Shown here: positions 1 to 64,000 of the stretch, in pieces | Layout: every line of letters begins with the position of its first letter | Numbering within the stretch: the stretch's first letter is position 1 | Source: a phage | DNA length: 64,000 bases | Reading direction: 5' to 3' (one strand) | Sequence record: PZ445442.1 | Made by a program: the position numbers and the translations under genes | Notes under the pieces: model-generated | What the model saw: the letters and a program-made list of their open reading frames with translations, nothing else | Databases searched by the model: none | What the model was told of the DNA's origin: nothing

Positions 1-1
1 A

Positions 2-1435
2 ATCGTTGAAACTAAGCAAAGCCTGATCCGTGCTTTTGGCGAAAACTTCAACGTACAGAGTAACTCCGTTGCAGATAAGCTGACCACTATCTTCAACGAG
101 CGAGAGTATCAACTTATTCTTATGGCAGCATCTGTATACGCATCACAGACGCTGTACGGGGCAGAAGGTATTTACCTGGATGAGCTTCTTGGAAGACAGG
201 GTATTTACCGAAGAGGCCGTTCTAAATCATCAGGTACTTGCCAGTTGACAATCAACACAACTGTGCCGTACAATATGATTTATGATTCCAAAACTTATAC
301 GCTGGACAGTGGCAACTTTGTTCTTAGCAACGATGTGCAAGTAGCAGGGAATCTTATTGCTCACAGAATAAATGCTCCAGACCTAAGGATTGGGAAATAC
401 AACTTCCAAATTACCAACCAGACAGATGGAAGTATCAAAACAAAAAGCCTGGTTTTAACAGATAAGTCTCTGGACTCTTCTGATTTGCCAAGCTTTTACG
501 GAGAGATTAAGCAATTCATTGTCGATAATACAACCCTGTTGAACGACGATTTGATTCAGATCGATATGTTGACAGGAACGTTGTGGATAGGGTACAATTC
601 GAATCTTGATCAAGTTGGACTTAACAGCAGGGTAGATTTCAGAGTATCCCCGATTGTAGGGGAAAGAACTATCACACTGGATGTTATCGCTAACGAGGCT
701 GGTGAGCTGTCAAGAGAGGCAGAAACCGTGACAACAATGTCACCTACTCCCAGTGGATTTATCAAGCTTACCAACCGAGAAAGATTCAATGAGGGCAGGG
801 ATGTTGAGAAAGACTCAGAGTATCGCTTAAGAGCTTCCAGCACAAAACAGTTAACATCGAAGGCTACCCGTCCTGCAATCCTTAGCGCTGTAAGCGAGGT
901 GAAAGGTGTTGAGAAAGTGAGAGTGTTTTCCAACAACACTGATAAAACTGATGCTAAAGGTATACCTCCTTACAAGTTCCAAGTGGTTGTGTTTGGTGGT
1001 GCAACGGAGGACATTTGCCAAGCACTTTACCAAACTATAGCCTGTACGAACAGGACTTATGGTAATATTTTCTACGATGTCACTACATCTGACGGTCAAA
1101 CTGAAAGAATTTATTACTCCAAGGCAAATACCTACCGCTTGGATGTGAGAATTACCTACTCCGGTGCTGCGCTTTCCACAACCGAAAAAGATGCCATTGT
1201 AGAGGCTCTTTTGCAGGTTGTTAACGGACTGGATGTTGCAGATACGTTATACAATATCCAATTGGTCGGTGCTGCATCCGCTGCTGTGTCAATAGGCAGA
1301 TTTAATAGACTGGTAATTCAAGTTAAATCCGTAGGAGCTTCTGATGAAGCTTACACTACAAACGATATTGTTGCGAACATGACCGAGGTGTTTGACCTCG
1401 ACGAAAGTAATATAACTTTCCAACAAACTATTTAA
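2..1435 (+). CDS. virion structural protein, 5'-partial (ORF open to window start)
   Basis: Frame of the 122..1435 ORF stays open back to position 2 with no stop; sits in the late module upstream of the tail fibre genes. Confidence 0.55.
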   Translation: MVETKQSLIRAFGENFNVQSNSVADKLTTIFNEREYQLILMAASVYASQTLYGAEGIYLDELLGRQGIYRRGRSKSSGTCQLTINTTVPYNMIYDSKTYTLDSGNFVLSNDVQVAGNLIAHRINAPDLRIGKYNFQITNQTDGSIKTKSLVLTDKSLDSSDLPSFYGEIKQFIVDNTTLLNDDLIQIDMLTGTLWIGYNSNLDQVGLNSRVDFRVSPIVGERTITLDVIANEAGELSREAETVTTMSPTPSGFIKLTNRERFNEGRDVEKDSEYRLRASSTKQLTSKATRPAILSAVSEVKGVEKVRVFSNNTDKTDAKGIPPYKFQVVVFGGATEDICQALYQTIACTNRTYGNIFYDVTTSDGQTERIYYSKANTYRLDVRITYSGAALSTTEKDAIVEALLQVVNGLDVADTLYNIQLVGAASAAVSIGRFNRLVIQVKSVGASDEAYTTNDIVANMTEVFDLDESNITFQQTI

Positions 1436-1446
1436 GGCGGCGAGAT

Positions 1447-2133
1447 ATGGCAGAGATTAAGTCGGATGTTAACCACATCCACACTCTGCCAGATTTTGTT
1501 CAGGGAGGTCTTGACTACCTACCTGGAGATTTTCTGGCTGAGAAGGTTAATTTAGTCACATTCTTAACCGTATACCTTAAAAGGTTGGAGGATGTTGATA
1601 AGATGCTGGTAGGTTTGGCTGAAGGAAGATTGCTTAACAATGCCAGCGGAAGATACCTCGACGAAGTTGGTAATCAACTTGGTATTCTTAGGAATGGACT
1701 TTCAGATGCTGATTTTCGTGCCACACTAATTATTCAGCAGGCCGCAGCATCAAGGGGCGGGACTCGCGAAGATGTCATCTCCACCTTGCGACAATTGTTC
1801 GGAAGAGACAATTTCGATACGTGGAAAGGAGACAACTTCAGGTTTGACATAAATATTAGAAAAACTTGCTTTGACATATTGCAGTCTATCGATCAGATCT
1901 TAGATATGCTACCATTGCCTTGTCATTTGCGTCTTACAGAATCGCAAGGGCAAGCTTTTGGTTTTGAAGGAGACTCTACAGCTCTTGGCTTCGGATCAGT
2001 GTGGGAAGAAAACCAATTCGGAGTTGGTGGGCTGGCTACTTTGCTATATGTTCCTGACGTAAGACCTGATTGGGACACCACAACCATTTATTGTGAAAGT
2101 ATTACAGTAAACGCAACTAGACAGGAGGGTTAA
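1447..2133 (+). CDS. hypothetical structural protein (baseplate/tail module)
   Basis: 228-aa ORF tightly packed in the late operon, ATGA overlap with next gene. Confidence 0.5.
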   Translation: MAEIKSDVNHIHTLPDFVQGGLDYLPGDFLAEKVNLVTFLTVYLKRLEDVDKMLVGLAEGRLLNNASGRYLDEVGNQLGILRNGLSDADFRATLIIQQAAASRGGTREDVISTLRQLFGRDNFDTWKGDNFRFDINIRKTCFDILQSIDQILDMLPLPCHLRLTESQGQAFGFEGDSTALGFGSVWEENQFGVGGLATLLYVPDVRPDWDTTTIYCESITVNATRQEG

Positions 2134-4205
2134 TGGCAACAGCTGTTTTTAAACCTTACCGTGATTACTCTACAATGGCTGCACAGTTTCATTACCGAAC
2201 AGTTCAGGATACTGCCGTTCCTGGTAGAGATTATAATCATGTTGAGGGCGATGTAACTATCCCAATTGGGGCAACCAGTATTGAGATCCCAGTGGAAATT
2301 GTTGACAAATTACCCAACAGGTTACCAAGAAGCTTCTTTATGGAGTTTTCATCAAAATCTCAAGGGGTGATGATTGGGACACAAAGGGCGAAATGTACAA
2401 TAGTTTCAGATGAGAATCTTGACAGGATATCTTGGGATACTGTCGAGGAGAGAATGTTTCACCCAAGATATTGGGTTACAACTACTCAGCAGACTGAAAG
2501 TACTTGTATTGTTGCAGATAATAACTGTTGTATTAACCGTTTAGTGTCAAGAACATATGGAGGTATGGCTGGATGCATTTGGGAAACAGTTGACAAGTAT
2601 GACCATTTCGGTATTGGGTTTGATGATCACTATGAGATGAGAAACACCAAGCTTTGGTTCAGAATGTCAATAACCAACGCCAGCAACTTCTCCACTCCTG
2701 AAAAGATGATTATGACTGTAGACCTTGTTGATGGCACAATCATCTATGTTCCTTTAGCTCAATATGCTGTCAGCATCTCAGAGGATAAGAATGTTGCAGA
2801 AATTCATATTGATTTTGAGGACTGCGTCGGGATGGACCAGAACAACAACATGATGGGTGTTGATCCTCGGCAGGTGAGAAGGATTTTAATACCGCTCATG
2901 CCTAAAGACTGGGTAAGTAATAGCACAGACCCGAGAACGGAAAATGTAGAGTGTGAGTTGCGCCTAGATTTGCTTCAGCCAGACACAGGCTGGAAAATGA
3001 TGCAACTTAACAATATTCAGGTGAGAGAGCACGACGTTGGGATCTGCACCGCATATGACGATATGTGGAACGTATCTCCTTTAAGGGTGTTGAACAATAT
3101 CAAGCGTCTGGGCTATACCGGAACCATAAACCATTATGTTGGTATGAGTCATTATTATGACTACACATGGTCAGGAACCCAATGGTCTATAAACAGAACA
3201 GGAGCGCTAAACGCTGCAGCTTATAAATGGCATGATGATTTTATGTACAATGCCAAACGACATAACTTCGACGTTATGCAATCTGTAAGTTTTGAGCTTT
3301 TCAGCGATGCCTGCCCGTTGGAATGGACCCAAAGAGACTGGAACGATAACTACGCTAAAACAGGGTATACACCTTGTAGCTACCTCCTGTCTCCAACCAT
3401 TGAAGAGGGTATGAATTTCCTTACTGCAGTATTTAAGAATTTTGCATCAGCCGCTATGAGAAACAACCTGCCAGTGATTATGCAGGTTGGTGAACCGTGG
3501 TGGTGGTACAATACCGATACTCGTAAACCTTGTATTTATGATTACCCTACAAAACAGGCGTTTTATGATGAGACAGGCGAGTATGCATTAGATATTGGGA
3601 CTATTGACGATCCTAAAACTGGCGGTGTTTACGACAAGTATGTAGCATTTTGTCGTGGTAAGCTTGGCGCTCGTATTGCGGCTATTTCAAAGGCAATAAA
3701 GGCACACGCTGCATCAGCTCAGATGACAGCTTTGCTATTTTTCCCAACTATTATGGAAACCGAGCTTACGCAAAAGCTGAACCTTGCTGACCAATATAAA
3801 AAGGAAGCCGGAGCTCTTGATTTCTTCTGCACTGAGTGCTACGATTGGGTGATGCAGGGAGGTATTGAAAAGGCAAAAGAGTCTGTAAACATACCTATCG
3901 TTAAGTTAGGTTGGCAACCGTCTGAAATACAATACCTTGCAGGGTTCGTTCCTAGTAAAGAGCTTGCTCCGGTATATGGCTACGACCCAACTAGGAATTA
4001 CCAAGAATTTTTATGGAGATGTATTTGCGGAAACATGGCAACTATAGAGTATAGATACCCTGAGGTAAAACAGTATGTGTGGGCATACCCGCAAGTAATG
4101 TCTGACAGCATCACTGTTACCGCTAGAGATTCTACCGTGCTTCATATGGGGCAGGTTGCTCTGAAAGGGTATGTAGAAGATGTTGTCCCGCCAGACTTCT
4201 CATAA
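2133..4205 (+). CDS. hypothetical large structural protein (baseplate/tail)
   Basis: 690-aa ORF, translationally coupled to upstream gene, immediately upstream of tail fibre. Confidence 0.5.
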   Translation: MATAVFKPYRDYSTMAAQFHYRTVQDTAVPGRDYNHVEGDVTIPIGATSIEIPVEIVDKLPNRLPRSFFMEFSSKSQGVMIGTQRAKCTIVSDENLDRISWDTVEERMFHPRYWVTTTQQTESTCIVADNNCCINRLVSRTYGGMAGCIWETVDKYDHFGIGFDDHYEMRNTKLWFRMSITNASNFSTPEKMIMTVDLVDGTIIYVPLAQYAVSISEDKNVAEIHIDFEDCVGMDQNNNMMGVDPRQVRRILIPLMPKDWVSNSTDPRTENVECELRLDLLQPDTGWKMMQLNNIQVREHDVGICTAYDDMWNVSPLRVLNNIKRLGYTGTINHYVGMSHYYDYTWSGTQWSINRTGALNAAAYKWHDDFMYNAKRHNFDVMQSVSFELFSDACPLEWTQRDWNDNYAKTGYTPCSYLLSPTIEEGMNFLTAVFKNFASAAMRNNLPVIMQVGEPWWWYNTDTRKPCIYDYPTKQAFYDETGEYALDIGTIDDPKTGGVYDKYVAFCRGKLGARIAAISKAIKAHAASAQMTALLFFPTIMETELTQKLNLADQYKKEAGALDFFCTECYDWVMQGGIEKAKESVNIPIVKLGWQPSEIQYLAGFVPSKELAPVYGYDPTRNYQEFLWRCICGNMATIEYRYPEVKQYVWAYPQVMSDSITVTARDSTVLHMGQVALKGYVEDVVPPDFS

Positions 4206-4217
4206 TCAGGAGATAAA

Positions 4218-5258
4218 ATGTCAAAACCTAGTTTTCCATTAGAGATTTGGGCAGAGGAGGATCAGGTTCTGCCTAACACCCACAGACAGAACAGGCTACG
4301 CCCGATTGATGATTTGTGGAGAAAAGGTTGGGATCTTGGTCAAAAGCCCTCATGTGAAGAGCTTAACTATATTTTCAATATGCTCGGAACTTGGGCAAAA
4401 TACATTGCTGACGAGCAGATCCCCGCTCAAGAAGGCCGTTATCTGGTACGTGATAATAACTTGAGTGATCTTTTGAACATTCCTGTTGCCCGTAGAAACC
4501 TTGGGATTATTACTAAGGAAGAGGCAGACGACAGGTATGTAAAAGTTACAGGTGATACAATGACAGGCCCATTGGGTTTGCAACGTATCAACTTTAAAGC
4601 TGCCGAGACAGATAAGGCTTGGATAGAGACAACTGTTGGCCCGGATAAGACAACTCTCGACTTTGGGTTAAGTGATAATATTGGGTCGTTTGATGATGGT
4701 GGTACATCTACAGTAGATGCGTTTCGTTGGAGATTCCAGCCAACTCAGCCGGATATTAATCCAGAGTTCACTTTGATGTACCTTAACGCGATCACGGCTA
4801 ACCGTGCGCTGTTGAAAGTGGTAGGCAATGTTGAAGTTGTCGATAACATGAGGTGTAATAACCTTACTATCAGTAATACAGCAACATTCACCAACTGTAA
4901 TGTGGCTAGTCAGTTGACGGCTGGGTCAGTATATGTTAATGATGGTGCAAGTTGTGACAGTATGGTTGTAAGAAGCCAGCACTGTGTTGTCGGTAACAGA
5001 AATGTGGTGCGCTCCGTGAATGGAGTGACGGCTAACGGTAACGGTGATGTAACGATCACTATCCCTCAGACAGGTGTGCAAGACATCAGAATCGGTGCAA
5101 GACTTGTGGACGGCGTTTCTGAATCTCCAATCCGCAACGGCTACGTTGTCACAGGCTGGCATTTCGGTGACAAAAAAGAGATGCGTGGTTCAACCTACTG
5201 GGCAGGACCTTTACAAAAACTTGTAAATGGTCAATGGATCACTGTTAATTATGCATAG
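4218..5258 (+). CDS. tail fibre / receptor-binding protein, paralog 1
   Basis: 346 aa; N-terminus (PLEIWAEEDQVL..GWD) and C-terminus (LQKLVNGQWITVNYA) shared with 6270..7316; followed by Tfa-like chaperone; RBS AGGAGA. Confidence 0.6.
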   Translation: MSKPSFPLEIWAEEDQVLPNTHRQNRLRPIDDLWRKGWDLGQKPSCEELNYIFNMLGTWAKYIADEQIPAQEGRYLVRDNNLSDLLNIPVARRNLGIITKEEADDRYVKVTGDTMTGPLGLQRINFKAAETDKAWIETTVGPDKTTLDFGLSDNIGSFDDGGTSTVDAFRWRFQPTQPDINPEFTLMYLNAITANRALLKVVGNVEVVDNMRCNNLTISNTATFTNCNVASQLTAGSVYVNDGASCDSMVVRSQHCVVGNRNVVRSVNGVTANGNGDVTITIPQTGVQDIRIGARLVDGVSESPIRNGYVVTGWHFGDKKEMRGSTYWAGPLQKLVNGQWITVNYA

Positions 5259-5272
5259 ATCGGAGGACTAGC

Positions 5273-5857
5273 ATGAAAATACTTCAAGAGTTTAAACTTT
5301 ACCAACCGGGATCTGGCGAATACCACGCCAACAAGGAAACCAAGGAGCTGACCCCTCAAGAGGTTGAGGATTACACCGCATACACTGGGTATTTTTTACG
5401 TAATGATGATGGCGATTGGTATGTGCAGTCACGAACATTACGACAAGAAAATCCGGGTTGTATCTTCCTACTTGTTGACGAGAAGGGAATTCTTAAGACA
5501 TCTACAGAAGAACCTGATGCCTTATGGCCTGCTCCAGGTCTTCGTGTGGTTATCGCCAAAAAAGAAGAGGTACCAGAAAACATTATGCTTCACCACGACG
5601 CTTTGCGTTTAGTTGGTGATGAATTTGTCACAGATAATGAATTCTTTGTTCAACAGGCAGAGGGTGTCATAGAGACAGAACTTGCTTGGGCTACTGCTAG
5701 AATTGGTGCCTATCAAGACATGATTGACCTTGAATATGATCTTACTGATGACCAGAAACGTAACATCAGAGATTTGAAAATGTACAGGGTAAAACTTCTT
5801 GAAATAGATACATCTAAAGCCCCTGACATTTTCTTCCCGGAGCGACCTACCCTCTAA
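5273..5857 (+). CDS. tail fibre assembly chaperone (Tfa-like)
   Basis: 194 aa; C-terminal LLEIDTSKAPDIFFPERP resembles the DTS.APDI.WP motif of phage tail fibre assembly proteins; directly downstream of fibre gene. Confidence 0.55.
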   Translation: MKILQEFKLYQPGSGEYHANKETKELTPQEVEDYTAYTGYFLRNDDGDWYVQSRTLRQENPGCIFLLVDEKGILKTSTEEPDALWPAPGLRVVIAKKEEVPENIMLHHDALRLVGDEFVTDNEFFVQQAEGVIETELAWATARIGAYQDMIDLEYDLTDDQKRNIRDLKMYRVKLLEIDTSKAPDIFFPERPTL

Positions 5858-5868
5858 GAGGAGGTGTT

Positions 5869-6183
5869 GTGGAGTTGGATTTGGCGGCATTGTACGGTAT
5901 CTGCATGGGTACCGTTGTCCCGATCTGTGTATGGGCTTTCAACCAGTGGCACACCAAATGGAAAGGCATTTCCAAGAGGTTGGATGAACTGGAGAAAGAC
6001 CTCATCTTAGTGAAAAACAGTATGGTTACAAAAGATAAACTTGATTCCGTTATCGAGACCCGGTTAAGCAAGCTAGAGGCCGATATTAACGACCTTAAGC
6101 AGGATGTCAGGACAGATGTCTCCGGTATCCGAGCTGATGTACAAAAGATTTTGCACATGCTCGTAGAGCATAGTAAAAGGTAA
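5869..6183 (+). CDS. hypothetical membrane-anchored coiled-coil protein
   Basis: 104 aa; N-terminal hydrophobic segment then charged coiled-coil-like region; RBS AGGAGG. Confidence 0.4.
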   Translation: MELDLAALYGICMGTVVPICVWAFNQWHTKWKGISKRLDELEKDLILVKNSMVTKDKLDSVIETRLSKLEADINDLKQDVRTDVSGIRADVQKILHMLVEHSKR

Positions 6184-6192
6184 ACAAAGGTC

Positions 6193-6225
6193 AGAACGGA
6201 AAGGACTCCGTTCTTGCATTTTGTT
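6193..6225 (+). terminator. Rho-independent terminator
   Basis: Perfect 8-bp stem AGAACGGA/TCCGTTCT followed by T-rich tract, just after stop of 5869..6183. Confidence 0.55.
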
Positions 6226-6269
6226 CTCTAAAGTGTTAAAATAGTCCTAAGGAATTTTCTCAGGAGAAC

Positions 6270-7316
6270 GTGATGACTAAACCAGTTATCCCTCTTGATA
6301 TTTGGGCCAATCAGGATGTTGTGCTTGAAAATACGGGAGAGTTGAATAAGTCTCAACCAAAAAAAGAAGATAGATTGAAAGGTTGGGATATGACACAAAG
6401 AATGGCATGTGAAGTTGTTAACTTTGAACTTCACATGCTTTCTGCGTGGTTAAAGCATCTAACAGAAGATGTTGTCCCAGGATGGGATAATAGATTCTTA
6501 AGGGTCACTAATAATCTAGCAGACGTTCCAGACAAAGCTGCTGCACGTCAAGTTCTCAATGTATACTCGCCTGAAGAAATGGACGATCTGTATGTTGACA
6601 AGTCTGGAGACATAATGACTCAGACTCAAACTTTAGGTCTTCAAAGAATCGAGTTTGCATCTGCGTCAACAGACAATGCGGCAATATATACCACCATAAC
6701 TCCAGACAAGACGACGATGGATTTCTGGATTATGGACAACATCGGTGGTGCTGACGGCACAGACCTTGATGATCCTTCCCACCAAATAGACGGGTTCCGT
6801 TGGAGATTTCAACCTTCTGGTGGGCAGCCTGTGTTTTCGGCTATGAAGCTCAATGCTATAACTGCCAATCGTGCAAGACTGGCCATCCAAGGAAATCTTG
6901 AATGCAACGATGCAAAAAGTTCCTCTGCAAATGCCAATGCGGTCACGATACCAAGAGCCACTGTTAATGGACAACAATCCTGCGGAAGCGCTCAAATAGG
7001 TGGAAGAGTTGATTGTAACGATGAAACCGTCAGGGGCCAATATGCAACAGTTGGTGGAAGAAACGTGGTCCGCAGGGTAAATGGTAACAGCGCAGACAGT
7101 AGCGGTAACCTTACTATCCCTATTCCTAGCAGAGGGGTTGATGATGTAAGGATAGCAAACCGTTTTAAAACCACCTACAGAGAGTCAAGAGTCTACCCTG
7201 GACATGTGATGTGCTCTGGCAACTACGCTTATAAACACCCTTATCAAGGTGATTACTGGACAGGTGCTATCCAAAAACTTGTAAATGGTCAATGGATCAC
7301 TATATCTTATGCTTAA
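6270..7316 (+). CDS. tail fibre / receptor-binding protein, paralog 2
   Basis: 348 aa; conserved N-terminus (PLDIWANQDVVL..GWD), central FRWRFQP block and C-terminus IQKLVNGQWITISYA shared with 4218..5258. Confidence 0.6.
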   Translation: MMTKPVIPLDIWANQDVVLENTGELNKSQPKKEDRLKGWDMTQRMACEVVNFELHMLSAWLKHLTEDVVPGWDNRFLRVTNNLADVPDKAAARQVLNVYSPEEMDDLYVDKSGDIMTQTQTLGLQRIEFASASTDNAAIYTTITPDKTTMDFWIMDNIGGADGTDLDDPSHQIDGFRWRFQPSGGQPVFSAMKLNAITANRARLAIQGNLECNDAKSSSANANAVTIPRATVNGQQSCGSAQIGGRVDCNDETVRGQYATVGGRNVVRRVNGNSADSSGNLTIPIPSRGVDDVRIANRFKTTYRESRVYPGHVMCSGNYAYKHPYQGDYWTGAIQKLVNGQWITISYA

Positions 7317-7327
7317 AAAGAGGGTAA

Positions 7328-7594
7328 ATGAAACTAACTCAGTTTTTATGGGGACTGGTTGCGGCATCTGATGACCCTACGAAAGTGTCCCAATCTAAGC
7401 TATGGTCGAACATAGGCATGGCGGTGATGACTGGGGTGTTTATTCATATGGGGTATAATGATACGCTTCCTGAATGGTATGCGTGGATATACGCGCCTTC
7501 AGTAGCTTGCCCCCAGCTTATTAGCAAATTCATCTCGCTCCGGTGGGGTTGCCAGCACCCTGACCACGTTAAAAACGAAGAGCAAAAAGCTTAA
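7328..7594 (+). CDS. hypothetical small membrane protein
   Basis: 88 aa with hydrophobic segments; RBS-like AGAGGG upstream. Confidence 0.35.
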   Translation: MKLTQFLWGLVAASDDPTKVSQSKLWSNIGMAVMTGVFIHMGYNDTLPEWYAWIYAPSVACPQLISKFISLRWGCQHPDHVKNEEQKA

Positions 7595-7603
7595 GGAGAA
7601 ATC

Positions 7604-9349
7604 ATGGCGCAAGACATGACAAGCTTTGAGCAGGCGGTAGATCAAGTAATTGTTGATTCTGAACGTTTGCACCTGATTGTCAACGGTAACGCTGTGGATG
7701 AAGTTGTCGTAGAGGATGGGACCACCATCCCTACGGTACGAAAAGCCATGCTTGACACCCTTTATTTTAAAACGCCACCGATCCCTTGGGCGTATGGTGC
7801 ATCCACAACAGTTTTTAACCAGCTGTACGAGTTTAAAGGGGACACAGGCCCTCAGTGGTGGTACGCTCCCGCAGCATCAAAATCTAACCCGGTTAGAATG
7901 CCAGCAGATCCTTCACAATCTCCAAACTGGAGATTATATACCGATTCTGCAGTAATGGCAAAATACTACGCAAAACTTAACAGTCCGAGGTTTGAAGGTG
8001 ACCCGCGAGTACCTACGCCTCCAATGGACGACAAATCAGAGTCTATAGCAAACACAGAGTTTGTTGTTGACTATGTGGATAGCATATTTGAAGCCATGGA
8101 GGGAATGAAAGTTACTGTAGGGTCTTTGGTGGTAAAAGGTCTTACAGAACTTGCTAACACCATAGTTGGTGGCACACTCACCTTACATGGGCCTGTTAAT
8201 GGAGCAGATTCTACTGCACGCTTCAGGAACCTAATCCTCACGGCAAATACTTCTACACTTACTTTTGCGTGGAGTGATCCTAAGCATGCAGACTGGAGAA
8301 GCACAGAGCTGCAACCTTATGAAGTGTCCACCCACAGGGTTATAGCTGACACTATAACTTCTGGGAAACCAGTGGCTAATAATAACGATGTGCATTTTGA
8401 TGGTCTAGGTAATAACTTTTTTGACTACGTGTACATTCGTGGTAATGCCATGAAGGCAGCAACCGAACCGACATTGCAGGTAGATGGGACCACCAGGGTT
8501 AAGAACCTTGAGGTGACAGGTACTGTTACAGGGATAACCTACTCTGTCGATGGCACCATGATCTACCCTAGCTATATTGAAAGCACGGGGGACGCATTAA
8601 TAAATGGTGATTTAGAAGTTGGCGGATCTGTAGTTATTCGAGGTACAGCCTCTATCCAAAACATAGCTCTGAATACCTTAAGAGTCAATGAACGTGCAAC
8701 TTTTGAAGGAGAAGGACTTACAGCCAACAAAGGTGTAATTACCGAGCTGACAACCACCACTTTAACTGCAACAACTGCAAACTCTGAAAACTGCAACGTT
8801 ACCAGAAACTTGCAGGTAAATGGAGATGTTAGTTTAAACGCAGCAGGTACGGGCACCACCTACCTTCACAACCTTGAAATATCCGGCACAGTGACTGGGT
8901 GGCTGCCAGACTTCTCTAATGTCAACTTTGTTTGTAATGGCATTAACTCCAGTGGTAAGATAACTACCTCTCAAGAAATTGAGGCGGGTAAAACCATTAC
9001 TGCCCCTACTTTCCACGCAGGAAAGGTAGATTTTGATTTAGAGGAGGTTGACGCGTCCAGTGGGACATGGACACCCAACGGGCAGGCCAGCATGTATGTT
9101 GTCCACGCGAAAGGGGATTTTACAATAGGACAATGGCCTGGTACATCAGCGGAAGATAAACCTTATCCATTTACTGCAGTTATCTATGTCATTCAGGATG
9201 CTGTAGGTCACAACGTGACTTTGCACGATAAGTATGCTATCCTGTCGGCAACACCTGTTATTAACAACAAGGCTAACAGTGTTACCCTGCTGCAATTAAC
9301 ATATTGTGGTGTTGGTGATATCGTAGACGTAGTAATTGCACAACGTTAA
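7604..9349 (+). CDS. tail fibre / tailspike-like protein
   Basis: 581 aa, Thr/Gly/Asn/Val-rich repetitive beta-type sequence typical of fibre shafts; RBS AAGGAGA. Confidence 0.5.
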   Translation: MAQDMTSFEQAVDQVIVDSERLHLIVNGNAVDEVVVEDGTTIPTVRKAMLDTLYFKTPPIPWAYGASTTVFNQLYEFKGDTGPQWWYAPAASKSNPVRMPADPSQSPNWRLYTDSAVMAKYYAKLNSPRFEGDPRVPTPPMDDKSESIANTEFVVDYVDSIFEAMEGMKVTVGSLVVKGLTELANTIVGGTLTLHGPVNGADSTARFRNLILTANTSTLTFAWSDPKHADWRSTELQPYEVSTHRVIADTITSGKPVANNNDVHFDGLGNNFFDYVYIRGNAMKAATEPTLQVDGTTRVKNLEVTGTVTGITYSVDGTMIYPSYIESTGDALINGDLEVGGSVVIRGTASIQNIALNTLRVNERATFEGEGLTANKGVITELTTTTLTATTANSENCNVTRNLQVNGDVSLNAAGTGTTYLHNLEISGTVTGWLPDFSNVNFVCNGINSSGKITTSQEIEAGKTITAPTFHAGKVDFDLEEVDASSGTWTPNGQASMYVVHAKGDFTIGQWPGTSAEDKPYPFTAVIYVIQDAVGHNVTLHDKYAILSATPVINNKANSVTLLQLTYCGVGDIVDVVIAQR

Positions 9350-9356
9350 TATATCT

Positions 9357-9385
9357 AACCGCTCCTGACGGGGCGGTTTTCTTAT
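9357..9385 (+). terminator. Rho-independent terminator
   Basis: GC stem (AACCGCTCC..GGGGCGGTT) followed by TTTTCTT after stop of 7604..9349. Confidence 0.5.
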
Positions 9386-9397
9386 CTGGAGAACACA

Positions 9398-12300
9398 ATG
9401 CTTCCAATCCCTTTGCTAAAACTTGGTCGTCATTTCCTCGATAAGAGGGGTGGAATTAAGGAACTTGCTGTTCTGTCATACCCAATAGACAACAGTGATG
9501 GTACAAGCAACACAGTATCCTATGTAAATAGCTTAGCTATACTTTTTGATGATGGTCAACTTAATATCACGGGCTATAACAGGTTCGGAGAGTGCCGCAC
9601 TGGGGATCTTGACACGATAAACTATCCCAACGAGGCTGCCTGGAACGTTGATCATGTGTGGAGAGCAGACCGTGCGTTTGTGATCCGAACTTTTGATAAC
9701 CAGTTTTTCTACATCGGCTGCACTGCAGGGCTTATTGGGTCTGATGCTGCAGGCGGTAATGATGTTTGTGTAAGAGAGTGGACACCTCTTCCTGAACAGA
9801 TCGTTAAAGGATTGCACCTTGACACCCACCCAGAGCGCCTTATTGAGGTGATGGGTGGTATTAACAACACTGTCTGGGTTATTGCAGAGGCAGAAGGCAC
9901 TGGCATACTTAACCTGTATGGGTCTGGTAACAACACCTACGGATCTTTGCATGTAGATAAAAATCAGCATGCAACCCCTGTAAAGATTGGTGAGACATCG
10001 GAAAATCCTGAAACAGGCCCTTGGAAAAACCCAAGCATCAACTGCGAGGTGCATGACAACTCTGTTATTTTCGGTGGTCCTAGGGGTTTCTGGATTGCTG
10101 GATACGACTTTCTGAGAAATAACAGTAGAAACGACCTTGTTTGGCCTCCTGTGCAGATCACTCGTAACGATTTGAGGGGCATTCCTGCAGATGAGGAGTG
10201 GAAAGGGTTTATGTGTGGTCCTAACGGGGCAATAATTGCCACACAGAGGATGCATAGACCCGATGACCAGCAGCTTGTTAACGTATTCTACGGGCAAGAC
10301 GTTTGGGGAGATGACACATGGCGTTCCTTAAATATCACCTACACCCATGAGGTAATAATGGCTCGTGGGTACGGCACAAGTGGCATTTTCTTCAATAATG
10401 GCACTAAGCAGTATCGTGGATTCTCTCGCAACTTGTGTAATGATATTGGCGCACAATCTGCAAACAATAGCCCTAGGGCCAATTTTATCCACTATCAAGC
10501 TCTTGCTACAGCTAAATATGTTGAGCAACGCCTGCCAGTTAGCTGGACAGAGAGTGTTTATTTCCAAGGCATCCACAGGGAAGGTTTCTTAGGAACCTTT
10601 ACTGTTGTTAATGGTAAACTTTGGTGGTCAGGCATCCCAAGGGGGAGTTTTGCAGGCTCTAACAACCTGTTTGGCGGCAGACTTAATAGTCAGGGGTTCA
10701 CAGAGGTTCCTGAGAATTGGTATAAAAATGTCCCAGTAGACAGTTGGGGTGTTGATGATATTTTCGACGTTAACGGTGTTAGCAGCGTTAGCAATATTTA
10801 CATTGGTGACACGGTCAAGATGAAATTGAAGCCTCAGCCAGAAGGGGCTACGTTCATTATTGACAAGATTGAACTGGTAAATGCTGCAGGCACGGTTGTT
10901 ACAGATGCAAATTACCAATTCTCCACCAACTGGAACCACGGCGGGGCCAATGAAGTTGTTGTTACCCAGTATAACAGAAATGTTAACAGACGTGGCCTGT
11001 ACTCTGTAAAAATAACTTATCATGACAAGCATGGCACAGGCAGAACCCATACGACAAGGACTTTGAACTGGAACACCATAGTTCCTGCGTATCCGTCTAA
11101 CGGCAAGTGGCATACCGTTGGTAGAAACAAGCAGTTCCATGTTAACGATACTGTATACTTTGGGCTGAATGGTACTCAGCCTGCAGTAGAAGGTGATACA
11201 TCATATATGGTCCGACTCCACAGAATGGATGCTGGATCAGTCACTTACGATGTTACCCAAGAGATTTATGATCAGAGAAGAAATACCTACAACAACTTGG
11301 TGCAGACACAGGCCGTATGGGAGTTCAACCCTAACGGCAGAGGTGGTAAAATGTTGCAGGTTAACGAGCAAAACGGAACGTCGTTAACTGTCCACGAACA
11401 CCCAGACCCTTGGCCTGATCCTGGAAAACCTCACCCAGGCGCTCGTACGCTGAAAATTGTCAGCCATGATGTAGGATATTTCGGAATACGCTGGGAAGCT
11501 ACAGTAAGGTATGCCGACGGGACAACAAACAACATAGGGATTACACTTGGGGGCACCAGTGAGGATAACTCGCTGAAAATTGCCTACACTCCTAGAGGTA
11601 TTTCTATTGATAATATGGATGTTGTTCGCAACGGTTACGGGGATGTGAACATCAAAGTTACTCTTGGTGAACATCTTGGCGGGGAAAGGATCATCATGTA
11701 CGCCTTTGATCACGACCCACGCACTGACGGAACCTATGCAGACCAAGCGTGGAGCTACCTGATAAGCGCACCTGAGCCAAATACCAAAGAATTCTACTAC
11801 GGTATGAAACGGGATGTGTGCAAGAAAACAGGGACACATGACTGGATTGCAATCTGCGTTAAAGATGAACGTACCGCTTGGGACGAGCCTGTTAACAGAT
11901 GGTTCATAGGAATTCCCACTCGAAGTGATAAATACGTTGAAGAATATATTGTATGCATGGGCGGCACCAACCTCAACATGTGTTGGAACGAGGATGCAAA
12001 CAAATACTCTGATTATGATTATATGAGGGATTACTCTTGCAATCAATGGTTTAACCAAACCGGGTATGCTAATCGACAGTCAAGAGTAAACCCTGCAATC
12101 TTTACAGATACGCAGGTTTTCTTGACAAAACAGGCCAACGAGGTTCAGACCTTCAAGAACAAATACGACCCTAACAAGTGGTTTTATAACTGTTATGGCG
12201 CATTTTTCTGGGGGCCAGGGGAACTGCCTAACGGGGGATCTTGCTTCGAGGCTGCAACTTACGCCAGTGATTACATCATGGGGCAGGTTAAGAAGTATAA

Positions 12301-15031
12301 GATAATTCCAGGGCCTGAAACTCTTGGTAATGCCGTTGATCCTTATATCATCATGACTGCGCTGAGATCAAACATGGACGGGACATCTATGTCTATGCAG
12401 ATCCCAGTAACAAATGGGTACAAACGTGTTGTGATGATTATTAAGTGTGACTTAATAGGTAAACAAGTCCTTGCAGAAAACGGGACCTCCACACATCCTT
12501 TTGAAATTGCTCTGTACTATCAGTTTGCTGACTCACCTTTTTCAGGAGATAAGAGAATATCTGATACAGATGCGCAGCGTTGTAAGAAGGTATTGTTGGG
12601 TGCAGGTTGGTGGTGGTATGAATTTGATTTAACAGACAAATTCACCGACACGTCAAAAGTTGTAACAGGACTTCGTCTAGACCTTGGCGAGAACATGCAC
12701 AAAGCTGTTTGTGATGGCACCTATGGTGACCCTACAGTATATCTGAAGTATGTCTCTTTTGAGCATCCGGAAGATGTTGTTTACGGTCCAAAACTGAGAT
12801 TGTTTGGCAGTTGGATTGCAAAAGACAGGGTAGGCATGGGTAAAAAGGTAAGAGGGTTCTTGGTTGATGCAGGAACAGAAGACATGCTGGTTAATGCAGT
12901 GTGGCCTGAATTACCTGGGACTCAGTGGGATAACTCAGCCAAGTCTATAAACTGGTTCAACATTCACAGAGCTATGTGGACCACTAACTGCTATTTGTGG
13001 AGAGAGCTTAACGATCAGGCTTTTGGCTTCAGTAACGGCAGAAGGATGGCGATCATTTGCTGGACAACGCTGCAAAGATGTTATGACCATGACTACGAGA
13101 TTGGGGGCAGGGCATGGAAAAACATCAGGGATAGAATCATAACCAATTTTGCAGACGACAACGGCGGTGGAGCACATAACTTCGGCACAAGTAGACTTAT
13201 TCACTTGAATGGGTCATCCGCGTATAAGAAAGAGGGTTACTCCGGATCCATGATCGAGTGGGGTCTGGTGAAAGATGCTCGCGTATTGATGGGTCAACAA
13301 CTTGCTGCTGCAATAGGCCCTAACGCAGTGCAGTCTGTTAAGCCAGCGTGGTTCGATATACCAATATGGTCATCTGGAACACCGGGAACTGCGGCAATCA
13401 ACCCTACCACGGGGGATTTGGAAATCTCTTGGGAGGACTTAAAGCAGGTTGGTGGCTGGGATAAGACAGGGTACCAGGTACAATGGTGGAGATCTGACGG
13501 ATCGTTAGCAGCTGATGAGTTTGTTAAGGACAATTTCTACACTATGTCCTCTGCAAAAGCCCAGCAATTGTTTGGTCAGGCCACTCCGTCAACAATCACC
13601 ATGTCTATGTGTTGTAAAGACAACAGAACTGGAGCTTTGGGACCAAGGGTTGCTAAAGTTTTCTCAGGTATTAAATGGAATCTCCCTGTTCAAAGTGTTT
13701 CATGGAAGCAAATAGGTGATAACAAGCTACTGGTTACTCCTGCCTGCCAGTTCAACGCAACCCTCAACGTTGATCCGGCTGTTGCAGCAAACTCAGCTAA
13801 AGCTTCTGACTTCTCTGTGTCTAACACTGCCATGGCAGATGTGAGAAAGATTGATACACTGAATGCCAGAATTACCTGTAAAAACACTTATGGCACATTC
13901 CAGATCATCAACAACTTCACAGATGCTGATTCTAAGGTAGTGAGAACAGCAAGCCAGACTATGCAGTTGGGAACTCTGGCATACTCTGCCTTGATCACTG
14001 AACAATCTCCTACCCTTCAGGGTGGGGGTGTTGGTAAGTTGATCACAACACCTGTGTGGAAGCCAAATGAGTGGGTTGTGTTTGATTTGACTGTAGACTT
14101 CTCCAGTGACAATAACTGGACATGGGTAAGGAATTGCTTGTCACAGTTGATGGGTGGTCCAAGCTCTGTTAGTGATAGCCACGACTCTACTGACCCGAGC
14201 GTGTTCCAGGTGGGTAAAACTCACCCAGAAACTGGGGCACAGTTGCCTGACAGGAAGTATGCTTTGGTTTGCATCTCCAACGGCAAGGCAGATGTAACCT
14301 TCTCAGGGACACACGCATATAACGGCACTTACAACTTCTCTAAAAAGTACAGCCTCAAGGCAGGTAACATTGTAGATGAAGTTGGTGCGTTGTATAATCC
14401 AGGTAACGGCATAGGGATTGTGGGCGGTAAACTGCAGATGCAGGAACCTTCTATTACCCCTTCCAATGTGCCAGGGATTAGAAAGACTTGGGAAAGTAGT
14501 AATACTAACATTGCAACAGTGGATGCTACCACAGGATTGGTAACATTTAAAGCCCCTGGTAATGTCACTATAAAGTTTGTAGTTACGGATGATGCAGGCC
14601 GCAAAACGTCTTCAACATCTTTCACTGTCAGACAGATGGCACCTCAGTGGAGAATGTGGATAGGCACAGCAACAAACGGGGCATACCCTAATCCGGCAGG
14701 GACTTCTGGTATGAAGACTTTCTCTACAAGCAAGCCGATGGAGTACGGCAGCGGTCCTAAGGTAGGGCAGATGGTGTACTTTGGTGCATATATTCCTGAA
14801 ATTATAGGGCTTCCGAGAAGTCAGCTTCAGTTGCTGTTTGGAGCTGGTGTTGACGAGCTTGCCACTTTTGGGTATAGCGACAACATCGAGGCTGCAAGGA
14901 GTTCCGGATGGGTAGGGTTCAGAATGGAGTCTGGAAAGGAAGGCAGGATTCTAGGGACAGCCTCTATAGGTGTTATGTTCCCTGGTGACCAGCAGTATCG
15001 TCTGGGAGCCTACGCGACTTTCTCTCTTTAA
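9398..15031 (+). CDS. giant virion protein (1877 aa) with BIG2-like Ig domain, probable adhesin/tail protein
   Basis: Single uninterrupted 5.6-kb ORF; C-terminal region around 14430-14640 resembles a bacterial Ig-like group 2 domain (ATVDATTGLVTFKAPGNVTI); RBS GGAG. Confidence 0.6.
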   Translation: MLPIPLLKLGRHFLDKRGGIKELAVLSYPIDNSDGTSNTVSYVNSLAILFDDGQLNITGYNRFGECRTGDLDTINYPNEAAWNVDHVWRADRAFVIRTFDNQFFYIGCTAGLIGSDAAGGNDVCVREWTPLPEQIVKGLHLDTHPERLIEVMGGINNTVWVIAEAEGTGILNLYGSGNNTYGSLHVDKNQHATPVKIGETSENPETGPWKNPSINCEVHDNSVIFGGPRGFWIAGYDFLRNNSRNDLVWPPVQITRNDLRGIPADEEWKGFMCGPNGAIIATQRMHRPDDQQLVNVFYGQDVWGDDTWRSLNITYTHEVIMARGYGTSGIFFNNGTKQYRGFSRNLCNDIGAQSANNSPRANFIHYQALATAKYVEQRLPVSWTESVYFQGIHREGFLGTFTVVNGKLWWSGIPRGSFAGSNNLFGGRLNSQGFTEVPENWYKNVPVDSWGVDDIFDVNGVSSVSNIYIGDTVKMKLKPQPEGATFIIDKIELVNAAGTVVTDANYQFSTNWNHGGANEVVVTQYNRNVNRRGLYSVKITYHDKHGTGRTHTTRTLNWNTIVPAYPSNGKWHTVGRNKQFHVNDTVYFGLNGTQPAVEGDTSYMVRLHRMDAGSVTYDVTQEIYDQRRNTYNNLVQTQAVWEFNPNGRGGKMLQVNEQNGTSLTVHEHPDPWPDPGKPHPGARTLKIVSHDVGYFGIRWEATVRYADGTTNNIGITLGGTSEDNSLKIAYTPRGISIDNMDVVRNGYGDVNIKVTLGEHLGGERIIMYAFDHDPRTDGTYADQAWSYLISAPEPNTKEFYYGMKRDVCKKTGTHDWIAICVKDERTAWDEPVNRWFIGIPTRSDKYVEEYIVCMGGTNLNMCWNEDANKYSDYDYMRDYSCNQWFNQTGYANRQSRVNPAIFTDTQVFLTKQANEVQTFKNKYDPNKWFYNCYGAFFWGPGELPNGGSCFEAATYASDYIMGQVKKYKIIPGPETLGNAVDPYIIMTALRSNMDGTSMSMQIPVTNGYKRVVMIIKCDLIGKQVLAENGTSTHPFEIALYYQFADSPFSGDKRISDTDAQRCKKVLLGAGWWWYEFDLTDKFTDTSKVVTGLRLDLGENMHKAVCDGTYGDPTVYLKYVSFEHPEDVVYGPKLRLFGSWIAKDRVGMGKKVRGFLVDAGTEDMLVNAVWPELPGTQWDNSAKSINWFNIHRAMWTTNCYLWRELNDQAFGFSNGRRMAIICWTTLQRCYDHDYEIGGRAWKNIRDRIITNFADDNGGGAHNFGTSRLIHLNGSSAYKKEGYSGSMIEWGLVKDARVLMGQQLAAAIGPNAVQSVKPAWFDIPIWSSGTPGTAAINPTTGDLEISWEDLKQVGGWDKTGYQVQWWRSDGSLAADEFVKDNFYTMSSAKAQQLFGQATPSTITMSMCCKDNRTGALGPRVAKVFSGIKWNLPVQSVSWKQIGDNKLLVTPACQFNATLNVDPAVAANSAKASDFSVSNTAMADVRKIDTLNARITCKNTYGTFQIINNFTDADSKVVRTASQTMQLGTLAYSALITEQSPTLQGGGVGKLITTPVWKPNEWVVFDLTVDFSSDNNWTWVRNCLSQLMGGPSSVSDSHDSTDPSVFQVGKTHPETGAQLPDRKYALVCISNGKADVTFSGTHAYNGTYNFSKKYSLKAGNIVDEVGALYNPGNGIGIVGGKLQMQEPSITPSNVPGIRKTWESSNTNIATVDATTGLVTFKAPGNVTIKFVVTDDAGRKTSSTSFTVRQMAPQWRMWIGTATNGAYPNPAGTSGMKTFSTSKPMEYGSGPKVGQMVYFGAYIPEIIGLPRSQLQLLFGAGVDELATFGYSDNIEAARSSGWVGFRMESGKEGRILGTASIGVMFPGDQQYRLGAYATFSL

Positions 15032-15044
15032 CAAGTAGTAGATA

Positions 15045-15075
15045 AAAAAGGGCCATTTGGCCCCTTTCTTTTTAT
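15045..15075. terminator. bidirectional Rho-independent terminator between convergent genes
   Basis: AAAAAGGGCC-ATTT-GGCCCCTTTCTTTTT: GC stem flanked by A-run and T-run, between + gene end 15031 and - gene end 15078. Confidence 0.65.
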
Positions 15076-15077
15076 AG

Positions 15078-15278
15078 TTAGTAATACTCCCAACATGCCC
15101 CATCTTCAGACGGCTTGACGCGCTTACCTTTATGGTCAACATAGGTATAGCCACAACCTTCACAAATAACAGGTGCCGCATAACCTTCCTTCCACTGGTC
15201 TTCTGTGATCAGTCCTTCCAGATCTCTGCAGTCAAAACCAAACAACTCTTCAGAACAATCTTTGCAAAAATCAGCCAT
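15078..15278 (-). CDS. zinc-ribbon protein
   Basis: 66 aa with CxxC...CxxC pairs (CKDC, CEGC). Confidence 0.45.
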   Translation of the reverse strand: MADFCKDCSEELFGFDCRDLEGLITEDQWKEGYAAPVICEGCGYTYVDHKGKRVKPSEDGACWEYY

Positions 15279-15281
15279 TTC

Positions 15282-15746
15282 TCAGTCCTCGCATTTAACA
15301 AATTTTTCTACAGATCCACCAAGCACAGCTTGTTGTTTGATGGCACTTACTTCATCATAGTGGATAGACTTATGTTCCGTACCTCCGAACTTACCTGTGT
15401 GGAAGGTGTGCACCCAAATCTCTTTAGGAAGGGATTTATTCTCTTCCTCCACCAACTCCCACATACCCCACAAGTGATCTGTGATATCTCTGATGAAATA
15501 TCCCTCGCCGAGGTTTGTATTCACACTGTAAGCTGATTCGTGATCTCCGCAAATATAACGGAAGGCAGTGTACTCTTTACCTGGTGTGAAGTGAGTATCC
15601 ATTAGTATGGCTGTTAAAGAATAAGGGTCTCGAAAGCCCAAGAACTTTAGTTTAACAATTTCGACATTTACATCTGCAAGATTATCCATGACGATCTCCT
15701 CTGTTTGGTTGGTGAGAATTATATATAGATCTGGTGGTGGTGTCAA
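15282..15746 (-). CDS. hypothetical protein (weak phosphoesterase-like GDHE motif)
   Basis: 154-aa ORF; only a GDHE and a later His-rich patch, so function is unassigned. Confidence 0.4.
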   Translation of the reverse strand: MTPPPDLYIILTNQTEEIVMDNLADVNVEIVKLKFLGFRDPYSLTAILMDTHFTPGKEYTAFRYICGDHESAYSVNTNLGEGYFIRDITDHLWGMWELVEEENKSLPKEIWVHTFHTGKFGGTEHKSIHYDEVSAIKQQAVLGGSVEKFVKCED

Positions 15747-15850
15747 GCTTAATTTTAAGAGATCTGAGAGGGTATTTTATTCAGGAAGGCAATCGCACAG
15801 GGTGGGGAAATTTATGAAGGCACAGGCCTCGTTTGAGGCCTTAAATTCTA

Positions 15851-16231
15851 TTATGACACTTTGACATAGCGCTCTGACAAAGCTGGGAAGCCAAAAGTAG
15901 TGCCTATACTACCGTACGCTATCCACCATTGAAGTTCATCGTGACACCATTTTCCGATCAGAAAGGTGCTGGGGTAGCGGGTCAGTATTTTGGCATAAGC
16001 TTTAGGATCTGCATCTTCTGGGATAATGATGCTTGGAATATCTTTGTTATGACCACAGCAGCAGTTTAGCGTTTTCAAACCTGCTGCCCACAAACTCATG
16101 ATAGGCTTAGCCATACACTTATCAAGGCACACACGTTTTTTGCCGTCACGAAGATTTTTAGGCACATCAACGATAACATTTGGATGCTTGGCACCTTTCA
16201 CTTTCCAATTATAGGATTTACACTTGCACAT
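15851..16231 (-). CDS. hypothetical Cys-rich protein
   Basis: 126 aa with many Cys (CKCK, CCCGH, WCH); likely metal-binding. Confidence 0.4.
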   Translation of the reverse strand: MCKCKSYNWKVKGAKHPNVIVDVPKNLRDGKKRVCLDKCMAKPIMSLWAAGLKTLNCCCGHNKDIPSIIIPEDADPKAYAKILTRYPSTFLIGKWCHDELQWWIAYGSIGTTFGFPALSERYVKVS

Positions 16232-16457
16232 TTAATCAGTCTCCGTCTAGAAAGCCGCACTATACGTTTTTGAGGTATACTTTACTTAAAGTCTTTATCA
16301 CCTGCCACGATTGCATGAATCCACTCATTGTGATGCTCAATAGCGGTGAGATGTAACATGATGTAGTGATCGTCATTGCCAAACATGGTATGATAGGCTT
16401 TGGCAGCATTTTGATATAACTTCCACATCAGGTAGTGATATCTTCGCCTCATGGCTC

Positions 16458-16928
16458 TTACTCCGGTTCAGGATCTGGGTAATCTTCAATAATAAAGGGC
16501 CATCCGTTCCGCTTAGCCTCAGACTTATACTCAATCTCCTTCATTGCAAACTCTAACTGATTCTTAGCCGGAATACATGCCGGAGAATCATCAATCCAGA
16601 TATCTGGGTAGATATCAAACTGCGCCAGGTAGGCTGCCTTCTGAACACCACCTGTGTAGAACACACCAACATCGAGCTCCTTGCGCCAATACTCAATGTC
16701 TACATTGTCTTGAGTAATGAATCGGAAAGTCACAAGGTAGACTGTCCACCCCTCCTTCTTCAGATCCCTGATCAGGCGGGAGAAGATGAAAGGGCTCGCA
16801 TTAAACGTTCCATCAAAGTCGATGGCAATGATGTGCGTGCCGTGGCGAGTCTCATATGGATTGCTCGTGGTAAGATTGCTGTAATTAAAAGGGACTTCTT
16901 CCCCGCAGTAGCTGTAGTCCATATTCAC
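16458..16928 (-). CDS. HAD-superfamily phosphatase (nucleotidase-like)
   Basis: 156 aa with HAD motif I IIAIDFDGTF, conserved Thr (YLVTF), Lys and terminal IWIDD. Confidence 0.55.
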   Translation of the reverse strand: MNMDYSYCGEEVPFNYSNLTTSNPYETRHGTHIIAIDFDGTFNASPFIFSRLIRDLKKEGWTVYLVTFRFITQDNVDIEYWRKELDVGVFYTGGVQKAAYLAQFDIYPDIWIDDSPACIPAKNQLEFAMKEIEYKSEAKRNGWPFIIEDYPDPEPE

Positions 16929-17200
16929 ACCTTCTCGTTGATAAATTTACGGGCGGTTTGGTGAGTTGTTTCTGCTGTCTTCAGAATGATATTAATTTTA
17001 TCGTCAAGATCATTCATCTCGGCAGTTAATTCAGGAATCTCTCCGGCATGCATGGTGAAATCATACATAGACATGCCCAAGATCTCATTGATGCGGCGGT
17101 TGCATTCTGCAGCACGCTGGTTCATTTTCCAAGCTAACACCAAAGCCTCCTGCGTAGCCTCTAGTGCAAAATCTAATACGTCGGCCTCTTCTTTCGTCAT
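16925..17200 (-). CDS. hypothetical protein
   Basis: 91-aa ORF, 4-nt overlap with downstream gene (coupled). Confidence 0.4.
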   Translation of the reverse strand: MTKEEADVLDFALEATQEALVLAWKMNQRAAECNRRINEILGMSMYDFTMHAGEIPELTAEMNDLDDKINIILKTAETTHQTARKFINEKV

Positions 17201-17257
17201 CTTAGTCTCTCCTGTTGTATTGTTGGTAGGTGTATGAATACCTTATAACTCACCTTT

Positions 17258-17824
17258 TTATTCAAACTGCAATAGTAAGTCCACCACCGCGCTAGGTCTG
17301 TCAACAAATTCCCCAGGTCCACATGCCCACAGAGGGTATCCGTCTACATACCGCCAAATCCAACCTGCAGTGTGGAGTTCGAGCAGGGCAGTACCGTCCT
17401 TACTGTCAACCACTCTTTCCCACAGTGTCGGGCAGCGAAGCTTGAGGATCGGATCCCCTCCCTTATACCCATCCATGTAGATACCCATTGCAAAGTTCAG
17501 TATCATCTTTTTGTGCACTGATCTTTTACTGAGGGTACTCATCACTTCCTCTTTGTGAATGTTTGTAAGCTTCTCCTTGGCTACCCGCAGATCGTTGCAA
17601 CCATTGTTCAGCAGATCTTCCAGACACTTGATCCGAAGGTCGTGAATGTCTTTGTCGTGTACCGTTGGCACAGGGTCGTAGCGGTATAGCACTGTTGATA
17701 CAAGGTTGCTCGGGTGTGGGTCTGACAGCAACCCATAACCCCAATACTCTTCTGTATCTGAAAGGACAAGACACCCAATGTCTCTGTCAAGCTTTCCTGT
17801 GTTGTAAGCCACATTGACCGCCAT
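17258..17824 (-). CDS. hypothetical protein
   Basis: 188-aa ORF in minus-strand accessory block. Confidence 0.45.
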   Translation of the reverse strand: MAVNVAYNTGKLDRDIGCLVLSDTEEYWGYGLLSDPHPSNLVSTVLYRYDPVPTVHDKDIHDLRIKCLEDLLNNGCNDLRVAKEKLTNIHKEEVMSTLSKRSVHKKMILNFAMGIYMDGYKGGDPILKLRCPTLWERVVDSKDGTALLELHTAGWIWRYVDGYPLWACGPGEFVDRPSAVVDLLLQFE

Positions 17825-17826
17825 GA

Positions 17827-18072
17827 CTATAGCTCCACTAGCAAAGTGCTTTCAAAGTGACGTTCATGCAGACCGTTGTAAGGGACCACTTCCACAACGC
17901 CATCACGGACATATGGGGCCATCATGGTGGTATAATCTCCAAACGGGTTGGTATTGTCACTAACCACAACCACCTTCTGCCCTTCCTTGGCAGAGTGCCA
18001 AATAGATCTGCACTTCATCAGGTGTTCGAGAGCCCCAGGTAAAATTTTGTTACGTTCTTTACGGGTCTTCAT
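17827..18072 (-). CDS. hypothetical protein
   Basis: 81-aa ORF, tightly packed. Confidence 0.4.
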   Translation of the reverse strand: MKTRKERNKILPGALEHLMKCRSIWHSAKEGQKVVVVSDNTNPFGDYTTMMAPYVRDGVVEVVPYNGLHERHFESTLLVEL

Positions 18073-18518
18073 AACAGGTATAGCTCCTTATGAAAGTGAT
18101 CTTTTAATTTCTCACTGAGAAACTTCTTGATACCTTCCTCTAAAGTGTTTTCGATGTAGTCCAGCTTAACTGCTTCGATGGACATATCATAGATCGCCAG
18201 CTCTAAGCTGTCAAGTCCCATCATAGCATGAACCATAAGATTTTCATCTTCAGATACATTCAGGGGACTTCCTATAACATCTGGAGGCAGAATAGTTTCC
18301 CAATTATTCTGGGTGGTAGTTCTCCCTCCCTCTACTTTACGGCGCAGTTCGAATGTGTTCTTAGTGTAGAACACTTCATAAGAAACGATACGACTGTCGC
18401 TCTCGTAATAAACGAAGTTCAGGTAGGAGCCTAGCCGCAGTCGGCAAACTTCTACCCCAAACCATTGTTTCTTATAAGAATTCAGGCTAATGCTGTCGCA
18501 TTCACGTTTGCTCAACAC
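18069..18518 (-). CDS. hypothetical protein
   Basis: 149-aa ORF, 4-nt overlap with downstream gene. Confidence 0.45.
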   Translation of the reverse strand: MLSKRECDSISLNSYKKQWFGVEVCRLRLGSYLNFVYYESDSRIVSYEVFYTKNTFELRRKVEGGRTTTQNNWETILPPDVIGSPLNVSEDENLMVHAMMGLDSLELAIYDMSIEAVKLDYIENTLEEGIKKFLSEKLKDHFHKELYLL

Positions 18519-18534
18519 GGCTCTCTCCTTTTTG

Positions 18535-18771
18535 TTAATCTTCGTAAATCAGGATTTCTGCTTTAGGTTTTCGTGCTTTCATGTCCAGCTCTATCCAGTG
18601 CACCATAGCTGTTTCAAGAAAAACAGCCTGGATGCATCCGTCCTCAGCAGCGTGTCCTAGCAGCATAACAAGATCTTCTCCTTCGTCATCTGCATCACGA
18701 ACATACAGAATCTCCCCGGGTTCAAAATCTTTAACAACCTGATTGTTGGATAATTTACGAATTTTCGCCAT
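18535..18771 (-). CDS. small protein, member of tandem paralog family A
   Basis: 78 aa; shares the PGE/GTVV...hydrophobic core...E.D pattern with the three upstream 87-aa paralogs. Confidence 0.45.
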   Translation of the reverse strand: MAKIRKLSNNQVVKDFEPGEILYVRDADDEGEDLVMLLGHAAEDGCIQAVFLETAMVHWIELDMKARKPKAEILIYED

Positions 18772-18772
18772 A

Positions 18773-19036
18773 TCAGAAACCCTCTAAAAAGCTCTTGTAG
18801 AAAACAATCTCAGTATCCACACCAGTCACAATCTTGTCGTTCCTGATTTCATCGGTAAGATAGGTGTCAAAACGCAGAACCTGTGTGGTGTTGTCACACA
18901 TCCACTCAGCTGTGACCATTGCGAAAATCTTAGCATCTTCATTATCTGGTGTGAATGTTACCACCTCACCGCACTTAAACTTTTCGATAGGCTGAGTGTT
19001 AGCTTTCGGTTCTGCGATAGTGATTTTTGTGGTCAT
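18773..19036 (-). CDS. small protein, tandem paralog family A
   Basis: 87 aa; CGEVVTF...VTGVDTEIVF resembles neighbours. Confidence 0.5.
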   Translation of the reverse strand: MTTKITIAEPKANTQPIEKFKCGEVVTFTPDNEDAKIFAMVTAEWMCDNTTQVLRFDTYLTDEIRNDKIVTGVDTEIVFYKSFLEGF

Positions 19037-19299
19037 TATTCTCCTCCTTCTTTTGAATAGCTTGTCTCTCCAAGGATGGTAATTTTGGTGTCAAGCTCTG
19101 TAACTTTCATGTTTGGCGGCAGATCGTACAACTCATTATTTTCTAAATCGAACCCCCACACACAATGTTCTCCTGTTTTGACAATCATAACTATGTTTTG
19201 AATGCCGTCTCCGTCGCAACTTACCACGGTCCCACACGGAAAACTGTCTGCACGCTTTTTGTTCTTCACCTTAGAATTGAATACAATGCTGGTAGCCAT
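19036..19299 (-). CDS. small protein, tandem paralog family A
   Basis: 87 aa; PCGTVVSC...VTELDTKITILGE resembles neighbours. Confidence 0.5.
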   Translation of the reverse strand: MATSIVFNSKVKNKKRADSFPCGTVVSCDGDGIQNIVMIVKTGEHCVWGFDLENNELYDLPPNMKVTELDTKITILGETSYSKEGGE

Positions 19300-19562
19300 T
19301 ATTGTTCCTCCACCATAACTTCGCCAAGAATTTCTATGCAGGCATCCATTTCTGTAACAACCAAACTGTGAGGCAGTTCTACAAACACCTTTCTGAACAG
19401 GTCAAATACCCCAACATATATGTTTGCAGGATGTGATTTTACAACAAGTGCTGTATTCACATCCCCAAGTTCATCAACAAACATCACCACAGTGCCTGGA
19501 GCTACTGAGGACAGATACTTCTTAGTTTTACGGTTTGATGCAAATTTTAACTCTGTTGCCAT
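19299..19562 (-). CDS. small protein, tandem paralog family A
   Basis: 87 aa; APGTVVMF...VTEMDACIEILGE resembles neighbours; start and stop overlap neighbours. Confidence 0.5.
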   Translation of the reverse strand: MATELKFASNRKTKKYLSSVAPGTVVMFVDELGDVNTALVVKSHPANIYVGVFDLFRKVFVELPHSLVVTEMDACIEILGEVMVEEQ

Positions 19563-19577
19563 AAATAACCTCCTCTC

Positions 19578-21059
19578 TTACTTAGCGTACTCGATTAATT
19601 CCACAGTTTTCCCAAAGCTCGGGATATAATTTTTATTATACCCCTCAGTGAGGACCCATAGAGTATCGTACTTTTTCCACTTGTTGTCAACAACCTTTTG
19701 TTCAAAGTTATGCTCAAAGTATAGGTCGGTCAGGACGATGACATCTTTTGCATTAGGTATGTTGGCATCCAGATACTCGAACACGCAAGCAGCTGTTGTG
19801 CCCCATGTTGAGTGGACCTCATAGTTGACCATCTCGTCTATGTTGCCGCGAGTGTATACTTTAACCTCTCCAACCTCAGTTGACCAACAGAACATTGTAA
19901 CCTTAAACTCTTTATACAGATTGCACAATCCGGTGATTTCATTGAACATTTTCTTTAAAGTTCTTTGAGAGATCGAGCCAGAAACGTCTAAAGCCACCAC
20001 AATATCTATAGTGTTTTCCGGATTACGACCAGGAACAATAACGTGCTGGTTCTTGTTTATAGTCCCAACTTTTCGCATTGTGCTGGTCAAAGACCCAGAT
20101 CGGCGACCAGGTTTTCTGTAGGTCAGTTCGGCCTTTCTTTTAGACAACATACGTTGCTTAATGATGTCTATATAGTTGATTACAGGCCTACCTCTGTTCT
20201 TGACAAACTCACGCACCGCCTCAGGGCAACGGCCTCCGGACGCTTGCATTGCTGCCTCCAGCATATCACCAGAGTCCTGCATGGCCTGATCTTTATCAGA
20301 TTGGCTGATTACAGGTTGTGGCTGATCATACCCCATAGCCTTTCCAAGATTATCACTGGTGCCACCGTTCCCACTCATGTGATCATCGGTTTGTCGCTTA
20401 TCACTTTGAGAGTTCTCACCTTTACCGTTCTTACTTTTACCGTTATTCTGATCTCTTTGCTTATCAAGAACTGCATAAACGTTCTCAGCAATCCATCCAT
20501 GAAACTTCATGTCGCAGTAGCAGCTGGCTAAGAAGCCAAAAGGCTTACCTTTCATGAACGTAGTGCTTTTCCCCTTCGGGAAGAAAACACAAGGAGGTTT
20601 GCTAAAGTCAACCACAAGGCCTGTGTTGATAACGTGATCACAAGCAATATTGAACAGTTCCGGCTCAAAGCTTTTACCACGGACTAGGTGATCACAGATA
20701 ATATGCCCCACCTCATGTGACAGAAGAAAGGCCACCTCTTTCACAGATTTTGGGGAATAGAAAACCTCAGCCATCTCAAACTGCTTGTCAGTCAGAGATG
20801 CTTTAAGAATGGTTTTACGCTCATCTGCCAACCCCATAATGAACTCAGGGCTGTAGTAGATGCGTTTATGGTCTGTTGCCATAGTGGAGCACCATGTGTG
20901 GTTTTCTACGAACTGCAACCCTGACAACAGTGTGCCATAAAACGGCAGCTTTTCAAGAAGGTACATGCGAGCGGCCTGCAGCATTCGCAAGGCATCATCT
21001 TTTTGTGCGGTAATGATTTCTGAACTTCTGCTATCCATTAAAACTCCAGAAGGGGCCAT
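19578..21059 (-). CDS. vWA-domain protein with HExxH metallopeptidase-like N-terminal domain
   Basis: 493 aa; HEVGHIICDH (HExxH) in N-terminal half and MIDAS-like VVALDVSGSIS (DxSxS) in C-terminal half; start may be the downstream Met (MDSRSS) because the first ATG lies within a GC hairpin. Confidence 0.6.
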   Translation of the reverse strand: MAPSGVLMDSRSSEIITAQKDDALRMLQAARMYLLEKLPFYGTLLSGLQFVENHTWCSTMATDHKRIYYSPEFIMGLADERKTILKASLTDKQFEMAEVFYSPKSVKEVAFLLSHEVGHIICDHLVRGKSFEPELFNIACDHVINTGLVVDFSKPPCVFFPKGKSTTFMKGKPFGFLASCYCDMKFHGWIAENVYAVLDKQRDQNNGKSKNGKGENSQSDKRQTDDHMSGNGGTSDNLGKAMGYDQPQPVISQSDKDQAMQDSGDMLEAAMQASGGRCPEAVREFVKNRGRPVINYIDIIKQRMLSKRKAELTYRKPGRRSGSLTSTMRKVGTINKNQHVIVPGRNPENTIDIVVALDVSGSISQRTLKKMFNEITGLCNLYKEFKVTMFCWSTEVGEVKVYTRGNIDEMVNYEVHSTWGTTAACVFEYLDANIPNAKDVIVLTDLYFEHNFEQKVVDNKWKKYDTLWVLTEGYNKNYIPSFGKTVELIEYAK

Positions 21060-21066
21060 TGGCCCC
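21046..21066 (-). terminator. GC stem-loop between tandem minus-strand genes
   Basis: GGGGCC-loop-GGCCCC hairpin immediately downstream of stop of 21072..22061. Confidence 0.4.
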
Positions 21067-21071
21067 TGTCA

Positions 21072-22061
21072 TTATTTAACGTGCTTGAAAATACCAGCCA
21101 CCTCGGTCATTGTCATGCGAGTGGTCTTCATAAGGTCTGTCATAGCCTTCTCCATGATTGGAGATACTACCATGAAGTTACCTTTGGTGAAACCTTTGTT
21201 CCAGTCGGTAACTAATAGGGGTTTAAGTCCGGCACCGAGACGTTCACCAGTTAAAGCACAACATTTTCGAATGTATGTGCTCTTAAACTGGCTGAATGAC
21301 AGATCAACTTTCATACCTGCATCGTAGAACGTCTGGCAATAGAAAGTGTAAGCTTTGGCAATCTCAACATCGTCAGGCAGTGCAGGAACCTCTTCTGTAA
21401 GCTCTTCTTCGACTCCTTGAGGCTCTTTTTCCTCTTCGTAAGCCTGTTGCGTCATCTCTTCAATCTCCTCTACTACAGGCTCGTTTACAATGTCAGAAAT
21501 GTGCTTGTTGGCTCCACGATTAGCCATGAAGTTTTTAAAATCCTGCATTGGTGACATATCTTCCTCCCATTCTTCGTCAAAGAGTGCTAGTTTATCCTCT
21601 TCCGTTCCATATTGCAAGATGAAATCTTCAAAAGTGTAATCACCTTTCAATTTCTCCATACGCTCTTCGCTCAGGTGGAGCATCATCTGCTGGACAATTT
21701 TTCGATCAGTTTTGTCTTTAATCAAGACTGCGGTCTTTTTATCTACCAGACAGTCCTTTAGAGAGTTGCATCTCAATCCCACCACACAACAGTTATCAAC
21801 CGCATAAGGACCTTCATCATCTATCCGCTCTAGAGATGGGTAGAAAGGATTTCCCAGTCCGTTTTCATCTGTGTGCATGTCGAAAGGTATAAGGGTATAG
21901 TCGCATACTCCCTCTCCTAAAAGTTTTTTACCAAATAGGAGATATTCTTCCCATGACAGGTTGAACTCTATATCTCGTTTCCGTGCATTATTCTGTTTGC
22001 GTCTGTATTTTTTGAGCAAGCGCTCTAACTCTTCTGGTGCATAATATTTTTCAAGATTCAT
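21072..22061 (-). CDS. hypothetical protein with HNH-like N-terminal motif
   Basis: N-terminal SLERIDDEGPY..DN..VV resembles the DRID..GY..N motif of the HNH ORF at 45972; start moved to Met23 because a TTGACA-17-TAAGAT promoter lies inside the track's longer ORF. Confidence 0.45.
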   Translation of the reverse strand: MNLEKYYAPEELERLLKKYRRKQNNARKRDIEFNLSWEEYLLFGKKLLGEGVCDYTLIPFDMHTDENGLGNPFYPSLERIDDEGPYAVDNCCVVGLRCNSLKDCLVDKKTAVLIKDKTDRKIVQQMMLHLSEERMEKLKGDYTFEDFILQYGTEEDKLALFDEEWEEDMSPMQDFKNFMANRGANKHISDIVNEPVVEEIEEMTQQAYEEEKEPQGVEEELTEEVPALPDDVEIAKAYTFYCQTFYDAGMKVDLSFSQFKSTYIRKCCALTGERLGAGLKPLLVTDWNKGFTKGNFMVVSPIMEKAMTDLMKTTRMTMTEVAGIFKHVK

Positions 22062-22092
22062 GAGTTGTCTCTTGTTCTCTGTGGGTGGAGAA

Positions 22093-22121
22093 ATCTTACC
22101 AAGCGCCTGGGGAGATGTCAA
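22093..22121 (-). promoter_or_regulatory. sigma70-like promoter for minus-strand accessory block
   Basis: On minus strand TTGACA-17nt-TAAGAT, upstream of ATG at 22061. Confidence 0.45.
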
Positions 22122-22134
22122 CCTCAAAAACGCG

Positions 22135-22163
22135 TTGACTTTACTTTAAATCTCCGATATAGT
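22135..22163 (+). promoter_or_regulatory. sigma70-like promoter for plus-strand gene block
   Basis: TTGACT-17nt-TATAGT about 40 nt upstream of the 22204 start; back-to-back with the minus promoter. Confidence 0.45.
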
Positions 22164-22203
22164 GCACCCATTCGAAAGAAAACTAACATAGGAGCACTTA
22201 TTC

Positions 22204-23103
22204 ATGGCAAATCTTAACAGTTTTAGCACCAGGTGGCAACAGGATATAACAACCAATCTTTCAGCTGGAGATATCCTTTCTGCAATTTACGAGGCTTTGG
22301 ATGATAAAGCTACTTCAAGATCGGTTTGTACTAATCCGCTAATTCCTATGGTGATGAAGGTAATTGAGCGGAGGTTGGTATCCGGGTCTGATAAGTGGAC
22401 ATACCTTGATAATGGAGGGCATACTTACTCCAACGGATACGTTGATATAAAAGTAGAATACGCAGTATCATACCGCCGGAGCGGTTCTGTAACTTTCAAC
22501 TTCTCTGGAGGTTTTCGATCTCTGGCTACTTCACCTTTTGTTTCCTCAGAGGAGAAGTATGAGCTGCCATTTCTTTGGATGATGGCTAACGCGACAGGAA
22601 AAACCCCCGTTAGCATCCGAGTAAAATACAACTACAACGGATCTAGTAAGATCTATGCCGAAAGTGTTTCAGCAAGTTTTTATTTTGTGATGGGGGATGG
22701 AATCCTCAAACATATAAAGATGTGCGATATGCATGATGTTATAAATGAAGTGACTGATAAGAATGTTCTAGTGAAAGACCTCAATAATTTTTATACACCT
22801 GGAGACTATTACGTCAACCGTCCACTGTGCATCTTTAATGCCGCACACCCTTTGGGTGAGTATTTGATCGCTAATAGCGATATTGCCAATAACCGCTTCG
22901 AGGTGGCAAGAGTACAGAATGAGGTATTGACATCTTGCAAGAGCGGTGATAAGTTTACCGAAGAAGAGATGGGTGTTTTAGAGATGATGGGATATAAGTG
23001 TAGCCTTTGGGTAGATGAGGTGTTTAATGACTGCATCTATGGACAGGATATTTACCCGTTAAAGAAGTATACTGATTCCAGTTTAATTTACGCGGAGATT
23101 TGA
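22204..23103 (+). CDS. hypothetical protein
   Basis: 299-aa ORF with RBS AGGAG upstream. Confidence 0.5.
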   Translation: MANLNSFSTRWQQDITTNLSAGDILSAIYEALDDKATSRSVCTNPLIPMVMKVIERRLVSGSDKWTYLDNGGHTYSNGYVDIKVEYAVSYRRSGSVTFNFSGGFRSLATSPFVSSEEKYELPFLWMMANATGKTPVSIRVKYNYNGSSKIYAESVSASFYFVMGDGILKHIKMCDMHDVINEVTDKNVLVKDLNNFYTPGDYYVNRPLCIFNAAHPLGEYLIANSDIANNRFEVARVQNEVLTSCKSGDKFTEEEMGVLEMMGYKCSLWVDEVFNDCIYGQDIYPLKKYTDSSLIYAEI

Positions 23104-23378
23104 CTATGATGAAGTCATGTGGTAGTGTATATTATGTTGGTGAGAATGTTCAGGCAGATAGTGTGTGGAAATCCATTAAGTCCACCACCGATGATGCCTT
23201 CTTGAGCGGGTTATGTTTCCCCAATCCAGGGGACATCCTCCCTCACCCTGGAGATTTTGTTGTTAACAAGATGGACGGTTATACCGTGTGCCTGATGGTT
23301 GAAAAAATCTTTTTAGACACTAGACACAATCACCGTCTTGTGTTAAAATTTCAAGAATGTAAAATGACAATTGCCTAA
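23100..23378 (+). CDS. hypothetical protein
   Basis: 92-aa ORF overlapping upstream stop. Confidence 0.4.
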   Translation: MTMMKSCGSVYYVGENVQADSVWKSIKSTTDDAFLSGLCFPNPGDILPHPGDFVVNKMDGYTVCLMVEKIFLDTRHNHRLVLKFQECKMTIA

Positions 23379-23748
23379 GGAGGCCTTACCGATGTCTAAA
23401 GCTACTTATCGTGCAGCTATTTACTGCAATGAACACCCCATCAATAATGATGGTCACTGCCTTTTTAAAGAAAATCAGTTGGGCTGTATTGTCCTACCTG
23501 ATGAAGGGAAAGGTTATCTGATTGCATTGACAGGGTTCGAGCCTGAAGCTTTGGAAGCCAATCTGGACTATCTGGTAGAAGAGGGTGCTGCAGACCTGGT
23601 TTCCAATGGCCTCGCCATAAGCCTTGACGAGGTGGAGCGCTTCATGGGCAATTACCGTGTAGTGCGTGAGTTTACTATCGAGGTGGAAACTCCAGAGTGG
23701 GGTAGCACTGAAACTAACGCCGAAGAAAAAGAAGAGGAGGCAGAATAA
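23371..23748 (+). CDS. hypothetical protein
   Basis: 125-aa ORF, RBS AAGGAGG. Confidence 0.45.
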   Translation: MPKEALPMSKATYRAAIYCNEHPINNDGHCLFKENQLGCIVLPDEGKGYLIALTGFEPEALEANLDYLVEEGAADLVSNGLAISLDEVERFMGNYRVVREFTIEVETPEWGSTETNAEEKEEEAE

Positions 23749-24005
23749 TGAAAGTGCAGATCTTGACTAATGCCGAGAAGATGTTTATTGAAGATACACC
23801 TTTTGAAGCTGGTGAGCTACAGTTCGTTTATTTTGTTGACTTAGATAAGGTGTTCCCTGCACTGAATCTGGGTCTGGATGAAGTCCCTCATAAAGTTTTG
23901 TGCCAAGTTGTTCGTGCCTTAGCGGCAGATGGGGATTTCCACACCCTTGAAGATATCCAGACCTACGGGTATCTTGAACTGCAACGAGAAGAAGAGGTGG
24001 ACTGA
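23748..24005 (+). CDS. hypothetical protein
   Basis: 85-aa ORF, ATGA-type overlap. Confidence 0.45.
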   Translation: MKVQILTNAEKMFIEDTPFEAGELQFVYFVDLDKVFPALNLGLDEVPHKVLCQVVRALAADGDFHTLEDIQTYGYLELQREEEVD

Positions 24006-24007
24006 TA

Positions 24008-24388
24008 ATGGCCCGGTGGAAGACAACAGTTGACCTTCATGATCAGTGGTTAGGACGCATCGCTGAAGACGGGAAACTAGTAGAGTGGGACAATAAGCAT
24101 GTTAGCGAGTTGGCAAGCATTGTGGCTGGCAAGTTACGCTCCAAGTTCCCTGAACAACTGGATCCTGATAATTCAAAGTTCGATCCTGAGTTGGAGGATG
24201 TTGTATACTACTTCGATACCGTGGATGACTACGATGCGTGGCTTGCAGCACGGGAGCTTTACCCACAAGGCTCTGCTATGCGCCAGATGGAAGAAGATTA
24301 TCCTCCGTGTGAGCAATTCAATAGCGCAATGACTTGCCTCTATGATTGGGCAGATAAGAACCTTGTCTGGATTCGGACTGCATTTTAG
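24008..24388 (+). CDS. hypothetical protein
   Basis: 126-aa ORF. Confidence 0.45.
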   Translation: MARWKTTVDLHDQWLGRIAEDGKLVEWDNKHVSELASIVAGKLRSKFPEQLDPDNSKFDPELEDVVYYFDTVDDYDAWLAARELYPQGSAMRQMEEDYPPCEQFNSAMTCLYDWADKNLVWIRTAF

Positions 24389-24432
24389 TGGGCAGGAATG
24401 GCGGCAAGGATGCCGCTTAAGGAGTAGTAGAG

Positions 24433-24702
24433 ATGTTATACCAGCAATATGAACTTCGTGCAGAAAAAGAGTTAAATTTTGACAAAGATATTCACAGATA
24501 TTATTATGGGAAAGTTAGAGGGCAAGCAAGAAAGTGTACTCCAACACTCTTTTATGCCAGCAGACGACTAGCGCCAGAAGAGGCAACAGCAGAAAGGGTT
24601 GCGTACAACTGGAGAGTCACGTATGATATTGACAGATTCGATGTGATATCTGTTTTGGAAAACTTTGAAAACACTTACACACAAGTAGAGGACTTTTACT
24701 AA
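24433..24702 (+). CDS. hypothetical protein
   Basis: 89-aa ORF, RBS AAGGAG. Confidence 0.45.
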   Translation: MLYQQYELRAEKELNFDKDIHRYYYGKVRGQARKCTPTLFYASRRLAPEEATAERVAYNWRVTYDIDRFDVISVLENFENTYTQVEDFY

Positions 24703-25886
24703 TGTCAAGAAACGTATTCGAAAGTGGTCAAATCACTGTCCGTGAGTTGCCAGCTATTATTCAGTTTGCCCAACGTCATAGCCGATCTGTCCTAATTTTG
24801 GGACCAATGGGTGTGGGTAAAAGCCAGGTGATGAAGCAGATCGCTGATAATATGTTCGGTGAGCGAGATGACAACCTTGTTGACGTGCGACTGTCAGATA
24901 AAGATCCTGCCGACTTATCTGGGCTACCTATCCCTGTAGAAGCGGATGGAACTACACGTACAGTGTTTGCAATTCCAGAATTTTGGCCTGCGGATCCTGA
25001 CTGGAGCGGAATTATCTTTCTGGATGAGCTCACTCATGCAGATAACTACCTGCAAAAGGTTGCAATGCAAATTATGCTTGACCACAAGTGCGGCACCTAT
25101 GCATTCCCTAAGGGTTCTGTTTTTGTGGCTGCGGGTAACCGTTCTACAGATGGTGCGGTTCTTTCGGCGCTCGAAGCCCCTCTGGCTAACCGTTTTATCA
25201 TTGTAGAGGTTACAAGCAATGCAGAGGTGTTTATTGAGGACTACGCATTCCTCAACGGGGTTCACTCCTCTGTAATTGGGTATCTGAAAAGAGTTCCATC
25301 AGCTATTGATAATTATGAGGCTATGGCTGAGATTAATTGTCCATCTTTTGCCACACCACGATCTTGGGTTGCTGCATCTGACATCTTGCACGATTTTGAC
25401 AGCGGTATTATTTCTGACGCTATGGCCCGTGTTCTTCTGCAAGGTGCTATTGGTCACACTGCAGCGGTAGAGATCTGGACATACCACACCAAGAAACGCA
25501 ATTTACCGGAAATCGGTCGGATTATGGCAGGTGGCTGCAAAGAATACGTAGGTCCTAAGCAGCCAGACATTTTGTGGATTCTTGGATCTGAAGGTTGTAT
25601 CGCTATTCGTAATATGATGGAAAATGCAAGTATCTCAGACGAAGATCTTGTCAGCTGTGTGGCAAACTTCCTCGATTTCCTTTGGGAAAACTTCAAGGAC
25701 GAGAACCGAGATTTTGTATTCTCAGTCTTTATGGCGATGATGAAACCTAATGCCTTAGGAAATGCCTTGCTTATCGGTAAAGGGCGTGACAAGATTGTTG
25801 CTCAGCTGATCAAAGCATACCCAAACCTGATGAAGATTGTAAAAGAGTTTGGTGAAGAGTTTAGCGCCATTTTGGCTAAAGCTTAA
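24702..25886 (+). CDS. MoxR-like AAA ATPase
   Basis: 394 aa; Walker A LILGPMGVGKSQ and Walker B IIFLDELTHAD. Confidence 0.6.
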   Translation: MSRNVFESGQITVRELPAIIQFAQRHSRSVLILGPMGVGKSQVMKQIADNMFGERDDNLVDVRLSDKDPADLSGLPIPVEADGTTRTVFAIPEFWPADPDWSGIIFLDELTHADNYLQKVAMQIMLDHKCGTYAFPKGSVFVAAGNRSTDGAVLSALEAPLANRFIIVEVTSNAEVFIEDYAFLNGVHSSVIGYLKRVPSAIDNYEAMAEINCPSFATPRSWVAASDILHDFDSGIISDAMARVLLQGAIGHTAAVEIWTYHTKKRNLPEIGRIMAGGCKEYVGPKQPDILWILGSEGCIAIRNMMENASISDEDLVSCVANFLDFLWENFKDENRDFVFSVFMAMMKPNALGNALLIGKGRDKIVAQLIKAYPNLMKIVKEFGEEFSAILAKA

Positions 25887-25896
25887 GGGGGGTTGT

Positions 25897-26277
25897 ATGG
25901 CTAAAGTAGGTAAGCGGGGAAACTACCTGGTGGTATTGACCGAGGAGCCGGAGAAGGAGTACGAATGCAGCTCCACTTGCGTGATCGATATCCGAGAAAA
26001 AGATGTAGATGAAATCTGGTTTAAAATATTGGACGCTTGCGATAGCAGTGATTATTTCTTCATTTATGTCAACGATAAGGCTGGATTCTTCCATGACGAC
26101 GGAGAGTTGCCGTATGAAATCTATGAACTTGTAGAGGCTTGCCATCGTGGAGATGCGGAGTTGTTTGGCCTACGGCTGAAAAGCGGTAAATTCTTCTATC
26201 AAGATGAGTGCATGAATCTTCATAACTTTGTAGAGGGAACTTGCAACGATGGAGAGATTTTGGCACACTACGATTAA
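25897..26277 (+). CDS. hypothetical protein
   Basis: 126 aa from ATG at 25897 (RBS AAGGGGGG); the track's longer ORF begins inside the previous gene. Confidence 0.45.
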   Translation: MAKVGKRGNYLVVLTEEPEKEYECSSTCVIDIREKDVDEIWFKILDACDSSDYFFIYVNDKAGFFHDDGELPYEIYELVEACHRGDAELFGLRLKSGKFFYQDECMNLHNFVEGTCNDGEILAHYD

Positions 26278-26288
26278 TTTCTAAGACC

Positions 26289-26317
26289 TCCCCCGCTTCG
26301 GCGGGGATTTTCTATTT
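26289..26317 (+). terminator. Rho-independent terminator
   Basis: CCCCGC-TTCG-GCGGGG stem-loop followed by ATTTTCTATTT. Confidence 0.6.
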
Positions 26318-26326
26318 GGAGTCATT

Positions 26327-26827
26327 GTGAAAATTAAGATCTTTGCTATTATTTTGAGCGCACTTTTATCGCTGCCTGTTGTTGCAGCACCAAAACAAAA
26401 AGTATATCATACTTGCAAGCCCTCAGATACTAAGGAAAACATTCTGGCATGCAATATCTACAGGGAGGCTAGAGGGGATGGCACGATGGGTATGCTGGCA
26501 TCAGGGTTTGCCACACTAAACAGGAAATCTCACCCCAAATACCCAGACACTATAAGAAAGATTGTCTACCAACCTAACCAGTTTTCGTGGACAAACCACG
26601 GCAAAACTTTTAAGGTGACAGAAAAAGATTCATGGGATCACGCTAAAAGTCTTGCAAAGATGCTTCTAAAGGTCTATAATAACAACCATGTTGCATACAT
26701 GGCTATGGACATAACAGGTGGAGCAACACACTACCATACAACCAAAGTACGACCGAAATGGGCAAAAAAGATGCAGAGGACAGCTCAATTCGGGAGTCAT
26801 ATCTACTACAAGGAGCGCAATAAATGA
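26327..26827 (+). CDS. secreted cell-wall hydrolase (SleB-like), candidate endolysin
   Basis: 166 aa; N-terminal signal peptide (ILSALLSLPVVAAP); CNIYREARGDG...ATLNR resembles the SleB/Hydrolase_2 family; GTG start. Confidence 0.55.
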   Translation: MKIKIFAIILSALLSLPVVAAPKQKVYHTCKPSDTKENILACNIYREARGDGTMGMLASGFATLNRKSHPKYPDTIRKIVYQPNQFSWTNHGKTFKVTEKDSWDHAKSLAKMLLKVYNNNHVAYMAMDITGGATHYHTTKVRPKWAKKMQRTAQFGSHIYYKERNK

Positions 26828-28806
26828 TTGTAAACAGTAATGAAACTAAAGCAGTACTAACCGGAAATATGGAGGTCACCAGGGGCTCAATTTCTCTGAA
26901 CAAAGAGACTTTTGGGCTAATCATTAAAGGGATTTACGAAGATAAGGTGCTGGCAAGCTGCCGTGAACCAATCTTCAATGCTGTGGACTCCCATGTTGAG
27001 TCTGGACGGGGTGATGTACCTATCATCATTCACTCTCCTACAGACCTTGAACCATACTTCTTTGTGCAGGACGTTGGATTGGGCATGTCAGAAGAGATGG
27101 TCCGCAACACTTTCATGAATCTCGGGGAGTCAACCAAGCGCAACAGCAACGCTCTGGTAGGTAATAAAGGTGTTGGTTCAAAGGCTCCGTTCAGTATGGT
27201 GGACACTTTCGATGTTATCAGTGTGCACAATGGTGTTGAAAGCACATATCTATTGTTCTTGGATCAGGGTATCCCAAACGTTACCAAGATCCGCGAGCGA
27301 AAGACTGAAGAGCACAACGGGGTAAAAGTTCAGTTCCATGTTAAGAAAGAGCATGTTCTGAAATATCGCACTGCTATTGCGTCATGCCTACGCTATGCAA
27401 AGTTTCCGTTTACCGTTACCGACCCTATGACCAGTAAGATGCTGGAAGGTGACAAGGTTGAGGCGCAGTATCGCTACGAGAAAGATGGTTGGAAAATGAC
27501 TATCCTGAAAGGTTATACCAGCTCTGATGAGAGCCGTGTGGTGATGGGACACCAACCTTACCGCTCTAAGTTTCTGGAAACATTGACAGACTACCCTGCA
27601 ATCTGTGTAGAGATCCCTATCGGGGATTGCAATATTAACCCTGGGCGCGAATGGACCATAGAGGGGCACGACGATGGTGGATTCCAGGATCGCCTGGAGG
27701 CCTTTGTCAAAGAAGGTATACGTCTTCGTGGGGCAGAAGTTGTTGCGGAATTGGAGACAGCAAAAACATCCTCAGAAGCACGTGAGATGATGAAGAACAG
27801 TGGAGTGTTCGGACACATCTTCGGCAAAAACTTTATGTGGAACCGTTGGGAAGAAACAGGGCTTGGCGACTTAGGCGATTGTGAAATTTTCGCTGGCGGC
27901 TTAAATAAAGGCCGCATAGGCTATGCTCGTTACGGAAAGTCGGAGTTCTTACGAGGTGTATACCTTGTATTTAACGACGGAGACGGCAAATATAACCGAA
28001 ATAAGTGTAACTACTTAAGCGAGATCACCGGACGCAACGTTTTCTATTGCCGTAACACGGATCTGATGGAAGAGTTTAAAGAAGCGGCACACCACCCGTT
28101 CTTTGCAGATACGGTCAAATTGTTATCAGAGCTCCCTCGCCGTCCTGTAAAGAAAGGTGAAACAAAAACTCACTATGAGCCAGGGTATTGGGTTAAAAAA
28201 CTTGAGAAAGATGGTTACTTCCGTCGTGAGCGTATTACTAAGGCAGAGTTCAAGAAGATTAAGCACTGCATTCCTTATGAGGGTGATATCCAACGTGGAA
28301 GTTGTTGGCTGGGACAGCTAAGTAACATCTACCAGCAAAATTATGACCGTGTGCGTGCGGCACTCAAGATTCCTGAAGGGGAAGATCTGTACCTGGTATC
28401 AGAATCTCGTCTGCTTTGGACTGATCCTGATTGCCAGTATGTTACAGAGAAAAATGTGGAACATTTGTTGAAAGAGGACGCCTGGAAATTCTTACTGACT
28501 CGCGCAGCAAATGAAACTTCATATGACAGCCTGTATAGACAATTAGGGAAAATTATCCCCATGCAAGATTTTGGAAATTATCGGCCACATTTCCACAAGT
28601 GGGAAGGTAACACCGCGTGGAAGCACAGTGAGCTAAATCATCGTGCCAAAATCTTAATCGCCAACCGAGTCAAGTGCGGGAAGGCCTATATTGCAAGATT
28701 GGAAAAGAAATATCCACTTTTGAAGCATGTGGGCTTGAAATATTGGGACACTCCTGCTATGATTGAATACCGTGAACTGATCGACGCAAAGAATAACACC
28801 AAATAA
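26824..28806 (+). CDS. GHKL-type ATPase (Bergerat fold) protein
   Basis: 660 aa; N-box EPIFNAVDS, G1 box VQDVGLGMS, G2 box GNKGVGSKAPF in the N-terminal 150 aa. Confidence 0.5.
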   Translation: MIVNSNETKAVLTGNMEVTRGSISLNKETFGLIIKGIYEDKVLASCREPIFNAVDSHVESGRGDVPIIIHSPTDLEPYFFVQDVGLGMSEEMVRNTFMNLGESTKRNSNALVGNKGVGSKAPFSMVDTFDVISVHNGVESTYLLFLDQGIPNVTKIRERKTEEHNGVKVQFHVKKEHVLKYRTAIASCLRYAKFPFTVTDPMTSKMLEGDKVEAQYRYEKDGWKMTILKGYTSSDESRVVMGHQPYRSKFLETLTDYPAICVEIPIGDCNINPGREWTIEGHDDGGFQDRLEAFVKEGIRLRGAEVVAELETAKTSSEAREMMKNSGVFGHIFGKNFMWNRWEETGLGDLGDCEIFAGGLNKGRIGYARYGKSEFLRGVYLVFNDGDGKYNRNKCNYLSEITGRNVFYCRNTDLMEEFKEAAHHPFFADTVKLLSELPRRPVKKGETKTHYEPGYWVKKLEKDGYFRRERITKAEFKKIKHCIPYEGDIQRGSCWLGQLSNIYQQNYDRVRAALKIPEGEDLYLVSESRLLWTDPDCQYVTEKNVEHLLKEDAWKFLLTRAANETSYDSLYRQLGKIIPMQDFGNYRPHFHKWEGNTAWKHSELNHRAKILIANRVKCGKAYIARLEKKYPLLKHVGLKYWDTPAMIEYRELIDAKNNTK

Positions 28807-28816
28807 GGAGACAGCT

Positions 28817-30022
28817 ATGATTTTCATCTACGAACATTTCAAAACTCGTAAAGAAGCACGCGACCGCCGTGCAGAACTTGAGAAGAAGGGTTTCACATGT
28901 GCTATTGAGAAAGGTACTACAACATGGACACTGGCAGTAGGTGCCCCAGAGCTGTTTGATCCTGACCGAGACAGTGTCTGCTATACCCGTGAGGATTTTG
29001 AAACCCGCGAAGAGGCCCGTTTATTCCGCTACGGACTGGAAGACAACGGTAAGTACGCCATGATCTTAGATTCAGGTGAAGGTTCCGTTAAACGTTGGGG
29101 CGTGGTATACCCACTGTGTGTTGTTCACGGTGTGGGGGTCACTGGGGTAGCAATCAAGTCAGAAGAACCTTTAGTAGAAGTCAAAGATCCGGTGCTGGAA
29201 GTGGTGAGCAGTGTGTCTCAGCAACAGTCTCGAAGCATCGAGCCTTTGGTAGTTATTTGCGGGGAACTCCTCCAGATCACCTGCAACGAAGGCATTTTTG
29301 AAATTCGCCGCAGCGAAAGTGAGGAAGTTTACCAGAAAGTCTTCGACCATATTTCTGTTCAGGAATATGATGAGGCAATTGGTGAAATCCTTGTCTGGCT
29401 GGAACGCAAGAATGAGTTCACCACACTTGCAGACAACCTGATCATGAAAGATGGTAAGCTCTACTACTACGGTGTAGAGATGCGATCCACCATTGCAAAG
29501 AAAATTGAGGAAGATTATGTAGATGGAACACTGGACGACCGATATGTTAAATTCCTTGTCCGTCTGCTACGCAACCCGTCTGCAAAATCTGTGAACATGC
29601 TCTACGATTTCATGCAGGCTAATGACATCCAGGTTGCAGAAGATGGTCGAATCATTTGCTATAAGGGGGTTCAGTTTAACGGGAGCAGGTGGGTGGATTG
29701 GCACAGTGGTAAAGTTCCACAATACCAGGGTGCTTTTGTGTCCATGCCTCGTGACTTTGTAGAAGATGATCCGGAAGCTGCGTGTTCTTATGGCCTGCAC
29801 TGCGCCAGCAAAGAGTATGCAGCGGGCTATGGCACTGTAATGATGGTTATGGTTGACCCTGCGGATGTGGTTAGTGTGCCATACCAACACAACAGTGCTA
29901 AGTGCCGTGCATGCCGCTACGAAATCGTAGCAGCACCGGAATCACGCAAAGATGGCGATCCGATTGAATACGTAGTTGACCGTGATGGTAACATCATCGA
30001 CATTATCTACGAGGAGGCGTAA
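28817..30022 (+). CDS. hypothetical protein (between GHKL ATPase and helicase)
   Basis: 401-aa ORF with two N-terminal repeats (FKTRKEARDRRAELEKKGF / FETREEARLFRYGLEDNGKY). Confidence 0.5.
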   Translation: MIFIYEHFKTRKEARDRRAELEKKGFTCAIEKGTTTWTLAVGAPELFDPDRDSVCYTREDFETREEARLFRYGLEDNGKYAMILDSGEGSVKRWGVVYPLCVVHGVGVTGVAIKSEEPLVEVKDPVLEVVSSVSQQQSRSIEPLVVICGELLQITCNEGIFEIRRSESEEVYQKVFDHISVQEYDEAIGEILVWLERKNEFTTLADNLIMKDGKLYYYGVEMRSTIAKKIEEDYVDGTLDDRYVKFLVRLLRNPSAKSVNMLYDFMQANDIQVAEDGRIICYKGVQFNGSRWVDWHSGKVPQYQGAFVSMPRDFVEDDPEAACSYGLHCASKEYAAGYGTVMMVMVDPADVVSVPYQHNSAKCRACRYEIVAAPESRKDGDPIEYVVDRDGNIIDIIYEEA

Positions 30023-31392
30023 TGGAAAAAGGGCAGTATGACGTAGGCACAGATGCTGCCCTCATTGCAATCATGAGTGGTGAGAATGTCTTCGTTTCAG
30101 GACCTGCAGGTTGTGGGAAGACGTATCTCATCAACATGATCCAGTCAATGTATGGAGACTCTTGCATAACGGTTGCCCCGACAGGGGTAGCCGCTTTAAA
30201 CGTTAATGGAGCAACAGCACACCGAACATTCGATCTTGCAGCAGGTGTGAGCATGGAGTCGGACTGGACCGCAATAAGGGCAAAAACAGCAAAGCCTTTG
30301 AAAAGCAAGGCATTTACCATCCTAATTATCGATGAAATCTCTATGATCCGTGCTGATAAGTTTATAGAGATGGATAGGAAACTCCGCTTCCTTCGAAAAA
30401 ATGACAAACCTTTCGGAGGCATACAGGTCATATTGTTTGGCGATTTTTACCAGGCACCTCCTGTTGTCTCTTCTATGGAGAAGGAAGCCTACTTCAACTT
30501 CTACCATACGGACCTGTGTTGCTACACCGAATCTTGGAAAGAGCTTGACCTCCACAACATAGCCCTAATAGATCAGTTCCGACAGGAGTCTATTCGATTT
30601 GCCACAATGCTCAACTGTGTTCGTGAGGGTCGTCGCATAAAAGAGGTTGTAGCAGAACTTAATGCTCGCTGTTACAAAGGCGGTGTACCAACAGACGCTC
30701 TCACAATTTGCGCCACCAACAAACAAGCAGAGGAAGTGAACAGAAGGTTCTATGATGCCATCAACGCCCCAGAGAAGGTATACACTGGTGAAATGAAGGG
30801 TAAGTTTCCCTCCACCCTGCCAGTTGAGCAGGAGATGAAGTTGAAAATTGGCATGAAAGTTATGATAACTGCCAACGATGTTGACCCGACGCACAAAGTA
30901 CCTTATTATGTTAACGGAACACGTGCCACAATTGTTAAATTTAAGAACAAGGCGGTGGTGGTAGAGCTTGAAGATGGAACACAGGTTGACATAGAGCAGA
31001 GGTTGTGGGAAAATAACGAGTATAAGCCCTCTCAGAGATACAACATTGCAGAAAGGAAGATGGAGAAGTTTATAGAGAGGGTAGTGATTGGGTCATACAA
31101 GCAACTTCCTCTGAAATCTGGGTACGCCGTAACATCTCATAAAAGTCAAGGACTTACGCTAGATTGTTACAACCTAGACCTTGGAAAGAACGGAGCTTTC
31201 TCTCCTGGGATGACGTATGTCGCTTTGAGTAGAGTTAAGACAATACAAGGAATAAACTTGTTGCGTCCCCTAAGAGAAGTTGACATTATTGTTGACCCGC
31301 GAGTAGTAGAGTTTTACAATACAACATTCCCTGACTTAGACAAAATTGTCAGGAAAGATTTTGAAACCAGAGCAGAAGAGGGGGACGTATGA
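30022..31392 (+). CDS. Dda/RecD/Pif1-like SF1 DNA helicase
   Basis: 456 aa; Walker A VSGPAGCGKT, Walker B IIDEISM, motif III GDFYQAPPV, motif TSHKSQGLT. Confidence 0.7.
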   Translation: MEKGQYDVGTDAALIAIMSGENVFVSGPAGCGKTYLINMIQSMYGDSCITVAPTGVAALNVNGATAHRTFDLAAGVSMESDWTAIRAKTAKPLKSKAFTILIIDEISMIRADKFIEMDRKLRFLRKNDKPFGGIQVILFGDFYQAPPVVSSMEKEAYFNFYHTDLCCYTESWKELDLHNIALIDQFRQESIRFATMLNCVREGRRIKEVVAELNARCYKGGVPTDALTICATNKQAEEVNRRFYDAINAPEKVYTGEMKGKFPSTLPVEQEMKLKIGMKVMITANDVDPTHKVPYYVNGTRATIVKFKNKAVVVELEDGTQVDIEQRLWENNEYKPSQRYNIAERKMEKFIERVVIGSYKQLPLKSGYAVTSHKSQGLTLDCYNLDLGKNGAFSPGMTYVALSRVKTIQGINLLRPLREVDIIVDPRVVEFYNTTFPDLDKIVRKDFETRAEEGDV

Positions 31393-31730
31393 GTTTGTGG
31401 AGAAATATCGTTAACTACGTGTGTGGCAATCCGACTCCTGAAGAGAAGGATGTTGTGATTCACGATTTTACTAAAAGATCTCGTGAAAAAGATCTACTGC
31501 TAACAAAGGTGACTGATAAAGATCCTGCAGTAGGGGACTGGGCAGGTTTTGCGTTTACATCGGACAAATACACCTTTAACAAAGGTGACTACCTTGTTGT
31601 GGATTTTAACGAAGACATTGAGGGTGCTGAACCTTACTATCAAACCCTTATTGTTGCAGGGTGTGTTAATCTCTCTGCAGGTATGCACAGTTTGATTCTT
31701 TTTGAGCTTGACTCTGAAGACCTTGAGTAG
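31389..31730 (+). CDS. hypothetical protein
   Basis: 113-aa ORF overlapping helicase stop. Confidence 0.4.
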   Translation: MSLWRNIVNYVCGNPTPEEKDVVIHDFTKRSREKDLLLTKVTDKDPAVGDWAGFAFTSDKYTFNKGDYLVVDFNEDIEGAEPYYQTLIVAGCVNLSAGMHSLILFELDSEDLE

Positions 31731-31736
31731 TAAGAT
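31708..31736 (+). promoter_or_regulatory. sigma70-like promoter upstream of methyltransferase gene
   Basis: TTGACT-17nt-TAAGAT, followed by 5' stem-loop GGGGAGG-CACT-CCTCCCC (31748-31765) and RBS AAGGAGA. Confidence 0.45.
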
Positions 31737-31791
31737 GTGAGTATAAAGGGGAGGCACTCCTCCCCACAAAAACTAAGGAGAGCACCAAACG

Positions 31792-33118
31792 ATGAGTAAA
31801 ACCAAATTAGAACTAACCTGGATAGGTAAAAACGAGCGCAAAAAGTTAGAGCCACACATTTTGTTAGAAGATTCTAGCAAGTCTTACCACAGCCAGAAAG
31901 TGACCGAAAACGATATTTTTTGATAATAAACTGATTTTTGGAGATAACTTATTAGCATTGAAGGCGCTAGAGCAAGAGTATGCAGGCAAAGTGAAGTGTG
32001 TTTACATAGACCCACCATTCAATACTGGAAGGGCTTTTGAGCACTACGATGATAGCCTTGAGCATTCCATTTGGCTGGGCTTAATGAGGGATAGGTTAGA
32101 AATAATTCGTAATCTTCTAAGTGATGATGGGGTAATATTCGTTCACTTAGATGATTGCGAAATGGCGTATTTAAAAGTTTTGATGGACGAGATTTTTGGT
32201 CGTGCAAATCAGTTAAATACCATATCGATGACCACAAATTCCCCTTCGGGATTTAAGGCAACAGGAGCCACAGTTTTCTCCACAGCAAACTTTTTGCTTG
32301 TATATGCAAAAGATCACACCCAGAAACCGCTTAACAAAATCTATATACCTAAAGGGTACGATACAGGATATAACAAATACCTATTAAACCCGGATGACCA
32401 TTATAAAAATTGGACGTGGTGCAGTATTGCCGATGCGTTTGCAAAGGCCAATGGCTATAAGGATGCAAAAGAAGCCAAGAAAAAACTACCTGACACATTC
32501 GATGATGAATTAGCACAATTCGCAATTGATAATGCAGAACGTGTATTTCAATCTGTTGCAATTGGTGGTGGTGCTAAAATAAAGAGAAAAGAAACTATCG
32601 AGAAGTCAAAGAAAGATAGGGATAAGGTTTATGTACATCCAAATGAGGATGTTGAAGGATTTTATATCGCAAATGGTAGGCAAATGGTCTTTTACTCCAA
32701 TAGGCTTTTGGAAATTGACGGTGAGATGCAACCTGCGGAACTAATAACTGATGTTTGGACAGACATTGGTTGGAATGGAATAGCAAATGAAGGCGGCGTT
32801 AGTTTCAAAAATGGGAAAAAACCAGAAGCGCTTTTGAAGCGGATTTTCGAAATGTGCACGCGAGAAGGCGATTTGGTATTGGATTCATTCGGTGGTTCGG
32901 GAACTACTGCTGCTGTAGCTCATAAGATGAAAAGACGCTGGATCTCAATCGAGCTAGGTGATCATTGTCATACCCATATTATTCCGCGCTTGGAAAAAGT
33001 GATCGATGGCGAAGATCAAGGTGGTATTTCTAAGTCTGTAAACTGGCAAGGTGGTGGTGGCTTCCGTTATTACAAACTTGCCCCGGCCTTAGTTGCGAAA
33101 GATAAGTCTGATCAATAA
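31792..33118 (+). CDS. N6-adenine DNA methyltransferase (Mod-like), interrupted by +1 frameshift at T6 tract 31916-31921
   Basis: N-terminal 43 codons (MSKTKLELTWIGK..ENDIF) stop at TGA 31921; the +1 frame continues FFDNKLIFGDNLLALKALEQ..VKCVYIDPPFNTG (DPPF motif IV) to 33118; removing one T restores a single ORF. Confidence 0.6.
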
Positions 33119-33131
33119 AGAGTACAATCAA

Positions 33132-33437
33132 ATGATGAAACGTTATAAACCATACACTTTTGAAATCGATTTTGAACTTGACGATATGTTCACTGTGGAA
33201 GCTCAGGCAGTTGTCCAGTTGCCAGACCCAGAGTGTCGTGATTCTGATGTTGACTATTATGGATTTAGACAGATCACTGATGTGCATGTTTACCACAACG
33301 GTGAAGAGGTGGACTTCCACAAACTGCCAAACGATATGCGCCACTCAATTTACAAACGTGCAGCCCGTGAACTAGAGTCCTATCTTGATGCAGCGACGAC
33401 AGCAGCTGCATTTGCCGAAGAAGTGGGAGGTTTCTGA
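33132..33437 (+). CDS. hypothetical protein
   Basis: 101 aa from ATG 33132; upstream part of the track ORF overlaps the methyltransferase. Confidence 0.4.
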   Translation: MMKRYKPYTFEIDFELDDMFTVEAQAVVQLPDPECRDSDVDYYGFRQITDVHVYHNGEEVDFHKLPNDMRHSIYKRAARELESYLDAATTAAAFAEEVGGF

Positions 33438-33832
33438 TGATTACAGATGTGAAGATTGTCCAATACCACTTAACCAAGTTGGAAGATGCTGAGAAAGAGC
33501 TTGCAGAAGTTCTGAATAGTGGATATACTTTGCTATCATGCGCCTGCTCAGACACCTACGCTGTGTGGACACTTATCAGGAAGGAAGAGCCTGCAGGGAT
33601 CTTGGTGCCAAACCCTAAGATTATTAGTGAGGTGGATGACTACCCCCAGGACGGCCTGCCAGAAGGCTGGGAAGTATGGGAAGGTGGTGAAAACCCTGCA
33701 CCAGGTAAGTGGGTAAAATACAAACTACGTAGTGGTGCACAGTACGCTGACTACTCTGATGACCTAGACTGGAGTCATTCTTCACCAGGATCATCTGCAA
33801 GTTCATATGATATCGTTGCTTTTCAGGAATAA
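33437..33832 (+). CDS. hypothetical protein
   Basis: 131-aa ORF, ATGA overlap. Confidence 0.45.
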   Translation: MITDVKIVQYHLTKLEDAEKELAEVLNSGYTLLSCACSDTYAVWTLIRKEEPAGILVPNPKIISEVDDYPQDGLPEGWEVWEGGENPAPGKWVKYKLRSGAQYADYSDDLDWSHSSPGSSASSYDIVAFQE

Positions 33833-33844
33833 GGAGAGGGTGTT

Positions 33845-34327
33845 ATGTCAGATTTTATGTGGAAAGTAGGCTATGCCACTCCTGAAATGTGCGAGGCTTG
33901 CTTTGTGAAAATAGGCCGCGAGGATATCGACAAAGTGATCCTTAAGTTTCGTGATGTGGCTGTGATCGGCAACCGAGTGCTTAAGCACTTAAAGAATCTG
34001 AAGCTCACCAAAAAGAAGTTCTTCGGGCTTTTCGAAGAGAAAGTTGATGCTTGGACCCATTGCATTCAGGAAGCTAAATCTCACTACAGTGCTATCGTTA
34101 CTCCAGAACGGGTAGCTAAGATGGAAGGATTCATTAACAGCACAGAATTTGAGTGTCTGAAAGCTGCACTCGATAGTTATCCGAAATGCCTTAAGCACTT
34201 GGACAAGTATGCAGAAAAGGATGGGGAAATGTATCTAACCCTGGACGCATATTATGAGATGCAAGAAATTTTAAATTTAGATTTGACATTGGTATCCACC
34301 GAGTATACAATAGGTATCCGGGTTTAA
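33845..34327 (+). CDS. hypothetical protein
   Basis: 160-aa ORF, RBS AAGGAGAGGG. Confidence 0.45.
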   Translation: MSDFMWKVGYATPEMCEACFVKIGREDIDKVILKFRDVAVIGNRVLKHLKNLKLTKKKFFGLFEEKVDAWTHCIQEAKSHYSAIVTPERVAKMEGFINSTEFECLKAALDSYPKCLKHLDKYAEKDGEMYLTLDAYYEMQEILNLDLTLVSTEYTIGIRV

Positions 34328-34333
34328 CACTAG

Positions 34334-34360
34334 GCCCTGCCCGAAAGGGTGGGGCTTTTT
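34334..34360 (+). terminator. Rho-independent terminator (copy 1 of a duplicated terminator)
   Basis: GCCCTGCCC-GAAA-GGGTGGGGC then TTTTT; same hairpin recurs at 46611. Confidence 0.6.
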
Positions 34361-34378
34361 GCATTAGGAGACAGCAAA

Positions 34379-35140
34379 TTGAAATTTATCTACAAAGAAC
34401 ACTACCACAAAGGTGTTGTGTGGAGTCTATTTGACGGGTCTGGTGGTGCAGTCATTGACTGGGCAAAAGCTGGGTACCTGTGCCTGTGCTTTAATGCAGA
34501 AGGCGCTGATCACGGCAGTTATGCAGAGGTGATCACCGATCATCCCAACATTCACTATGTGGACTATTGGATTGACCCGTGGTTCCCTCAGGAAACTTTT
34601 TGCATGTATCCGGCTCCAGATTTTATTCTTGCATTTCCTCCGTGCACGCATTTAGCGGTATCAGGTGCTGCACATTTTAAGAAAAAGCTGGCTAAGGACC
34701 CCATGATCCAAATTAATGCTGTAAAGGATGCTCGGGTTGCGGAAGAGCTGGGAGAGATTTACGATTGCCCGTGGCATGTAGAGAATCCTGTGGGTGTTAT
34801 GTCCACACTGTGGCGCAAACCTGATTACCGTTTTCACCCTTCGGATTATGGCGGGTATTTACCGGAAGATGATGTAAACCCATGGTTTCCTGAATTTATA
34901 GCTCCACGTGATGCCTATCCAAAAATAACTTGCGGCTGGATAGGTAATGGATTTATAATCCCAGCCACAAAACCTGTCCCGCAAATAGTTGACGCGGTTA
35001 GTGGGTACTCCATGCAACACGCTAAGCTGGGTGGAAAGAGTGCAAGAACGAAGATGATCCGAAGCCTCACACCACGTGGCTGGGCAAAAGCTGTATTCTT
35101 AGCAAACGAGCCTGTAGTAAGGAGAAGGGCCAATGGTTGA
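34379..35140 (+). CDS. DNA (cytosine-5)-methyltransferase-like protein
   Basis: Motif I SLFDGSGG, motif IV-like FPPCTHLAVSG (PC dipeptide), motif VI-like HVENPVG; probable TTG start at 34379 after RBS AGGAG (track ORF starts 34349). Confidence 0.5.
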   Translation: MKFIYKEHYHKGVVWSLFDGSGGAVIDWAKAGYLCLCFNAEGADHGSYAEVITDHPNIHYVDYWIDPWFPQETFCMYPAPDFILAFPPCTHLAVSGAAHFKKKLAKDPMIQINAVKDARVAEELGEIYDCPWHVENPVGVMSTLWRKPDYRFHPSDYGGYLPEDDVNPWFPEFIAPRDAYPKITCGWIGNGFIIPATKPVPQIVDAVSGYSMQHAKLGGKSARTKMIRSLTPRGWAKAVFLANEPVVRRRANG

Positions 35141-35804
35141 CTGGAGCAAGTATTTCACCTACAGTGACGGCAAACTGTTCTGGGCGTACACTGCAAAAGC
35201 CGGAAGGGGCAGGGTTATACATTACGCAGGTGAGGAGGCCACAGGCACAGATAAAAATGGCTATAGAGTGATATATGTGTCAGGTGTTGGGAGTGTTCGT
35301 AGGCATAGAATAGTTTGGGAGATGCATTACGGGGAGATACCTGAGGGACTTGTTGTGCGGCACAAGAACGACATAGCGGGCGATGATAGGGTAGAGAACT
35401 TAGTCCTAGGTACACAGGGCGATAATGCACGAGACATGATCTACAGTGACAAACTGAGCATTAACAATACCTCAGGGTGTAGAGGTGTACGCTACCATAG
35501 AGGCATAAAAAGATGGATTGCATCTGTTGGAGATATATACTTAGGGTGTTTTAAGACAAAAGAGGCTGCAATTGAATGCAGAAAGTTATGGGAGAAGGGA
35601 AAATTCGTCCCGCAAGAGTTGGATGTTAGAAACACTAGCGGTGTAACAGGGGTGTTCTATGTGCCGAGCTCTGGAAGGTGGAGAGTCAGAGTGCAAAGCG
35701 GCAAAAAGAGAAAGAGCTATGGCACTTACAATACTTTAGAAGAAGCAAAAACTGTAAGGGATAGAGTGATGAAAGAGATTGAGGAGTTTAAAGATGGGGA
35801 ATAA
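35133..35804 (+). CDS. HNH homing endonuclease with AP2-type DNA-binding repeats
   Basis: 223 aa; HNH region RHRIVWEMHYGEIPEGLVVRHKNDIAGDDRVENL; two AP2-like repeats (GCRGVRYHRGIKRWIASV, SGVTGVFYVPSSGRWRVRV). Confidence 0.6.
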   Translation: MVDWSKYFTYSDGKLFWAYTAKAGRGRVIHYAGEEATGTDKNGYRVIYVSGVGSVRRHRIVWEMHYGEIPEGLVVRHKNDIAGDDRVENLVLGTQGDNARDMIYSDKLSINNTSGCRGVRYHRGIKRWIASVGDIYLGCFKTKEAAIECRKLWEKGKFVPQELDVRNTSGVTGVFYVPSSGRWRVRVQSGKKRKSYGTYNTLEEAKTVRDRVMKEIEEFKDGE

Positions 35805-37872
35805 GTTTATATCCTCTGCATATAGCCGCTATGGAGAACCTAACCCAGTTGCAACAAGATACAAAAGTGGGGGTAGTATGAAACGAGACTATCGTGATGA
35901 AAAAGAGGTTGAAACTGTAGAGACTGTTTTAGAAAATACTAAAATTGTCCCTGTCCCACAACAAAATATCGGTCTGATGGCTGCACAATATTTTGGTGTG
36001 CGATCAGCATTGTCCCAAGAAGACGGTGTGACAGTCACTGCAACATATTTCCCATATTACGACCGATACGGAAATCTGTCCGGTTTCAAAAAGCGTGACT
36101 GGTCTAAGCCGAAAGAGCAGAAAGGGCACTGGTCTGTAGTAGGCATCGTAAAGGCCAACTCCCAGATGTTTGGTCAAAAGCTGTGTGCATCTTCCAACAA
36201 CCGTAAGCAGATCAACGTTTGTGAGGGAGAAGGTGATGTTATTGCAGCATGGCAGGCTGCATATCAGATACAAGTAAAAGGGATTCTCACCAATGCTAAA
36301 GCCCCGGCAAAGGTGAAGCAGTGGGCTAAAGAGGTCCAGGACGGGATCGATGCAGTTATCAACGGCGGTGATCTGGCAGGAAAACCCTGCCTGCCTTTTG
36401 TTGGAATTAACTGTGGATGTGCAAACGCAGTAGATACTTTTGCAAACAATGAGAAGTTTATCCGTAGCTATGGAACAGTTGTGCTGGCAATGGATAACGA
36501 TGCAGCTAACGAGGTAGAGAAGCAAAAACACGTCATTAAAGGTGTTGAGGCCACGCACAATATCGCAGCATTTTTAATGGCTGATAACGTTTACCACGTA
36601 GAATACCCTGGTGAAGTAAACGACCCTGACGGTGTAAAAGATATCCGAGACATGCTGAAGGCTAAAAAGCTGGAAGATATTGTCAACATGTTCCGGCATC
36701 CTGTTAAATATGTGCCTGATGCTGTGTCGGATTTAGAAGACTTCTCTATCGAGTCTTTGCGGAAAAAGACTTCCAACGGGGTAGATATCAGTGCAGAGTT
36801 CCCAAAACTGCAAAAAATGCTAAAAGGCTTGCACAAAGGGACACTCGTAATGCTTACAGGTCCATCAGGCGGCGGTAAAACAACCGTGGCTAAAAAACTG
36901 GAACACTGTATTGCAAGATACCTAATGGATCCGACATGCCAGAAGGCTGATGACTATGAAGAGGATGATCGTCTATGTATGATCCATCTTGAGGAGGACC
37001 CAGAGGAAGCAATTAACTCCTTGTATGCAAACCAGTTAGGGTTTGATGTTAAAGAGTTTGTTGAAGATCCTAGCCAGTTTTTAACTGATCAAGAACACGC
37101 AGAGATTCACCAATCATGGGCAAAAGCTGGAAAAATCAAAGTGTTCAAACATTTCGGGTCTATTCCGGTGGACGAGTTGATTACCAAGCTTAAGCAAATG
37201 GTTTGCCTGTACCATTGTCGTTATATTGTGCTGGATCACCTATCCATGGTAATTTCAGGGCTTAATGTTAAGGATGAGCGAAAAGAACTGGACATAGCTA
37301 TGACTCAGCTGGCTGCGTTTTGTAAGCAGTTTAATGTGTTTATCTTGGTGATCGCTCACCTCAAACGTACAGAGATTGTGCCTCCTAAGGACAAGGATGG
37401 TAACCCGTTACCTTTCTGGTATCCTGTGCGAAAAGAGAATTTGCGAGGATCGGCTGGGCTTGAGCAGTTGAGTTGGGTAGTCATAGGTGTCGAGGCCGAA
37501 GAAATGGTGGATCGTTCTCGTGGGCGTGTCCGTCTGGTAGGTCTTAAAAACCGTCCAGCAAAAACTTTAGGTATTGCTGACACTTTAGTTATGGACCCAC
37601 ACACAGGTAAGTTCCATGATGCCAGTAATTGGTACTGGGACAAAGAAATGCAAATGTTTACAGACGGAGAAGGTGGGGAGGTTGTTTGGAGACCTCAGGC
37701 TATGTTTGAGGATCAGGAGCATGCAGTTGTAGAAACACCTATGGGCAAGGTTGTGGCTGATAAGGTTGTAACTCCTACTGTTAAGTCTGTTGACACGCAG
37801 GAAGACCTCCAGTACGATGATCCATCCTCTGACCCGGTCCCCGGTTTTGAGGATGATGAAACGCCTTTTTAA
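35794..37872 (+). CDS. primase-helicase (T7 gp4-like: Toprim primase + DnaB-family helicase)
   Basis: Toprim-like CEGEGDVIAAW; Walker A LTGPSGGGKTT; Walker B YIVLDHLSMV; start ATG 35794 after RBS GAGGAG. Confidence 0.65.
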   Translation: MGNKFISSAYSRYGEPNPVATRYKSGGSMKRDYRDEKEVETVETVLENTKIVPVPQQNIGLMAAQYFGVRSALSQEDGVTVTATYFPYYDRYGNLSGFKKRDWSKPKEQKGHWSVVGIVKANSQMFGQKLCASSNNRKQINVCEGEGDVIAAWQAAYQIQVKGILTNAKAPAKVKQWAKEVQDGIDAVINGGDLAGKPCLPFVGINCGCANAVDTFANNEKFIRSYGTVVLAMDNDAANEVEKQKHVIKGVEATHNIAAFLMADNVYHVEYPGEVNDPDGVKDIRDMLKAKKLEDIVNMFRHPVKYVPDAVSDLEDFSIESLRKKTSNGVDISAEFPKLQKMLKGLHKGTLVMLTGPSGGGKTTVAKKLEHCIARYLMDPTCQKADDYEEDDRLCMIHLEEDPEEAINSLYANQLGFDVKEFVEDPSQFLTDQEHAEIHQSWAKAGKIKVFKHFGSIPVDELITKLKQMVCLYHCRYIVLDHLSMVISGLNVKDERKELDIAMTQLAAFCKQFNVFILVIAHLKRTEIVPPKDKDGNPLPFWYPVRKENLRGSAGLEQLSWVVIGVEAEEMVDRSRGRVRLVGLKNRPAKTLGIADTLVMDPHTGKFHDASNWYWDKEMQMFTDGEGGEVVWRPQAMFEDQEHAVVETPMGKVVADKVVTPTVKSVDTQEDLQYDDPSSDPVPGFEDDETPF

Positions 37873-37930
37873 TGTTTAACAAAGAGTGGGAGGGGTAGTA
37901 CAACCGCCTCCCCTTTAAGGAGAACTGTAT

Positions 37931-40321
37931 ATGAGTATGTGGTCGTTCGATTTTGAGTCATCCGGTTTGCTGGAAGACCCAGATCTTTATTATCACTGCG
38001 GTCTGTTTAAAGAGCTGAATAAGAACCGTTTTATGCTGTTCCTTCCTCTAAATGACCGCACACACTACTCCGAGGAGGATATAGAAAAGGCTAAGAACTT
38101 CATTCTGGCAAAGAAAACTCTTTATAAAGATTTTGAAGTTCGCATAGCAGATTTTTCGGAGTTGGAAGGTTGGCTTACAGGCAATTCTGACTGGTCACCA
38201 ACAGCTTTGAACTGCCATAACTGCTACAGTTATGACTTTATGCTGATGGAAAGATTATCCGGTATTCATTTTGATATGTTCCGTGATCCTAAATGCATGG
38301 GGACTATCAACGATCACCAGGTTAACCTGTTTGATACGTTGGCGATGAGCCGAATCTTGTGGCCTGATCGCCCTTTACCAAAAGGTTGTCCGGACTCTGT
38401 ATTCAACCCGGTTACTAAGAAAATGCAGCCTGTTGGTCCCCACGGCCTTATGGCATGGGGCTACGCCCTTGGTAACCAGAAAGTTCAAATTGATGACTGG
38501 CGCGATCTTCCGTTGTGGAAGTATGTGGATCGTGTATTCGAGGACGTTATCATCCAGGAGCTGCTCTGGAAAGAGCTGGTAGCGGAATCAAAAGGTGTAT
38601 TCTACGGCAAATCTGACATGCAGAACTTTATGTACGATCCTGCCAAAGAGAAGCCGAAAGGGTTCAAGAAGATCACCTGGAAGAACGCATTACGCCGAGG
38701 CATGCTGCAGCACTTCCTGATGGAGCTGCAGGCCCGTCAGGGTGTGTATTTTGACATAGATGGAGCTATTGCTTTACGTGACCGTTGCGATGCGTGGATG
38801 AAAGAAATCGCTGATCGTGTTGAACCACAACTACCTTTAAAAGAGTTGTCAATGTCTCAGCGGCCCAAGTTCCCTGAAAAGCCGTTTAACCAAGATGGGA
38901 CAATCTCCAATAATGGTTGGAAATGGTTAAAAGATAAGCTTGGCTATCCTGTAGATATGAGCGCTTTAGAGTTCAAAGCCCCGCCTAAGCGAGCATTTAC
39001 CTCCACAGGGGATGTCAGCAAGATGGGGATAAAATGGTGTGAAGAGATGGGCTGCAAAGACCCTGATAAGATGGCTGATTTCTTGAGAGGCTATATTAAG
39101 GGCACTTCCACACCACAACCTTTACCTAAAGAGCTGATGGATCAGGCAATAAGTGATCTGCAGCAGAAGCGAATGCCTGACTGCAAGATACCTATGAAAA
39201 TCAGCAATCAGGACGACATTAAGCGGTATCTGATCAGTGCTGGCTGGCTCCCGACGATGTGGAGAACTAAGGATGTAACTAAAGACAGCAAGAAGAAAGC
39301 CCTACCTGATGCAGATGTTGATGCACGAGTATATGCATATATGGACGAGCTTTTAGAGTCAGAGTATTGTGATCTGATTATCAACTTCTGGAACAAAACT
39401 GATGCTAAGTTCCAGACAACCGTGCACAAGTTCCGAAGCTTTCCTAACTCCGAAAGGATTAAAAAGGAAGTATTCGGGAAAATACGTAGAAAAGCTAGGG
39501 CACTTATTACTTCTCCGCAACTGAAAGATACGTTTGGACACCTATGCCCGAATCTTGAAAAATTGAACGGAGAGATGGCTAAAGATATCGTCTTGTGGTT
39601 ATCTTTGCGAAACCGCAGATCGGTACTTGATCCAATCAAGGAGGATAAGGTTGATACTGGTCTTCTTAATCACCCACGTTTGAAGATTGACCATAAGCTT
39701 CCTGCTAAAAGCTCTGGATTAACAAACACTTCCAGACAGAAACACAGTATTTGTGCAAACATGCCTAAACCATCTCCTAAAGTGGTCATGGGTAAAGAGA
39801 TGCGTAGTCTGTGGGGTGTTCCTCCAGGATACTTTGAGATCGGTATTGACGGGTCCAACTTAGAGCAGCTTATCGGGGCTTGGGGTGCCTTTGAGTTCGA
39901 CAACGGATTGTATTATGATGTTGTAAGTAACGGGGACGCACACCAAAACAATGCTGAAGCATATACAAAAGTGGCAGGCAGAGAGGTGTCTCGTAACGAC
40001 GGTAAACCTATCACGTATGGGGTTATGTATGGGGCACAAAAAGATAAAGTTGCAGATATGCTGGACATCTCTCCAGAACTGGGGCAGAGAGTAATTGATG
40101 CTCTCTGGGATGCCAACCCAGGTCTTAAGGGGCGCAAAGAGGATCTGGAGAAATTCTGGGAAGCAACAGGTAAGAAATTTATCTACTCTTTTGACGGGCA
40201 TGCCATTTGGACCCGCTCTAAACACTCTTTGCTTAATGCATATCAGCAAAATGGCGGTGCATCGTTGTGCGACTTGGTCGGAATCCTCATGCACCACCAA
40301 ATGGTGAAGCGTGGATGGTAT
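37931..40321 (+). CDS. family A DNA polymerase, exon 1 (3'-5' exo + polymerase motifs A and B)
   Basis: Exo I FDFESSGL; motif A GIDGSNLEQLIGAW; motif B KPITYGVMYGAQ; track ORF runs 12 codons further into the intron to a stop at 40360. Confidence 0.65.
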
Positions 40322-41196
40322 GATGAAGGTGTTCGTCGTATTATTTATTACCATAAATAACATTGTGGCTTCGTGCAGTGATGCACGTCGAAAACCTCTT
40401 TAATTGACGGGAAGGCTAAGTTGACTTTTACACCTAAACATGGTAAAAGCTCAATATGCTAATCCGCAGCGAAGACTAAAGGGGTGTAGTTAAAATGGCT
40501 AGATCAGTTGATTATCACGGATATACCGTGTTTGATGATGGAACAATACCTTTATCGAAACGTGATCATACAACAATGTTCTGTTTTGATAATGGTCGAG
40601 GTTACCTTTGCGTAACCATGTTCATCGAGGGGAAGCAGTGCACAAAAGGTGTCCACCACTTGGTTGCTGAATGCTTTGTATCAAACCCTGATCCTGAAAG
40701 GCTCACATGGGTGAACCATAAGGACGGAAACAAATACAACAATGCATACTGGAACCTTGAATGGACCACCCCTGGTGGAAATATCAAACACGCTTATGAT
40801 AATGACCTCAGAGTAAGGCCAGTCGGTGAGTATAATGCCAACGCTGTACTGACCGAGGATGAGGTAACGGAGATTTGCGAACTGTTACAAAGTGGTTTAC
40901 GACAATGCGAGATTAGGGATCTTGGGTATCCTTATGAGACGGTCAGAGCCATAAAGCAAAGAAGACAGTGGAAACATATCTCTAAAAACTACACCTGGTA
41001 GTAACGTTCAGAGACTATCGAAAGCATAGCGCCAACATAAATTGGTGCGAAGAAGCGAGTAGAGTAGGCCAGCAAGTGCGGTCGAAATGGGAGGTGCCTT
41101 GGTAACAAGGTAGTGAGATAGTCCGATCCATACAGGAAACTGTATGGCTGTGCACGTAATGGTGCGGGGTAGCTTAACGACCTACCTGAACTATTG
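40322..41196 (+). mobile_element. group I intron with HNH homing endonuclease ORF, inside the DNA polymerase gene
   Basis: Elements matching the conserved P (AATTGACGGGAA, 40402-40413), Q (AATCCGCAGC, 40461-40470), R (GTTCAGAGACTATC, 41006-41019) and S (GAGATAGTCC, 41115-41124) sequences; P9-like hairpin CCATACAG-GAAA-CTGTATGG (41128-41147); U at -1 (40321) and terminal G (41196); boundaries inferred. Confidence 0.6.
40495..41001 (+). CDS. intron-encoded HNH homing endonuclease
   Basis: 168 aa; HNH region GVHHLVAECFVSNPDPERLTWVNHKDGNKYNNAYWNLEW; lies between intron Q and R elements. Confidence 0.65.
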   Translation: MARSVDYHGYTVFDDGTIPLSKRDHTTMFCFDNGRGYLCVTMFIEGKQCTKGVHHLVAECFVSNPDPERLTWVNHKDGNKYNNAYWNLEWTTPGGNIKHAYDNDLRVRPVGEYNANAVLTEDEVTEICELLQSGLRQCEIRDLGYPYETVRAIKQRRQWKHISKNYTW

Positions 41197-41550
41197 GATG
41201 AGTACCAACTTCAAGTGCCTGACACACCTAAGTATAAAACCGTATACACCTTCGACACAATTGAAGAGCTGGAAACATTTAAGGCCAAGCAGGAGGCTAA
41301 ACTTCATGTGTTCGACGGTCATAAGTACAAAAAGGCACGCAAGGATGAGGATGGAAACGAAGTGGTTGACAAGGACGGAAATACGGTGTACGATCCTATC
41401 CTGAACGATGACGGAAAGCTTGAACTTATCTGGAGCCCTGTGGGTGAAATGGTGGTGCATTGCTTCTGGCAAGCTTCTAAAATGATGGGAGTCCCGTTCC
41501 AGATCACAGGTGAATACTTGTGTGGTCGTAATTGGGGTGATTGTCACTAA
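41197..41550 (+). CDS. family A DNA polymerase, exon 2 (C-terminal region)
   Basis: Begins DEYQLQV, which joined to exon 1 gives GWY|DEYQLQV (motif C-like); ends GRNWGDCH with terminal His, as I recall for T7 gp5 and E. coli Pol I. Confidence 0.55.
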   Translation, partial: DEYQLQVPDTPKYKTVYTFDTIEELETFKAKQEAKLHVFDGHKYKKARKDEDGNEVVDKDGNTVYDPILNDDGKLELIWSPVGEMVVHCFWQASKMMGVPFQITGEYLCGRNWGDCH

Positions 41551-41599
41551 TGTAAACTATCAACACATGGAAGTGTTGTTGAGCAAAGAGGAGACTTTT

Positions 41600-41884
41600 A
41601 TGGTAGTAGAACCAACAAAAACATTTACATCCATGACTATCCCTGTTATTATGCAGGTGGAGTGTGTTCAGGTATCTCAAGTGTGGCCTGGCACCAAAAT
41701 CCCAACAGGGCCTGATTTCTTTCAGGTTGGGAAAGTGTACAATGTCTGGAAGGCACCAGATTGTTACCCTTTCATTAAAGATGACCGTGGGATGCTGTGG
41801 TACCTTGGAAATGACTTGACACTGCACCTTGGGAATACTATTATTGCAGTATTCAGACTTAACAAGAAGGAGACCGATCAATGA
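41600..41884 (+). CDS. small protein, tandem paralog family B
   Basis: 94 aa from ATG 41600 (RBS AGAGGAG); shares GK.Y.V......D..G..W core with neighbours. Confidence 0.4.
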   Translation: MVVEPTKTFTSMTIPVIMQVECVQVSQVWPGTKIPTGPDFFQVGKVYNVWKAPDCYPFIKDDRGMLWYLGNDLTLHLGNTIIAVFRLNKKETDQ

Positions 41885-42108
41885 CGACTTTGGTTAAAGC
41901 TACCTTTGTAGAAGAAAAGATGACAGACCTGTCATTCTTTAAAGAAGGAAAGACCTACGAGGTTTATTACGATAAAGCTCGTGCAAACAAAATGATTAAA
42001 GACGAGGAAGGGGTTGCCTGGTATATCTCTCACCTGGCAAACGGTGAGTATCATATCTACGGAACCACTTTGCTTGCCAAGTTTGTAGTTGTTGAAGAGG
42101 ACCTATGA
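41881..42108 (+). CDS. small protein, tandem paralog family B
   Basis: 75 aa; GKTYEVYYDK..DEEGVAWYISHLANGEYHIYG. Confidence 0.45.
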   Translation: MTTLVKATFVEEKMTDLSFFKEGKTYEVYYDKARANKMIKDEEGVAWYISHLANGEYHIYGTTLLAKFVVVEEDL

Positions 42109-42299
42109 AAGTAAAGTATCTTGCTGAAGGTATGAATAGGTATTTTACCCTTGGTGAAGAATATTGGCCCTTTACAAACAACGGCGATGTCTACGTGAAA
42201 GATAATTTCGGCACGCCGTGGTTTCTGCACTCTAATGGGCTGGGATACTCCATTTACTGCGGTGCAGTGAACAACACAACTCTTGCAGAGTTCGTTTAG
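42105..42299 (+). CDS. small protein, tandem paralog family B
   Basis: 64 aa; GEEYWPFTNNGDVYVKDNFGTPWFLHSNG. Confidence 0.45.
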   Translation: MKVKYLAEGMNRYFTLGEEYWPFTNNGDVYVKDNFGTPWFLHSNGLGYSIYCGAVNNTTLAEFV

Positions 42300-42309
42300 A
42301 GGAGGTAGG

Positions 42310-42681
42310 ATGTTAGTAAAAGGTACCCACACAGTCAAACAACGTATTGAAGTTGAGATTGATGATTGTGAGCTGAAGCATATTTTACGGTCATGCTCCA
42401 ACGTTTTGCTCCTTAGTATTCTTCAGGAGCGAGCGGAGAAAGAGTTCTTAAATGCATTGGCAGGCCGTCCCGGTGACTTCTGTGTGCGTAAGCGTGGTGA
42501 CAACAAGTCGTGGTTGTGGGAGATCGATGCCGACTGGGATTACCACAAAAATGAGGGTATAGATGAGCCTATTCGTGAACTGACGGACAAAGAGATTCAG
42601 ATGTACAATGAAGTTTGTCATTGGGCAACACGCCAACAAATTTACCTAGACCCTGTGTGGCTGATTGAAAATAGTCGTTGA
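42310..42681 (+). CDS. hypothetical protein
   Basis: 123 aa from ATG 42310 (RBS GAGGAGG). Confidence 0.45.
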   Translation: MLVKGTHTVKQRIEVEIDDCELKHILRSCSNVLLLSILQERAEKEFLNALAGRPGDFCVRKRGDNKSWLWEIDADWDYHKNEGIDEPIRELTDKEIQMYNEVCHWATRQQIYLDPVWLIENSR

Positions 42682-42757
42682 CAAGAAGTAAGGCTAGATG
42701 TAAGATACTCCCCACAAACAGAGTATTGATTGTTAAATAATTAAGGAGACCTCTAAG

Positions 42758-43012
42758 ATGAAAATCATGTTGAAACCAGAATGCGTTGCAAACGACCGAG
42801 CTTTTAAAGATTGCACACTTGGCGCTACTTATGAAGCAGAGTTTTGTGAGAACCCTTTGGTAAAAGCCCTTTTGGAAGAAGGGGCCCCTCTATCACAAGA
42901 AGAGCTTGATGAGCTGGAAAACTCAGCACAGTGCCTTACCTTTAAAGATGATGAAGGAGACTCTGTCTGGTGCACTGTTAATGAAGTAGTTTTTGTAAAA
43001 CCTGAACATTAA
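42758..43012 (+). CDS. small protein (paralog of 43076..43336)
   Basis: 84 aa; DRAFKDCTLGATYEA..DDEGDSVWCTVNEVVFV; RBS AAGGAGA. Confidence 0.45.
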   Translation: MKIMLKPECVANDRAFKDCTLGATYEAEFCENPLVKALLEEGAPLSQEELDELENSAQCLTFKDDEGDSVWCTVNEVVFVKPEH

Positions 43013-43075
43013 TACTTGACAACAGTGATGGGGCCTAATATAATGGCCCTATCAAAACGAAAGGGGACCACAGCA

Positions 43076-43336
43076 ATGACCAAACAATATCAACGAATTA
43101 AAGCCAAGGTTAAGCCAGACTATCTGGAGAAAGACTCTGCTTTTCGGGACTGCACAGCCGACAAAGTTTACACAGGGGCTGTCCTGTTGAACGATAAACT
43201 TGAAGTAGATGTGCTGGGTAAAGAGGCCGTTATCGAGGATGACAACGGTGACTGTGTTTTCTGCACCACACGAGAGCTAGAAGTCTTAGAATATTTCGGT
43301 GAAATCTTCAACTCCTTAGACGACGAGGAAGCGTGA
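43076..43336 (+). CDS. small protein (paralog of 42758..43012)
   Basis: 86 aa from ATG 43076; DSAFRDCTADKVYTGA..DDNGDCVFCTTRELEVL. Confidence 0.45.
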   Translation: MTKQYQRIKAKVKPDYLEKDSAFRDCTADKVYTGAVLLNDKLEVDVLGKEAVIEDDNGDCVFCTTRELEVLEYFGEIFNSLDDEEA

Positions 43337-43725
43337 TGAAAAATATTTGGGATATCGATATCTTTGAAGCCTCTAAGCTTGACGGTGCTGATGGAGTGAT
43401 TATGGTGTCTGATGGCAAGGCAACACTAACTTCCGGAGATATCATCTATGCCTTGGACGAGCTGGCGCTTCTGAAATCTACCGGTAACACTTTGGAGGAG
43501 CGTCTTCAAGGATTCTCTTTCAAAGAAGGTACAAATACAGCCATGATGTGCACCACACGGACAGTTCAGGTTGGTAACGGTGTCTATATGATTATTGCTG
43601 TGTGTCCTAAATTCAGCAACGTCAACAAAGATGATGCTGACGCGGTCAACGATGTGGTTGTTCTCTTCGTGGGTGACGCTATGGCAGATCTGATGAATGC
43701 AGGAGAAGCAGCAAATGAAGACTGA
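43333..43725 (+). CDS. hypothetical protein
   Basis: 130-aa ORF, ATGA overlap. Confidence 0.45.
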   Translation: MMKNIWDIDIFEASKLDGADGVIMVSDGKATLTSGDIIYALDELALLKSTGNTLEERLQGFSFKEGTNTAMMCTTRTVQVGNGVYMIIAVCPKFSNVNKDDADAVNDVVVLFVGDAMADLMNAGEAANED

Positions 43726-44017
43726 AAACATCACCCCAGCAGGGTTCTTAAAAGTATACCGTGAACTGCTATATACTACAGAGGACAGTGTTCTAGAGTA
43801 TCCAGAATATCTTTTGCTGTATAAGTATCTGCAGGAGGCTGGTGAAAATCTGCCAGTTAGTGCAGAAGGTGGTCCAAACTGGATATACAGCGCATGGAGA
43901 AAGGTTGACATTCTCCCAGACCCAGGTAAAGATATGGTAGTTTGGCAGCTTATCAACAACATCGGGATTCCAATCTTTGATGAAGCTGTTAAAATCTATT
44001 TTGAACTTGACGATTAA
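43715..44017 (+). CDS. hypothetical protein
   Basis: 100 aa from ATG 43715 (RBS AGGAGA); the track ORF starts 18 nt earlier. Confidence 0.4.
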   Translation: MKTENITPAGFLKVYRELLYTTEDSVLEYPEYLLLYKYLQEAGENLPVSAEGGPNWIYSAWRKVDILPDPGKDMVVWQLINNIGIPIFDEAVKIYFELDD

Positions 44018-44034
44018 TATCAGGAGACCTTAAG

Positions 44035-44280
44035 ATGACTGAAGCAGTTGCTCGCGCAGGACAGAAAGTACGTTGTGTTGAAGTAGGTTTTGGTGGCAAA
44101 GGGTGTCAAAACTTGACTCAAGGTAAGGAATACGCTGTTATCTCTGGGGGTGGAGACGAAAGTATTGTGTTCGAGGGCCACATCCTGGGTGCTGAAAACT
44201 TTGAAATCTTTGACGACGATGGGGACCCGATCACCTGCCTGCTGGACGGGAATTGGGGAACTTTCGAAGTGATTGGCTAA
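44035..44280 (+). CDS. small protein, family B-like
   Basis: 81 aa; QGKEYAVISGGGDESIVFEGHILG; RBS AGGAGA. Confidence 0.45.
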   Translation: MTEAVARAGQKVRCVEVGFGGKGCQNLTQGKEYAVISGGGDESIVFEGHILGAENFEIFDDDGDPITCLLDGNWGTFEVIG

Positions 44281-44363
44281 CAAATACCTATTGTAATTTA
44301 CAGAAGGGGATGCTAAAATAGTGTCTCCTTCTATGTTGTTCAAATAAAATCGGAGATTCCATA

Positions 44364-44729
44364 ATGGAACAAATGAACGATCAAGCGTCGGTTGCGATGA
44401 ACGAGCAAGAACAACCTCAAGAATTTTTCTTAGGGTTAAGTAAAGATCAAGTGTCTCTTCTGCTAGTGCTTTCTTCTTTCATGGGAAGACTTCAGGAGCT
44501 TACACAACAGCCAGAGGCTGAACAATTATTCCAGGCTCTGCGTGAAGAAGAAAAATATCGTCGTTTGGACTATGCCTTAGGTTGGGTAGCTCAACAACGA
44601 GATATGCTGATGGCCCTCTCTGGGACCACAAGTTTTGCAATGGGCCTGTTGGCTCAAGTTCAGGACAAATTAATTCAAGCAGGGTTTGCACACACGGCAA
44701 ACACTAACGAAGAACAAGGAGATAAATAA
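44364..44729 (+). CDS. hypothetical protein
   Basis: 121-aa ORF, RBS GGAGA. Confidence 0.45.
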   Translation: MEQMNDQASVAMNEQEQPQEFFLGLSKDQVSLLLVLSSFMGRLQELTQQPEAEQLFQALREEEKYRRLDYALGWVAQQRDMLMALSGTTSFAMGLLAQVQDKLIQAGFAHTANTNEEQGDK

Positions 44730-46000
44730 TGAGCGTTATTCAACAATTCGCTAACCCGATGAATCCGCGTGAAACTGTTTTACTAGCTCACGGCATGATT
44801 AAACGTGTCAGCATCAAGCCTATCAAAGGTGCTGATCCTACAACAGGTATTAAAACCACTGTGTGGCAAGGTAAGAAAATTGAATCCAGCCACACCATCT
44901 CTTTACTGATTTCTGAACTGGATTCCTCTGATAACCTACTTCAAGGTGGTGAAGAAGTTTGGATCAGTATGGGCGATAAGCTGCTTAAACCAGGTCATCA
45001 AGACTCTGTCTCTGTTAAAATTGATGACAAGTGGGAAACCGTAACGCCAGGATGGATCGTAAATATCCCTTTGAAGGCAAACGAGCATAACGGTAAGACC
45101 TACTACAAAGGCTCACTGGCTAAGATGGTTAAGCTGGGTGCAGGAGAGGCTCCAGCAGCGACTCAGCAGCAAAAACAGCAACAAGGTGCACAATCACAAG
45201 GCCAGAAGCAGAAACCTCAGCAGAATGCCAATCAGGGCGTTTTACGCATCTATGGTGATGTGACTCAGATTGTTGGCAACGTGGTTACTGTTAATGACCA
45301 CAAGATTGGCGAAGGTGCTATGGTTGTAACTGATGAGCAGCTTAAAGACCTAGTGGTAGGTGGTCGTGTTGCAGCCATTGTTGACAAAGACACCGGAAAC
45401 ATTATCAGTGGTTTCAAGGCCTATCCTCCTAAGGCAGAGAACGGTACTCAAGGCTCCGGTGGCAAGCGTAAATCCTCTTACGACCCTATTGGTGTGGAGA
45501 CGGGGCATAGCATCAATGCGTTGCAGATCATCCTGGATCGCGGGTTTAAGGTGGACGACCCACTAGGTGTGGCTAAAACACTGCACGTAGTCACCATTGA
45601 GCTTAAGAAAGAGTATGCTCAAGCCACCAACCGAACTGAAGATGAAGTAGGTGCCAGTGTCGGTAATGCGGTGTTGAACGCTTGTCGCCGTATTGACAAG
45701 AAAACGAAAGTTGATGATTTTGCAGCGGCAATTACTGCAGAAGCAAAAGATGTCTTGACTAATCTGGCTGAGCCGTTGTACGATTGGATCAAGAACGGTG
45801 CTGAGTCCACTGACCATCAAGAACCTCAAGCTGCCAAACAGGAAGCCGCTCCACAGCAAAACACTGTAGACGCACCTCCTGTAAATGATGAGGAAGATGA
45901 CCCGATGGGTCAGAATCCGGCGCAGTATGACTTCTGTGATGACATACCTTTCGCTCCGGTAGGTTTGCAATATGGCAAAAGTAGAATCCACGCATTGTAA
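44729..46000 (+). CDS. putative ssDNA-binding protein (SSB-like acidic tail with DDIPF)
   Basis: 423 aa; Gln-rich linker and acidic C-terminal region ending ..[22 protein letters not shown] plus a 17-aa extension that overlaps the next gene. Confidence 0.45.
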
Positions 46001-46595
46001 GAGGTGCATCAAGTGCGGAGAGGTGAAAGACATCTCCGAGTTCTACAAACACCCAAAGATGTCTGACGGTCATCTTAATAAGTGCAAAGAGTGTTGCAAG
46101 AAGGCCAGCAGGGAGGCTGACCAATTTTCCCACGACTCTTCAGAAAAAGGTGTAATACGCGTGCTGTACAAGGCTCAAAAGTGCAACAGCAAGCAAAGAG
46201 GTCACCCGCCTCCGACTTACACCAAAAAAGAGTTTAAGGAGTGGCTATACCTAAACGGTTACAAAGAGTTGTATGATCAGTGGGTAGCCAGCGGATACGA
46301 CAAAAGGAAAAAGCCTTCTTGTGACAGGATAGATGATTTCAAAGGGTACTCTTTTGATAATATCCGTTTAACGACTTGGGGAGAAAATAAAGACAAGCAG
46401 ACAGAGGATATTCTGTTGCATAGAAGCACCAGCGGTAGACGGTGTAAAAATGTAAGGAGGCTGGACATGAATGGCAACGTTCTTAAAGAATGGGTATCCC
46501 ACAATTCTTGTAGAAGAGAAACCGGAATATGTGTTGATTACTACATTCATGAAAAAATTCCAGCCCCAGATGGATACCTCTACGAATACTTTTAG
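45972..46595 (+). CDS. HNH-type homing endonuclease with N-terminal zinc finger
   Basis: 207 aa; CKRCIKCG...CKECCKK zinc-finger-like; [23 protein letters not shown] nuclease motif; overlaps the 3' end of the SSB-like gene. Confidence 0.5.
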
Positions 46596-46610
46596 CACCT
46601 AACTAACATA

Positions 46611-46638
46611 GCCCTGCCCGAAAGGGTGGGGCATTTTT
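46611..46638 (+). terminator. Rho-independent terminator (copy 2 of duplicated terminator)
   Basis: Same GCCCTGCCC-GAAA-GGGTGGGGC hairpin as at 34334, followed by ATTTTT. Confidence 0.6.
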
Positions 46639-46657
46639 GTATAAGGAGATCTGAAAA

Positions 46658-47074
46658 ATGACATTAGAAGATATCATTGTTAAACCTGAGAACTATGACC
46701 AATACAACCTGTCAACTCAATCTGTAGACCTTGGATGCGCCACAGTTAGTGCGTGGCTGGTTAACGGAAAAGAGCTGGACAAGTGCTTAGAAGCTCACAT
46801 GTCTGTTAACAAGTTTCTGGATGAAAATACTCACTGGCTGGAAGGTGCAGGCGTATATGCTTCATGGTTGGAGAGCATGGGCTTTGACTATCAATCTGAT
46901 GAAGGGTGGTGGAGCTATCTAGCTATCTGTCCAGAAACACTGCAATGCTTCATGAAATACTCTGAAGATCTTGAGTACCGAGCGGTGGTTGATAGTGCTA
47001 TTGCCCGTTATAGCCGTAAACCTTTTTCCCACGACATTAAAACTGTGGAAGAGTTTGTTGAAGTTTTCTGTTGA
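46658..47074 (+). CDS. hypothetical protein
   Basis: 138-aa ORF, RBS AAGGAGA. Confidence 0.45.
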   Translation: MTLEDIIVKPENYDQYNLSTQSVDLGCATVSAWLVNGKELDKCLEAHMSVNKFLDENTHWLEGAGVYASWLESMGFDYQSDEGWWSYLAICPETLQCFMKYSEDLEYRAVVDSAIARYSRKPFSHDIKTVEEFVEVFC

Positions 47075-47169
47075 CACAGGTTGAAAGGTGTGCAATTATA
47101 ACTTCATAGACGGGAGGACGTGATGAACGAAGAAAACTGGGATGTATAACTAACAGGAGGCCACTGCCC

Positions 47170-47367
47170 ATGATTTATCGAATCCGTGTAAGAGAAGATG
47201 CACCAGGCTGTTACTTTGACTGGCGTGGGTGGTGGTTTCTCCACCCAATGGATGGACTCACAGATAGAATGCTGGATGCTGCCCTTTATACAGATACCGA
47301 TATAGAATATAATCTCTATCTGAAGGACGGTATAGATAACGGCCTGTTTGAAGCAATTCCTGTGTAA
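47170..47367 (+). CDS. hypothetical protein
   Basis: 65-aa ORF, RBS AGGAGG. Confidence 0.4.
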   Translation: MIYRIRVREDAPGCYFDWRGWWFLHPMDGLTDRMLDAALYTDTDIEYNLYLKDGIDNGLFEAIPV

Positions 47368-47435
47368 GAGGCTGTGATAGCTATGTTTTATGATCTTCCT
47401 GTAGCACCACCACCTGTTGAACCCGGAGAACTAAG

Positions 47436-47861
47436 ATGATCTATGAAATGCCAAAACTGATTCGCGACGATGCCCAAAACGCTCACACCATTATTATGGG
47501 CAAACGCATGGATATTATTTGTCATAGAGATTTCTGGGAAGGAAGTTACTTCACAGAGTATTTTGGTAAACTGGACAATGGTCTGCTGATCCAGTTCTAC
47601 ACCGATGCGGAAAACAACATTCCCTGGGAGTTCGAAACTGAAGATGTCCATAAACTTTTCACCTTCCTCGGTATTAAGGTTAAGGCCAAGTTTGAAGAAG
47701 GTGAGTGCGACGATTGTGGATTTTATGAGGTAACAGATTTCTACCTTCCTAGCGGTAAGAACCTTTACTATGAAAGCCACTTCGGTAACTCCAATATGCC
47801 ACAGTGCTGGACTGAGTTTTTTGAAATTGCGGAAGAGGAGCTGGCTTACCGTGATTATTGA
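47436..47861 (+). CDS. hypothetical protein
   Basis: 141-aa ORF directly upstream of and overlapping the macro-domain gene. Confidence 0.45.
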   Translation: MIYEMPKLIRDDAQNAHTIIMGKRMDIICHRDFWEGSYFTEYFGKLDNGLLIQFYTDAENNIPWEFETEDVHKLFTFLGIKVKAKFEEGECDDCGFYEVTDFYLPSGKNLYYESHFGNSNMPQCWTEFFEIAEEELAYRDY

Positions 47862-48309
47862 TACTGTAGAGGGAGATTTAATCTCCCTTTTTAAGGGCGG
47901 TGCTGGTCACCTGATCCACGGTTGTAACTGCTTCCACACAATGGGCAAGGGTATAGCAAAACAGATTGCCCGTGAGTTTCCTCAAGCACTGTCAGCCGAC
48001 AAAGAGACTAGATACGGTTGCCTAAGTAAACTGGGTGCGTTCTCCCGATGGGAGCACTTATCTCCGATAGGTATTGTCTACGGAATCAATCTATATACCC
48101 AGTTCTACCCAGGACCTAATGCTGAGTATTTCTCAATCCTGAAAGGCTTTGAGCTAGTCAATGAAGTATTCAGCGGATCGACTTTACCATTCTACATCCC
48201 TAAGATCGGGTGCGGCATAGGCGGTTTGAAGTGGGAACACGTAGAGGACGTTATTAACCTTGCCACTTTCGACATAGATATTGTCGTGGTGGAGTACAAA
48301 AAGTGTTGA
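47851..48309 (+). CDS. macro-domain protein (ADP-ribose binding/hydrolase-like)
   Basis: GGAGHLIHGCNCFHTMGKGIAKQI and later IPKIGCGIGGL resemble the two glycine-rich macro-domain motifs; probable GTG start 47851 after RBS GAGGAG. Confidence 0.5.
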   Translation: MIIDTVEGDLISLFKGGAGHLIHGCNCFHTMGKGIAKQIAREFPQALSADKETRYGCLSKLGAFSRWEHLSPIGIVYGINLYTQFYPGPNAEYFSILKGFELVNEVFSGSTLPFYIPKIGCGIGGLKWEHVEDVINLATFDIDIVVVEYKKC

Positions 48310-48560
48310 CGACCATCTTCTGAGGTGATATAGTTTCCACGACAACTAAGAGAGGAGAGCACTGTGGAGACTAAAATCTTAATTCTTGCTGTGGTAGATA
48401 CAACCGAAGGAGCTATATTCGAATCTGCAGGAGGGTATTTCTACCTACCATACGGAAAAAGAACTTCCGAGCCAAGTAAAGATTCAATCCTCAAAGTGTT
48501 CCCGTGTGCTTTCTGGCTGGAGATTTTGGTATAAGATTGCAGAGGATTTGGGAGAGAATT

Positions 48561-48755
48561 ATGAGAAACAAGAAAGAACTTTACTCCGGTGAGTGGATCA
48601 ACGATCAACAGGTGGGAGAGGTAACCTGCTTCCGATGTTTTACCAGGTACAATCTTAAAACTGCACCAAAAAGTGTTCCAAAGACTGACGGTTACTACAT
48701 AAAAGAACCTCATTGCCCAAAATGTAAATGCCGATTGTACTGGAGCAATCTGTAA
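48561..48755 (+). CDS. zinc-ribbon protein
   Basis: 64 aa from ATG 48561 (RBS GGGAGAG); CFRC...CPKCKC. Confidence 0.4.
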   Translation: MRNKKELYSGEWINDQQVGEVTCFRCFTRYNLKTAPKSVPKTDGYYIKEPHCPKCKCRLYWSNL

Positions 48756-48818
48756 GAGGTTGACATCTGAAAACTGCAGTGTATAATATACGCATAAACT
48801 AACAGAGGGTGATGTATT

Positions 48819-49010
48819 ATGGTAATTTTTAACCGGGATGGTATCATAGTTAGACAGCACCCGTTCCTTGAATACTATCAAATTGAGCAATGGTGCTACG
48901 GGGATTGCAGTCACTCCTATGGGCAAAGTTGGGGATATCGTACAGTTTTTGAATCCACAGACCTTGACAAAGTAAAACAGAAAGTTTTAGAACTTCTTAA
49001 CAACAAGTGA
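48819..49010 (+). CDS. hypothetical protein
   Basis: 63-aa ORF. Confidence 0.35.
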   Translation: MVIFNRDGIIVRQHPFLEYYQIEQWCYGDCSHSYGQSWGYRTVFESTDLDKVKQKVLELLNNK

Positions 49011-49020
49011 GTATCGTGCC

Positions 49021-49353
49021 ATGGTAACATTGGAAAGACGTAAAGCTATTGCCGCCACACTGGCAGACATCTTTTGGGATTGTAATTTAAAATCTACCCG
49101 AAATTGTGGTGCATCTGTAGATGTATTATTCCCACGGCCTACTATTGTTGCAATGGGCAACCTGCTCGATGTGGTATATGGAGCATGGGACAAGGAAGGT
49201 GGATTCTATATCTGGCAACCTGACTACGGGACTTGGAAAGAGGTTAGTGGTTCTTCGGACTTCACTCCTGCAGTGGCTAAAATGGATGGCTGGAAAATCT
49301 ATGTCGGTAACGACATGGAACTGAAAGGCGAAATTGTTTACTGGTTACCTTAA
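49021..49353 (+). CDS. hypothetical protein
   Basis: 110-aa ORF. Confidence 0.4.
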   Translation: MVTLERRKAIAATLADIFWDCNLKSTRNCGASVDVLFPRPTIVAMGNLLDVVYGAWDKEGGFYIWQPDYGTWKEVSGSSDFTPAVAKMDGWKIYVGNDMELKGEIVYWLP

Positions 49354-49374
49354 GAAAGTCCAGGAGATAAAGTT

Positions 49375-49620
49375 ATGAACAAAGGGTGGACATTTGTAGA
49401 CGGCGTTAAAAACATGCCTCTAGGAAAGTATATTGTAGCCATGGCAGATGAGAATGGCAAGGTTGATTTCGGAGTTTGCGAGGTTGTTCTTGCAGGATCT
49501 GGTGACTATGCTCACAAAACTGGGATAATTAACGGTCATTTCTACTTTGATTACAACCCTGTTGTGGCGTATATGGCTATGCCAGAGTTCGAGCTCCCAA
49601 AGGAAGGTGCAGATGTTTAA
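49375..49620 (+). CDS. hypothetical protein
   Basis: 81-aa ORF, RBS AGGAGA. Confidence 0.45.
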   Translation: MNKGWTFVDGVKNMPLGKYIVAMADENGKVDFGVCEVVLAGSGDYAHKTGIINGHFYFDYNPVVAYMAMPEFELPKEGADV

Positions 49621-49810
49621 GCTTAAATCTGCATGGAACATCGCTGTGGGGGACGAGATCCGTATCCCAGGTGGAAAGACCATTATGAAAATATCTCGTA
49701 TCGAGTACGAAGGTGATCGTGTATTTCATATCTTTGCAGAAGATGGTCGAGAAATTTATATACAGGCAGGCTCTCACATCTATATTCGTAAGAAAGGGGA
49801 GGACAAATGA
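49613..49810 (+). CDS. hypothetical protein
   Basis: 65 aa from ATG 49613 (RBS AAGGAAGG), start overlaps upstream stop. Confidence 0.4.
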   Translation: MFKLKSAWNIAVGDEIRIPGGKTIMKISRIEYEGDRVFHIFAEDGREIYIQAGSHIYIRKKGEDK

Positions 49811-50136
49811 CAGAGATCATCATTTCAACTGCAGGGTATGTATTCCTGACAATCATTGCGCTGACTATTCTGGTGGCGGTGTATGGATTTGTTATCCTTC
49901 CTATTCTTGAGACATTTAGTTTGTGTCGGTGTTGGAGAAAAGCTTACGGTCCACAACCATGGAAGGACTGGCCCCACCTGGTGCGCTTAGCGTTCTCTTA
50001 TGCTTACGATCACTCCAGTAGTGCATGCATAACCGGATACCACGCCCACAACTGGAGCTGGGAAGGGTTGAGGAAATGGAATGTTACAAAGACCATACCT
50101 CTGCGCATGTACAAACCTAAAAACAAAGACAACTGA
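49807..50136 (+). CDS. hypothetical membrane protein
   Basis: 109 aa with N-terminal hydrophobic segments; ATGA overlap with upstream gene. Confidence 0.45.
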   Translation: MTEIIISTAGYVFLTIIALTILVAVYGFVILPILETFSLCRCWRKAYGPQPWKDWPHLVRLAFSYAYDHSSSACITGYHAHNWSWEGLRKWNVTKTIPLRMYKPKNKDN

Positions 50137-50439
50137 TACTTGAAAATTCCTGGCATATCAAGTATAAGGGGGATTTCTAAAATGGATTTCCTCCTTTTGA
50201 TATTTCACCGGGCTGGATATTTTAAAATTCTTAGAAAATCAGAAAATGGATCGAAAACTAAAATGGATTTTTCAGAGTAGGCGCGACAAGCTGAATAGCT
50301 CATCCTATCGTTTGCACCATATTCCAGACCACCATTATAGATTTCCCACACATGCTAACCTCCCTCTACTAGAACTTCCTCCACTTACCCTTGACCTTCT
50401 ATGGTAACAATCTAACCACTATCTTGAAGTTGCGGTGCA

Positions 50440-50640
50440 GCTTTCCAGGTACTCGATCTACTTTTCATTTCAGGGCTTGGATTTTCTGAAAATTTTTCTC
50501 GATAAATTTCTCAGTACTCGATCTGTTTTTCGTTTTCTGAATCGGATTTTCTGGAAATCGTTCCGGATCTCGACCTGAAATTTTTGGGGACGAAATCTAT
50601 TTTTCGTTTTCAGAAATGGATTTTTAAAATTTCTATATGG
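50440..50640. repeat. iteron-like imperfect tandem direct repeats in non-coding region
   Basis: Three units of roughly 55-65 bp each containing GTACTCGATCT / TTTTCGTTTTC / GGATTTTCTG; AAAATGGAT recurs at about 50180, 50243, 50260, 50613. Confidence 0.5.
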
Positions 50641-50770
50641 GAATATTTTATGGGGCACTGTTTTATAGGAAATTGTTACGGAGGGTAATTAGCATGCTAA
50701 TTAAATTTATTAAATGCGAGGGATTCTTATTTAGAATTTTGAATGATAATTATTCTCGTTTGCAGAATAA

Positions 50771-50812
50771 CGGGCAGGCCCGGTGATTGTCTCCCGGCCC
50801 CTGCTGCCCCGG
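50771..50812. repeat. GC-rich palindromic element (copy 1)
   Basis: GGCAGGCCCGGTGATTGTCTCC core; inverted copy at 60344-60389. Confidence 0.45.
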
Positions 50813-50908
50813 CTTGTTATTATAGTATCACACAGGACAAAGAAGGCAAGGATTTTTTGCATAAATTTTTAAATGATAATGATAACCGTTCTCATTTTAT
50901 GAAGCGCC

Positions 50909-50950
50909 CATCCCCGGTGGTTGTCTCCCCCGTCACCGGTGCCTGCCGTC
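50909..50950. repeat. GC-rich palindromic element (copy 2, divergent)
   Basis: CCCCGGTGGTTGTCTCCCCCGTCACCGGTGCCTGCC, related to copy 1. Confidence 0.4.
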
Positions 50951-51101
50951 CTTTCGATAGGTATATTATGCCGCCTGGCGGGGCCGCTGTCAACACTTTT
51001 CAAAAAATTTTTCTAACCTGATGCGCTAACCGTTGCAACCTGGCGGGGCCAGCCTGGCAGGTCCGCACTATAAAGTAAACAGCTACAGAAGAGGTACAAA
51101 A

Positions 51102-51227
51102 ATGAAAGGTAATGCTACTCGCCTGGGAAATGTAGTGATTAATGATACGGAAGCTATCGCCCTGGTTGAAAAGGTTATGGCGGGAGCGTTGGAACATAAA
51201 GAAGAGTACGAAAAAAATGGTGGTTAA
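51102..51227 (+). CDS. small early protein
   Basis: 41 aa from ATG 51102 with RBS AGAGG; the track ORF upstream overlaps repeats. Confidence 0.35.
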   Translation: MKGNATRLGNVVINDTEAIALVEKVMAGALEHKEEYEKNGG

Positions 51228-51280
51228 CCTGGCGGGGGGCGGCAGGTGGATTCTATCATAAAAATAATTTAAAATAGTCG

Positions 51281-51308
51281 TTGACAACAAGGTTAATCAT
51301 GGTATTAT
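51281..51308 (+). promoter_or_regulatory. sigma70-like promoter
   Basis: TTGACA-16nt-TATTAT upstream of 51359 gene. Confidence 0.5.
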
Positions 51309-51358
51309 TACCCTACAAGGTGAACAACACCGCACTAACCAGTAAAGAGGATAAATTT

Positions 51359-51556
51359 ATGAACGCATACGGGATCAAAGTACGTCGCAACACTCGCCAG
51401 GTGGTCACCAATCAAGTGATTTGCCGGGTGGATGTAACCATCAACAACGGGCAAGGCCTTTATAAATTTCGTCGCGGCCATAGCTATACCCTGCAACAGC
51501 TTAATCGTTGCGCCCTGACAAAAGGTCAGATCAACCACTGGTTTAATAAAAAATAA
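51359..51556 (+). CDS. small early protein
   Basis: 65 aa from ATG 51359 (RBS AAAGAGGA); the track ORF start coincides with the promoter -35. Confidence 0.45.
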   Translation: MNAYGIKVRRNTRQVVTNQVICRVDVTINNGQGLYKFRRGHSYTLQQLNRCALTKGQINHWFNKK

Positions 51557-51559
51557 GTA

Positions 51560-51588
51560 TTGACATACAGTCCGACACCAAATACACT
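51560..51588 (+). promoter_or_regulatory. sigma70-like promoter
   Basis: TTGACA-17nt-TACACT upstream of 51621 gene. Confidence 0.5.
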
Positions 51589-51620
51589 AAAAGCACAAAA
51601 GACACTAAGAGGATAAAATC

Positions 51621-52019
51621 ATGAAAACCACTACCTTTAATTTTGATAATGCAGACTTTTCTTTTTCTGATGTCAAGAACTGCCGCCGTGATCGTGGATT
51701 TTACAAGGCTTATAATCTGGTGGGCCTGGACGATGACAATAATTTGCACGAAGTAGCTGAGATCCGGTATTATGCCGCCGCCAGCGGGAACACTCACTAC
51801 TGCGTGTTTTGGATTCACGACAACAAGAACAATAAGTACGGTTATACTGGCGGCAAGGCGAGCGGTCACGGTTACGATAAAGCTAACGCAGCACTTGAGA
51901 GCGCATTAAATGCTATGGGGATCACTGCCGACGGCTGGATCTACGAAGAAGAGTTTTTGTCGGCACTTGCTGACCACCTGGGCTATAAAAAACACATTGT
52001 AACATGCGCCCACGAATAA
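51621..52019 (+). CDS. hypothetical early protein
   Basis: 132-aa ORF, RBS AAGAGGA. Confidence 0.5.
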   Translation: MKTTTFNFDNADFSFSDVKNCRRDRGFYKAYNLVGLDDDNNLHEVAEIRYYAAASGNTHYCVFWIHDNKNNKYGYTGGKASGHGYDKANAALESALNAMGITADGWIYEEEFLSALADHLGYKKHIVTCAHE

Positions 52020-52025
52020 AAATCA

Positions 52026-52053
52026 TTGACACGCTGCAAAATTTAAGTAAACT
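52026..52053 (+). promoter_or_regulatory. sigma70-like promoter
   Basis: TTGACA-16nt-TAAACT; followed by stem-loop 52064-52082. Confidence 0.45.
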
Positions 52054-52063
52054 AGACACAAAA

Positions 52064-52082
52064 GGCGGGAATGTTTCCCGCC
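52064..52082 (+). other. 5'-UTR GC stem-loop (GGCGGGAA-TGT-TTCCCGCC)
   Basis: Perfect 8-bp stem, 3-nt loop, no downstream T-tract; between promoter and RBS of 52102 gene. Confidence 0.5.
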
Positions 52083-52101
52083 AGCACAAAGGAAAAAGAT
52101 C

Positions 52102-52497
52102 ATGAATAAGAACGTACGCCGCATCATGAACGAACTGGCAAACGATGAAAAAATTATTGATATGCATTTGGTCAACATTTGCCGCCGTTGTGTAACATAT
52201 AACAACCGCGCCGCAAAAGCGCGTGAGATGAACGCAAAAGGCACCTTAAAGCCCTTTCAGGTGGTTGTAAAATCTATAACTAGCGCAGCAGGCCAGGCGC
52301 AGGACCACAACAACGAGAGCGCTAATATTGATCCGTCTTACGTAATGAAACGGATCCGGACTTGCAAGAATAAAGAGCAGGTATATAACGTCATAGATTG
52401 GCTGGACTCCCTGGGCGATGTGGTTTACAATAGGTTTTCTGCAGCTATCGAGATCCAGCTTGACAGATTGGACGGGAAAGTACTAAAAACTTATTGA
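52102..52497 (+). CDS. hypothetical early protein
   Basis: 131-aa ORF, RBS AAAGGAAAAAG. Confidence 0.5.
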   Translation: MNKNVRRIMNELANDEKIIDMHLVNICRRCVTYNNRAAKAREMNAKGTLKPFQVVVKSITSAAGQAQDHNNESANIDPSYVMKRIRTCKNKEQVYNVIDWLDSLGDVVYNRFSAAIEIQLDRLDGKVLKTY

Positions 52498-52499
52498 GT

Positions 52500-52545
52500 T
52501 TATTTTTAGATGGCCTTGACACCAGGGCCATCAATAAAGTAAACT
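52500..52545 (+). promoter_or_regulatory. repeated palindrome-containing promoter cassette, copy 1
   Basis: TTATTTTTAGATGGCCTTGACACCAGGGCCATCAATAAAGTAAACT; TTGACA flanked by inverted repeat GATGGCC/GGCCATC; near-identical copies at 53120 and 56853. Confidence 0.5.
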
Positions 52546-52576
52546 AACCACAGTTGAGCGGAAAGGGGGCTTAAAG

Positions 52577-52696
52577 ATGAGCACTACACGCCAGCACACA
52601 AAGGTAACCATCATCGTTTGCATCATTGGGTACATCCTGGCGCAAATGTTGATGGGTAGCGCCAACGGTGTCGCAAAATTTTTCTTAAACTTTTAA
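52577..52696 (+). CDS. small hydrophobic peptide (39 aa)
   Basis: MSTTRQHTKVTIIVCIIGYILAQMLMGSANGVAKFFLNF; RBS AAAGGGGG; below the 60-aa track cutoff. Confidence 0.4.
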   Translation: MSTTRQHTKVTIIVCIIGYILAQMLMGSANGVAKFFLNF

Positions 52697-52724
52697 TTGA
52701 CAAGCTAACTTAAATCGATATAAT
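52697..52724 (+). promoter_or_regulatory. sigma70-like promoter
   Basis: TTGACA-16nt-TATAAT; followed by stem-loop GGGAA-AAC-TTCCC (52737-52749). Confidence 0.55.
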
Positions 52725-52775
52725 AAGCACATAAACGGGAAAACTTCCCAGAACACACAAAAGGAGAAAAACACC

Positions 52776-53117
52776 ATGACTACTATGACCGCCTCAGAAA
52801 AAGCTATGCAGATCGCTGAACTGAAAAAACAGATCGCAGACCTTGAGAATAAGATCGATAACTTTGAAATCGACGAGGACAAGTACGACGAAAACTATGA
52901 TGAATGGTTAGACGAGATCTACGGCGAAATTATGATCGGAAACATTTCTTTTCTTCCGTCGCGTATCCTCAAGGAGCTAGATCCTATCGCTTACCGCTGC
53001 GGATTTAGCGACTACATCGACAGCCTGGATATTGAGGACGATGAAGAATACCAGGAATTACAGACAGAGTTAGAAGAAGCAAAAGAAGAGCTTGCGGAGC
53101 TGGAAGAAAACGAGTAA
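52776..53117 (+). CDS. highly acidic early protein
   Basis: 113 aa, very Asp/Glu-rich with coiled-coil-like N-terminus; RBS AAAGGAGAAA. Confidence 0.5.
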   Translation: MTTMTASEKAMQIAELKKQIADLENKIDNFEIDEDKYDENYDEWLDEIYGEIMIGNISFLPSRILKELDPIAYRCGFSDYIDSLDIEDDEEYQELQTELEEAKEELAELEENE

Positions 53118-53119
53118 GC

Positions 53120-53165
53120 TTATTTTTAGATGGCCTTGACACCAGGGCCATCAATAAAGTAAACT
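53120..53165 (+). promoter_or_regulatory. repeated palindrome-containing promoter cassette, copy 2
   Basis: Identical 46-bp element to 52500-52545. Confidence 0.5.
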
Positions 53166-53206
53166 TTATACTGTTAACACTGAACTAATGCATAGGAGTT
53201 AAAACC

Positions 53207-53452
53207 ATGGCAGCACTAATCACCAAATATTATGCCCCTACCAACACCAAAAGCGCCCGTATCATGGTAAAAGGCTTCGGACGTAAAAAGGTGTACACCT
53301 GGGATTATGCCTTAGACACGGAAGACAACTACACCAACGCAATGACCGATTTTATTAATGAACTAAATAAGCAGATCTTGACAAGTTATAAAGTGACCGA
53401 TATTGCTTATATAGGTGAAGGCGGGATCTGTTTTGTAGGCATTGTGAAATAG
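53207..53452 (+). CDS. hypothetical early protein
   Basis: 81-aa ORF, RBS AGGAG. Confidence 0.45.
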   Translation: MAALITKYYAPTNTKSARIMVKGFGRKKVYTWDYALDTEDNYTNAMTDFINELNKQILTSYKVTDIAYIGEGGICFVGIVK

Positions 53453-53500
53453 TTATTTTTTCGGTGGTCCTGGTTGCAGGGCCATCTATAAAGATAATTT
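53453..53500 (+). promoter_or_regulatory. degenerate copy of the repeated promoter cassette
   Basis: TTATTTTTTCGGTGGTCCTGGTTGCAGGGCCATCTATAAAGATAAT: same layout with substitutions. Confidence 0.4.
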
Positions 53501-53526
53501 ATTAACACCATGAAAGGAGAAAGTAC

Positions 53527-54066
53527 ATGATCAGCGGGGCAAGTTTTATTATTGGCGCTATTGCTACGGCTTTAATTGTAAATAAGATCCAGGATAAAAA
53601 GGAAAGAGGAAGTACCGCCCTTGCAGAATATCCATTTTGGGCATTCAACGATAACGAAGATTATATTATAAAGTATAAAAATAAAGAAGGTGACCAAGTA
53701 ACACCGCGACCGATCCCGGCTTACAAAATGCAGGAAACACTATACCGCCTGGAGGCGGGAGGCGCAAAAATTGTAGACTTTTGGGGATACGACCACACAG
53801 ATCAGGAAGTTATAAAGCGCCGTATCCGGGCTATTCAGGCCAATATTGAAGTTAGCAAGGGGGAATATATGAAAATTAATTTCGAGAAAATTGTAAAGCG
53901 CCCTCATGATTCCGAAGAGCTGCCAGAACGCCGCCAGCGTAACAATAAACTGAATAAGCCAAAAAGGTTTGGGAAGATCTGGCGTAATCATTATGATCGT
54001 AAATTGCCCGGCCTACTTTTGGAACGTGAACGACAGGCAGAACGATACCGCCATAAAGACAAATAA
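53527..54066 (+). CDS. hypothetical membrane-anchored early protein
   Basis: 179 aa; N-terminal hydrophobic helix then basic C-terminus; RBS AAAGGAGAAAG. Confidence 0.5.
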   Translation: MISGASFIIGAIATALIVNKIQDKKERGSTALAEYPFWAFNDNEDYIIKYKNKEGDQVTPRPIPAYKMQETLYRLEAGGAKIVDFWGYDHTDQEVIKRRIRAIQANIEVSKGEYMKINFEKIVKRPHDSEELPERRQRNNKLNKPKRFGKIWRNHYDRKLPGLLLERERQAERYRHKDK

Positions 54067-54074
54067 CAACCAAC

Positions 54075-54100
54075 GCCCCGCCATTGTGCGGGGCTTTTTA
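54075..54100 (+). terminator. Rho-independent terminator
   Basis: GCCCCGC-CATTGT-GCGGGGC followed by TTTTTATTT. Confidence 0.65.
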
Positions 54101-54307
54101 TTTCTATCCTACGAATAGCGCCCCTGGTTGGCCCCACAAACGCCACAAAAGCCCCTACCTATGCAATCCCCTTTCTTGACCTGAAAACAACGTCTAGGGC
54201 CGTTTTATGGCGTTAAAAATATTATTGACAGTGATTTTATTCAAAGCTTGACACCTTGGAATAGTCCGGATATACTAACCACATCAAAGCAAGAAGGAGT
54301 AAACGCC

Positions 54308-54568
54308 ATGCGTAAATTAAAAAATTTTGATAAAGTAGATGTTGTCCTGAATAATTTTTACTACTGCAATAATAAAGCCGTTTGGTGGCGTGATAGCTCC
54401 ACCGATAAAGTTAAAGCGCGCTTTCTCCAGGGGCACTGGCAAGGCCGCCCAGTGATTAAAATCTTAGGGCAATTGGTAGCGTTTAAAAATTGCCACCGTG
54501 TTGACGACGTTGAAGATATTTTGAACATTTTACGCCACAATAATTTAAAAAATAGTGTTGACAAGTAA
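54308..54568 (+). CDS. hypothetical early protein
   Basis: 86 aa from ATG 54308 (RBS AAGGAG); promoter TTGACA-17-TATACT upstream at about 54208-54236. Confidence 0.45.
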   Translation: MRKLKNFDKVDVVLNNFYYCNNKAVWWRDSSTDKVKARFLQGHWQGRPVIKILGQLVAFKNCHRVDDVEDILNILRHNNLKNSVDK

Positions 54569-54585
54569 GCCTCAATAAGTATACT
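54558..54585 (+). promoter_or_regulatory. sigma70-like promoter
   Basis: TTGACA-16nt-TATACT; followed by stem-loop GGCGGGAA-AAC-TTCCCGCC (54596-54614). Confidence 0.55.
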
Positions 54586-54642
54586 TAAACACACAGGCGG
54601 GAAAACTTCCCGCCACTAACAAAGAAAATAGGAGAAAATATC

Positions 54643-55266
54643 ATGACCACCGTTAACATTACTACAGGTTACAATTTATCTTTCGACGTGCTGACCGACG
54701 AACAAAAAGAAAAAGCCGTTGAAATGGTCCGCGAAAGAGAAGAACACAGCGGGGATAATTTTTTTGCAGAAAGTGTAATTGAATACTATAAAGAATATGT
54801 TTTTCCAGAGTATGGCCTTGAAGATACCGAAGTACATTGGTCAGGCTTTTGGTGCCAGGGTGACGGCGCGTCAATCAGTGCGGAAAACGTGGATTTAGAA
54901 AAATTCTTGCGTAAAGTAAAGGCCCTGACCAAGTTCCGATCAATTCGTCACTTGTTCGGCACAATGCACGATGGCGAGCTATCCGCAAGTGTTGAGCGTG
55001 ATCCATATAGCCGCTATAGTCACGAAAACACTGTAAGCGGGTACATCGATACTACATGGCTAGACCTGACCGCCAAACAAGAAAATAAAGTGGAAGATCT
55101 GGAAGAGCTGATCACCGAGACGGTACGGGAGCTATCCCGCAAGGTTTACGTAGACCTGGAGGAGGCCTATCTTGAGCAATTTACCGCCGAAAACTTGATC
55201 GGCCTTATCGAGGCAAATGATTGGCGGTTTGATGTGGATGAGCATGGCGAGATGAGTTTTTCATAA
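54643..55266 (+). CDS. hypothetical acidic early protein
   Basis: 207-aa ORF, RBS AGGAGAAAA. Confidence 0.5.
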   Translation: MTTVNITTGYNLSFDVLTDEQKEKAVEMVREREEHSGDNFFAESVIEYYKEYVFPEYGLEDTEVHWSGFWCQGDGASISAENVDLEKFLRKVKALTKFRSIRHLFGTMHDGELSASVERDPYSRYSHENTVSGYIDTTWLDLTAKQENKVEDLEELITETVRELSRKVYVDLEEAYLEQFTAENLIGLIEANDWRFDVDEHGEMSFS

Positions 55267-55311
55267 ATAAAGTGTTGCAATAATCTAAAAACCTGCTATA
55301 TTAAAACTCAA

Positions 55312-55330
55312 GGGGCAAGACGTTTGCCCC
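55312..55330 (+). other. 5'-UTR GC stem-loop
   Basis: GGGGCAA-GACG-TTGCCCC between a TTGCAA/TATATT promoter-like element and the RBS of 55356. Confidence 0.45.
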
Positions 55331-55355
55331 CACACAAAACAAAGAGGAAAACATC

Positions 55356-55736
55356 ATGAAAAACACTACTAAAGCTATTGACACCGTCATGTTTAACCTG
55401 GTTACATTCCGTGAAGATATGAAAGATCTTCCTCGTGAAACAGTGTGCGACCATATCGAAAACTATCGCAAACTAATCAAAGAGTTGCCTTTAAAACGTG
55501 ATCAATATGCGGCTAACGCCATGCTTAATGCCATGATCAAAAAGATGATCCAGTGTGATTTAACCCTGGCCTATGATTATGCAGGCGGTCGTTTTGCAGT
55601 ATACAATCAGCCCGTGCCCGGTATGAGCACCACCGAAGAATTGCACGCGCTCAATCTAAAACAAGACGTGTGGGATAGTATGCCTCGCGTGGTGGTATGG
55701 GTAGAAAGCGGAAAGATTTACGGCGATAATTTTTAA
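55356..55736 (+). CDS. hypothetical early protein
   Basis: 126-aa ORF, RBS AAGAGGAAAA. Confidence 0.5.
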   Translation: MKNTTKAIDTVMFNLVTFREDMKDLPRETVCDHIENYRKLIKELPLKRDQYAANAMLNAMIKKMIQCDLTLAYDYAGGRFAVYNQPVPGMSTTEELHALNLKQDVWDSMPRVVVWVESGKIYGDNF

Positions 55737-55743
55737 TCAGGTA

Positions 55744-55770
55744 GCAGGCGGCATATTTGCCGCCTTATTG
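55744..55770 (+). terminator. Rho-independent terminator
   Basis: AGGCGGCA-TATT-TGCCGCCT followed by TATTGTT. Confidence 0.5.
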
Positions 55771-55800
55771 TTAATCAGAACTGTAAAAGAGGTACATAGA

Positions 55801-56172
55801 ATGGAATTTATTATTTTGGCTGTATTTGTTGCCTTGTTCAACGCCTGGATCGCTGGCAAGATGGGTAGATCCGCCTTTTTATGGTTTATTATATCTATTT
55901 TCCTGGGGGTGGTTGCAACTATTGTACTTGTTATCCTTGCAATTGTTGACAAGGGGAATAATAGAAAGGGTAAAGTATTTTCAGACCTGTACGACGCTCA
56001 AACGTTTGTCAACGCCTATTATAGTGATCTTCCAGTCTCCCTACGCTGCAGCCTGGCACAACAAGTTTTCGATGAGGCTAAAACCAGAGATCAAGCCCAT
56101 GAGATATGTTTAACTGAGGCGGATCGCCTATTTGAGAGGAATAGAAAATATGTGGGCCAACCGTTTAAATAA
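55801..56172 (+). CDS. small membrane protein
   Basis: 123 aa from ATG 55801 (RBS AAGAGG); two predicted TM helices in the N-terminal half. Confidence 0.45.
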   Translation: MEFIILAVFVALFNAWIAGKMGRSAFLWFIISIFLGVVATIVLVILAIVDKGNNRKGKVFSDLYDAQTFVNAYYSDLPVSLRCSLAQQVFDEAKTRDQAHEICLTEADRLFERNRKYVGQPFK

Positions 56173-56371
56173 TGCCACATTAATTAATCCCTTTAGTGAA
56201 GATTTGAAGCCAGCCGCCTGGCGTGATGGATTCAATAACGAACGCTTTATTTTCAAGCCTGATCTTGAGGAATTTTATAACAATGGATCGAACAACGACA
56301 GAGATAATTTTTCTTGTGGTGTGCGTAGTGATGGTACTCCTGGGGGCCATTGTAAACCACGTCACTACTAA
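56150..56371 (+). CDS. hypothetical early protein
   Basis: 73 aa from ATG 56150 (RBS GAGAGGAA). Confidence 0.4.
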   Translation: MWANRLNNATLINPFSEDLKPAAWRDGFNNERFIFKPDLEEFYNNGSNNDRDNFSCGVRSDGTPGGHCKPRHY

Positions 56372-56391
56372 CAGGGGGAAAGGGGGAGACG

Positions 56392-56511
56392 ATGACACCC
56401 AAGGATAAGCCCCGCACCGATAAGGCGCGCCGTGTTATGGTATGGCTTGAGATCATCGCCCTTGAAATATTGTTAGGGGTAGGGATGTACTTTATCGCTG
56501 TAAGTAACTAA
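56392..56511 (+). CDS. small hydrophobic peptide (39 aa)
   Basis: MTPKDKPRTDKARRVMVWLEIIALEILLGVGMYFIAVSN; RBS AAGGGGGAG; followed by terminator. Confidence 0.4.
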   Translation: MTPKDKPRTDKARRVMVWLEIIALEILLGVGMYFIAVSN

Positions 56512-56514
56512 GAA

Positions 56515-56545
56515 CGGCCCCCCGATCATGGGGGCCTATCTTTTA
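56515..56545 (+). terminator. Rho-independent terminator
   Basis: GGCCCCC-CGATCAT-GGGGGCC followed by TATCTTTT. Confidence 0.55.
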
Positions 56546-56602
56546 AAAAAATTCTTCCGGGGTGTTGCAATCCGGTCCGGAATGTGGATAATAACAATCA
56601 AC

Positions 56603-56617
56603 GGGGAGCTAATCCCC
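56603..56617 (+). other. 5'-UTR GC stem-loop
   Basis: GGGGA-GCTAA-TCCCC downstream of a TTGCAA...GATAAT promoter-like element, upstream of RBS of 56649. Confidence 0.4.
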
Positions 56618-56648
56618 ACCACCACAAAAACCAGAAAGGAGAAACAAA

Positions 56649-56849
56649 ATGAGCAACAATATCCGCGTTATTAACTTCAAAAAAGAAGAAAAAATTGCCG
56701 TGCTGATTGACGGTCAAGAAATCTTCAAGGGCGACTATGAAGATCATCAAACGGCGATTAGTATCACTCGCGTGATTGGTTACCATAATTTTTACCCCCA
56801 AGGCGCTGAGGCAGCGGTTAAACGAATCAAAGAGATTGTAGGCCTGTAA
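56649..56849 (+). CDS. hypothetical early protein
   Basis: 66-aa ORF, RBS AAAGGAGAAA. Confidence 0.45.
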   Translation: MSNNIRVINFKKEEKIAVLIDGQEIFKGDYEDHQTAISITRVIGYHNFYPQGAEAAVKRIKEIVGL

Positions 56850-56852
56850 AAT

Positions 56853-56897
56853 TTATTTTTAGATGGCCTTGACTCCAGGGCCATCAATAAAGTAAAT
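56853..56897 (+). promoter_or_regulatory. repeated palindrome-containing promoter cassette, copy 3
   Basis: TTATTTTTAGATGGCCTTGACTCCAGGGCCATCAATAAAGTAAAT, two substitutions relative to copies 1-2. Confidence 0.5.
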
Positions 56898-56943
56898 TTA
56901 AACCCTGTTAAAAATACCACGCAGTTAACAAGGAGTGATAGAC

Positions 56944-57243
56944 ATGTTTATCCAGGCTAATAATCTTTATTTCTTTGATGGTCAGATCGTAGACGGCGTG
57001 GAGGTGGAAATCACCGGGTGCCCTAGCGGTCAGGTTATGACTTTTCGGAATAATGCCTTTGATGATTCTCATATCGTTATGAGAATGGAAGTTAGTAAGC
57101 TGGATGACAAGAAAACACTTATCGACTATTCCGTCAAAGATCATCCAGACTACCACATGATCTATGGTGATTTGTGCATTGTTGACCGTGACAAGGTTGG
57201 CGGCATTGTGATCGCTATTGTGAACGATGTTTTCTCAAACTAA
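56944..57243 (+). CDS. hypothetical early protein
   Basis: 99 aa from ATG 56944 (RBS AAGGAG). Confidence 0.45.
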   Translation: MFIQANNLYFFDGQIVDGVEVEITGCPSGQVMTFRNNAFDDSHIVMRMEVSKLDDKKTLIDYSVKDHPDYHMIYGDLCIVDRDKVGGIVIAIVNDVFSN

Positions 57244-57260
57244 TTTCAGCAGGTAATTTT

Positions 57261-57611
57261 ATGAAAGTAAAACTATATTACCTTAATGAGCTTAACCCCC
57301 TTGCCCAGGTCCGCGCCCTGGCTAATACCTTGATTTGTGAGAAATCTGTATATTGTGTTGAGCTTAACGCCATGCGTGAACGTCTCAAAGGTGGTTACTT
57401 TGACATCCATGCTGCAATCAACGGCCTGAATATAGAATTTATCCGCTTACGTAACAGCCGCCAGAATCTGGCAAGAATGGAACAAGATCCGGCCCACCTT
57501 CGTAAGCTGGTTATTGAAAATCATCTGATGTTTAATGCCGATGGTGATTATTACCATTTTCACCGTAAACGCTGGTACCGTAGCGGCAATATAGGAAAGA
57601 ATGCAAAATAA
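57261..57611 (+). CDS. hypothetical early protein
   Basis: 116-aa ORF. Confidence 0.45.
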   Translation: MKVKLYYLNELNPLAQVRALANTLICEKSVYCVELNAMRERLKGGYFDIHAAINGLNIEFIRLRNSRQNLARMEQDPAHLRKLVIENHLMFNADGDYYHFHRKRWYRSGNIGKNAK

Positions 57612-57647
57612 GGCCCCTGGCAGGGCCTGCAGCGATATAATCACATA

Positions 57648-57680
57648 AAGGCTATGCGGTTGCATAGCCTTTATTATTTT
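57648..57680 (+). terminator. Rho-independent terminator
   Basis: AAAGGCTATGC-GGT-TGCATAGCCTTT followed by ATTATTTT. Confidence 0.6.
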
Positions 57681-57820
57681 GGCGTTACAGCGGCCCCCAA
57701 GGCGCTTAAAAAATTTTTAAAGAAGTACTTGCATCAAGTCCTACAATATGGATAATAAAGGGTGTCGGGGGGGGGCGGTGAGGCCTCCAATCATTAACCG
57801 GATAGATAGGAGTTAAAACC

Positions 57821-58105
57821 ATGGCTATTGTTACCGTTGGCGATGTAGTGGAAATGGAAGCAAAATACTTAAAAGCGGGTATGCATATCCTACGCAACGA
57901 TCTTGAACTAGTCCTGACAATGGTTGACTATAACCCAGGGCAAGATTATCCAAGCATCGACTACTTTTTTGAGTATGTTGATGAAGAGTTGAAAGAGGAT
58001 GAGGCCTATTGCGGTGAGTTCTGCAATTTCTTTTGTCCTGATGAGGTTGTAAAGGTTATCTATCAACCTGGCGTACCTTTCCCGCTGCACGCTATCAATA
58101 AATAA
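57821..58105 (+). CDS. hypothetical early protein
   Basis: 94-aa ORF, RBS AGGAG. Confidence 0.45.
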   Translation: MAIVTVGDVVEMEAKYLKAGMHILRNDLELVLTMVDYNPGQDYPSIDYFFEYVDEELKEDEAYCGEFCNFFCPDEVVKVIYQPGVPFPLHAINK

Positions 58106-58168
58106 ACCTGGTGGGGCCGAAAAGGCCCCCTCCTGAAACTATGAAAAAATAAAGAGAGGTAAATCATC

Positions 58169-58402
58169 ATGATGGAACAAATTAAACGCGCTGAGTCTAT
58201 TAATGGCAATGTGATCTATTTTGTCAGCAAAAACGAAAAAGGCGTACCATATGCGGCGGTAATAGTACAACCTGACGGCGATTATTGGTTTACTGTATAC
58301 GGATCTTATTCTTTCGGGCGTCCGGTTCATGATAGAATTTTGAAAGTAGCAAATCCGACCGGGAAAAATATCACAGCAGAAAAATTTTTTGAAAATAGTT
58401 GA
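58169..58402 (+). CDS. hypothetical early protein
   Basis: 77-aa ORF, RBS AAGAGAGG. Confidence 0.45.
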   Translation: MMEQIKRAESINGNVIYFVSKNEKGVPYAAVIVQPDGDYWFTVYGSYSFGRPVHDRILKVANPTGKNITAEKFFENS

Positions 58403-58426
58403 CATGACCATATAAGACTGTAATAT
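58399..58426 (+). promoter_or_regulatory. sigma70-like promoter
   Basis: TTGACA-16nt-TAATAT; followed by stem-loop about 58437-58453. Confidence 0.5.
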
Positions 58427-58478
58427 ATAAATCAAAGGGGGGCAACAAGCCCCACCAACCACAAAGAGGATAAAAATC

Positions 58479-58658
58479 ATGGCTATTATTGCAAAGACTG
58501 AGATCGTAGGCTTAGATTCTATTCTCCTCGCATATGAGGAAGCTATAGAAATGTATGTGGTTTCCTATGGTGAGTATATTCGTGAATATAAATCTATTGA
58601 TCTGGCTTTTGAATGTTATATTCGCCAGGTAAATAAAGCATATGATGATTATCGTTAA
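58479..58658 (+). CDS. small early protein (59 aa)
   Basis: MAIIAKTEIVGLDSILLAYEEAIEMYVVSYGEY...; RBS AAAGAGGA; just below the track cutoff. Confidence 0.4.
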   Translation: MAIIAKTEIVGLDSILLAYEEAIEMYVVSYGEYIREYKSIDLAFECYIRQVNKAYDDYR

Positions 58659-58664
58659 AATAGT

Positions 58665-58692
58665 TTGACAACAATTACAAATCGGGTAGAAT
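58665..58692 (+). promoter_or_regulatory. sigma70-like promoter
   Basis: TTGACA-16nt-TAGAAT; followed by conserved GTATTTCGTAGGGCGG and stem-loop 58705-58720. Confidence 0.5.
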
Positions 58693-58743
58693 GTATTTCG
58701 TAGGGCGGCAATGATGCCGCTCACAACTAAAAGAGAGATCATC

Positions 58744-58938
58744 ATGGCGCTTAAAAAACTAACAAGCAATACTCGTTGGGATGAAATCGACGGGGAAGTT
58801 TACATTTTTGCCCGTAAACCAGGGGATCAAAAATGGTCAAAGGCTTTTACTTGCCATCCTGCAACAATAGATCTGATAAAAAGTCAAGGACTACGTGAAG
58901 CAGTAGCAAGAAGTTTACTGATCCCTTGTAAAAATTAG
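58744..58938 (+). CDS. small early protein
   Basis: 64 aa from ATG 58744 (RBS AAAAGAGAG). Confidence 0.4.
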   Translation: MALKKLTSNTRWDEIDGEVYIFARKPGDQKWSKAFTCHPATIDLIKSQGLREAVARSLLIPCKN

Positions 58939-58939
58939 T

Positions 58940-58967
58940 TTGACAACAGTCAACAATCTGGTAAAGT
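58940..58967 (+). promoter_or_regulatory. sigma70-like promoter
   Basis: TTGACA-16nt-TAAAGT; followed by stem-loop GCGGGAA-TAC-TTCCCGC (58980-58996). Confidence 0.45.
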
Positions 58968-59015
58968 GTACTACATAGCGCGGGAATACTTCCCGCCATT
59001 AATGAGGGTAATTTA

Positions 59016-59153
59016 ATGAAAACTTTCAACGCAACAGCCTCGACAATTGGTTATATTATTACAGTACAAGCCGTGGATCTGGTAGCAGCAGCAAACAAGA
59101 TTAAAAAGATGATTCCGCCAGGTAGTGAATTTTCCGTTTGGGAAGTAAAATAA
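59016..59153 (+). CDS. small early protein (45 aa)
   Basis: MKTFNATASTIGYIITVQAVDLVAAANKIKKMIPPGSEFSVWEVK; RBS-like GAGGG upstream. Confidence 0.35.
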   Translation: MKTFNATASTIGYIITVQAVDLVAAANKIKKMIPPGSEFSVWEVK

Positions 59154-59236
59154 ATCTTGACAATAGTTTATTACTTGATAGACTGTATTTCGTAGGGCGG
59201 GGCAATAAGGCAACGCCCATTAATGAGGGTAGAATC

Positions 59237-59341
59237 ATGTTAGAGAAAATTTTCACGGTTGTAGTAGTTGGCCTGGCATTATCGGTTGGAGTGGTTGCAA
59301 CTATGGCTAACATGATCCTATCTTCCCACGGTATCGGTTAA
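59237..59341 (+). CDS. small hydrophobic peptide (34 aa)
   Basis: MLEKIFTVVVVGLALSVGVVATMANMILSSHGIG: single TM helix; RBS GAGGG; the track's longer ORF spans the promoter. Confidence 0.35.
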   Translation: MLEKIFTVVVVGLALSVGVVATMANMILSSHGIG

Positions 59342-59342
59342 G

Positions 59343-59567
59343 GTGAATCAAATGATCACGAATAAGACAGGTAAAACAGAATTTTTACGCGGCTTGCAAA
59401 TAGGTAAGCCTGAGATCTGGCATTGCACTAAAACACCACGTGACGAAATGAAAGACTTCACCGCCACGCTGCAACGGGTAAAGATATCCATCACGCAGAA
59501 AAAGGCCTTGATAGTGGTGGAAGGTGAGATCCCTCAAACCGTTGTTATAGTTGAGCGTACAGCATAG
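59343..59567 (+). CDS. hypothetical early protein
   Basis: 74-aa ORF. Confidence 0.4.
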   Translation: MNQMITNKTGKTEFLRGLQIGKPEIWHCTKTPRDEMKDFTATLQRVKISITQKKALIVVEGEIPQTVVIVERTA

Positions 59568-59658
59568 TTTAATTTATAGCGATACCTGAAAATTAACCAA
59601 TAAATCATAAACAGGCGGTTACCGCCGCCTTAAACGTAGCAGAAAGAGGCTAGACACA

Positions 59659-59943
59659 ATGAAAAAGATGATCGCAGTAGTTGCCCTGGTTGTTGGACTT
59701 AATGCGCCTGTAATGGCTAAAGAGCTGGCAAAAGAGGTTAATCTAACGGATATCCATGCCGTCAATCAAATCGGGGTTACTTATCGCTTATGCCTTGCCG
59801 CTAAAACTTTTAATGACGGCACAACAGAGTACTACGGATTCGAGGGTATCCGGTGCGGTAAGCTTGCTCGCGACCTTAAGGAAGATCCAGACCTGGAAGA
59901 TCTGCCCATCACCGTAAACGGTAAAGCTTACGTAAACCGTTAA
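59659..59943 (+). CDS. small secreted/periplasmic protein
   Basis: 94 aa with signal peptide MKKMIAVVALVVGLNAPVMA; RBS AAAGAGG. Confidence 0.45.
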   Translation: MKKMIAVVALVVGLNAPVMAKELAKEVNLTDIHAVNQIGVTYRLCLAAKTFNDGTTEYYGFEGIRCGKLARDLKEDPDLEDLPITVNGKAYVNR

Positions 59944-59945
59944 CC

Positions 59946-60080
59946 ATGAGAAAGATAATCATCACCTTGGGGATTGTGGCTGGATCGCTGGCGCTCTTTC
60001 CCCTTATGGTTAGGTATGTGCTGATCAGTATTGTCCTGGTAGTCAGTGATCTATTGGGAACGGTTGGCACCTTGTTTTAA
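59946..60080 (+). CDS. small hydrophobic peptide (44 aa)
   Basis: MRKIIITLGIVAGSLALFPLMVRYVLISIVLVVSDLLGTVGTLF; start 3 nt after upstream stop. Confidence 0.35.
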   Translation: MRKIIITLGIVAGSLALFPLMVRYVLISIVLVVSDLLGTVGTLF

Positions 60081-60092
60081 AGAGCGATAAAA

Positions 60093-60284
60093 ATGAATAT
60101 CGAACAAGTTAGAAAGGTATTGGCGGTACTGCGTTATCATAATCATAGAAAGGTTATAGACGATCCTGATTATGTTGATTCAAGTCTGGAAGGGGATACA
60201 CTGCAAGCCATAAGCAACATGCAAGAATTGCTCAAGCGCATGACAGAGAAAAACCGACCGGACTACATAGGCGAAAAAATATAA
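60093..60284 (+). CDS. hypothetical early protein
   Basis: 63-aa ORF. Confidence 0.4.
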   Translation: MNIEQVRKVLAVLRYHNHRKVIDDPDYVDSSLEGDTLQAISNMQELLKRMTEKNRPDYIGEKI

Positions 60285-60300
60285 TCCTTATAAACTACAA

Positions 60301-60330
60301 AACAGGGCTTGCAATGGTCCTGTTTTTTGT
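60301..60330 (+). terminator. Rho-independent terminator
   Basis: AACAGG...CCTGTT stem followed by TTTTTG. Confidence 0.45.
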
Positions 60331-60343
60331 TATACTTGTTTCA

Positions 60344-60389
60344 CGGCAGGCACCTGGCGACGGGTGGAGACAATCACCGGGCCTGCCTG
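60344..60389. repeat. GC-rich palindromic element (inverted copy)
   Basis: GGCAGGCACCTGGCGACGGGTGGAGACAATCACCGGGCCTGCC; reverse complement matches the 50771 core. Confidence 0.45.
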
Positions 60390-60412
60390 TCATATAAGAA
60401 CTATAAAAACCG

Positions 60413-60441
60413 TTGACATCTGCCAGGTGGTGGGGTAACAT
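60413..60441 (+). promoter_or_regulatory. sigma70-like promoter
   Basis: TTGACA-17nt-TAACAT; followed by stem-loop GGGCA-AAAG-TGCCC (60453-60466). Confidence 0.5.
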
Positions 60442-60495
60442 TTATCTTGAAGGGGCAAAAGTGCCCACACAACAACCAGAAGAGAGGAAAACATT

Positions 60496-60768
60496 ATGTC
60501 AAGCTGGATTAATCAAGAAGTCGAATCACGTTTTAATGCTATTTGGGATCTCATCGAAAAAGAGGACGGAACATCAAGCCCTTATCTCAATAATCTTGAA
60601 TTCCATTTCGTGGAAGCGATGAACGCAGAACATGATCACGAAGGTGGTGCGGATGAGTTCGCTAAAGGGTATGGCTTCAACAATGCCAACGAAATGATCG
60701 AGGCGGTTGTACTCCAGGCTGAGGAAGATTATCAATTAAAAACGCTTGAATTCTGCCGCCGTAAGTAA
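60496..60768 (+). CDS. hypothetical acidic early protein
   Basis: 90-aa ORF, RBS AGAGAGGAAAA. Confidence 0.45.
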   Translation: MSSWINQEVESRFNAIWDLIEKEDGTSSPYLNNLEFHFVEAMNAEHDHEGGADEFAKGYGFNNANEMIEAVVLQAEEDYQLKTLEFCRRK

Positions 60769-60782
60769 TAAGATAATGACAC

Positions 60783-60796
60783 GGGCCAAAAGGCCC
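60783..60796 (+). other. 5'-UTR GC stem-loop
   Basis: GGGCC-AAAA-GGCCC upstream of RBS of 60829 gene. Confidence 0.4.
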
Positions 60797-60828
60797 ACTA
60801 ATCAGAACCACACAAAGAGAGAAAGAAA

Positions 60829-61047
60829 ATGACAACCCGTAAAATTAAAGTTGTTTGCATTGAATCGACTGGGGGCGCTTTTGTAGTTGGTCAGGAATAT
60901 AATGCGGTTTTAATGGGTACGGATTGGAAGGTTAAAGGCCTTAATGGTTACGAGTACGGCACTACTTGCGGCTTGCGTGGTCGAATCGGATACGTGAGTT
61001 TAGACAACAAAGAAAAATTTGTTTTCGACACCGTTGTGAGTAAATAG
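60829..61047 (+). CDS. hypothetical early protein
   Basis: 72-aa ORF, RBS AAAGAGAGAAAG. Confidence 0.45.
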   Translation: MTTRKIKVVCIESTGGAFVVGQEYNAVLMGTDWKVKGLNGYEYGTTCGLRGRIGYVSLDNKEKFVFDTVVSK

Positions 61048-61125
61048 CATGAATTGCTAAAGACTGATCTGCGAACTGCTGTATTATCAACTAATCAAAA
61101 CGAACCGCATAAAGAGGAAAACATC

Positions 61126-61389
61126 ATGAAACGTCTGGATCAGCTTAAATTAGTTCAGTACATGGCCTACAGAATTCTTGAAGTCCAAAAAGGTAGCAAA
61201 AAAGAGGTTTGCGAGAAAGCTTATAAGATCTTTACTCGCAAAAAAGATGACTGGATGCTACGCCAGACCAAAAAATCCGATATCCTGGGGTACCTGGAAG
61301 AAGAGATCCGGCTTGAAGAACAAGAAGAGATCCGCCGCAGTGAGGCAGATTATCAGGCAGCTTGGGAAAACTGGATGAGCAACAAATAA
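61126..61389 (+). CDS. hypothetical early protein
   Basis: 87 aa from ATG 61126 (RBS AAAGAGGAAAA). Confidence 0.45.
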   Translation: MKRLDQLKLVQYMAYRILEVQKGSKKEVCEKAYKIFTRKKDDWMLRQTKKSDILGYLEEEIRLEEQEEIRRSEADYQAAWENWMSNK

Positions 61390-61533
61390 TACAACAAGTT
61401 ACGGTCAGGGGGGTAATAAAGCCCCTTGATCACATAAAAATTATGCTATCCCTGGTTGACAGGGATCGGCAGTTTTGCTATATTCTTTTTTGAAGGGGAG
61501 TTGTAAGAAAATTAACTAAGAGGTAAAAACACC

Positions 61534-61953
61534 ATGAACATTAAATCTAATAATCCGGCATATAGCTTTGATAACGCTTTTTGTCACGGTCCGGCGGCGA
61601 AAGGATTCGAAATCGATGGTAAACTAATTATTGTCAATGTTGACGGGGAAGAGGTTGCAGTATATCCGGTGGCAGACGTTAAAAGCCGTCTACAATGCCG
61701 CATGGATGTTACCGCCTATCAGCTTGATCCGGTCCGCATAGTTGCCCTGGTCCTGGAAGAAGAAATTAAAGCCATGCACCATAGCAACAGATTTATTGGT
61801 GACGCGCAGGATAATATGAAAGTATGCCGCCATAAAGTTAATGAAGTGCTTAAAGAGTACGGCTATAAAGATCTTATGATCAAACGCGAGGAAAAATTCC
61901 GCTACCGTAACGACCTGGCAAATCGGATTTTTGAAATATACGAATCATTATAA
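61534..61953 (+). CDS. hypothetical early protein
   Basis: 139-aa ORF, RBS AAGAGG; TTGACA-17-TATATT promoter at about 61449-61477. Confidence 0.5.
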   Translation: MNIKSNNPAYSFDNAFCHGPAAKGFEIDGKLIIVNVDGEEVAVYPVADVKSRLQCRMDVTAYQLDPVRIVALVLEEEIKAMHHSNRFIGDAQDNMKVCRHKVNEVLKEYGYKDLMIKREEKFRYRNDLANRIFEIYESL

Positions 61954-61971
61954 TTTTTTAACTGAATTATC

Positions 61972-61996
61972 AAGGGGCTTAGGCCCCTTTCTTTTT
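61972..61996 (+). terminator. Rho-independent terminator
   Basis: AAGGGGC-TTAG-GCCCCTT followed by TCTTTTT; last clear signal before the non-coding repeat region. Confidence 0.65.
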
Positions 61997-62599
61997 GTCT
62001 GCTCTTCCCCCTACCATAAACGGCCCTACCTGGCAAGTGGAATAATTGACGAGCCATCAATCCCACACACTGTACAAACATACATATAAAATAACTATTG
62101 CATAATTTTTCATTGTGTGGTAGCAGGGCCATTTTTACACATTTTTCCTTCCAAAATTGCACGTAATGCAGCATTTGCACAAAATTTAACCTGATGCATA
62201 TATTCAATAGCTTGTCAACAACTAAAAATCTTTATAAGTCATACACTTACATAACTACAAAAGCGTTTTCTACGTGAAAAATCGAGTATAACTATAGCCG
62301 CCAGATCTCAGAATTTACGTACGCTCGCCATTCTATAGCCTGCTAAGCATTTATTCCAACCATAGAATAACGGAATAGTCAATACCTGCATAAAATAATT
62401 ATTCGTGTAAACTGCATAACATAAATCGGCCCAGGTGTCAACATTTTTCGTAAACAGTCTGGAATTGTCACGTTAGGTTACCATAAGCAGAGAAATCTTT
62501 AGTCGTCTAATGTTTACTGTACGTTACTATATTAACTGAAATCATTAGATGACTAATAGAAAGATAAGAAATAATTAACAATACAATTATTTTATCTGT

Positions 62600-62835
62600 A
62601 ACAATAAGGCAACTATGCAAACGAATGGCATGGCGCGACGGAGTCGCGACATAATATAAAAGCAGTAACCATCACCCCCGTGATAGTTTGTCTGCAAACT
62701 ATTAATCAGATCATAGTTGCCTTGTATTTAGTTAATCATGACATAACAAGCAAGGCAACTATAGATCTTCTAATAGTTGCCCTGCTTTTATATTATGTCA
62801 TAAATTATTAACATGCAAACGAATGGCATGGCTTA
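62600..62835. repeat. cluster of direct and inverted repeats in AT-rich non-coding DNA
   Basis: GGCAACTAT/ATAGTTGCC four times in alternating orientation (about 62608, 62713, 62754, 62774); 20-bp direct repeat ATGCAAACGAATGGCATGGC at about 62615 and 62812; 18-bp inverted repeat GACATAATATAAAAGCAG at about 62648 and 62782. Confidence 0.5.
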
Positions 62836-63542
62836 TAATTTTTGAGAAAATAGTCTATACGTGAACAGTAAGGCATGCAATAGTAACAATTGTTATTGTA
62901 TCCAGTGTGTTGAGTATGCCCAGTATGTCACCATTGTGTCCAGTATGTCAGACAAGTTTTCCTCCTCTTTGTCAAGTGCTGCATGAAAAATTTACAAACT
63001 GGTATGGTAGCATTTTTGCGGCCCTGTTTACATTCAGTAATGTATGTATAATCCTTGTTGTGTGGGCGTTTAGACGTCTAGACGGTTGGAAGTCTACAGG
63101 TCAATATCTAATCTATTGGCTGCTAACTATATCCCACACAAATAGTAAGAAATATGATTGTTATATGCGTAAACTGTAACTCATGTTATCAATCCCTGTA
63201 TGTATCACCAGTGGTGCGCATAATGGGTATTATGTTAAATTGCCCGTAATGATAACTATTCTCACAATGATAGGTATTCTCATTCACCCCAACAAAATAG
63301 GTTGCAAATGTTGTGCCACTGTGTGAACGGCCTCACCTATTAATTTGCCTCACTGCCTCGATATTTGAGAATTATTATAAAAATGAGAAGTATTCCCATT
63401 CCGTCCGCCTGGCAGCACTCCAGTCGCTACGGCTCCTGACAGGGCAGCACTCCTGTAGGTCAGGTCAAAATCGGGGTAGAACTGGACCTGTTCAGATATT
63501 TCTGGCTGACTCTTCAGGTCTGTGTGGGAAAAGCCAACCTCT

Positions 63543-63703
63543 CCGGCGGGGCAGGGGAGGTAAATTAAAAAATTTACGTGGTGTATGAAGAGCCCTTCAG
63601 GTAAGGCATGTATTATAGGATGAAACCCTCTTCAGGCATGATATTTGTGGGTGTGATATTTGCTGGAAAGCCAGATATGACGGGACTCCCGGCGGGGCAG
63701 GGG
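63543..63703. repeat. direct repeats CCGGCGGGGCAGGGG about 145 bp apart
   Basis: CTCCGGCGGGGCAGGGGAGG at about 63541 and ACTCCCGGCGGGGCAGGGGTAG at about 63686, with CTTCAGG.ATG repeats between. Confidence 0.4.
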
Positions 63704-64000
63704 TAGTACAGACGGGGAAATATGGGGATGTAGTTGGGGAAATTGATCAGGCAGGTGGGGTATAGGATATGTTACAAGTATGTTAAATATGGAGGTTGAA
63801 TATCTGTAGGATTTGTGTGTAAAATCAAAGACTTAAGTGGTGTTGTGGTATTTTCTATAAATAATTCAAGTTTAATAGGTAATATTTGCCTCTATCCACT
63901 TTGTGTGGTAAACAGATTCAGATGAGATTAGTTTACAAGTGTATACATAATATACAAATTAAAGATACAGGAAACCCCCCTCCCCCTTCGGCTACCATTC

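Follow-up and report, generated by a model that had tools for sequence, protein, structure and literature searches.

A 46-bp element that recurs in four copies among the small early genes of Escherichia phage EmilHeitz (PZ445442.1; Vequintavirus, rV5-like; 140 kb) is probably a composite regulatory linker of the promoter-early stem-loop (PeSL) type, in which the properties of a promoter, an RNA hairpin and a recombination site are superimposed. The element was found in a window of 64,000 nucleotides, the whole stretch of DNA that was analysed.

Copies of the cassette and their surroundings

The four copies are confined to 4.4 kb of the early small-ORF region (Table 1). As the initial annotation had stated, two of them are identical, one carries two substitutions and one is degenerate (casD; 71% identity over 49 nt); neither the exact 46-mers nor the two-mismatch copy are expected by chance (100 dinucleotide shuffles). 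Their position directly after stop codons was likewise borne out, the gaps being 2, 2, 0 and 3 nt; the next ATG lies 31, 41, 28 and 45 nt beyond the end of the cassette. The genes flanked by the cassettes belong to no Pfam family, save for one T7 gp1.1-like domain. Additional copies were sought by Hamming and anchor scans, and a full-sensitivity covariance-model scan recovered only the four copies in the window and none in the remainder of the 140-kb genome. A partial ‘fifth copy’ at 62118 was rejected, as it has no partner arm and gives no hit with the covariance model. The recurrence previously reported near 51070 stands as an exact 11-mer (ATAAAGTAAAC, 51070-51080) but not as a cassette copy: this site has neither the inverted repeat and hairpin nor a -35, and is at most a shared -10-like motif, which is also present as AAGTAAACT at 52045.

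Table 1. Cassettes, modules and neighbouring features (positions in the window).
Feature	Position	Strand	Remarks
Promoter of the 131-aa ORFan	52026-52053	+	
Upstream ORFan, 131 aa	52102..52497	+	Stop codon abuts cassette 1
Cassette 1 (canonical)	52500..52545	+	
Cassette 1, lower stem	52500-52506/52536-52542	+	
Cassette 1, upper stem	52509-52518/52523-52532	+	
Cassette 1, putative -35	52516-52521	+	TTGACA
Cassette 1, loop	52519-52522	+	ACAC
Cassette 1, putative -10	52540-52545	+	TAAACT
Module between cassettes 1 and 2	52546..53119	+	
39-aa ORF	52577-52696	+	In module 1-2
Consensus promoter	52697-52724	+	In module 1-2
113-aa ORF	52776-53117	+	In module 1-2
Cassette 2 (canonical)	53120..53165	+	Identical to cassette 1
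Cassette 2, putative -35	53136-53141	+	
Cassette 2, putative -10	53160-53165	+	
Module between cassette 2 and casD	53166..53452	+	
81-aa ORF	53207-53452	+	In module 2-casD
Degenerate cassette (casD)	53453..53499	+	
Gene downstream of casD, 179 aa	53527..54066	+	T7 gp1.1-like domain
Strong terminator following the 179-aa gene	54075-54094		
Cassette 3 (canonical)	56853..56898	+	Two substitutions; -35 TTGACT, -10 TAAATT
ORFan downstream of cassette 3, 99 aa	56944..57243	+	

Promoter signature

The canonical cassettes match the sigma70 promoter pattern TTGACN-N18-TAAAYT. Cassettes 1 and 2 (TTGACA-N18-TAAACT) agree with the sigma70 consensus at 10/12 positions and cassette 3 at 9/12; the 18-bp spacer and the 4/6 match of the -10 are suboptimal for a sigma70 promoter. 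A T-rich/AT-rich tract precedes the -35, the spacing from cassette to Shine-Dalgarno (SD) sequence and ATG is consistent between copies, and in the Gotham record a PhagePromoter call falls at the cassette. Among some 45 canonical copies TTGAC and the T at -7 do not vary, apart from one divergent copy with TTGAT; the sixth -35 base, located in the loop, takes A, T, C or G, and the neighbouring loop bases are variable. Judged by these sequence features, it is plausible that the three canonical cassettes act as promoters. In cassette 1 of IMGVR_330, loop insertions keep the fold and lengthen the spacer to 20, and in casD the -35 is gone (loop GTTG) while the hairpin is still present. This decay of promoter geometry around a retained hairpin suggests that the promoter may be secondary, or absent in some copies. 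A literature search retrieved no transcriptome or transcription start-site study of a Vequintavirus.

Covariation of the hairpin

TTGACA was indeed found embedded in the inverted repeat GATGGCC/GGCCATC, and this repeat exceeds 7 bp: a 10-bp upper stem (with one G.T) is extended by a 7-8-bp outer A/T stem, in which the T-run is paired with AAAGTAA. The + strand RNA of the whole cassette is predicted to form a two-tier hairpin of -19.6 to -24 kcal/mol (canonical copies -19.6 kcal/mol, z = -5.2; casD -20.5 kcal/mol), the minus strand folding more weakly (-13.6 and -8.1, respectively). DNA folds are weak, and in that of the + strand the covarying outer stem is missing. Covariance-model scores amount to 61-70 bits for the + strand versus 27-35 bits for the - strand. 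In an alignment of 17 distinct variants from 18 genomes (MAFFT, with N placeholders to register the outer stem), 295/295 pair cells are paired, 44 of them as G.U, which would be A.C on the opposite strand, and pairing falls to 36-58% in slid registers. Compensatory double changes occur at two pairs (U-A to C-G, and A-U through G.U to G-C), both within the outer A/U stem and at a clear distance from the GATGGCC arms, and four further pairs vary by wobble only. The independent compensatory events are few, about three at the haplotype level. Indels of the cassette variants fall in loops and keep the fold. In casD, the left arm carries three changes, all G.U-compatible, and the two outer arms have 1-nt insertions that match one another, so that the hairpin is retained. 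The asymmetric wobble variation, the compensation in the outer stem, the loop indels and the casD hairpin all fit a folded single strand (RNA) and not a symmetric duplex site. At the level of comparative sequence data, the covariation thus demonstrates selection on the RNA fold of the cassette.

A search of Rfam gave no family matching the cassette; at a permissive E-value the sole hit is a sub-threshold chance match at 55288-55358 (E = 0.41), away from the cassettes. Two other candidate identities were discarded. The 10-nt spacing is incompatible with an SfiI-like GGCC-N5-GGCC site. N4-type hairpin promoters, whose 5-7-bp stem is closed by a 3-nt loop, require a virion RNAP; the cassette, with its 10-bp stem, 4-nt loop and sigma70 consensus match, was not assigned to them.

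Recombination junctions in related phages

The 81-aa neighbour gene matched only two loci in IMG/VR, and the relatives were therefore taken from GenBank. The comparison of the cassette across related phages, proposed in the initial annotation, showed that the cassette is conserved and uncovered a signal absent from that annotation: its copies are the junctions of gene-module deletions. Cassette-bounded deletions are found in 5/18 relatives. In magaca (otherwise 99.8% identical), phiWec189, ECP32 and IMGVR_UViG_2051223002_000007 the segment between cassettes 1 and 2 is missing exactly, leaving one cassette, and the HSPs flanking the missing segment overlap by exactly one cassette. In 241Ecol014PP the module between cassette 2 and casD is missing, and a chimeric cassette (...GGCCATCAATAAAG joined to ATAATT) is present at the junction. 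Cassettes 1 and 2 carry the same loop allele in 11/14 genomes, with three alleles segregating. Identity forms a mosaic by module, with 94-100% in the cassettes and 71-88% in the flanking genes, so that conservation of the cassette exceeds that of the coding DNA beside it. These alignments establish the cassette copies as recombination junctions between which related phages have lost (or gained) genes, deletion and insertion being indistinguishable from the comparison. Several other indels at the locus use other repeats or microhomology, and the cassette is thus not the sole recombination substrate. The record of Campylobacter phage A147 has four BLAST places, the best at the record start, for which an assembly overlap is the likely cause.

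Comparison with known systems

Integron attC sites are imperfect inverted repeats that flank single promoterless or small gene cassettes and fold in a strand-asymmetric manner. The EmilHeitz element shares with them the imperfect inverted repeats around small gene cassettes and the difference in folding between strands, but carries its own promoter signature, and its junctions are explained by ordinary homology; these lytic phages are not known to encode an integrase. The early intercistronic RNase III sites of the T7 group are interrupted hairpins of ~20 bp with an internal loop, located just after a stop codon and without promoters. The cassette likewise would place an interrupted hairpin with an internal loop between early cistrons, directly after a stop codon, although it has no sequence relationship to the T7 sites and cleavage is hypothetical here. 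Within the same subfamily as EmilHeitz, the Certrevirus phages CB7 and CR3 possess a conserved, repeated sigma70-like early promoter (AAAA-N3-TGTTGAC-N19-TATAAT; PMC7344957) with an UP-like tract, clustered among short hypothetical ORFs; its consensus is different, and no stem-loop or recombination role has been described for it.

The closest parallel in architecture is with the PeSLs described in the T4-like phages RB49/phi1, PST/T4 and nt-1/KVP40 (Arbiol et al. 2010, PMC2839356; Comeau et al. 2014, PMC4122927), for which an attC analogy has earlier been drawn, and in one subclass of which the stem-loop includes G-T pairs and extends over the -35 (PMC2839356). Like PeSLs (units of ~50-100 bp), the cassette is a repeated intergenic motif in a hyperplastic, ORFan-rich region. 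The order of parts is also alike, with a stop codon, an AT-rich tract, sigma70-like -35 and -10 (the -35 lacking in casD), a stable, G-T-paired stem-loop whose upper stem encloses TTGACA, an SD and an ATG. In both systems, moreover, close relatives differ by indels of the ORFans that the units flank, with chimeric units at the junctions. The cassette differs in that all described PeSL hosts are T4-like myoviruses, while the EmilHeitz lineage belongs to Vequintavirinae and is not Tevenvirinae-like; it has no sequence similarity to the RB49 PeSLs, and cassette searches matched Vequintavirus only. As PeSLs are a class defined by architecture and not by common descent, this mismatch limits a claim of homology but not of kind. 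Moreover, the stem is of the GATGGCC type and not polyG/polyC, one extended hairpin spans the whole unit including the T-run and the -10 region, and copies number only four. Covariation backs the structure here, a kind of evidence absent from the PeSL papers, whereas the promoter and mini-circle activities are putative in EmilHeitz, and terminator activity is doubtful since a U-tract is missing. In the searchable literature, no earlier report of a PeSL-type linker outside T4-like phages was found.

Proposed function and alternative explanations

In the proposed model, the linker lies in the hyperplastic, ORFan-rich early region of the rV5-like genome, and the three canonical copies would serve in duplex DNA as host sigma70 early promoters. 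Transcription would start ~7 nt beyond the cassette, so that the next ORFan would be preceded by a leader of 20-40 nt that contains a Shine-Dalgarno sequence. Read-through transcripts from upstream promoters would contain the whole cassette as RNA, as would be the case for cassette 1 in transcripts from the promoter of the 131-aa ORFan. There, the cassette would fold into an interrupted hairpin of 17-18 bp, in which a 2x3-nt internal loop separates a lower stem of A/U pairs from a 10-bp G/C upper stem capped by a tetraloop. This hairpin may act as a transcript-boundary element that either attenuates read-through or, more likely since a U-tract is absent, processes or stabilises transcripts, guarding either the upstream cistron at its 3' end or the downstream cistron at its 5' end. 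As the copies share 46-49 bp of near-identity, they also act as homology patches for recombination, with precise module loss (or gain), chimeric cassettes and gene conversion between copies as the outcomes; this part of the model is shown by the comparison with relatives.

One could instead regard the cassette as an RNA element only, an intercistronic hairpin of polycistronic early mRNA that serves, for example, for RNase III-type processing or for stabilising 3' or 5' ends, and in which TTGACA/TAAACT is incidental or vestigial. Such a possibility, though rather unlikely, would accommodate casD and the phiWec189 version, which keep or improve the hairpin (-20.5 and -24.1) although the -35 is gone. 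It would also accommodate the ‘-10’, which erodes from GATAAT through GATAGT to GACAGT by changes compensatory for pairing, and the stretched IMGVR_330 spacer. Transcription reading through from consensus promoters further upstream can arrive at every downstream gene without meeting a terminator. The predicted hairpin is compatible in size and shape with an RNase III processing site (~20-bp, possibly interrupted dsRNA), and its internal loop, ~10 bp below the apical loop, resembles that of the T7 early sites. However, invariance of TTGAC and of the unpaired -7 T beside freely varying loop positions, the upstream T-rich tract, the constant SD distance and the lack of an Rfam match speak against an RNA element alone. 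It is unlikely, and somewhat more so, that the hairpin is more than a passive homology patch and is a structural signal recognised on one strand, acting either as an RNA processing site/insulator for monocistronic early units or as a folded ssDNA target of recombination (attC-like, perhaps for phage EndoVII/exonuclease). If so, rV5-like and related phages would swap ORFan ‘gene cassettes’ by a dedicated mechanism.

The remaining explanations are all very improbable. The initial annotation had proposed an operator for a dimeric regulator overlapping the -35, or a set of co-regulated promoters. Its promoter part remains plausible given the 10/12 consensus match and the invariant TTGAC. A duplex-DNA operator overlapping the -35, bound by a phage or host protein and co-regulating the three promoters, is very doubtful despite the perfect 7-bp inverted repeat centred on the -35, the extreme conservation of the cassette and a small HTH protein (bas49_0218) encoded by the phage. 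Substitutions in the arms are without exception asymmetric and are accommodated solely by G.U pairing on one strand, where an operator calls for symmetric half-sites; the covariation lies in an outer stem that an operator does not need; casD retains the fold with no promoter to regulate; the sites number only 3-4 per 140 kb; and no cognate protein was identified, bas49_0218 having no link to the site. Marginally less credible is a plain early promoter spread by duplication, with hairpin and recombination as functionless by-products. Repeated sigma70-like early promoters are common in the subfamily (e.g. the Certrevirus consensus, 13-21 sites) and recombination is expected of any 46-bp repeat, but compensatory and wobble-only changes and fold-preserving indels are unexpected for an unselected palindrome, and the cassette is better conserved than the neighbouring coding DNA. 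Least probable is an intrinsic (rho-independent) terminator of the upstream gene. The position right after stop codons and the stable GC-rich stem would suit it, and PeSL stem-loops lowered lacZ expression like the rrnB T1 terminator. Nevertheless, no U-rich tract lies within 0-2 nt of the upper stem (AAUAAAG...) or of the full hairpin on either strand (3' flank AAUAAAGUAAAC), and the T-run is on the 5' side. A scan calling true terminators at 54075, 55746 and 56516 called none at the cassettes on either strand, and the Alma and rV5 annotations place terminators elsewhere. The ‘terminator’ role of PeSLs is therefore not simply transferable to the cassette.

Significance

Read as a PeSL-type linker, the cassette would carry the concept of compact promoter and stem-loop units, which combine a role in early transcription with one in gene shuffling, beyond T4-like phages into the rV5-like Vequintavirinae, and a second cassette family would extend it to the phi92-like Stephanstirmvirinae. 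It adds natural ‘experiments’, in which modules have been deleted precisely, a junction is chimeric and the stem has evolved by compensation. Whether the stem-loop acts as RNA or DNA, a question left by the original PeSL work, is raised anew and in testable form by the strand-specific covariation. For phage engineering and therapy, the cassettes mark sites of natural loss or exchange of accessory early genes; their 46-bp repeats would make constructs unstable at these sites, and the cassettes themselves are defined candidate early promoter/insulator parts.

Copies and distribution of the cassette

EmilHeitz (Bas49, MZ501062.1; window position = record position - 32682) is an rV5-like Vequintavirus in which the 46-mer TTATTTTTAGATGGCCTTGACACCAGGGCCATCAATAAAGTAAACT is found as two exact copies (cassettes 1 and 2) and one copy with two substitutions (cassette 3), none being expected in shuffled sequence, together with a diverged, degenerate copy. 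Sequence scans confirmed all four repeats described in the initial annotation, as well as their placement directly after stop codons: in every case the cassette begins 0-3 nt past the stop of the small ORF before it, and the next ATG lies 28-45 nt past the cassette end, with a Shine-Dalgarno sequence in between. An unfiltered covariance model built from the copies finds these four cassettes as the only ones in the 64-kb window, and none in the genome's other 76 kb. The recurrence likewise described near 51070 is present as the 11-mer ATAAAGTAAAC, but the site is rejected as a cassette because it has neither the inverted repeat nor a -35; a partial match at 62118 was spurious. BLAST with the 46-mer retrieves 121 phage records, all Vequintavirus-type and usually with three places per genome, and the 46-mer is missing from a phi92-like phage that has genes in common with the EmilHeitz locus.

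Positions of the cassettes and of other features (window coordinates unless an L number, naming the sequence used, or the record is given)
Feature	Position	Remarks
Cassette 1	52500	exact 46-mer
Cassette 2	53120	exact 46-mer
Cassette 3	56853	two substitutions
Degenerate copy	53453-53499	diverged
Degenerate copy, Alma	L001 2988-3036	one 1-nt insertion per arm
Cassette 1, Gotham	L019 3885-3925	GGGCC lost
Deletion in rV5_ev146	52089-52588	131-aa gene and cassette 1 removed
Microhomology, rV5_ev146	L015 5470-5479 = 52081-52096 / 52589-52604	CGCCAGCACA(C)AAAGG
Second cassette family	58657-58712, 58932-58987, 59149-59204	
Second cassette family, alia	L022 6525-6600, 9584-9659, 9902-9977, 13711-13786	
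GCGGGAAnnnTTCCCGC-type hairpins	52065-52083, 52736-52750, 54596-54614, 55311-55331, 56599-56621, 58980-58998	
Tandem repeats	50439-50624 and 50975-51240	three of ~65-74 bp
Decamer CCTGGCGGGG	about 50975, 51040, 51228	three copies
179-aa ORF	53527-54066	T7 gp1.1-like domain (Pfam PF08200, E = 1.6e-9)
EndoVII-type endonuclease	L021 28815-29420 (record 125414-126019)	packaging/recombination
Small HTH protein	L021 39262-39612 (record 135861-136211)	DUF6945/HTH_36, near threshold
rV5 early ORFs	L016 65-1818	annotated as similar to RB49 hypothetical proteins

Recombination at the cassettes

Recombination is the clearest result, genome comparisons showing the cassette as a recombination junction: the copies are conserved in related phages, several of which lack modules precisely at cassette junctions. 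On either side of the segment between cassettes 1 and 2, phage magaca matches EmilHeitz at 99.8-100% identity; it carries a single cassette where EmilHeitz has two, with precisely the 620 bp between them (ORFs of 39 and 113 aa) missing. The identical junction is present in phiWec189, ECP32 and one IMG/VR contig, in which both flank alleles and loop alleles differ, so that at least two independent events seem likely, with later recombination of the flanking alleles as a less probable alternative. In phage 241Ecol014PP the 81-aa gene that separates cassette 2 from the degenerate copy is missing, and the junction has a chimeric cassette, canonical through GGCCATCAATAAAG and degenerate-type (ATAATT) thereafter, which places the crossover inside the shared ATAAAG; this chimera folds well (-21.4). 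The loop alleles of cassettes 1 and 2 agree in 11 of 14 genomes, within a genus that segregates ACAC, ACTC and ACTT, which implies gene conversion between the two.

Identity to EmilHeitz shifts module by module along the locus, and the non-coding cassettes are 94-100% identical even beside genes at 71-88%. The deletion in rV5_ev146 occurred via a microhomology of 10-14 bp other than the cassette, and in this phage the sequence from about 54014 to a point past cassette 3 is missing as well. Further indels in the locus, with breakpoints among the Vequintavirus relatives, coincide with copies of a second cassette family.

A conserved fold on the + strand

The inverted repeat of 7 bp reported around the -35 is real, and proves to be the core of a larger + strand RNA fold that spans the whole cassette. 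The predicted fold consists of a lower stem (UUAUUUU/AAAGUAA), an internal loop of 2x3 nt, an upper stem of 10 bp (GAUGGCCUUG/CAGGGCCAUC, with one U.G) and the tetraloop ACAC, at -19.6 kcal/mol (z = -5.2) for the canonical cassette. The degenerate copy adopts the same fold (-20.5), with one added base per outer arm and three left-arm transitions that all yield G.U or restore G-C. Minus strand RNA folds far more weakly (-13.6 and -8.1), and folds with DNA parameters are weak (-4.4 to -8.9), the outer stem being unformed on the + strand.

Sampling of the window together with 17 related genomes or contigs gave 63 cassette copies with 18 distinct sequences, 17 of which entered a structure-registered alignment, the indel-bearing cassette 1 of IMGVR_3300010279 being left out; Gotham, as a 19th genome, was used for later allele and identity comparisons. 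In the alignment all 295 of 295 pair cells hold standard pairs. Both-sided changes are seen at two pairs (U-A to C-G, and A-U via G.U to G-C), wobble-only variation at four, and no pair is lost in any sequence; when the 3' partners are shifted by 1-3 columns, pairing falls to 36-58%. The compensatory changes fall in the degenerate copy, in its outer A/U stem, and represent few independent events, about three at haplotype level. The fold also persists through indels, both in cassette 1 of IMGVR_3300010279, the most divergent contig, with 1-nt insertions in the apical and internal loops (-19.2; -35/-10 spacer now 20), and in the Alma degenerate copy (-19.9). The sole broken fold among the cassette variants examined is Gotham cassette 1, in which the hairpin is abolished (-3.4) and the spacer is 13. 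From the covariation it is likely that the + strand fold is under selection.

Promoter, operator or processing element

TTGACA comprises the final three left-arm pairs and the initial three loop bases, and TAAACT, 18 bp downstream, overlaps the 3' end of the lower stem, together matching the sigma70 consensus at 10/12 positions. The ~45 canonical copies do not vary in their stems, in the T-run, in TTGAC or in an unpaired T at -7, whereas loop position 3, the sixth base of the -35, is found as any of the four nucleotides, with variation also at -8 and at loop position 4; this pattern is what a -35/-10 constraint laid over a hairpin would give. The Gotham record contains PhagePromoter predictions at cassettes 2 and 3, while the element is missing from the stringent rV5 promoter table and from the rV5 and Alma annotations, and a literature search for TSS or transcriptome data on any member of Vequintavirus came back empty. 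As the 18-bp spacer and the 4/6 -10 are suboptimal, and upstream consensus promoters can also serve all downstream genes through read-through, promoter activity is plausible, not proven. The initial promoter proposal is supported in part: the canonical copies are rather more probably promoters than not, and the degenerate copy, in which the compensatory changes alter the would-be -10 from GATAAT to GATAGT and GACAGT and make the hairpin stronger (-24.1), is probably no promoter.

The inverted repeat had also been taken as an operator for a dimeric regulator. Its symmetry around the -35 would suit a duplex operator, but G.U occupies 44 of the 295 cells and would be an A.C mismatch on the complementary strand, which makes the constraint specific to one strand. 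The finding points to selection on mRNA-sense RNA, less likely on + strand ssDNA, and speaks against an operator acting as a symmetric duplex, the least supported model. The hairpin would rather serve in read-through mRNA as a boundary element for processing or stabilisation, a role favoured over classical termination because a U-tract is missing. If a protein recognises the hairpin, an EndoVII-type endonuclease and a small HTH protein annotated as transcriptional regulator, both encoded by EmilHeitz, are candidates.

Likeness to promoter-early stem-loops

The published description of the promoter-early stem-loops (PeSLs) of the T4-like phages RB49 and phi1 closely matches the EmilHeitz cassette. 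PeSLs are repeated motifs within hyperplastic ORFan regions, with an upstream stop codon in an AT-rich tract, a sigma70-like promoter and a downstream SD and ATG; their stem-loop contains G-T pairs and takes five possible positions, -35 overlap among them, and ORFan indels between close relatives as well as chimeric PeSLs occur (PMC2839356). Other T4-like phages were later found to have PeSLs (PMC4122927), and in the literature searched the term is confined to three papers, all of them on this group. Unlike the RB49 elements, the EmilHeitz cassette belongs to a different phage subfamily, is without sequence similarity to them, is present in only four copies and has a hairpin that covers the entire unit. 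Nor does it have a U-tract, and the terminator activity demonstrated for one RB49 stem-loop can therefore not be carried over to it. We file the cassette under the PeSL kind by common architecture and behaviour, not homology, its activities being candidates.

Organization of the early region

The second family, in the same early region, combines a promoter with a 5' hairpin in the order stop codon, AATAGTTTGACAAC, N17 spacer, TAGAAT-like -10, GC hairpin (GGGCGGCAATGATGCCGCTC), SD and ATG. It is abundant in phage alia (Stephanstirmvirinae), whose ORFan modules are 88-94% identical to those of EmilHeitz but reordered, and one alia/EmilHeitz junction (58657-58660) corresponds to the first bases of such a cassette.

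GC-rich hairpins of the GCGGGAAnnnTTCCCGC type occur in the 5' leaders of early ORFans, ~8-12 nt past consensus sigma70 promoters. Their homologues are labelled 'terminators' in the Alma record; on the + strand they come after the promoter and have no T-run, and they score as terminator-like on the minus strand only. Upstream of the early ORFans, tandem repeats occupy a stretch that appears to be non-coding. Past the degenerate copy lies the 179-aa ORF, which in most relatives is annotated as two overlapping ORFs (354 and 198 bp), and the EmilHeitz version is therefore fused or frameshifted.

The early regions of these phages appear to be built of ORFan modules parted by promoter/stem-loop linkers. 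Just upstream of the locus, several early ORFs of rV5 carry annotations of similarity to RB49 hypothetical proteins. As RB49 is the T4-like phage where PeSLs were first found, this hints at ORFan exchange between the rV5-like and T4-like phage groups.

Follow-up and report, generated by a model that had tools for sequence, protein, structure and literature searches.

In the hyperplastic region of T4-type phages, small nonessential ORFs without assigned function are flanked by PeSLs (promoter-early stem-loops), in which near-consensus sigma-70 promoters are combined with stem-loops and SD sequences, and the order and context of these ORFs change from one related phage to the next, the breaks falling within the repeated regulatory elements (Arbiol et al. 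2010, PMC2839356; Comeau et al. 2014, PMC4122927). The window analyzed here (64,000 nucleotides of phage DNA; PZ445442.1) has a similar organization and reordering in another lineage (Vequintavirinae, Stephanstirmvirinae). The window is 100% identical to Escherichia phage EmilHeitz (Bas49), an rV5-like Vequintavirus, and six of its short ORFs are considered here: A (bas49_0109), B (bas49_0118), C (bas49_0126), D (bas49_0129), E (bas49_0125), and F (bas49_0124). All six lie where the original prediction placed them, with the lengths given there, an ATG start, and a TAA stop. However, they were missed only relative to a first-stage cutoff of 60 aa, and the supposedly unexplained gaps hold genes that are CDSs in the phage's own GenBank record (MZ501062.1; bas49_0109, 0118, 0124, 0125, 0126, and 0129), in rV5 since 2008/2013, and in PHROGs.

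The nearest relatives are in rV5 itself (NC_011041), where ORF193/gp188, ORF181/gp176, ORF173/gp168, ORF170/gp165, and ORF174/gp169 are direct orthologues of A, B, C, D, and F, respectively, with shared gene order and lengths (the C allele excepted) and 63 to 97% nucleotide identity; E has no orthologue there. In Table S3 of Kropinski et al. 2013 (Virol J 10:76), the entry for each of the rV5 orthologues of A to D reads "membrane protein, 1 TMD." All six ORFs have end-to-end PHROG matches (E-values from 1e-22 to 1e-39) to families that are without functional annotation: 16391 for A (full length, 1.8e-31), 13629 for B (7e-32), 14631 for C, 16005 for D, 29854 for E (9e-37), and 9374 for F (6.5e-39); we noted no difference between these PHROGs and the window peptides. 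A to F are real, conserved, and previously catalogued small genes, and the membrane-peptide label of A to D dates from 2013. With considerable confidence, we regard the six as genuine small genes of the early host-takeover region of an rV5-like myovirus, encoding probably accessory membrane and soluble peptides.

The coding evidence is consistent across the set. In up to 18 distinct orthologues, every frame is intact and ungapped with invariant start and stop positions, substitutions cluster at third codon positions, and of the six possible frames it is the annotated one that shows the lowest pN/pS (range, 0.07 to 0.47); under a column-permutation null, the joint P is at most about 0.0065 for each ORF. 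For A, nine of nine distinct orthologous nucleotide sequences are intact, variable columns are distributed 9/1/13 by codon position, and pN/pS is 0.17 (joint permutation P, 0.0065). The corresponding pN/pS values are 0.12 to 0.22 for B (joint P, 0.004 to 0.008), 0.34 for C (18/18 distinct orthologues intact; permutation P, 0/2000), 0.14 for E (joint P, 0.0005), and 0.07 for F (variable columns, 9/2/30; permutation P, 0/2000). The signal for D is modest and the weakest of the six (pN/pS, 0.47; P, 0.015; joint, 0.0025), with 15 distinct orthologues intact at nucleotide identities down to 67%, and the antisense −1 frame of D stays open in every relative as well (pN/pS, 0.59). As judged from these comparisons, the frames of A to F are maintained under purifying selection across Vequintavirus, and those of C, D, E, and F also in phi92-like and Phapecoctavirus phages; these are more than chance ORFs. 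Mass spectrometry in the rV5 study covered virions only (Kropinski et al. 2013, Virol J 10:76).

It could be argued instead that these are chance ORFs in spacers and that the conserved matter is noncoding (5′ UTRs, promoters, terminators, or small RNAs). The region is indeed crowded with regulatory hairpins and promoters that are conserved, crude SD-like runs of at least 4 nt precede 28% of all ATGs, and two other short CDSs of the same record, bas49_0107 and bas49_0131, are without coding signal and look spurious. Nonetheless, we give this reading almost no credence; it is strongly disfavored by the third-position bias and frame-specific pN/pS, by the invariant starts and stops and freedom from frame-breaking indels, by the permutation results, and by the two alleles of C, which are only 53% identical in amino acid sequence yet keep their length, hydrophobicity, and C-terminal motif.

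Each ORF had also been credited with a good RBS, and for A, B, C, E, and F the SD is kept in relatives, as AAGG(G/A)GG for A and as GGGGGAG, 4 nt 5′ of the start, for B. D is the exception, with no SD 5′ of it in the window phage and a stop-start geometry instead: its ATG (GTG in naswa and slur16) lies 2 nt past the bas49_0128 stop or overlaps it, and the geometry is conserved in relatives, which indicates stop-start coupling of D translation to that of bas49_0128.

A, C, E, and F share a stereotyped cassette comprising a sigma-70-like promoter, a GC-rich 5′ UTR stem-loop, an A-rich spacer, and an SD. Promoter and stem-loop are at 59157-59184 and 59195-59218 for C (59237..59341, + strand), 58940-58967 and 58980-58996 for E (59016..59153, + strand), and 58399-58426 and 58437-58453 for F (58479..58658, + strand). 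A (52577..52696, + strand) is preceded by the hairpin GATGGCC-TTGACACCAG-GGCCATC (52509..52545, + strand), whose loop holds the −35 TTGACA, with a −10 of TAAACT (10/12 in the promoter scan at 52516-52545); this hairpin putatively supplies A with its promoter and the gene upstream with a terminator, and the window contains three of its type (52509, 53129, and 56862), with none expected by chance. A perfect consensus sigma-70 promoter (TTGACA-16-TATAAT, 12/12; 52697..52724, + strand) opens at the base after the A stop and serves the gene 3′ of A; rV5 has P192 annotated at the equivalent site. Overall, there are 38 promoter-like sites, 33 of them on the + strand, compared with 24.7±3.9 expected, and 26 terminator-like sites, compared with 10.3±3.2 expected. 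The proposal that each ORF occupies the otherwise unexplained space from a promoter or stem-loop to the following gene describes A, C, E, and F, but not B and D, which are distal and operon-internal.

In other phages, the same cassettes are found in different order and position, and A to F are part of a repertoire of small cassettes that are shuffled among phages of the rV5-like and phi92-like groups, resembling the T4 PeSL modules. They would be dispensable modules, carried from phage to phage when the repeated promoter/stem-loop cassettes recombine. The architectures differ: most window cassettes have the stem-loop 3′ of the −10, in the 5′ UTR, and three copies have the −35 inside the hairpin loop, whereas the PeSLs of PST, as a figure legend in PMC4122927 describes them, have the stem-loop immediately 5′ of the promoter. 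From promoter type and genome position we infer early timing for A to F, with unmodified host RNA polymerase transcribing them in the first minutes of infection.

Hydrophobicity, together with the coding and translation signals and the TMHMM/Phobius predictions, supports A, B, C, and D as membrane peptides in which one long hydrophobic helix is dominant. On the Hessa scale, C, D, A, and B take second, third, fifth, and seventh place among the 207 ATG-initiated ORFs of 30 to 60 aa that the six frames contain. The dG19 is below zero for C (−0.71) and D (−0.35), borderline for A (+0.9; −0.6 for a 17-mer), and marginal for B (+2.1) because of two Glu within the helix, so that autonomous insertion of B is not assured. 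The expectation of a single transmembrane helix agrees with the one TMD called by TMHMM/Phobius in the rV5 orthologues of A to D, but is qualified by the marginal B and by the two hydrophobic stretches of D; E and F are soluble, as predicted. A (39 aa; full length in 113 phage records) consists of a basic N-terminal stretch, a hydrophobic core of 17 to 19 residues (VTIIVCIIGYILAQMLM), and a conserved AKFFLNF tail. B (39 aa; 56392..56511, + strand; 119 phage records) has a highly basic N terminus (6 K/R) followed by the near-invariant helix VMVWLEIIALEILLGVGMYFIAV, which contains the two Glu. Given their N-terminal positive charges, A and B would probably insert in the inner membrane N-in/C-out. 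C (34 aa, single pass) leads a two-gene unit with bas49_0127 (59352-59567) and is present in 157 phage records in two subfamilies; among 1.84 billion representative proteins, it is found in just 2 clusters; its two alleles share a C-terminal ATMANMILSSxGIG, and the rV5 allele, 53% identical over 34 aa, is annotated as 46 aa through an upstream start.

B closes a three-gene operon (0116-0117-B) whose first gene, bas49_0116, encodes another membrane protein, and a terminator-like GC-rich hairpin followed by a T-rich tract (56516..56536, + strand; 7 G-C pairs, −18 kcal/mol fold) directly 3′ of B marks the operon end. A rival reading would make A to D lysis proteins (holin, antiholin, pinholin, or spanin-like), permeabilizing the membrane at the end of infection: bas49_0116 is labeled "putative holin" in the record, an unannotated alternative-frame peptide adjoining B has faint PHROG holin/spanin matches (E about 0.05 to 0.09), and A to D are small with one helix each. 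We consider this very improbable. A to D sit among the sigma-70 promoter cassettes of the small-ORF region and match no holin or spanin family in PHROG or Pfam; the rV5 orthologues, at 108 to 115 kb, are more than 36 kb from the lysin (gp89, 71.5 kb) and at least 14 kb from the putative holin of the rV5 paper (ORF129, 94 kb), which gives two or three helices as usual for holins, as opposed to the one of A to D (Kropinski et al. 2013, Virol J 10:76). A core role in either replication or lysis is unlikely for A to F.

The most likely purpose would be accessory, either modulating the host envelope or excluding superinfecting phages. The peptides may act stoichiometrically, with the transmembrane helix packing against a host or incoming-phage membrane protein; such packing would suit their conserved small-xxx-small motifs as well as their polar residues (for B, E20/E25; for D, S34-D35; for C, the tail motif). 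Pfam, NCBIfam, PHROG, PDB sequence, and fold searches gave no target or function for the peptides, and nothing in the homology, family, structure, or literature evidence here points to a host envelope or division target; by analogy with other phages, targeting of the host envelope is plausible. The more specific form of this idea in the original prediction, that the peptides are takeover effectors inhibiting or retuning an inner-membrane machine (divisome, lipid II synthesis, transporters, or membrane-bound defense sensors), is in our view possible but less likely than not. The two-Glu transmembrane segment of B is almost invariant, as expected of a specific intramembrane contact, and many bacterial small membrane proteins regulate larger ones (PMC12648545). 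A precedent for the kind of target envisaged is PhiNM1 Gp11, an early-gene product that is small, membrane-located, and both binds and inhibits MurG and DivIC, although it is from a Gram-positive temperate phage, lacks homology, and has experimentally shown toxicity and partners (PMC11237401). The peptides have no homology to any characterized effector and are accessory; the lack of E in rV5 and the alternative alleles of C and D argue against an essential takeover step.

Superinfection exclusion is relevant above all to D (44 aa; 59946..60080, + strand; 164 phage records), which is obligatorily coupled in all relatives to bas49_0128 (59659..59943, + strand). The latter encodes 94 aa with a Sec signal peptide (…APVMA|KE) and two Cys that are near-invariant in an alignment of 26 relatives, and is therefore probably a secreted, disulfide-containing periplasmic protein; it matches PHROG 9845, its best AlphaFold model has a pLDDT of 79.5, and a fold search with it gave no significant match. 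By analogy with T4 Imm and Sp, the peptides, especially D with bas49_0128, could block DNA entry of later phages from the inner membrane and periplasm, given an envelope location and probable early expression. Imm and Sp are likewise small, early, and envelope-located, and Imm binds the incoming phage's tape-measure protein, a membrane-inserting protein (bioRxiv 10.64898/2026.03.06.709160). We regard this role as unlikely, since neither sequence nor fold likens the peptides to Imm, to Sp, or to another known exclusion protein, and the parallel is purely one of analogy. Imm and Sp are also about twice as long.

In D, hydrophobic stretches at residues 4-22 and 25-44 surround a conserved R23-Y24, S34-D35-L36 is invariant, and the AlphaFold model is one 42-residue helix (2-43; pLDDT, 92.7); the C-terminal tail is LLGTVGTLF, compared with VLYINSLF in the rV5 orthologue. 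D variants align end to end with the similarly sized Pfam DUF7396 (2-43 versus 3-44 of 46), but at 13 to 17.7 bits, below the gathering threshold of 27, and the similarity may be compositional. One D orthologue is named "DUF3096 domain-containing protein" in UniRef, but DUF3096 gives no match to D at E-values up to 10.

The soluble members of the set are F, a 59-aa acidic protein whose exact sequence is present on 629 contigs, and the accessory 45-aa E, variants of which (45 to 48 aa) occur in Vequinta- and Phapecoctaviruses, with a decayed remnant in TSP7_1.

The six short open reading frames are real genes, and they are already on record. The 52000–60500 segment is 100% identical by megablast to Escherichia phage EmilHeitz (Bas49, BASEL; MZ501062.1), an rV5-like Vequintavirus of the Vequintavirinae, and matches more than 250 related phage records; coordinates in MZ501062.1 are those used here plus 32682. 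All six lie on the + strand exactly where predicted, initiated by ATG and terminated by TAA: the hydrophobic A (52577–52696, 39 aa; bas49_0109), B (56392–56511, 39 aa; bas49_0118), C (59237–59341, 34 aa; bas49_0126), and D (59946–60080, 44 aa; bas49_0129), and the soluble E (59016–59153, 45 aa; bas49_0125) and F (58479–58658, 59 aa; bas49_0124). They had been presented as missed, and they do fall below the 60-aa cut-off of the first-stage ORF track, but GenBank annotates all six as CDSs. Each matches a PHROG of unknown function (16391, 13629, 14631, 16005, 29854, and 9374; hmmscan E 2e-22 to 6.5e-39), from first to last residue on both protein and profile, and NCBI and UniRef already list the exact protein sequences as hypothetical, on anything from one contig (D) up to 629 (F). 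The record of the type phage rV5 (NC_011041) annotates orthologues of A, B, C, D, and F as gp188, gp176, gp168, gp165, and gp169, and the gene order and neighbors here are those of NC_011041 and other Vequintaviruses; E is without an rV5 orthologue and is found in slur16, naswa, and Phapecoctaviruses. The membrane assignment is likewise in print, as rV5 ORF193, ORF181, ORF173, and ORF170 are listed as 'membrane protein, 1 TMD' by TMHMM and Phobius (Kropinski et al. 2013, Table S3, PMC3606486). With the genes annotated, PHROG-clustered, and labeled as membrane proteins since the 2013 rV5 paper, their detection as it stands adds nothing to the record. Annotation is uneven, however, and many of the records positive by tblastn (full-length matches in 113 phage records for A, 119 for B, 157 for C, and 164 for D) lack a feature at these sites.

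To evaluate coding capacity, orthologous DNA was extracted from 27 related loci, of which 23 are from annotated phage records and 4 from IMG/VR, where a scan added only these four. This gave 9 distinct orthologue sequences for A, 7 to 11 for B, 18 for C, 15 for D, 5 for E, and 10 for F. Start and stop positions are constant and there is no frame-breaking indel in any distinct orthologue, apart from three minor departures: MiataMamis has a 3-nt in-frame indel in its B, some E orthologues are 48 aa long, and one E survives as a decayed remnant. Variation is most frequent at third codon positions and rarest at second positions (9/1/13 variable columns at positions 1/2/3 in A; 9/2/30 in F). For the annotated frame, pN/pS by the Nei-Gojobori method is 0.17 for A, 0.12 to 0.22 for B, 0.34 for C, 0.47 for D, 0.14 for E, and 0.07 for F, in each case the lowest of the six frames when compared with the two shifted and three antisense frames. 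We used a null in which variable columns are relocated among sites that share a reference base, leaving the spectrum of substitutions and the sequence relationships unchanged; the joint probability of a pN/pS that low together with no stop in any sequence is 0.0065 for A, 0.004 to 0.008 for B, <0.0005 for C, 0.0025 for D, 0.0005 for E, and <0.0005 for F. On this comparative evidence, A to F are genuine protein-coding genes. D is the weakest case, since all relatives also have an open antisense −1 frame there (pN/pS 0.59); in favor of the sense frame are the strictly unidirectional gene array, a hydrophobic character that is kept through conservative substitutions, and a start that is invariably placed at the stop codon of the gene before it. 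Antisense ORFs overlapping A to D were rejected as being under weaker constraint, and those frames opposite A are closed in most relatives. We found no Ribo-seq or infected-cell proteome for any Vequintavirus in the literature, and in the rV5 mass spectrometry the label 'structural protein (MS evidence)' is attached to none of these ORFs (Table S3, PMC3606486).

The same measures are of modest value as a quality check on annotation: CDSs of fewer than 60 aa are real here, two others probably are not, and such calls are absent from many related records. The two negative controls, bas49_0107 (33 aa, 52004–52105, +) and bas49_0131 (29 aa, 60327–60416, +), lack codon-position bias and any such coding signal. 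The TTG start of bas49_0131 is immediately 3′ of a terminator hairpin (60299–60326), and its frame is broken in more distant relatives, in which the bas49_0107 locus aligns with gaps or poorly; both are probably spurious gene calls. Conversely, a 64-aa gene at 58744–58938 (+) is absent from the EmilHeitz annotation, although its pN/pS of 0.17, its variable columns (4/2/16), and a match to PHROG 20168 argue that it is real. It is annotated in phi92 (gp243) and in naswa, where a 75-aa version starts at 58711; because relatives have ATA at 58711, the ATG at 58744 is probably the true start.

A further candidate has equivocal support. An unannotated 41-aa ORF (56283–56408, +; MDRTTTEIIFLVVCVVMVLLGAIVNHVTTNRGKGGDDDTQG) lies in the +1 frame relative to bas49_0117, the gene upstream of B, and retains its ATG and TAA in 14 distinct relatives; the enclosing 60-aa ORF (56226–56408) has the most hydrophobic segment among 207 short ORFs, and the 41-aa product is absent from all databases searched. 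The substitution pattern seems to switch at about 56283 from the bas49_0117 frame to that of the 41-aa ORF, which was promising, but with more sequences added the ORF failed the permutation test (pN/pS 0.64, joint P 0.16). The tail of bas49_0117 is likewise unconstrained, with a pN/pS of 2.0.

The original prediction of good ribosome binding sites holds for five of the six ORFs: Shine-Dalgarno sequences conserved in relatives lie 4 to 9 nt upstream of A (AAGGGGG), B (GGGGGAG), C (GAGGGT), E (GAGGGT), and F (AGAGGA). A Shine-Dalgarno sequence alone is weak evidence, since, across the window, 28% of ATGs follow a 4-nt run of this type. D is the exception, with no such sequence in any relative examined, and its start is always either 2 nt past, or overlapping, the stop codon of the upstream bas49_0128. 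From this absence, D must rely on termination-reinitiation and would thus be translationally coupled to bas49_0128, which is always immediately upstream.

The placement of each ORF between a promoter or stem-loop and the next gene holds in a similarly partial way. When the intergenic sequences of 52000–61000 are read, most genes are preceded by a cassette in which a TTGACA-N16-18-TAxxxT promoter is followed by a GC-rich 5′UTR stem-loop (−13 to −15 kcal/mol), an A-rich spacer, and a Shine-Dalgarno sequence. One such cassette stands before each of A, C, E, and F, but B and D lie within operons, B as the last gene of bas49_0116-bas49_0117-B with a strong terminator-like hairpin directly 3′, and D inside bas49_0128-D-bas49_0130. 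Promoter-like sites number 38, of which 33 are on the + strand, against 24.7±3.9 expected, and terminator-like hairpins number 26 against 10.3±3.2. A hairpin with the −35 TTGACA in its loop is present in three copies (52509–52532, 53129–53152, and 56862–56885), with none expected by chance. We also note three long noncoding gaps of about 210 to 240 nt in this tightly packed array (54067–54307, 57612–57820, and 60285–60495), which hold strong hairpins, G-runs, and promoters, for example a 13-bp stem at 57645–57674 and GCCCCGC…GCGGGGC at 54075–54094.

The predicted single transmembrane helix in A to D is borne out to differing degrees. All four rV5 orthologues are assigned one TMD by TMHMM/Phobius, and on the Hessa scale the best 19-residue windows are −0.71 for C, −0.35 for D, +0.94 for A (−0.64 for a 17-mer), and +2.10 for B, in whose helix there are two Glu residues; as judged by the length and apolarity of the segment, insertion is predicted for C and D, borderline for A, and marginal for B. 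E and F, described as soluble, are both above +6. When all 207 ATG-initiated ORFs of 30 to 60 aa, taken from every frame of the window, are ordered by hydrophobicity, C comes 2nd, D 3rd, A 5th, and B 7th; the property is therefore not a by-product of base composition. Positive charge at the N-termini of A and B suggests an N-in/C-out topology. D has two hydrophobic stretches flanking a conserved R23-Y24, but its AlphaFold model is one continuous helix (residues 2 to 43, pLDDT 92.7), which lends no support to a hairpin and is uninformative as to function; D may span the membrane once or twice. D was also considered as a lipoprotein and rejected, as it contains no Cys and the matches to LPAM_1 (14 versus 20 bits) and Mplas_variab_LP (16 versus 22 bits) are below threshold.

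The D partner bas49_0128 (59659–59943, +; 94 aa) carries a Sec signal peptide (…APVMA|KE) as well as two near-invariant Cys residues, and is therefore probably periplasmic. Its AlphaFold models are discordant across all five (best pLDDT 79.5), and fold searches found nothing significant in the PDB (best E 0.06, TM 0.33 or less) and, in BFVD, only its own family and uncharacterized viral proteins.

Searches of Pfam, NCBIfam, and PHROG with the six peptides and ten neighbors gave only PHROGs of unknown function, to which all of the operon neighbors belong, or subthreshold compositional matches (LPAM_1, YbgT, DUF6524, DUF7396, and Tom5). DUF7396 aligns end to end with D and was rejected at 13 to 18 bits against a gathering threshold of 27; matches were seen in 6 of 11 D variants (best 17.7 bits, E 0.004), with none for the D of the window itself. 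A UniRef 'DUF3096' label on one D orthologue was not reproduced in any of the 11 variants at E up to 10. A D profile has no match among PDB sequences at E up to 10, and no Pfam or NCBIfam match at E up to 1 was found to type I toxins and small toxic membrane peptides (Hok/Gef, Ldr, TisB, Ibs, and ShoB). An exhaustive HMMER search of 1.84 billion representative proteins places C in just two clusters, and in a 5.8-billion set D falls in 7 clusters and bas49_0128 in 42, those of D and bas49_0128 all being rV5-like, Phapecocta, or unnamed; by these counts, the C and D families do not extend beyond this phage group. A literature search turned up no work on the transcription, ribosome profiling, or function of these genes.

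A role in lysis, with A to D acting as a holin, antiholin, or spanin, is unlikely because of their distance from the lysis genes of rV5, in which the orthologues are at 108 to 115 kb, more than 36 kb from the lysin gp89 (71.5 kb) and at least 14 kb from the putative holin ORF129 (94 kb); nor does any of the four match a holin or spanin in PHROG or Pfam. As a separate matter of annotation, the label 'putative holin' on bas49_0116 (55801–56172, +) looks doubtful. This gene is in the early small-ORF region and matches only PHROGs of unknown function; in rV5 the orthologue, ORF183, is described only as 'membrane protein, 1-2 TMD', and the rV5 putative holin is ORF129, elsewhere (PMC3606486).

Comparison with rV5 and three further relatives (L005, L006, and L007) shows that C and D each have two allelic forms. 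Those of C are 53% identical and have in common only the C-terminal ATMANMILSSxGIG, and those of D share residues 1 to 36 and end in alternative tails of equal length, LLETVGTLF or VLYINSLF. The pattern suggests either contact of the variable parts with a diversifying partner or a plain lack of constraint on them. The C genes of EmilHeitz and the Phapecoctavirus REC also differ at a single nucleotide, a synonymous one, although REC matches just 27% of the 52400–60300 segment at about 81% identity. In REC, F is 5 kb away from E and C, a homologue of bas49_0123 is downstream of D, and the promoter/stem-loop segment 58657–58738 is found at three different intergenic sites; in UPEC06, C precedes E, the reverse of the order here, and rV5 lacks 58675–59285. 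Overall, cassette order and position in REC, UPEC06, and phi92 differ from those of 58160–60380, and the small-gene cassettes, as judged from these alignments, are mosaic and shuffled between Vequintavirinae and Stephanstirmvirinae. The arrangement closely resembles the modular shuffling mediated by the promoter-early stem-loop (PeSL) cassettes of T4-type phages (PMC2839356, PMC4122927), in that a sigma-70-like promoter, stem-loop, and Shine-Dalgarno sequence are repeated beside shuffled small ORFs, although the lineage here is rV5-like. For the T4-type cassettes, termination at the stem-loop and the mini-circles produced when cassettes recombine were addressed by transcript mapping and by PCR over the circle junctions (Arbiol et al. 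2010, PMC2839356).

Because no search for function was informative, we infer a mechanism in which A to D would be early-expressed inner-membrane peptides that act through helix packing against a membrane protein. Several features fit a specific contact: the almost invariant helix of B with E20 and E25, the invariant S34-D35-L36 of D, and the ATMANMILSSxGIG tail of C. Two purposes appear most plausible, with neither confidently preferred: superinfection exclusion, by analogy to T4 Imm, and modulation of a host envelope or division protein, by analogy to PhiNM1 Gp11; the original prediction had pointed to the host envelope or division machinery. A broader reading is tentative and, taken as a whole, rather doubtful, namely that at least one of A to D inhibits or modulates a defined inner-membrane target by specific helix packing (the target being either E. 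coli machinery or the apparatus with which a superinfecting phage delivers its DNA), that D forms a two-part envelope module with the secreted bas49_0128, and that the set as a whole is a shared stock of mobile envelope effectors, exchanged between Vequintavirinae and Stephanstirmvirinae by way of PeSL-like cassettes, whose description has until now been limited to T4-type phages. Bas49, as a BASEL phage, is tractable in the laboratory, and determining the target of any of the four peptides would usefully add to the few phage small membrane proteins of known mechanism.

Finally, we note that about 20 records (MG0656xx; 'Campylobacter phage C12, C5, A142…') labeled as C. jejuni phages are 93 to 96% identical to this region and carry A to D; probably either the host labels are wrong or the phages are contaminants.

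Follow-up and report, generated by a model that had tools for sequence, protein, structure and literature searches.

Phage T7 reportedly carries a 160-bp terminal repeat with adjoining arrays of short repeats, and its ends are said to be formed through a hairpin intermediate. Among the Vequintaviruses, contigs of EdH4 and HdK5 were linearised where most reads broke off abruptly, with terminal redundancies of 458 bp (Korf 2019, PMC6563267), and Gotham was described with 459-bp terminal repeats and virions that all start alike (Dias 2020, PMC7471380). The rV5 genome paper draws the gap as a “non-coding” box. Repeats of 328 bp, 383 bp, and 514 bp have been reported for Schickermooser, for phiHNL01, and for the Klebsiella phage KPP-1 (Mydovirus), respectively, the last determined from coverage and PhageTerm and classed by PhageTerm as T7-type. 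For ICP1, read-start peaks lie at 431 (+) and 891 (−), 461 bp apart; the PLE satellite mimics a 14-bp core of the ICP1 pac signal.

The window analyzed here (the whole stretch of 64,000 nucleotides, to which positions refer unless stated otherwise) comes from Escherichia phage EmilHeitz, an rV5-like Vequintavirus, with which its sequence agrees at 100%. It resembles EdH4, HdK5, and Gotham in sequence (94–97% identity), in having a 459-bp repeat and in the boundaries of that repeat, and shares with rV5 an ORF-less gap between convergent gene arrays. As in T7, there is a short exact repeat with fixed ends, with degenerate short-repeat arrays directly outside it and a palindrome ~200 bp from one end of the junction, and the window encodes a T7-like primase-helicase and a family-A polymerase; unlike T7, EmilHeitz is a myovirus of ~140 kb, its repeat is 459 bp long and its genes converge on the ends, and the window shows neither a phage RNA polymerase nor phiOL/phiOR-type promoters. 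KPP-1 likewise has a ~1.8-kb gap between convergent arrays, and the ends of its repeat (GACGGAC… and …CTCCTTGTCAAG) are recognizably homologous to the Vequintavirus ends, but its 514-bp repeat can be aligned over ~37 nt only and holds its internal motifs nearer the opposite end. ICP1 possesses a related replisome (polymerase 46% identical), a terminus in an ORF-less gap (1.3 kb between gp1 and gp2), AATGAGAATCATTC-type motifs between the cuts, and a palindromic element in the adjoining AT-rich arm; it differs in that its authors read a headful pac site, in that the alignable sequence amounts to short motifs only, and in having its G-rich arm on the other side. Published Vequintavirus work stops at the length of the repeat; boundary motif, variable arrays, and palindrome go unmentioned in it. 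The features of the region are genuine, but most of them are accounted for, the terminal repeat being known already in close relatives; what is new here is the fixed repeat length between hypervariable indel arrays, the compound palindrome built on GGCAACTAT, and the end motif common to three genera.

A collapsed terminal repeat in a gap between converging genes

The EmilHeitz record is devoid of annotation from 94,636 to 97,081 (window 61,954 to ~64,399), leaving a gap of 2.45 kb on which the gene arrays of both sides converge (features are listed in Table 1). The preliminary description had seen here two kilobases of AT-rich DNA following a terminator and the last gene. The terminator was recovered by a terminator scan and closes the rightward array, which does end at this point; however, a second array approaches from the other side, the gap continues ~400 nt beyond the end of the window, and the low GC content applies to the first kilobase (35.3%) but not to 63001–64000 (41.8%, with a G>C skew). 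The genes flanking the gap are all small and hypothetical. The TerL gene lies outside the window, and a terminase was absent among the nine large window ORFs scanned against Pfam.

In the EdH4 record, the first 459 nt equal the last 459 nt, and this sequence maps to window 62,951–63,409 with 94–97% identity; the record of a close relative thus shows the same sequence at both ends. Two copies are also present in the YN3 and ECP2309 records. The EmilHeitz record (139,980 bp), unlike that of EdH4, has the repeat neither annotated nor duplicated: 62,951–63,409 is a single copy collapsed in assembly, equivalent to a concatemer junction. Matches to the repeat occur in 120 records (90–100% identity), and in at least nine records (YN3, ECP2309, ECP2303, four bov records, EdH4, and HdK5), contributed by four or more groups, the first or last base coincides with one of its boundaries. 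Across all 18 genomes compared, the repeat measures 459 bp, or 458 in two of them, and differs by ~5% substitutions essentially without indels, such that both boundaries and length are conserved among relatives, as in T7-type terminal repeats. The region is very probably the physical chromosome end, seen here in its replicative (concatemer-junction) form, and, judged from these sequence records, EmilHeitz virion DNA should carry the repeat at both ends. A terminus or terminal-repeat/packaging region had been named first among the candidate roles put forward in the preliminary description, and the record ends of relatives and the literature bear this out, although the motifs which that description stressed lie outside the repeat, which it did not locate.

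EmilHeitz and ~100 other Vequintavirus records have been deposited as if circularly permuted, with arbitrary starts and sometimes spurious ORFs in the gap. The true EmilHeitz genome would be ~140,439 bp long (139,980 + 459), starting at window 62,951 (record 95,633) and ending at 63,409 (record 96,091). Fixed ends matter for genome rebooting and for judging the risk of generalised transduction, which is lower in fixed-end than in headful packagers.

Table 1. Features of the EmilHeitz gap in window coordinates.
Feature	Position	Strand	Remarks
Last gene of rightward array	61534–61953	+	Precedes terminator
Rho-independent terminator	61972–61999	+	AAGGGGCTTAGGCCCCTT then T-run (L001 8073–8090); terminator scan
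AT-rich left arm	62000–62600		~35% GC, without conserved ORF
198-bp module between 20-nt direct repeats	62615–62832		Repeats at 62615–62634 and 62813–62832
Hypervariable array of degenerate short units	62840–62950		GTRAACWGT… / …ATGTCA; adjoins left cut
Left boundary, putative nick site TGTCA^GAC	62946–62953	+	EdH4 end maps here
Direct terminal repeat, 459 bp	62,951–63,409		Both EdH4 record ends map here
Conserved core in repeat (…GCGCATAATGGGTATTATGTTAAATTGCC…)	63214–63250		Within-genus difference 0.009 (bin 63204–63253)
Bipartite motif AATGAKAA-N2-RTTCYCA, three copies	63248–63264, 63266–63282, 63382–63398	+	Repeat family D1
Right boundary, putative nick site TGCCA^GGC on bottom strand	63407–63414	−	EdH4 record start
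Indel hot spot, including GGCAGCACTCC direct-repeat pair	63422–63465		Starts 12 nt outside right boundary
G-rich right arm	63505–63770	+	Two ~146-nt-spaced units CTCTTCAGG…TGTGGG…CCGGCGGGGCAGGGG; six GGGG runs
Ultra-conserved block, ~335 nt	63975 to ~64,310		Crosses window end; pairwise difference 0.00–0.025

Were the phage a headful packager, the region would hold its pac site, and the packaged molecules would show terminal redundancy and circular permutation in place of fixed 459-bp repeats. The rV5 paper does state that the genome is circularly permuted, four bovine Vequintaviruses came out of PhageTerm as “circular permutated” and BpE1AUH as headful, and the ICP1 literature treats that phage as a headful pac phage. 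The rV5 statement is, however, based on a circular Sanger assembly, and the bovine records have been reissued (version.2) to start exactly at the repeat boundary. We regard headful packaging as very improbable, given that two groups found fixed ends with 458/459-bp repeats, that KPP-1 coverage is two-fold over its 514 bp, that read-start peaks on opposite strands separated by ~460 bp, such as those of ICP1, are diagnostic of a terminal repeat, and that repeat length is strictly conserved among the 18 genomes. That the gap is made up of unannotated small protein genes can be given hardly any credence. Many ORFs of 30–60 aa are called there in the Mangalyan and NHEP1 records, and up to 16 “hypothetical proteins” are annotated by some records, whereas most curated records leave the gap empty and its indels do not come in multiples of three. 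Nor do its three longest ORFs preserve their frames as protein-coding genes would: those at 62907–63179 and 63313–63588 are intact in two and one of the 18 related genomes (agreeing with the earlier judgment that no credible gene is present), and a minus-strand ORF of 101 aa (61902–62207) is intact in three. A 54-aa ORF at 64079–64243 is intact in 18/18, but it has a GTG start and no ribosome-binding site, and conservation extends >100 nt past both of its sides; it is intact throughout only because the surrounding block is invariant. The window yielded no tRNA or tmRNA genes. Sensitive blastn with the gap and with the ultra-conserved block found no relatives beyond the genus, tblastn matches of a 71-aa protein flanking the gap were confined to the genus, and E. 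coli genomes gave chance-level matches to the gap of 41 nt only, so that no host-derived or mobile element is evident.

The boundary motif and the interior of the repeat

The left boundary sequence GTCAGACAAGTTTT is invariant in 18/18 genomes, and GCCTGGCA at the right boundary is kept in 16 of them. The EdH4 record begins GGCGGACGG…, which in reverse complement is the window sequence up to 63409. From these positions, we infer a mature top-strand 5′ end at G62951 and a mature bottom-strand 5′ end paired with C63409; the repeat of a chromosome cut in this way would read GACAAG at its left end and …CGTCCGCC at its right. In Vequintavirus and in the genera of KPP-1 and ICP1, the mature 5′ ends, six in total, all lie at the sequence 5′-TGYYW^RRC, in the same register and on opposite strands: KPP-1 has TGCTA^GAC and TGCTA^AAC exactly at its two published boundaries, and both ICP1 PhageTerm peaks, 431 and 891, fall on the motif. 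At a motif frequency of ~0.6–0.96 per kb per strand, two exact hits in KPP-1 would arise by chance with a probability of ~1e-6; it should be noted that TGYYW^RRC was partly defined post hoc, the clean test being KPP-1 alone. With ~85 further occurrences in 72 kb, the motif cannot by itself determine the cut.

Within the repeat, the core at 63214–63250 is the sole segment with detectable cross-genus similarity (81% identity over 37 nt to KPP-1 116521–116555, E = 0.002; the ICP1 counterpart is TATTATGTAAAATTG). The bipartite motif AATGAKAA-N2-RTTCYCA has four matches in the window against 0.18 expected, its half-sites being conserved and its spacer variable. Related motifs lie inside the KPP-1 and ICP1 repeats, which have the 14-mer AATGAGAATCATTC in common, and the element is possibly a protein-recognition site, maybe for terminase. 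A Fur box was considered for AATGATA-N4-TTCTCA and rejected: 12–16 of 19 positions match, with a right half that is always TTCTCA and not TTATCA.

The presence of one end motif on opposite strands suggests staggered nicking, and its occurrence in ICP1 suggests that ICP1, too, is a short-repeat phage. We tentatively put forward, as somewhat less likely than not to hold, a terminase rule common to an rV5/ICP1 supergroup, in which nicks are placed after TGYYW in 5′-TGYYW^RRC on opposite strands at the edges of 380–515-bp repeats. ICP1 would then be a short-terminal-repeat phage whose “pac site” is the repeat, AATGAKAA-N2-RTTC would be the recognition element, and AATGAGAATCATTC could be the 14-bp core mimicked by PLE. 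If true, the cut-site rule and the repeat-internal motif would make the way in which terminase recognizes its DNA open to concrete tests in a large group of phages, ICP1 among them.

A packaging route compatible with these features, including its nicking and fill-in, can be drawn by analogy with T7. Concatemers in which adjacent genomes share one copy of the repeat would be made by the T7-like replisome that the window encodes, and signals in or near that copy (the conserved core and the AATGAKAA-N2-RTTC motifs being candidates for what terminase reads) would position the enzyme. Terminase would nick TGTCA^GAC on the top strand (62950|62951) and TGCCA^GGC on the bottom strand (63410|63409), whereupon, in this presumed order, strand-displacement synthesis from both 3′-OH ends would duplicate the 459 bp and provide every released genome with a full repeat.

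Flanking arrays, palindromic module, and ultra-conserved block

The short-unit array directly outside the left cut is prone to slippage and recombination. This hypervariable array (with CCAGTATGTCA at 62920 and 62940; Tandem Repeats Finder gives a period of ~16 for the rV5 array) shows a mean pairwise difference of 0.40–0.46 and varies in copy number, the distance from the 20-nt repeat to the left cut ranging from 106 to 211 nt across 18 genomes. On the right, the mean pairwise difference of the indel hot spot is 0.38, and 24–74 nt separate the right cut from the next conserved anchor in the same genomes. The left arm at 62000–62600 is more conserved (mean pairwise difference 0.03–0.13) than the adjoining gene bas49_0135 (0.16–0.22). 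Both arms flanking the repeat are accessory.

Copies of GGCAACTAT, for which ~0.27 would be expected per strand in 64 kb, lie in forward orientation at 62608 and 62754 and in reverse at 62713 and 62773; their orientation alternates, and they follow one another at intervals of 105, 41, and 19 nt. A 10-nt spacer separates the arms of a 15-nt inverted repeat formed by the copies at 62754 and 62773. Together with ATGCAAACGAATGGCATGGC, a direct repeat of 20 identical nt (62615 and 62813), and an exact 18-nt inverted repeat (62648/62782), the GGCAACTAT copies are situated 150–340 nt outside the terminal repeat. All of these elements, as well as the repeated CCAGTATGTCA and CCGGCGGGGCAGGGG blocks, had been listed in the preliminary description and are present and non-random. 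The interior of the module bounded by the 20-nt repeats is a ~150-nt compound palindrome, with an outer 18-bp stem (62648–62665/62782–62799) and inner stems supplied by GGCAACTAT at 62713 (reverse), 62754 (forward), and 62773 (reverse); its fold z-scores are −8.4 (+ strand) and −7.8 (− strand). The module recurs in 118 records at ≥95% identity and is nearly invariant in 17/18 genomes, and it is precisely deleted in FV3: the palindrome ~200 bp beyond the left cut is dispensable and accessory.

At the other side of the gap, the ultra-conserved block (≥98% identical in 119 records) holds C6TC5, the terminator of the minus-strand array (L001 10321→10309), and a near-consensus sigma-70 promoter (L001 10371→10344). 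It gives no fold signal on either strand (z −1.1, −0.2) and matches nothing in Rfam at E<1.

A replication origin within the repeat cluster, either of iteron type on GGCAACTAT or late/transcription-primed beside the terminus, would be compatible with the terminal repeat but is rather unlikely. The left arm is AT-rich and contains repeats, late rolling-circle replication of ICP1 seems to begin near its terminus, and the rV5 origin was never defined, according to the rV5 genome paper; a strong minus-strand sigma-70 promoter is followed, ~250 nt downstream in the transcript, by a G5AG6 run, from which an R-loop-primed origin is a matter of speculation. A second origin had been raised in the preliminary description; an iteron-type one is not supported by comparison with such origins, in which repeats of one orientation are regularly spaced beside an AT-rich unwinding element and an initiator gene: the GGCAACTAT copies alternate, are irregularly spaced and palindromic, no initiator gene adjoins the gap, and FV3, which lacks the block, is viable. 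Skew changes at the gap follow the direction of transcription, and a second repeat locus at 50.4–51.3 kb is at least equally origin-like. The TTGACA-like sites noted earlier amount to a weak enrichment of promoter-like sites (18 observed, 10.6 ± 3.7 expected). It is distinctly unlikely that the conserved non-coding segments (the palindromic 62,600–62,835 and the ultra-conserved 63,975–64,310) encode small or structured RNAs. These segments are more conserved than neighboring genes, a minus-strand promoter-like site and a terminator-like hairpin bracket 62,819→62,657, and the near-consensus promoter of the ultra-conserved block and the fold score of the palindrome also fit an RNA; yet the palindrome signal is alike on both strands, as for a DNA palindrome, the other block has no such signal, and the best hit of the gap in an Rfam 15 scan, at 22 bits (E = 0.57), falls far short of the gathering score of 95. 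Sequence variation is too low for covariation. A role as a partition site, also suggested previously, is not supported and has no obvious rationale in a virulent myovirus.

The G-rich right arm, in which CCGGCGGGGCAGGGG occurs at 63543 and 63689, is no clear outlier in G-run density, and contains the sole G-quadruplex-type motif in 72 kb, a loose one. The sequence C[CT]GGCGGGG occurs five times in 72 kb, in every case either in this arm or at 50.97–51.23 kb.

Terminal repeat within a gene-free gap

Sequence search with the 2.1 kb around the feature (window 62000-64000) returned Escherichia phage EmilHeitz (MZ501062, BASEL Bas49, genus Vequintavirus, rV5-like) at 100% identity and ~120 further records at 90-95% identity. 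The EmilHeitz record carries no annotation from 94,636 to 97,081, equivalent to window 61,954-64,399 (window position = record position - 32,682); this ORF-less stretch of 2.45 kb extends ~400 nt beyond the window end and is flanked by convergent gene arrays, with plus-strand genes ending on its left and minus-strand genes on its right. The terminator placed at the left edge is a textbook hairpin plus T-run (61,972-61,999), and scanning revealed no tRNA in the gap or window and no Rfam family in the gap. The two track ORFs are, as previously proposed, not genes, because 62,907-63,179 is intact in only 2, and 63,313-63,588 in only 1, of 18 aligned Vequintavirus gaps. Among the homologous records, OR449013 (Mangalyan) and PQ511146 (NHEP1) have 12-16 tiny "hypothetical proteins" annotated across this region, almost certainly over-calls; 19 unannotated entries labelled "Campylobacter phage" (MG0656xx, host C. 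jejuni) share 90-97% identity with E. coli Vequintaviruses over the region and probably represent coliphage contamination or mislabelling.

In the EdH4 record, the 459 nt at the start recur without a mismatch as the final 459 nt, and both copies map to 9,052-9,510 of L001 (the EmilHeitz stretch in its own numbering), i.e. window 62,951-63,409. With this segment as query, 120 records matched at 90-100% identity. Two copies are present in YN3 and ECP2309, and the segment's boundaries coincide exactly with a record start or end in ECP2303, EdH4, HdK5 and the re-issued entries for four bovine phages. It follows from the EdH4 end match and the records breaking at these boundaries that the feature holds a single assembly-collapsed copy of a direct terminal repeat, equivalent to a concatemer junction (459 bp in 16 of the aligned genomes, 458 bp in 2). 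The lead hypothesis of the preliminary description, a genome terminus, terminal repeat or packaging region, was correct as to role; it left the repeat undelimited, and the motifs it stressed fall outside.

For near-identical phages, a 459-bp terminal repeat within the non-coding gap of rV5 was known from earlier literature: Korf et al. described 458-bp terminal redundancies in the Vequintaviruses EdH4 and HdK5, and Dias et al. (PMC7471380) 459-bp terminal repeats, with one start common to all virions in Gotham. In the rV5 genome paper (PMC3606486), convergent genes 163 and 164 are separated by a grey "non-coding" box without ORFs; its authors looked in vain for the bidirectional terminator expected there, were unable to define an origin and described the genome as circularly permuted. 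For other isolates, PhageTerm output of "circular permutated" or headful packaging contrasts with Korf et al. and Dias et al. New here are the base-level map of this genome, evidence that tells constrained from variable and dispensable parts, and a proposed cut-site rule spanning genera.

Constrained, variable and dispensable elements

Sequence variation along the gap, as mean pairwise difference among 18 aligned genomes (window coordinates)
Feature	Position	Mean pairwise difference
Upstream gene bas49_0135	to 61,953	0.16-0.22
AT-rich left arm	62,004-62,800	0.03-0.13
Variable array	62,854-62,953	0.40-0.46
Terminal repeat	62,954-63,403	0.01-0.09
Indel hot spot	63,404-63,453	0.38
Indel hot spot, distal part	63,454-63,503	0.20
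G-rich arm (incl. 63,904-64,003)	63,504-64,003	0.03-0.15
Ultra-conserved block	64,004-64,300	0.00-0.025

The repeat is bordered by variable spacers, of 106 to 211 nt between the second 20-nt direct repeat and the left cut and of 24 to 74 nt right of the right cut (18 genomes). In the left spacer, degenerate units (GTRAACWGT..., ...ATGTCA) form an array that varies in copy number and is longest in rV5, where its period is ~16; the two CCAGTATGTCA blocks described previously are its last two units. Small GC-rich, hairpin-bearing insertions occur near 62744 and 62801, at sites differing by genome (rV5, navn, JohannBauhin, SYGMH1, naam); one is 47 nt (AGAAACACCCGAAGGGGTGACC...), another ~33 nt (TAAACTCAGGCATAGCCTTCGTCTCGAGGATGT), and they resemble miniature mobile or recombination-borne cassettes.

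All repeats of the preliminary description were recovered in place, with both the 20-nt direct repeat (62615, 62813) and the 18-nt inverted repeat (62648/62782) exact, and with four copies of GGCAACTAT in alternating orientation within 175 nt (expected, 0.27 per strand in 64 kb). Its claim of AT-richness holds for the first kilobase (35% GC) and fails for the second (42% GC, the plus strand being rich in G), and the promoter-like sites are present (18) at mild enrichment over the 10.6 +/- 3.7 expected.

The 198 bp between the 20-nt direct repeats are almost invariant (at least 95% identity in 118 records) and fold into a single extended compound hairpin, whose outer stem is 18 bp and whose inner stems are formed by GGCAACTAT; fold z-scores of -8.4 and -7.8 for the two strands are the signature of a DNA palindrome, not of a strand-specific RNA. 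In FV3 (NC_019517), exactly these 198 bp (62615-62812) are missing, together with three of four GGCAACTAT copies, a deletion that evidently arose by recombination between the 20-nt repeats. The module is therefore dispensable for growth, which, with the alternating GGCAACTAT orientation and irregular spacing, argues against an iteron-type origin. The model of T7 concatemer processing reportedly places a hairpin at an inverted repeat near the junction; in KPP-1 and ICP1, the most palindromic windows lie 140-540 nt outside the apparent equivalent repeat end, the ICP1 orientation being weakly supported.

On the other side of the repeat, a ~335-nt non-coding block (63,975-64,310; L001 10076-10411) retains at least 98% identity in 119 records, far above surrounding genes. 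It contains a C6TC5 tract, a terminator-like hairpin that probably closes the minus-strand array, and a minus-strand sigma-70 promoter close to consensus and directed towards the terminus, and gave neither fold signal nor Rfam match; its sole ORF (54 aa) lacks a ribosome-binding site, and conservation reaches well past it. Within the G-rich arm, 63682-63765 (+) has six GGGG runs within ~70 nt, including the sole G-quadruplex-type motif (loops <=12) in the 72 kb examined. TCCCACACA, a possible binding site for some factor, occurs four times in the gap (62062, 63132 (+); 63521, 64305 (-)) versus once in the other ~70 kb.

Putative cut sites and candidate recognition elements

The left boundary reads TGTCA|GAC on the top strand and the right TGCCA|GGC on the bottom strand, such that both comprise one 8-nt pattern, inverted and cut in the same register. 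This would fit a process in which the two strands are nicked at staggered positions and then extended by strand-displacement synthesis, the classical route to duplicating a terminal repeat. In its relaxed form (TGYYW|RRC) the motif has ~85 copies elsewhere in 72 kb, and is therefore too frequent to act alone.

The Klebsiella phage KPP-1 (Mydovirus) served as a test of the pattern; its 514-bp repeat, classed as T7-type, was placed at 116,316-116,829 with PhageTerm and from a doubling of coverage (PMC9862379). Both ends coincide to the base with the pattern, as TGCTA|GAC on the top and TGCTA|AAC on the bottom strand; since the relaxed motif is found 0.6-0.96 times per kb on each strand, a pair of exact matches in KPP-1 alone would arise by chance at ~1e-6. 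In ICP1 (polymerase 46% identical), which the literature treats as a headful packager with a pac site, the terminus lies within 1.3 kb devoid of ORFs, where PhageTerm gave peaks at 431 (+) and 891 (-) (PMC7145576). These peaks (426-433 and 887-894 of L021, ICP1_2006_E) fall on TGTTA|AGC and TGCTT|AAC, 461 bp apart, which suggests for ICP1 a short direct terminal repeat of 461 bp and not a headful pac site; its relative phiHNL01 has a 383-bp repeat.

Inside the repeat, 63,214-63,250 is the sole segment alignable between genera and, within the genus, also the bin that varies least. Three AATGAKAA-N2-RTTCYCA copies, with conserved half-sites and variable spacer, adjoin it, and together these are candidate recognition elements. 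Related copies lie inside the KPP-1 and ICP1 repeats, including an identical 14-mer, AATGAGAATCATTC, and the ICP1 and EmilHeitz gaps have 27 ten-mers in common versus 13 in shuffled controls (p ~0.003). The motif resembles a Fur box, matching at 12-16 of 19 positions but with a consistent deviation, and it is not confined to the terminus, with two further copies at 50,742 and 50,878.

These belong to a second repeat-dense stretch (50400-51300) with doubtful small annotated ORFs (bas49_0102-0104), which has two families of motifs in common with the terminal gap: AATGATA-N4-TTCTC (50742, 50878) and C[CT]GGCGGGG (50975, 51040, 51229). The stretch further contains repeats of iteron-like character (GATTTTCTGRAAAT / TTTTCGTTTTC) and a local dip in skew, and could be an origin or regulatory hub.
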